A stretch of DNA of 20,000 nucleotides, from contig JBNGIO010006217.1 of assembly GCA_049999805.1 (NCBI GenBank), positions 174,152 to 194,151 on the forward strand, in the 5' to 3' direction. A model generated the notes under the pieces. It saw only the letters and a list, made by a program, of their open reading frames with translations. It was not told where the DNA came from and made no database searches. The translations under genes were made by a program, and so were the position numbers. Each line of letters starts with the position of its first letter. The first letter of the stretch is position 1. Source of the DNA: Folioceros fuciformis. Taxonomy: Eukaryota. This document shows positions 1-20,000 of the stretch, in pieces.

Positions 1-199
1 CACATCGATGTGTACTAGCTCTAAGAGCCCCAATCTTAGGGAATCAAGAGCAGTGAAGCTTCCTCATGATACAACATTGATAGGAGTGATTATCACCTGT
101 GTCTCTAACATTCAAACTTAAACTCTCAACCAAATTCTGGGACTGCATCAATTTAAGAGTATTAATGTTAGTATGGCCCAGACGTTGATGCCAAAGACT

Positions 200-1565
200 T
201 AAAGACATTCAAGCTGTTATTGGAGCGCCTTGCTTCGGACCCTCATGACGAGTCAACATGGACATTGTTTCTCTTTCTTCCCAGGTGGTGCCTTCGTCGT
301 TCCAAGGGTGGCCTTTCTGGTCACAAGGAAGTGGCCTCCCGCCTTCATCGGTTCCGGGCGCAGGATTGGGAGGCTTNNNNNNNNNNNNNNNNNNNNNNNN
401 NNNNNNNNNNNNNNNNNNNNNNNNNNNNNNNNNNNNNNNNNNNNNNNNNNNNNNNNNNNNNNNNNNNNNNNNNNNNAGTGGCCTCCCGCCTTCATCGGTT
501 CCGGGCGCAGGATTGGGAGGCTTTATAGGTGGAGGCCGGTTGTGCCACGAGATCAAGGTTGGAATCCGCCAAGTTGCACCAGGTCCATCAGGCAAAGGCA
601 CGTCTCAAGAGGTGTCTTTTACTTGGTCGGGCGGGGGAGTTTGCAAGAGCCGCCGAGGCCCTTCGGCCAGAGCCAATGGTGTCGCTCTTGGAGGAGTCCA
701 TCACCGCCCTCTGTGCTTTGCATCTAGGCTTTCCGAATTGCACTAGCTTCTTTCTCTACCGCGATGAGGTTCTGCCTTGGTTTGGTCCAGCTGTTGGCGT
801 GGTCTCTCTCTTCTTGTAGCTATGGGGTCCCCCTCGATGACCCCGGGAGCCACCTGACACGTTGCCCTATCGGCGGGCAATGCATCGCCACCTATAATGT
901 AGTGAGGGACGTTATGTTTTCTTTGGCCGAGGAGGGTGGCTTCTTCCCCTACAAGGAGCACCCATATACCTTGCTAAATGGCATCTCCCTCATTGTAGAC
1001 CTTTTCCTGACCAAGGGGGACCAGGTTTCTATAATGGATGTGGTGGTCGCAGATTCTACTTGGACAACCATCAGTAAGCACGTCGTTATCAACCCCCTGG
1101 GTTGGGCAACAGAAGGAAGCGCGACAAGGAAGACTTGAACGTACACGCCCGTACAGCAGGGTCACTTGTTCATCCCCCTTGCTATTAAAACACATGGGGC
1201 TATGGGTAAGGATTTTTCCAGGTTTTTGAAAACATGCGCGAAGGCTCATCACGTCAGTAGGAGCGGCATAGGGCTTCCCCTATCCAGCGTGGTGGCATTT
1301 TTCCAGCAACGGGTTTTGATTGCGCTACAAAAGGTAATAGCAAATGCAATTTTTCGGACAACATCGAGCATGGCAAATGCAGCGTCAGCGGTCCCGATGG
1401 TAAGTAGGCCATACCTTATACCTGAATGTGAAATCTTAGGGGCGATAGGGAGTTACAGGCTACGCAGATGAGGGGATTAGGACCCCCATTCTTGGCTTTT
1501 CCGCATTGTGGGTTGTTCCCCTTGTCACAGGGTAGATGGAATTTTCATCTCTTTTTTTCTATAAA
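200..1565 (+). mobile_element. Degenerate CRE-like non-LTR retrotransposon (restriction-like endonuclease type), internally deleted; no RT domain seen
   Basis: Frame 220-~725 reads W-x-LFLFLPRWCL...GG...RLHRF...DWEAL*...ARLKRCLLLGRAGEFARAAEAL...ALCALH, resembling the pre-RT helical region of CRE-clade ORFs (in-frame TAG 526-528). A second frame ~730-1471 gives RFCLG...C-S-Y-G..LDDPGSHLTRC..GG...VRD (degenerate CCHC knuckle), then VD...DVVVAD...K-x-*-x-Y...FIPLAIKTHGAMG...FQQRVLIALQK, the typical RLE C-terminus (in-frame TGA 1136-1138). Boundaries are approximate. Confidence 0.7.
377..476. other. Assembly gap (100 N) flanked by an identical 47-bp duplication
   Basis: 330-376 is identical to 477-523. 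Removing the gap plus one copy (147 nt) preserves the reading frame. Confidence 0.95.
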
Positions 1566-1895
1566 GTCTCCACGTTTCATATGGAGAGGAATAAGAAGAT
1601 GAAGTGGAGATGCTTGGATGTTATGTAGGAGTAAAGAAAATTCAAAACATAAACAAGGCTATGTATGAAACTAGAACGCAAAAGAATATTTGGCTAGTTT
1701 ATTTGGAGGAAACAAATTTAGAGTCTTGCGATGATGAACTGTGATGAGTATTTAATTTGCTTATGTTTCTCAAGATGACCTAATCTAGGTACTGTTCTGT
1801 AGCTCTTCTTAAGGTCCATATTTTGTGGTTTGTTTTTCATATATATAGTTCATATGGTGTCAAGTAGAACACGGGAAAGTTATAGCCATACAAGA

Positions 1896-2257
1896 TGGTA
1901 TTTTTAAGTTTTATAAAATGTTCGTATAGAAGTTGCTACTAATTGGCAAAGGTGCAACCAAGCTTAGTTTTACGAAATTGGCTCTTACCCTTTGACTTGC
2001 ATTCAATCATATCTAGGAAATCCAAAAAGCACATTTCAACATCATTTTGGAGAGTTGCTCAAGCTCTACATCATGGTTTTTTTTGTTTTGATAGAATGTT
2101 TATATGGATCTAGTTATGAATAGGGAAAAGTGTAGCCTAACTTAGTTTTATCCAATTATATCTTGCCCTTTACTAGCATTCAGTCCAAGCCTTGAAATCA
2201 AAGAAGCACGTACCATACCCCATTGTGTAGATATGCTCAAGCTCTATATAATGGTGT
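1896..2257. repeat. Degenerate tandem duplication, period ~178 bp (2 copies)
   Basis: cttagtttta at 1963/2141, gctcaagctcta at 2057/2235, and atggt-T-rich-aatgtt at ~1896/2073. Confidence 0.7.
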
Positions 2258-2574
2258 TCAATTGTGGACGTCAAGTGAGCACAACCGGGTGTTTTTTCTA
2301 CACAATGTGCTCATAACAATGAGTAAGATCTGATAAAGTTGTAATCAACTTAAGGTTGATTCTTCAGTCCTATGGAAAGAGCAGCCATGTCTCTAATAAT
2401 GTCACTTTCATTTTCCTCTTAGGCTTCTAATTTTTGAGACATGGAACTCAAGAGATTAATAGTATCAAATGCATTATCTTGACCGATCATCCTCTTTTTG
2501 GACATGACTTTATTGTTGACTCCACTTGTCAAAGAACTCTCCACACTCACCCTTTATGTGCAATGTATGAGCCT

Positions 2575-2584
2575 NNNNNNNNNN
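2575..2584. other. Assembly gap (10 N) flanked by an identical 41-bp duplication
   Basis: 2534-2574 is identical to 2585-2625. Confidence 0.95.
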
Positions 2585-3705
2585 GAACTCTCCACACTCA
2601 CCCTTTATGTGCAATGTATGAGCCTCACACACAACATGAGCACGATTATGCATGTCAAGGTCAAAAAAGTTAGATTATACACATGTTTCATATTTATTGT
2701 CAACTGGTATGGCATTGTGAACCTCGTCCATAATTTCAATTTCCACTTCTACATATAGGGCTCTGAATTCTTACCATAAGGCAACTTGCAAATGTTGTTC
2801 TTGGCACTACATAAGGCAATGAGAAGTTAGTGGCAAATAAAAAACCATTCACTTGTAAGGTTTACAACAAGTGGCTTATTTTATTCACTTGAAAGCCTTG
2901 TGACAACTTGTAAACCTTAAAACAAGTGACTTATTTGCAAGCTCCCGTTAAGCTGCTCTCTTGCTCAATACTAAACCCATCACATTCATCGTCACTACTA
3001 AAATCACTACCACTTATGTACCAAAATCTACTTTTCTTGTACATGCCCTATTCACAAAGGTGATGTAAAAATGTATCCATGTCAAATAAAGGAATGGTTG
3101 CTAAATAATGTACACAACATATGGACGACTAGAAATGAGATGCGCAGATAAGGTGATCGAACTGTGATAGCGTAAATAACAAAGTCCTCAACAATTCCAA
3201 GTTTTTGTATGACATAACCCGACCTCGTCGATCGCTTCGCCAGGAAACTATAAGTGGAATAACTTGTCATATAAAAGTATGCAGGCATCACCCAATCCCC
3301 GACTCTCCAATTTTCCATGTCAACGGAGCCTCCTTCCATTACTGGTCCCCAGGTAGGCACAGGAAGGAGCATTTGACACTCCGATCCCATTCTCAAAATC
3401 AATTTTAGAAGAAAAAAGAAAGAATGACAGAAACTATGAAGGCGACGTCATCCGAAAAATCGGTGGCGATGCTCACCCACGACCCTAGGGAACCTGACGA
3501 TGGCGACGGTCAGGAGTTCCCACCACAGTTGTGAGATGGGATGGGGTGGGCTAGTTGGTTGTCAAGACAAACACTGAAGAAATGGAATCTTCGCACGCCT
3601 CCCCGATCGGCAACAAGTCTCCCTGCTAGGAGTTTGAAACTAGGCGGCGGTTGGCCTGGACGAGTAGTACGTGTTAGGCCAATCCTTGCGCGAGGCAATC
3701 GTGAA

Positions 3706-6401
3706 TCATGCAACTCCGGCTGGAGCCGTCAAGCTGGAAATCTCGTTGACGACCTGTGCCTTGTCTTGTTCAAATTGCTCATCCTCTGCGTACACCATGA
3801 GACGAAGGCTAAGCAATCAACTAAGGGCGGTACTAAACACTGCCTATCGCCTCTATCATATCTGGAGGTACCTTTTTCCGTCTTGAAGGTACTGAAGAAC
3901 CGAAGCAGCTTGGTGCGGTTGCCGACAAGGATGCTCACAACGTCAGCAGGCTTACTGGCATTTGCAACAAACACCTGAAGCCTTGAAGCATGAACGTAAG
4001 TTAAGCCACCAAACAAGAACATGTTTCCGATGAACGAAACAGAAAAGTGAAACTGGACTTTGACGCTAAACCTTGAATACATGGAAAGCTTCAACTTGAA
4101 TGTTTTTGCTTGGATCCTGTAGTTGCAATCAACCCAATAAAGCTTAAATATGGATACGATAACAGAACGTACAGCAAACAGCACACGACACAACTGCGAC
4201 AGCATGCGGGACACTGTTAACCCAAAAGCAGAGCTACCACCCACCTTCAAAAGAGTCATGAGGATAATGAGATTCTCTTTTGAGCTGACATATCGCATCA
4301 TCACAGAGACATTTGCTCGATCCAGTAGAATGTCTCCAAGTAGCTACTTCCATCCACACTTTGTGTCAGACTTTCCATCAGAAAAGAAACAGCACCACAA
4401 TTTCAGATCATGATAGAGAGTACGGTGGAGCAAGAAAGCACTAGAGACATTTTCCACCAGAAAGGACGATGTCGTACGAGAAAGTCAAGTCACATGCACT
4501 TACAAACCTTCACTGCCTGTCGCCTTGTGATATATTTTTCTGACTCCAATAATTTAGTGTTGAAATTGGTGAAGAACTGCAGACGGAGAACCCGGATTCA
4601 ACATCGAATCCTAACTCCAGGACGGGAAAGAATTCAAAACATAAATACTCACCCATTCATAATTTTTGTTCAGGTACTCTGCGACAGTCGACTTGTGTCT
4701 CGTCAAAAGCTCCTGATTACCGAATAATAAGACAATGCACCAAAAACGCAATTAGGGCAGGAAAAGGGCAAAGTTAGGGCGGTTCAGTCCCCTAGTTCGC
4801 AGTCTAAGCAAGAGTTCAACGCACAGCATCAGGGTACAAGAACCCGAGAAAGAAGAGAAAAGCTAATTCGAGAATATGCTTCCCACTCAAACCCCTGTGG
4901 GAGCGATTCAGAAACCACTGTTCATTTTGCAGGTGAAAGACAAGCAAGCGCGTCTTGTAATAAGGGCCTCTTGCGGGTGTGACGCACAACTGACAGTTTG
5001 TGACGCAGCTCGTTACCGTTCACAGTATCTACAATATTGTGAACAGCAAGGAGTAAAGCTGACCTTAAAAGTTGCTGCAGCATCAGATGCCACATCAAAA
5101 TTGGGAAGCTCAATATACCCAAATATTTTTGCCATGTTTTCTGACTCCAGAACATACCTGACCATGTAACATTGGTAGCTATCAGCAGGTATGCTAGCCG
5201 GAAAGAAACATACCAACGATCAAAACTGAAAGCCCAACATACAGAAACACTACAGGACGGTGGCAGGCTTAGGTGAGCAACGTCGGAGATGACAAAATAT
5301 CATGCCTTGGCAAACTTTACACAGCAACTTCTAACACTACAAGAGGCCGAGCTTAGCAGAACGATAAGATGCCAGCGACACCTTACCGGGTAATGCTTTG
5401 ATGTCGAATACACTCTCGAAGCATGGAACCATAATGCAAAGCCACCTCGGGATTCTCATATCTGCAAAGGGAGCAAGCTAGATTACGCAGAATACCACCA
5501 AGACGAAGTTCAACACTAGTGCCGATGACTTTTGGACAGTATTTTATCACCGACTGGTGAGAGGGAAAGGGGCTTCATGATGTTAGACCCGCAAACAGCC
5601 TCCTGACAAGGAGAATCAAACAGAAACAGTCTCGCGACAGTACCCCTTCTATGATTCAGGCCAAGGATAAGGACGCAAGAACGGGCCCTCCCCCTACTGG
5701 ATGGGCCGGTTTAGGGCAACAAGAAGGCGCGACCAGGACGGATAGTCAGGTACGTTGATGCCTCGAAGATGCGTATACCCGCACCAAGAAGAAACCTCCT
5801 TCAACCCTGGCCGGGCTAGATCGCGTACTCACCCTGCAATAAGCCGATCCAGCAAATCCTTGTTCGCCTCCAAGTAGTCACAGGCAACAAGGCGGGATTG
5901 CACCTGCTGCCGCTGCAAGTTGGCAACCACTTGCGTGATATCCTTACGTGCCTACACGACGCCATCGACGCATATCAGACAGCTGCTCCAGAAGCAAAGA
6001 AGGGAACATGGAAAACTAATATCAGCCTGCCACCTCCAGTTCGAGCTTGGGAAGCACTAGGATAAGAAGCCTCAACGTGTTCTCCCGAAACACCTCCTGC
6101 GTCAATTGCGCTTGCACCTCCGGCACAGGCTCGCACTCGCTGTTCCCGTATAGAGCGATCTTCAGTTCCCGAATGTCCTTCACCAATTCGGCAATCTGCC
6201 ATAGGCGCAGCCGCAACAAGATAAGAGATCCGCACTGGTGGCGGCATTGCCCGCTGCTTGGCAAGCAAGCAGACACCGCACCTTCTCCTCCCTCTTAGGG
6301 TCGCGCAATGGCAGCTGATCCACAGTAAGCAGAAGGTCCCTGGTCGCCCGGACAAGCTCTTGAGCCGTCCGGGGCTTGGTCTTGAACAAACCCTTGGGCA
6401 T
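3706..6401 (-). CDS. MO25: MO25/CAB39-like protein (armadillo-like kinase scaffold), 11 exons, 341 aa
   Basis: Exons read manually (minus strand): 6401-6282, 6195-6034, 5951-5833, 5461-5387, 5157-5064, 4712-4653, 4576-4508, 4343-4245, 4116-4072, 3974-3872, 3785-3706; total 1026 nt, all introns GT..AG and in phase. The translation has MO25 motifs: [126 protein letters not shown]. Confidence 0.96.
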
Positions 6402-6890
6402 GGCTCCTGCCTAGCCTGCTCCCCACTCTTCCTTCAAATTACGGTGCACTGCACACGCGCAGCTGTGCTCGCCTTCATCGGCGGTGCTGTGCACCTTGCT
6501 GGCCCCAAATTCGGCTCCCACCTGCAGCGGCTCCCGGGAGCTGAGGGATTCACAGATAGCACCAGCAGAGTCCCTCGACCGTCACACCGCTAGCCCCAGC
6601 ATCGAGCAGGAACAAGCCGGAGAGATCGAGCGTGCCAACAATATCGTCCACACATGCTCTTCCTCCGCTGATCCTCCACATCTTCCCAGCCTCCGCTGCG
6701 CAGGCACAATCACCATGCGCTTCCTTGCACCTCCCCGAAGCAATGAGCAATGCCTGGCCCCAGCCGCTTCCAATGCTCGGCTAAAGTAAGAATAATGGGA
6801 TCATAGCGATCGTCACCAATCACTCAACTGCTTTCACCACACTTGGATCGATGCGGACCCATGTGCACATATCTCTCTGTACTCTCATGC

Positions 6891-6928
6891 ACATATATAT
6901 ATATATATATATATACATATATATATAC
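6891..6928. repeat. (AT)n microsatellite
   Basis: An AT dinucleotide run with one AC interruption. Confidence 0.95.
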
Positions 6929-7178
6929 GTCTTTTATCACATAACACATTCTATATATTAGACTTGGAGAACTTTCATCTCGCAAACAGGTTTTCGAATA
7001 AGATCTCATTATTATAAGCTATATTATTTCTTTTCCTAATATTTTATTCGAAAACATGTTCTACTGTATGTTGCATATATTCTTCCTAGAGAGAGATGTG
7101 ATATCTTCCCCTGGTTGTGCAGATCTTGTCAAACTTTTCTCTTGGTACACCAAACTTCGTTCCTCCTTTTTATGTGCC

Positions 7179-7317
7179 GGACACCTAGATTGTGTGCTAG
7201 GGACACTAGGGACACCCAGATTGTGTGCTAGGGACACTAGGGACACCCAAATTGTGTGCTAGGGACACCGAGATTATGTGCTAGGGACACTAGGGACACC
7301 CAGATTGTGTGCTAGGG
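7179..7317. repeat. Compound minisatellite: 5 x 22-bp GGACACCCAGATTGTGTGCTAG interspersed with 3 x 9-bp GGACACTAG
   Basis: Read directly. Unit order is 22-9-22-9-22-22-9-22, followed by GGTTTAGGG. Confidence 0.92.
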
Positions 7318-7414
7318 TTTAGGGTTGCCTCAAACACACAACTTCTTTCTCCAAGGCTTACACTGGTTATCACCTCTATGATTCTCAATCGAGTCAACAA
7401 GACTACAAAGAACA

Positions 7415-7633
7415 ACCACAAGCTATCGAGGACCTTGGGGATCAAAAGGCAAGGATAGGAAAGATAGGGAGTGACCACAAGCTACCGAGGACCTTGGGGA
7501 TCAAAAGGCAAGGATAGAAAAGATAGGGAGTGACCACAAGCTAATGAGGACCTTGTGGATAGAAAAAGTAGGGAGCGACCACAAGCTACCGAGGACCTTG
7601 GGGATCAAAAGGCAGTGATAGAAAAGGTAGGAA
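7415..7633. repeat. 59-bp tandem repeat, ~4 copies (third copy 14 bp shorter)
   Basis: ACCACAAGCTA..GAGGACCTTG..GATAG units start at 7415, 7474, 7533 and 7578. Confidence 0.92.
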
Positions 7634-9544
7634 GCCAGCATGATTTAGCTTGGCTGTAGCAATCCACATCTATTTACAAGATGTTGCTTTGGTTTTCAAG
7701 TTGTTCAAAACATGTCATGGTACAAGATGCTAGTCTAGCTTTCAAGTTGTACAAAACACCCTAACCTTGAGTCAAGCCTTCTTCACAAGGGAAGCACCAC
7801 AAGACAAAACAAGGAGAGTCCAAACCAAAATCACACCTACAGCGTTGAAGTGTTGAAAGCAACCCAATGCCAAAACAAAGACTATTCAAAATCGTTTATA
7901 CAAGTAATGAAATCCCTTCCCAAGTGATTAAGTGCATGGGAGAGGCATCCATTCAATAGCATTCCCAAGACACATCCATACAATAGCATTCTAGAAGAGG
8001 ACTGATTACAGGAATAGGTGTAGCAACCTTAATATGACTAGTGGTGAAGACAATGATGGACATGAGTTGGATGTTATTGGGTGGTCAAGGTGTGGCGGCC
8101 TCTAGCTCATACAATATGCAAATTGTAGCATTGGAGATGACTCCATTTAGAGGATCAAGCTCTTCATCAAGGGGTGAGAAGTTATGGACCATGAGGTAGA
8201 TTCTTCATGTGTTGTAGACATGAATTAAGTTTTGTGATGGCAGCATTGCAAATTGCAAGATGGAGGATGAGGTCCCCACACCTTTGGTAGGTTAAAGCTA
8301 TTTGTCTTCTTTGGATTAAGTTTTCCTTCCCATACTTGGTGTTTGTGCCGATCTATAAACTTTGATACCCTTCATTGTGGAACAAAGAGAAGTGCCCCAT
8401 AAGGTGAGAAGGCATGTAGGGTGAGAAGGCAAGCTCCTTTTGCAGATGTCTAAAATAACAAAGAAAAGCCTCTCCCCTACTAGGTGGAGGACATATGGTT
8501 TTTTCATTATAGATATCTAAACTCACAAGTCCATTACTTGAAAGAACCCCTAACTCTAGAGCCAAGGAAAAGAAAACCTTGCATCACATACCCTTGTACC
8601 AAAACTTTTATAACATCAAAGTTGATGTTGTCTATATTTGATAGAATGGAAGAATGTGATATACTAAAAATAGAATATCGTTCTCGCCTACCTTGCAAGT
8701 GTAATTATATTATTAAAAAAAGATTAAAAAAAAAATCCATCTACCCCAAAGAAGAGGAGAACAACTTGAAGGGTTACTACCTCCAATATCTATGAACTAA
8801 TCCTAAAAAACTCCTCCTTGAGTGCTTTATTTATTTTAGAAGAACGAGATGAAAAAACCTATCTACCCTTAGAGATAAACCATGAAAGGTACACAAGGTG
8901 CTAACTCCCTCAAGCCTAAAGATTATTGATTAGCACCTAAAACATGATTTGGGAAGAGAAAGGGTCTAGGGTTGGTAACACTTCCTCTCTTACCACATGG
9001 TCATCCTTATATGGTATTAGAAAAGACCTAAAAAACCTTAAAAAAAAAAAGACAAACCTAGAACACCTAAAAAAATAAGAAAAGACAACCTAGAACAGAG
9101 AATCCACTCTATCTAGTATGGATTTATGGGCAGAGATGTTTTAAATAATAAAAGAATTTATTGAAAGATAAATAATAAATAATATTAATGCTATAAAGTA
9201 AAAAATTGGAAGTAGAGAAGACAAGAAAATTAATATAATAGTTGGTCTTGGGAAGATCACCTGTTGATAGACAACTCATGGATGGTGGAGTTTGGATGAA
9301 TCATTGCTTTCAAGAAAAGCACACCATCATGGAGAAGGTAGCTTCTCCAAAGCTGCCGGGGTTGAAGCTGAGTTTACAGCATCACGTTTCTGTGCTGTCT
9401 TGCACGAAGGTGTAGCAATCAGTGTTCTAGATTTGATATGGGGTCCATAGATTTCATGAGCATCACTAGCCATTCTGCCACAGCGTAACTACAGATGTGT
9501 TTAAGTATGTCGTAGGCCTATTGTCCGAGAGCAGGGCCCGGAAG

Positions 9545-12457
9545 ATGGCCACAGCATGGCAACTGGATTTGTCTTACATCCAACAAATTGTTGGGGGTAC
9601 AGGAATTATCAGAGGAACTCCAGCTCATGTCACCTCAGGGAGTCGTCCGCTGGGATACAACCAAGCCTCCAGGTGCAGGACCGTGAGGAGCCCGGCTCTT
9701 CCATTGCCGGGAAAATGTGCAGGTGGATGCTCGAGGGATGGAGCCAGCCAGGGGCAGGAGCGGTTGTGGAGGCAATTATTTTTGGGTTCTGCCTTGTGGT
9801 GGGATGACAGGCGAGGTACGAAGAGGTTTCGTGCCCCTGACTTCCGACGTGAATGGTCTAGCCAGGTCTTGCTGGTAAACAACACAGCCGAGCCAACGCC
9901 AGCTTGGGCGGATGAGGAGCTCGTTTGCTTGGATTTGCGGATGGGTCGTGGTTCCTCTTGGTGGAAGAGGAAGCCTGTGGAGAAGAATGAGCCTGGCAGG
10001 CGTGGGGGGTCGGGAATGGGCGTCGTCACCGGTGTAACCGTGGGCACGCTGTGTCAGCAGGGGAAGCTTAATGAGGCTGTTGGAGCTTTGGAATATCTTG
10101 CCAAGGCGGAGGGTGCGATTTCTGAGTCTTTGTTTTATTCTGTGCTGAAACTGTGCGCGGCTAAGAGGGATCTGGTTTTGGGGCGACGGGTTCATGATCT
10201 CACCGTCAAACTTGGGTACGAGTCGAATTCGTACTTGGGGAACCATATCTTGCGCATGTATGCATCTGGAGGTCGGCTACAAGAGGCCATGGATGTGTTC
10301 ACCAGGGTGGGAAAACCAAATGCTTTCATGTGGTTTTCCATCATCTCCGCTCATGTGAAACATGGGAAGCCTAATGAGGCTATACAGCGGTACCATGCAA
10401 TGCGTGGCTCAGGTGTGACGGCAGATGCGCACGTCTTTGTAGCTGCTCTTCAAGCTTGTGCACTTGCCATGGACTTGGAATCTGGCAGGGGAGTACACTG
10501 TGATGTGTTGAACAGTCGCATGGCTCCTAACTTGTATGTTGGCAACAGCCTGGTTGACATGTATGCAAAATGTGGCGCACTGAAAGATGCACGCCAGGTT
10601 TTTGACAGCTTGACCGCTAAGGATGTGGTGACATGGAATTCCCTAATTGCTGGGTATGCACAGCAAGGGCTCGGTCAGGAGGCGCTTGGTCTGTATGGAC
10701 AAATGGAGGAAGAGGGCCTGATTTTGGCTAACCAAGTTACTTTCTCTTGCATTCTGAAGGCCTGTGCAAGCGCTGGTGCTTTGCAGAAGGGCAGGGAGGT
10801 GCACTCACAGATTGTTCAAAGAGGACTGCTGGACAACATGCTCGTGAGCACCTGCCTGTTGGACATGTATGCAAAGTGTGGTGCATTGAAAGATGCACGT
10901 CTAGTTTTTGATAGCTTGGCCACTAAGGATGTGGTGACATGGAATGCCTTGATTGCTGGGTATGCCAATCAAGGGCTCTGCCAAGAGGCGCTCGTTCTGT
11001 ATGGCCAAATGGAGCAGGAGGGCATAGTTGTGCCTGACCATGTTACTTTTGCAGGCCTTCTGAAGGCCTGTGCAAGCGTTGGTGCCTTAAAGAAGGGCAG
11101 GCAGCTGCACACTCAGATTGTGAAAAGAGGATTGATAGATGACATAGTGCTGGGCAACGCTCTGGTGGACATGTATGCAAAATGCGGAGAAATGAGGGAT
11201 GCACAAGGGGTTTTTGACAGCTTGGCCTCAAAAAATGTGGTGACATGGACGGCCCTGATAGCTGGGTATGCACAGCAAGGGCTTGGCGAAGAGGCGCTTG
11301 TTGTGTATGGACAAATGGAGCAAGAGGGCTTGATTTTGGCTAACCATGTTACTTTTGCTTGCCTTTTGAAGGTTTGCGCGAGCACCGGTGCCTTGCAGAA
11401 AGGCAGGGAGCTGCACTCACAGATTGTGGAAAGTGGACTGTTAGATAACATACTGGTAGGCAGTTGCCTGATAGACATGTATGCGAAGTGTGGCGAACTG
11501 GAAGACGCACGAAGGGTTTTCGACAGCTTGGCCACAAAAAGTGTGGTGACATGGACGGCCCTGATATCTGGCTGTGGGGCTTGTGATGAAGGCCACTCCG
11601 CAGTAGCTTGTTTTGAGGCGATGTTGGATGCCAGTGTTCAGCCGGATGAAGCTACTTTTACTTGTCTTTTAGCAGCATGCAGTCATGAGGGACTCGTGCA
11701 TGAGGGACGCAAGCACTTCGATTCCATGGCTGAACAGCACGGCATCAATCCTACTATTGAGCATTACAATTGCATGATTGACCTTCTTGGGCGTGCAGGT
11801 CACTTAGACGAGGCAGAGAGCATGTTAGTATCATGTGGGAGCCAAAGCAATGCTGTGGGGTTGACATCTTTGCTTAGTTCCTGCAAGAGTTACGGGGATG
11901 TAGAGAGGGCGATACGGTGTTTTGAAAGCCTCGTTACGCTGGAGCCTCAGGGTGCATCGGCGTATGTGCTCATGGCCACTGCCTATGCAGACGCTGGGAG
12001 ATGGGCGGATGTGGACAGGATTGAAAAACGGAGAATGATGGCAGGAGCTAACAAGAAGCCTGCAATGGCAACCATTGAGGTGGAGAAGCAGGTACACACA
12101 TTTGTGGTTGGAGAAAACAGAGAAGATATTGCTCTCAAGGTGGGGAGCATGAACAAACGTCTGCAGCAGGAAGGGGGCCACGTGCCACTCACAGAGTTGG
12201 TGCTGAAGCCACTGCACGAGAAGGAAAAGGAGGATCAGCTTTGCGGGCATGCTGAGAAGCTAGCTCTGGCGTATGGTCTCTTGAATACCTCGGATGGCAC
12301 CCCTCTGCTGGTAACGAAGAATCTACGCATGTGCAGTGACTGCCACAGTTCCACGGAGGTCATGTCAAGGGTTGAAAAGAGAGACATTGTTGTCAGGGAT
12401 GGGTATCGTGTGCATCGATTCGCAGCTGGTGGATGCAGTTGTCGGGGTCGACCGTGA
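9545..12457 (+). CDS. PLS-class pentatricopeptide repeat protein with E1-E2 and DYW:KP (GRP-type) domain; putative organellar U-to-C RNA editing factor, ~970 aa
   Basis: Intronless ORF; first in-frame ATG at 9545 (the track start at 9497 is GTG). There is a long N-terminal extension, then about 17 PPR motifs from ~10121 (L-S-[P-L-S]x4-P2-L2-S2) and E1/E2. A 133-aa C-terminal domain starts at 12056: KPAMATIEV...LCGHAEKLALAYGLL...KNLRMCSDCH...VHRF...CSCRGRP*. Confidence 0.96.
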   Translation: MATAWQLDLSYIQQIVGGTGIIRGTPAHVTSGSRPLGYNQASRCRTVRSPALPLPGKCAGGCSRDGASQGQERLWRQLFLGSALWWDDRRGTKRFRAPDFRREWSSQVLLVNNTAEPTPAWADEELVCLDLRMGRGSSWWKRKPVEKNEPGRRGGSGMGVVTGVTVGTLCQQGKLNEAVGALEYLAKAEGAISESLFYSVLKLCAAKRDLVLGRRVHDLTVKLGYESNSYLGNHILRMYASGGRLQEAMDVFTRVGKPNAFMWFSIISAHVKHGKPNEAIQRYHAMRGSGVTADAHVFVAALQACALAMDLESGRGVHCDVLNSRMAPNLYVGNSLVDMYAKCGALKDARQVFDSLTAKDVVTWNSLIAGYAQQGLGQEALGLYGQMEEEGLILANQVTFSCILKACASAGALQKGREVHSQIVQRGLLDNMLVSTCLLDMYAKCGALKDARLVFDSLATKDVVTWNALIAGYANQGLCQEALVLYGQMEQEGIVVPDHVTFAGLLKACASVGALKKGRQLHTQIVKRGLIDDIVLGNALVDMYAKCGEMRDAQGVFDSLASKNVVTWTALIAGYAQQGLGEEALVVYGQMEQEGLILANHVTFACLLKVCASTGALQKGRELHSQIVESGLLDNILVGSCLIDMYAKCGELEDARRVFDSLATKSVVTWTALISGCGACDEGHSAVACFEAMLDASVQPDEATFTCLLAACSHEGLVHEGRKHFDSMAEQHGINPTIEHYNCMIDLLGRAGHLDEAESMLVSCGSQSNAVGLTSLLSSCKSYGDVERAIRCFESLVTLEPQGASAYVLMATAYADAGRWADVDRIEKRRMMAGANKKPAMATIEVEKQVHTFVVGENREDIALKVGSMNKRLQQEGGHVPLTELVLKPLHEKEKEDQLCGHAEKLALAYGLLNTSDGTPLLVTKNLRMCSDCHSSTEVMSRVEKRDIVVRDGYRVHRFAAGGCSCRGRP
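10541..11570 (+). repeat. Intragenic 306-bp tandem repeat (S-P-L triplet, 102 aa), ~3.4 copies
   Basis: gacatgtatgc occurs at 10556, 10862, 11168 and 11474 (exact 306-nt spacing), with clear nucleotide-level similarity across units. Confidence 0.92.
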
Positions 12458-13144
12458 GAATGATGATGAACTAGGCAGTCAGTGATTCCGAGCAGGGGAT
12501 GGGTCTGGAAGCCCTTGTCCTTTCCCGGTGCGGTGATGGGTCATTTGGAGGCGGTTTCCCGTTGGCTTCAGTATTACCCACACTGAGGCCAAGCTCCAAC
12601 TGCTGTCTGGATCTTGTGCTCTGCCGGGCTTGACTTTGTCAAAACGGAGACTTCCCAGGTCTGCGCTGCGGAACGAACATATCCGTGAGTGGGTTTGTCC
12701 TCTGCCAACTGCTTTGGCCTACACAGCAGCTGGCCAGAAGGACAGAAAACCCTTTATCCTATTCTAGACCTCGTACTCGAATCTGAGCACGAAACAGCTT
12801 CCCAGTCTGCATGTGTGGAGGAACGCATTCAATACAACAGTGCATTCCTATCTCTGATCCGCCTAGGCTGGACCCCGAAGAGTCCAGTACCACAACCTTC
12901 TCTTCAGCGAGCACAGTGGAGTGGACGAGACCCCACCGACAATGACATGCGAGCAGCAAAGCTGAAGGCGGTCCACTTGGACACTAAACTGTCCAGACCA
13001 ATCTTTCGACAGGCACTCGGCCAGAAGATTTTGTTCGTGTATTGTGCATGCCGCGATTTGTGCTTGGCTGGTCAATAAAGATCGGAGCACTCAAGGTGTT
13101 CTTGAAACCCGTGGTCTTCAAAGTTCCTGGAGTTGGGCAGTGGA

Positions 13145-13211
13145 TCCGTTTGTCCTCGCAGTTGCAGGAGGTGGACAGTGAGTCCGTTTTCCTCGCAGTT
13201 GCAGGAGGTGG
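13145..13211. repeat. Short direct repeat (~30 bp, period 38)
   Basis: tccgttt(g)tcctcgcagttgcaggaggtgg at 13145 and 13183. Confidence 0.85.
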
Positions 13212-13362
13212 GCCGTGTTATACATCGGTGTTAGCAGCTCACTCCGTTGCATGTTATGGCTTGAGCTTTATCAAGTTTCCGCGAAGCTTTTCTCTGGCTT
13301 CGATCCTTTCTGATCGAATAGGTTGTGTGCTACCCGTGTGGAATTAGGAGATCAGACCTGAT

Positions 13363-13462
13363 NNNNNNNNNNNNNNNNNNNNNNNNNNNNNNNNNNNNNN
13401 NNNNNNNNNNNNNNNNNNNNNNNNNNNNNNNNNNNNNNNNNNNNNNNNNNNNNNNNNNNNNN
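13363..13462. other. Assembly gap (100 N)
   Basis: Run of N directly upstream of the BDP1-like ORF. Confidence 0.98.
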
Positions 13463-13472
13463 GAGGAGGAGG

Positions 13473-14648
13473 ATGGAGGCTGCTGGCCCGGCGGAAGAAG
13501 CGGCAGCGGCAGGAAAGAAGAGGTGCCTTGTGCGTTTGACAAGGTCTGTGACGGCAGCAGCGCGACGGTATGATGAAAGGGAAAGGAATGAGGGAGAGCT
13601 GGAGCCTGCTGGAGGCGGCGAGGCTGCTTCCAGCCAGGAAGCAGAGCCAGCTGCTGAAGAGAATCAGGCCAGGGCTAAGAATGGCGGGACAAAGAAACGG
13701 AAGAGGATGGACACGCGGGAGGTCTTGAAGCAGATGGAGGCGGAAGGTGTGGACCCGCTGAAGATGAAAATGAGCGACCTGATATGGCGTGCACAAGCGC
13801 TGGAGAGACTCAAGGCCAAGGACGACCCTGCGAAAAAGGCGCCTGCGCAGAGGCGGGTGGTGCAAGAAGCCAGGAATGGGGACGCGCAGCGAGTGGAACC
13901 TGTGGCTGTGGCGGCTCCGCAGGTGCAGGTGGTTGATGGAAGAATTGTGATCAACGAGGAGAGCCTGGTGATATCGTCTCACGCCACCGAGGCACGGAAC
14001 GGGGAAGGGTATACCAGGGTGGAGGAGAACGTGTCCAAGCTGAATTACCACAGCTACAGCAACCGCGAGAAGGTGGACCGGTGGAAGCCTGAGGAGACTG
14101 ATAGGTTCTACAAGGCGTTGGAGCAGTTCGGGACCGATTTCGGGTTGATCGAGCACCTGTTCCCGGGTCGGACACGGCGGCAGGTGAAGGCCAAGTACAA
14201 GATTGAGGAGAGGCTGAACCCTCGCCGCCTGGATGACGCTTTGAATTGCATGTCCCGGGGACCTGTGTATCACCAGGAATTGGTTGAGATGTTGATGCCC
14301 CAGCCCCAGCCCCAGCCCGCAGATGAAGTGGAGGATGTGCTTGATGGAGGTGGTGCAACGATGAAGCCGGGTAACGTGCCCGTGGAGGATGAGGTGCTCG
14401 TGGAAGATGTTGCAGCAGGTGAAGCTAACGTTGCTGCAGCTTCGGACAGGAAGTCTGGAATGGACGGGGATGGAGGGAATGAGGTAGTGGACGGTGTTGC
14501 TCCTGCTGGAGAAGAGCAGGTGAATAATGGCCAGGGCAGTGCAGGAGTGCCTGAAGACAACGGGCCTTATGTCTCGACCTTCCCGGAGCCTGAGGAAAAC
14601 GACCTAGAGCCTCCTGATTCCCCTCCCGTGCCCATGTTCAGTTATTGA
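13473..14648 (+). CDS. BDP1: BDP1-like protein (TFIIIB B'' subunit, SANT/Myb-like domain); 5' end uncertain
   Basis: The 391-aa ORF has DPLKMKMSDLI, APQVQVVDGRIVINEESLVI and the BDP1 SANT segment KLNYHSY...RWKPEETDRFYKALEQFGTDFGLIEHLFPGRTRRQVKAKYKIEERLNPRRLDDAL (~14037-14243), followed by an acidic low-complexity tail. The frame stays open back to the gap. Confidence 0.88.
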   Translation: MEAAGPAEEAAAAGKKRCLVRLTRSVTAAARRYDERERNEGELEPAGGGEAASSQEAEPAAEENQARAKNGGTKKRKRMDTREVLKQMEAEGVDPLKMKMSDLIWRAQALERLKAKDDPAKKAPAQRRVVQEARNGDAQRVEPVAVAAPQVQVVDGRIVINEESLVISSHATEARNGEGYTRVEENVSKLNYHSYSNREKVDRWKPEETDRFYKALEQFGTDFGLIEHLFPGRTRRQVKAKYKIEERLNPRRLDDALNCMSRGPVYHQELVEMLMPQPQPQPADEVEDVLDGGGATMKPGNVPVEDEVLVEDVAAGEANVAAASDRKSGMDGDGGNEVVDGVAPAGEEQVNNGQGSAGVPEDNGPYVSTFPEPEENDLEPPDSPPVPMFSY

Positions 14649-17111
14649 GGATTATGGGAAAGAGACCCACCTTCCAAGGCAATCTGAAGGCGCAGGAAGT
14701 GTGCTGAAGGCAGCCCTGGCTAGTGGTCTTGCCTGCTCTCCGTCAATTTGTCTGTTGCATCTACCCAACCCCATGAAGGCAAGTCTAACGCACATTCTGA
14801 GCCTCTCACAATCTACAGGCAAGTTGGATATGTCCATTCATTGTCCAGTGTTTTGCGCATTCTCCGTTGGCTAGGGGCTGTAGTTTTCCTTGCATAGCTA
14901 GAACTCATTTGAGTGAGCAGGGTGTTATTAGGCTTAGTAGCATCTTAGATTGGCCTTGTGAGTTCCCTGCAGGGTTTTCAACTCTCAAACGAATGGCGTT
15001 ACAGTACCCTACTTCATGATCCTGATTCACGTTTATGTTTGTGCAGACCTGTGTCCAAAAGCAAACCATCAGTTTCAGCGAGCTTATATGAGCTCCGCTG
15101 CAGATTGGTGTGCAGGGACTGTGTAGGGGCTGTATTCCAGCTATTATCGGGCAGTTTCCAGGACAAGGTTTGCTTCAGAATTCTGGGAAGAGGAGCCAAG
15201 TCCATCGTATGGCTCATCGGAGTGTACTACGATGGGTTGTTGCAACCTTATGAGTTGCGGAAGGTGACATTTGAGGCCAGCAAAGTGGGGCTCAGAGACG
15301 TCCGCCTCAAGTGCCCGACGGCAGGTGCGTAAGCCGGTAGTGAAGTCGGAATGGATAGGTGGACTCGCGCAGTCAGATTTGAGATCTCAGGATGGTAGTA
15401 GTTCCTCTGGTGCTCAGCGTTCCTAAGCAGTAGGAATTGAGTTGCGAGACCTGTAACGTGTACTATTGTTCCGACCGACTTTTACATATTTAGAGCTTGC
15501 AGTTGACAGGATCCCTGAACCTGAGTTTTATATTTCTTAAAAAACTCAGGTTCCTCCGGTGACGGCAATTCGGATCGCCAGCACCTTGGTGTTGGCACTA
15601 CGGCTCCTTGGAGTCGGCACTACGGCAGTATACACTGCCGACTCCACTGGTACCGTTTCCTTGTAGGAACTTGCCATGGAAGTGACATGTGGATTCCGTG
15701 GTCATGGTGTGCTGAAGGCCCAGTTTTCCGTGGAGCACTAAGCCTCATAGGATACCATGAGTTAGCAATCCAACATTCCCCATAGCTATCCCTTGATAAG
15801 GATATCAGAATCCTTCTTAGAATAGGTCATTTGAAAATAGTTATGCTAATGTCATTGCCAGCAAAGTCACTAGCAAAACTATTGGCCTTAAGTGTTGCAT
15901 ACTTAAAAGACAACTTGAGAACTTGAATACGAGCAATTAGGACAGCCAATAAACACTAGTAGGTGTCGTTGCTAAGTATGAAATGTTTGAGAAAAATATT
16001 AGGTTGCTATAAGAGAACAGTCAACAAATGTTGGATGACGTTTTGCTGATTCTATGAGGTATAGAAGACAGTTTATGAGAGCAAATGGATAAGGAAGATC
16101 TTTTGGGGCTTTTGAAGAGAAGATGGTTTTTAGAAGTCCAAGCTATCTTACTTGAGAGGCGTAGAGACTATGTTTGATTTAGAAGTAGGACAGGAGTCAA
16201 TATAGATAGAAAAGAATTTATTGTATTAAGAGATGTAATTCTTTTTACAATATGATAAGAGGTATAAATAGAAAAGAATTTAGTGCATATGAAAGGGTGT
16301 AAAGTGATGCATATGTTGCAACACATAGAGCCATGGACAATTTAATTTTTTATGGTTTTATAAAACCATTTTATATAATCTAAGATATTTTGTAGGTCAT
16401 TCTTTCACTATGTGTACTATGCAATCACTACTTAATAAACAACCTTAAGGGTCAATTCATATCGACGTGGTCAGCCATGGTTAGCCATGCTTATTGGTGC
16501 AAAGAATACAAAGACCATGCTTCCTAGAGTGCTTTACACGAAGCTGCTAGGGAGGTCGGGACAAGTGACATGTTTGTTCTACAATCGAGACTACCGGGAC
16601 TCCTGAGACTACTTCCACTACTATGCTCGAGCACAAGAGGAAAGATAAGGCGAGTTTGCATCCATAGCTTTCAGTTTGTCCCTTAGCACAATATGGATAA
16701 TAGCTATGATTCCCTTTCATTTCATTAATTTGGGAACGGAGTTATCATGAATAATTATCATAACAGATTCAAGTAGCTAGAAAAAGGCTAGAACCTAATA
16801 AGTATAAACATGCTGGAAAACCCTAGAAAGGGCACTAACACCATGAGGTTAGGCGCAAGGAAGTTAGTCTTCAAACTTGTTTCTGGAGAGCGCCATAGCT
16901 AGAGAAGAAAGGCCTTGTACTTGTGTGTCCAGAATACCGAGTTGGTTTTCCGTGTGCTCCTCATAACTTCCCGAATCTTACCAACTTGCTGCTTTTCATG
17001 ACATTCTTGTTGTGCGCCAGAAGAAGCCCGCATCAAGCAAGCCCATTTCCCACATGTCTAGTTCAAGCAAGGCCTTTCTACTAGGAGTGGATAGCATCAT
17101 GGCAGAGCAAG

Positions 17112-17272
17112 GCCAGACCAAGGGCTTGGGTGTGCGTAGTGGAGCCAGACTAAGGGCTTGGGCGTGCGTAGTGGAGCCAGACCAAGGGCTTGGGTGTGCG
17201 TAGTGGAGCCAGACTAAGGGCTTGGGTGTGCGTAGTGGAGCCAGACCAAGGGCTTGGGTGTGCGTAGTGGAG
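17112..17272. repeat. 32-bp minisatellite, 5 copies
   Basis: GCCAGACYAAGGGCTTGGGYGTGCGTAGTGGA units at 17112, 17144, 17176, 17208 and 17240. Confidence 0.95.
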
Positions 17273-17572
17273 ATCCAAAGTTTCTTAGCCAATCGTTCAC
17301 AAATTACCTTTATGCCATACCACCTTTTATGGTTCCCTTTGTGACACTTCTTTCCATTTTCTCGGGTGCTCATTAGAATGCCACAATTATTTTTAGGGAG
17401 TCTCGTGGTTGCCAGTTCCATGGTTGCCACAAGCTTGTCATTGCCCTCAGCAACTATGACATACAATATGTCTCCAACCCAAGATCGAGAGGCAGGCAAA
17501 TGGAAGTAAACAATCATAGAGGTCGAGTTGCCCATTGCTCCAACACTTGCTATAAAGCACTTGCTAAAAATG

Positions 17573-17760
17573 GTTGACCTTATTGGAAACCATGACCACA
17601 ATACTAAGTACTTTGGGTACTACCATAATGAACAGGCAAGTTGACCTTATCAGAAACCATGACTACAACTCTAAGTAGTGTGGCTATAGTCATAAGGCTA
17701 GTTGTCCTTATTGGAAACCACGACCACAACATTGAGTACTTCGGCTACTGCCATAATGAA
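17573..17760. repeat. Degenerate ~61-67-bp tandem repeat, 3 copies
   Basis: GTTG(A/T)CCTTAT..GAAACCA(T/C)GAC.ACAA units at 17573, 17640 and 17701. Confidence 0.8.
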
Positions 17761-18016
17761 TAAGTAAGTACAACAAGCCAACACTAACATGCATAGAATA
17801 GGAATACTACTTCTTTAAACTAAAGTTAATTTAGCTAAGGTCTAGATAATGAGGACTGTGTGTCTCTAGACTAGACATGATGGCCCCATTTCATGCTCTA
17901 GCTTGATGACAAGGTAGCTTCATGTTTCTATGCTTTACATGCCACCATTGTTTTAGTTGCTACTGGAATCATTACCGAAAATCTCTTCATATGTTCTTTT
18001 TATTTGTAATGCAAAA

Positions 18017-20000
18017 TTAAGACTTTTGCCATGGCATCTTGACGTTAGGCAGGTGGTAGGGCGCGCAATTCTTCATATGGTCTGTGATGGTGCGCCCATC
18101 TGACCCTTGCAGTAGCAAGACCCCATTTGGTCGGACCTCCTTGACTCGCAACACATGATGGCTGCTGACAGAGTCCAAAGTGTCCCCTATTTGGCGTTGC
18201 AAGTATACGAAATCCCCCACTTGAAATTTCTTCAGTTTGGGTCTGAAACTACCACTGCGAGTGTAGGCATACCGCAATGTGTCCCGGTGCTATGCAATGC
18301 GGAGATTGGCCATTGCATGGGCATCACTTGCCTGAACAATGTAGCCCTCTCACCAATAGCACGTGGCCAAGCAGCAGGGTCATCTAGATCCAAAACTCTT
18401 GCCATTTGCTTGGCAATAGCACTAGGCGGTATGGGCTCCCTCCAAAATAGCAAAAAGTAGGGACTGAAGTGAGCTAAGGAGGCATGTTTGCTGAGCCTGT
18501 ACCCCATGGCAATGTATGGTAGGGCCAAATCCCACTTTGTCTTCAGCATCCGTAAGCACAGTTTCCTTAGTCCCTTCTTGATTGTTTGCACCATACGCCC
18601 TGCGAGACCATCAGCTTGGGGGTGATCTTGGCTAGTCCTGCGATGGTCAATCAATGCTGCATCCAGCAGATCTTGGAATTCTCCTCGGAATTTAGAGCCC
18701 TGATCTGTCAAGCATTCAGCACAACTTCCAAATCGTGCCAGCACATTCTGAAGGAAAGCCTGCGCTATGCTTCTAGATGTCTTATCAGGAAGGGCCACCA
18801 CTTCAATCCACTTGCTGAAATGCTCCACCATAACAAGCACGTAGACATTGCCCCTTGGTGTATGAGGGAGTTCCCCAAGCAGGTCACATGACCACCGAAA
18901 GAACAGACCCATGATGGGCAAAGGCTGTAGCTGTGGATTCTGAATGTTGAAGGTGGTCTTCACTCTGTCACACTCCACACAACGAGCCACTTGTTGCTTC
19001 ACCTGGGCATGCATCCCGTACCAATGAAAATGTGGGACGAGGAGGCTGTAGGTCCTTTTGACACCAAAGTGACCCATGTCGTCATGGACTCGACGAATCA
19101 ACTGCTCCCTCTCAACTGGTGGAGGCACAAGACGTTCCACTCCGTTACCCAACCTTCGCAGCAAGTAGTTGTCTCGCCAGTAGTATTGCCTAGCACGTTG
19201 ACCGATCTGGTCCTGGGTTGCTGGCTTTAGTGACGTGTCCAGCTGTCCAGTTTGCACAACGTGCAAAGTCTCAACATCCTCCCAAATGTCCTTGGGCCTG
19301 GTAGTACTTGCATTAACCTCTAGCTGTCCCAAGCATATCATGGCCACTAGGGCTGCCACTTCAAGACCCTCTGCCTCATCGCTATCCAGATCCTGTCGGG
19401 CTGCGGTTACATCAACATGACTGTCACTAGGATTCATAGACAAGGTGTCAGCATTCTGGTGTTTCACGCTAGGCCTGTGCACCACATTGAACTCATAATC
19501 TTGCAAGATCATAGCCCATCTTGCCAACTTACCACTGATTTTGGTGTTTGTCATCAGCCACTTGAGAGGCTGGTGATCTGTCACCAATGTAAAGGGCTTC
19601 CCAAACAAATATGGGCGAAAATGGCAAACAGCCCACACGGCCGCTAATCATTCCCCATGGTAACTGCTGTAGTTGTCCTCTGCACGGTTATTGCTACGGG
19701 ATGCGTAAGCTATAACGCGCTCGCGTCCCTCTTCTTCTAGCTGTGCAAGGACAGCCCCAAGACCTAGCACACTCCAGTCTGTGTGCACCACAAAGGCCTT
19801 GGAAAAATCAGGTCTGGCCATCACAAGGGCTGTGATTAGCTGAGCCTTGAGCATGTCAAAGGCCTCCTGTGTAGCAGCTGTCCAGCTCCAGTGCACATCC
19901 TTGCGCAGCAGATCATTTCAGTGGCTTTGCAATTCGGCTGAAACTCTGAATGTATACCCTGTAATAGTTGCATAAGCCCAAGAAAGCCCTCAATGCTGAA
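18017..20000 (-). mobile_element. Decayed Ty3/gypsy LTR retrotransposon pol (RT C-terminus, RNase H, integrase); runs off the window end
   Basis: Motifs: LRAFLGLCNYYR (RT thumb); VHTDWS..GLGAVL..ERVIAYASR..YSSY.GE*LAAVWAV.HFRPYL..LVTDHQPLKWL (RNase H); H-x4-H...CVEC zinc finger; integrase core CDLLG / LTDQG / GLAGRMV. The RT-RH-INT order indicates gypsy. Lesions: frameshift ~19917, TGA 19648-19650, frameshift ~18316, TAG 18290-18292. Confidence 0.95.

Follow-up and report, generated by a model that had tools for sequence, protein, structure and literature searches.

We found that the window, i.e. the whole 20,000-nucleotide stretch analysed here, carries a plant nuclear gene that is intact and codes for a repeat protein of the RNA-binding kind, and that the deaminase-like domain at its C-terminus is of the DYW:KP class and not of the DYW:PG class. 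This class call is solid and is made by the tree, the profiles, the fold model and the residues. The gene is a further member of the already described GRP subgroup. We put at roughly three in four the probability that it encodes a nuclear, site-specific PLS-PPR RNA editing factor with predicted targeting to an organelle, and likewise that its product natively edits U to C, as its family gives good grounds to expect.

The gene is one open reading frame of 970 codons plus TGA without any stop or frameshift, and its features are listed in Table 1. No in-frame Met other than the ATG at 9545 precedes the N-terminal block over which relatives can be aligned. From the N- to the C-terminus, the product consists of an extension, an array of about 18 PLS-type PPR motifs, the E1 and E2 motifs and a deaminase-like domain of 133 residues. 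By composition count, residues 1-60 include 6 K/R, 1 D/E and 10 S/T and look like an organelle presequence, which is a prediction from this composition. A block at residues ~73-130 (about 9761-9934) is common to two relatives, P0001 and P0005, in the alignment. Pfam gave no match in the extension, the Atlas held no usable match to these 158 residues, and nothing in Rfam matched within the window. A Ty3/gypsy fragment was seen 6 kb from the gene. We looked for a poly(A) tract 3' of the stop codon and found none, and the reading of the gene as a retrocopy was set aside on this ground. One run under the window's own organism label, taken by guess as RNA, has contigs with full identity to the window at 9331-9763, 9749-10219, 11056-11259 and 12401-13300; the uncovered stretches and the depth of that run, which is swamped by paralogs, are evidence neither way on expression.

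Table 1. Features of the gene in the window, with domain numbering counted from K1 of the DYW:KP domain
Feature	Position	Strand	Evidence
Complete intron-less CDS, PLS-class PPR-E1-E2-DYW:KP protein	9545..12457	+	ORF and Pfam domains
N-terminal extension, aa 1-158	9545..10018	+	residue composition; alignment with P0001 and P0005
PPR array, 18 motifs: degenerate first motif, L-S, four P1-L1-S1 triplets, P2-L2-S2	10019..11851	+	Pfam PPR, PPR_1, PPR_2, PPR_3
E1 helix-hairpin motif	11852-11953	+	Pfam E_motif; AlphaFold model; superposition on 9kfx_A
E2 helix-hairpin motif	11954-12055	+	Pfam E_motif; AlphaFold model; superposition on 9kfx_A
DYW:KP domain, GRP subtype, 133 residues	12056..12454	+	Pfam DYW_deaminase (PF14432, E 1.3e-31); tree, profiles, fold
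K1-P2 dipeptide in place of the PG box; names the subclass	12056..12061	+	sequence (KPAMATIEV)
H65-A66-E67: Zn1 ligand, Ala for PG-type Ser, catalytic Glu	12248..12256	+	H and E in 46/46 sequences
Lys88, active-site lysine (OTP86 K915, KP6 K713)	12317..12319	+	aligned to OTP86 K915; invariant
C93-S-D-C96-H97: two Zn1 ligands and first Zn2 ligand	12332..12346	+	OTP86 ligand list (PMC7611903)
Glu101, replaces structural Lys (PG K103); GRP-subgroup hallmark	12356..12358	+	sequence; PMC9478123
Gly116-Tyr117, off the KP consensus Ala-His	12401..12406	+	read by eye from aligned relatives
H120, C127, C129, remaining Zn2 ligands (OTP86 H947, C954, C956)	12413..12442	+	OTP86 equivalence (PMC7611903)
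Terminal Gly-Arg-Pro (12446-12454) and TGA stop	12446..12457	+	sequence

The repeat part is matched by Pfam PPR (1.7e-79) and PPR_2 (8.4e-79). The 18 motifs in the array are 31, 35 or 36 residues long, with their boundaries and their 5th and last residues assigned by hand from the translation. The Pfam E_motif match (6.5e-12) spans aa 799-861 in the numbering of the 986-aa ORF, and E1 and E2 appear as four helices in the AlphaFold model, which superpose on the E1-E2-DYW part of 9kfx_A. These Pfam matches and that of DYW_deaminase lie far outside what chance would give. The tandem P/L/S motifs, E1 and E2, the HxE...CxxC of Zn1 and the H, H and CxC of Zn2 are those of a PLS-class editing factor. 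With S2 placed at -4 and the L-type and E motifs left unassigned, the predicted PPR code is -19 Y, -16 U, -15 Y, -13 G, -12 U, -10 Y, -9 A, -6 G and -4 Y; it holds one S-S and several N-N pairs, which are of low specificity. In the PPR code comparison this code was matched by 0/4 other GRP-type relatives, and the codes of these four and of P0013 differ from it at most of the P and S motifs. There is therefore no cross-species conservation argument for a maintained target.

DYW:KP domains are defined by the K-P start, by an Ala or Cys after the zinc-binding His, by 132-133 residues without xHP and by an end other than DYW (PMC9478123, PMC11845758, PMC11332814). The domain in the window starts with KP, contains HAE and Lys88, has 133 residues without xHP and ends in a terminus other than DYW. 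None of the four DYW:PG marks, i.e. the PGxSWIE box, SHP, HSE and the terminal DYW, is present (0/4). The sequence-only reading had placed the domain at 12056-12457, with KPAMATIEV for the PG box, GENREDI without SHP, HAE at 12248-12256, CSDC at 12332-12343 and GRP at the end, and the ORF and the alignment return exactly these motifs and positions. GENREDI occupies the place of the xSHP insert, where the alignment has a 4-residue gap relative to the solved PG-type chains. The motifs RVHRF and CSC are also found in the domain.

In a tree of 63 domains, KP and PG are split with support 100/99. All 5/5 GRP sequences, including that of the window, form one clade (100/98), which is nested within a DRH-type group of 16 (95/91), and three named fern KP domains fall outside this group. 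The window scores 239.4 bits with the GRP profile, 210.4 with the KP profile, 204.1 with the KP profile built without GRP members and 142.4 with the PG profile. Its KP-minus-PG difference of +68 bits is within the leave-one-out range of the 32 KP members (+2.6 to +84.9) and outside that of the 30 PG members (-78.2 to -16.6). The DYW:KP signature proposed earlier is hence upheld by the profile and phylogeny check suggested along with it, which groups the domain with KP and not with canonical DYW:PG. The AlphaFold2 model of E1-E2-DYW has a pLDDT of 94.7 and its best PDB match is 9kfx_A, a synthetic PPR-DYW with RNA (E 1e-18, TM 0.88), followed by OTP86 and DYW1; no KP-type structure was among the matches of the PDB search. 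The Atlas matches of the E1-E2-DYW part are 'Streptophyta' DYW clusters only.

The zinc and catalytic columns H65, E67, C93, C96, H97, H120, C127 and C129 are invariant in 46/46 sequences of an alignment that joins 32 KP-type and 13 PG-type sequences to that of the window, and the earlier statement that the zinc-ligand positions are retained holds. They pair one-to-one with the OTP86 residues H892/E894/C920/C923 and H924/H947/C954/C956 (PMC7611903). We cross-checked the domain numbering by M92, G64 and the length of 133 against PMC9478123 and PMC11845758. Each of the five positions at which a lysine was probed in KP6 (1, 51, 58, 68 and 88 of the domain by calculated offset) is Lys in the window, and the residues known to be required are all retained. 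The K915 tethers of OTP86, S828 and S893, align to A5 and A66. The sequence-only reading had noted CHSSTE in place of CH-x-x-x-K; the Glu does stand at position 101, with the refinement that the Lys lost there is the structural one and the active-site Lys88 is kept.

As read by eye, position 101 is T, E, E or Q among the four GRP-ending relatives and K in 57/58 other matches. Position 116, also by eye, is A in 26/32 KP-type matches and G in 0/32, and none of 15 further KP fragments has Gly there (0/15); position 117 by the same reading is His in 26/32 and Tyr in 2/32. The GRP relatives have Ala-His at residues 116-117 in three of four cases and Ala-Arg in P0005. Gly116/Tyr117 is the only feature that marks the gene out from its kind.

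Hornwort DYW:KP proteins form two subgroups, DRH and GRP, and the structural Lys is changed to Glu in the GRP proteins (PMC9478123, where the GRP subgroup is credited to Gerke et al. 2020). The family is thus known, as had been stated. The subgroup and the tree together suggest that the gene comes from a hornwort. The domain in the window resembles the GRP subgroup in its K-P start, its 133 residues without xHP, HAE, Lys88, Glu101 where a structural Lys would stand, Gly131 at the Asp position of DYW, its terminal G-R-P and a clade apart from DRH, and differs from its GRP relatives in having Gly116-Tyr117 and its own PPR code. It shares KPAxA, HAE, Lys88 and M92 with the DRH subgroup (designer KP1), with 59-66% identity across the 197 C-terminal residues. 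The DRH subgroup is the sister or surrounding group of the window's clade in the tree, and it keeps Lys101 and Asp131 whereas the window has Glu101 and Gly131. The KP box, HAE or HCE, Lys88 and an association with U-to-C editing are common to the fern and lycophyte DYW:KP domains (designers KP4-KP6), but the fern domains of Adiantum and Ceratopteris fall outside the window's clade (99/90), have only 42-46% identity to the window and end in other termini.

The likeness to the DYW:PG domains (OTP86 7o4e/7o4f, DYW1 7w86 and the synthetic PPR-DYW 9kfx) covers the deaminase-like fold, the gating insertion, the ligands of both Zn1 and Zn2, the catalytic Glu together with the active-site Lys, and E1-E2 as the scaffold. 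In contrast, PG is replaced by KP, HSE by HAE, the PG-box Ser by Ala, V95 by M92 and DYW by GRP, the 4-residue xSHP stretch of those structures is missing, and the identity to them is 32-42%. The chemistry of DYW:PG is C-to-U hydrolytic deamination, whereas that of DYW:KP is U-to-C.

The expected direction of editing comes from designed proteins. The designers KP2 and KP3, which follow the GRP consensus, carry out U-to-C editing both in E. coli and in HEK293T, as the sequence-only reading had said of synthetic KP domains, with C-to-U undetected in the data reported, and the HAA and AxxA mutants of the designers are dead (PMC9478123). Lys88 is essential to designer U-to-C editing (PMC11845758, PMC11713852). 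It is proposed to be the nitrogen donor via an RNA-protein crosslink, and its loss turns KP proteins to C-to-U. The amino donor is hence less open a matter than was claimed before. U-to-C activity is known only from consensus-designed KP proteins, which remain crosslinked to RNA in bacteria; the step in which the Lys88-RNA Schiff base is released fails in designers expressed there. According to PMC11845758, assays had by then been confined to KP proteins that are not natural, and among the entries listed by a literature search from 2023 on we found no report of an assay of a natural one.

Our analysis suggests the following mechanism. The PPR array would read about 18 nt upstream of one or a few plastid or mitochondrial sites, and E1 and E2 would bring the GRP-type DYW:KP domain to the target base, which lies 4 nt downstream from the nucleotide that S2 recognises. 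The deaminase-like pocket, with its zinc and Glu67, would hold the uridine, and the domain would turn this U into C. In this step Lys88 may attack C4 and donate its nitrogen through a Schiff-base intermediate, which would then be resolved to cytidine. Lys88 is taken to be untethered because both of the PG-type tethering serines are Ala in the window. We infer this crosslink chemistry for the window protein from the designers, the only proteins for which it is known.

An alternative hypothesis could be that the protein does function in editing, yet from C to U or in both directions like KP6, and is not dedicated to U-to-C. In HEK293T cells KP6 acts in either direction; its consensus-directed substitutions E64G, L113V and F133H give C-to-U only, while L6C, D116A and I119V give U-to-C only. 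The direction of KP editing is labile, because a few substitutions in KP6 flip it. The window carries G64 and V113, and its Gly116/Tyr117 depart from the Ala and His of most KP-type relatives, with position 116 being one that tunes the direction in KP6 (D116A). But the KP consensus itself has G64 and V113, and as the KP6 mutations were made toward the consensus, the same residues are also expected in GRP designers that are active in U-to-C editing. KP2 and KP3 lack C-to-U activity in the reported data, and the window keeps Lys88, A66 and A5. We consider this alternative unlikely, though the best of those weighed here.

The window gene is one among many such genes in its lineage. Its nearest relative has 57% identity overall and 73-74% in the C-terminal part. 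An ortholog search with residues 1-700 gave 7917 matches among 8000 scored candidates at 34-51% identity, ranked by repeat-driven scores, and no ortholog among them. A representative library gave 2346 proteins at E<=0.001, 1473 at <=1e-10 and 9 at <=1e-30. Among its best 150 rows, the 144 newly fetched ones comprise 120 HSE, 12 HCE, 10 HAE, 1 HVE and 1 without the motif; P0005 is the sole GRP-ending row of the 150, and no GRP member was gained. In a search among shorter proteins, with 16 sequences read, we found more DRH/DRP-type fragments and no further GRP/Glu101 members. Thousands of contig pieces, 85-95% alike, map to the PPR part in runs of three organisms, and the PPR family is therefore very large. 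Hornworts have over 1400 PPR proteins (PMC10030945), and PPR expansion is tied to retroposition (PMC13386178).

A gene from such a family could be a recent, redundant or silent duplicate, intact by youth and not by selection, with no editing site being maintained. Besides the family size, one could cite for this the PPR code common to none of the four GRP relatives, its S-S and several low-specificity N-N pairs, the non-consensus residues 116-117, and the nearby Ty3/gypsy fragment together with the expansion of PPR genes by retroposition. Yet the 970 codons are free of stops and frameshifts, every invariant structural and catalytic column is present, the N-terminal block is conserved with paralogs, and no poly(A) tract follows the stop codon. 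The low identity to the nearest relative argues that the copy is not young. We find this reading improbable, more so than a change in direction. The reading of the domain as a canonical DYW:PG deaminase, acting C to U, whose terminus has decayed is refuted, as the domain shares the fold and the zinc and Glu residues of PG-type structures but lacks PG box, SHP, HSE and DYW alike, and both the tree (100/99) and the profiles put it in KP.

Returning to native U-to-C editing by a GRP-type protein, we speculate, with very little confidence, that the GRP clade is a mechanistically distinct branch of reverse editors. A Lys101-Asp131 clamp may lock the C-terminal Zn2 lid on the deaminase core in PG and DRH; the GRP clade would have lost it, and the looser lid would ease the resolution of the Schiff base and the release of cytidine. 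The residues cited within this speculation are E101/G131 and, in the window, Gly116-Tyr117 at the direction-tuning site.

U-to-C is the one pyrimidine transition without an assayed natural enzyme. Any native KP gene that is intact and whose PPR code can be read could serve to pair a factor with its site and to test the model of Lys88 as nitrogen donor, and the window gene is a clean candidate with its complete ORF, its required residues and its confidently modelled fold. As there are many such genes in the lineage, and the subgroup is already described and exploited, this value is practical and not conceptual. Gly116/Tyr117 is a natural variant at a site that shifts the direction of editing and could inform mutagenesis. 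If the GRP clade is indeed a distinct branch, a natural GRP protein would be the first turnover-competent U-to-C enzyme for study.

Judged from its sequence, the PPR gene on the forward strand of the window belongs to the GRP subgroup of DYW:KP editing factors, a known subgroup to which it adds a new, uncharacterised member. Its single open frame spans 9497-12457 with the first in-frame ATG at 9545, and we took this ATG as the start since no other Met precedes the N-terminal block that aligns with two relatives, P0001 and P0005. Pfam found PPR repeats (1.7e-79), an E motif (6.5e-12) and a DYW deaminase match covering the last 91 residues (1.3e-31) in the protein; the motif layout was set by hand from the translation. 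The block common to P0001 and P0005 precedes the first PPR motif and has neither a Pfam family nor an Atlas match. An out-of-frame upstream ORF of six codons sits just before the main ATG.

Features of the PPR gene and its surroundings (window positions)
Feature	Position	Strand	Remark
Mo25-like ORF	3729-4304	-	short match, 5.1e-13 over 36 residues
Upstream ORF	9495-9515	+	ATG 9495
PPR coding sequence	9545-12457	+	970 codons, uninterrupted
N-terminal block	9761-9934		aa ~73-130; WR..F, WWD.R, DFR, P.W.DE.L..LD
PPR array		+	degenerate first motif, L-S, four P1-L1-S1 triplets, P2-L2-S2
E1	11852-11953	+	
E2	11954-12055	+	
C-terminal domain	12056-12454	+	exactly 133 residues; coordinates as in the sequence-only reading
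A5	12068-12070		
HAE	12248-12256		
A66	12251-12253		
Lys88	12317-12319		
CSDC	12332-12343		
Gly116-Tyr117	12401-12406		
Scaffold gap	13364-13462		100 N
Bdp1-like Myb gene	13473-14648	+	Myb_DNA-bind_7, 2.3e-27; resembles TFIIIB Bdp1 subunit
Ty3/gypsy pol fragment	18232-19638	-	RNase H, integrase zinc finger, integrase core

The DNA around the gene is ordinary eukaryotic nuclear DNA. The Bdp1-like ORF begins directly after the scaffold gap, the Ty3/gypsy fragment, roughly 6 kb away from the PPR gene, is what remains of a retrotransposon, and the Mo25-like ORF probably represents a single exon of a gene with several. An Rfam search of the whole window gave zero matches.

Querying with the last 197 residues of the protein gave 62 homologous proteins; judged by their N-terminal box and the residue that follows the zinc-binding His, 32 are KP-type and 30 PG-type. 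In a maximum-likelihood tree of 63 domains the PG and KP types split with support 100/99, the window domain falls in a clade of all five GRP-ending sequences (100/98), and this clade is nested in a group of 16, otherwise DRH-type (95/91), with three named fern KP domains outside it; the bootstrap was not fully settled (correlation 0.973), so these values are rough, and the SH-aLRT values agree. Profiles built without the window sequence scored its domain at 239.4 bits for GRP (4 members), 210.4 for all KP, 204.1 for KP without GRP and 142.4 for PG. The KP-minus-PG difference is thus +68; leave-one-out scoring gave +2.6 to +84.9 among KP members and -78.2 to -16.6 among PG members. Tree and profiles both uphold the KP class called by the sequence-only reading. 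E1-E2-DYW was modelled with AlphaFold2 on an alignment (A2) of the window domain with 32 KP-type and 13 PG-type domains; the model has a mean pLDDT of 94.7 and best matches the synthetic PPR-DYW/RNA complex 9kfx_A (E 1e-18, TM 0.88), further matches being OTP86 (7o4e, 7o4f) and DYW1 (7w86); by sequence, a PDB search found these PG-type entries as the only solved DYW ones. Atlas clusters matched by the E1-E2-DYW part carry no finer label than Streptophyta; the subgroup and the tree make a hornwort origin probable.

The motifs that had been listed from the sequence were each found in place on re-reading: KPAMATIEV replaces the PG box, SHP is absent with GENREDI there (aligned to PG-type chains of known structure, the domain lacks 4 residues), and HAE, CSDC, CHSSTE and the terminal GRP are present. 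We number the domain from K1-P2, cross-checked against the papers by length 133, G64, M92 and the mutated positions of the designer protein KP6. The zinc ligands, also described as retained, are H65, C93 and C96 (Zn1) and H97, H120, C127 and C129 (Zn2); with E67 and K88 their spacings are identical to OTP86, for which the accessible text of PMC7611903 gives H892, C920 and C923 (Zn1), catalytic E894, K915, and H924, H947, C954 and C956 (Zn2). All these columns are invariant in the 46 sequences of A2. Lys88 equals K713 of KP6 and K915 of OTP86, and four further positions whose lysines were probed in KP6 are also Lys here (1, 51, 58 and 68), using an offset of 625 deduced from equal domain length. 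In the inactive OTP86 structure S828 and S893 hold K915 against E894, according to the same text; they align to A5 and A66, and Ala at these positions may free Lys88 for nucleophilic attack. Position 101 lacks Lys in all four other GRP-ending proteins (T, E, E, Q) and keeps it in 57 of the 58 remaining matches, and the window domain carries E101/G131, exactly the pair described for GRP proteins in the available part of PMC9478123. We therefore consider the E of CHSSTE a GRP-subgroup hallmark at a structural position, with the active site unchanged.

That part of PMC9478123, crediting Gerke et al. 2020, divides hornwort DYW:KP proteins into DRH and GRP subgroups, named after the last three residues. 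It also reports that the designers KP2 and KP3, built from GRP sequences, edit U-to-C in E. coli and HEK293T with undetectable C-to-U editing. Excerpts of PMC11845758, PMC11713852 and PMC11332814 describe Lys88 as essential for U-to-C editing and an RNA-protein crosslink, and its replacement as turning KP designers into strong C-to-U editors. Subgroup membership thus suggests the U-to-C direction, and we put the probability that the gene encodes a native U-to-C editing factor at roughly three in four. A dual or C-to-U activity seems unlikely, although a few substitutions are reported, in the text available, to shift the direction of KP6 easily. Position 116 is such a direction-tuning site in KP6, and the window domain has Gly116-Tyr117 versus the consensus Ala-His (Ala116 and His117 each in 26 of the 32 KP-type matches, counted by eye); Gly116 occurs, again by eye, in none of these 32 or of 15 further KP fragments.

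For a native U-to-C editor, the PPR array would bind RNA 5' of the editing site, and E1-E2 would bring the KP domain to the base lying 4 nt 3' of the nucleotide that S2 reads. The uridine would enter the Zn/Glu67 pocket, where Lys88 may attack C4 and nitrogen may be donated through a Schiff base, then resolved to cytidine. The architecture and residues are observed in the protein; the chemistry is carried over from designer proteins. By their code, the P and S motifs are predicted to select Y at -19, U at -16, Y at -15, G at -13, U at -12, Y at -10, A at -9, G at -6 and Y at -4. Each of the closest relatives turned out to have a different code, and querying with the PPR portion yielded no ortholog, so conservation of the target cannot be argued. 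Thousands of contig pieces 85-95% similar occur in runs of three organisms, which indicates a very large paralogous family and fits the over 1400 PPR proteins of hornworts cited in the accessible text of PMC10030945. That this copy is an idle duplicate appears quite improbable.

The consulted part of PMC11845758 (early 2025) describes natural KP proteins as so far without any assay, and no such assay was found in the titles and abstract openings of papers from 2023 on. The gene would be unsurprising to a specialist but can be used as a candidate in seeking the first native factor-site pair.
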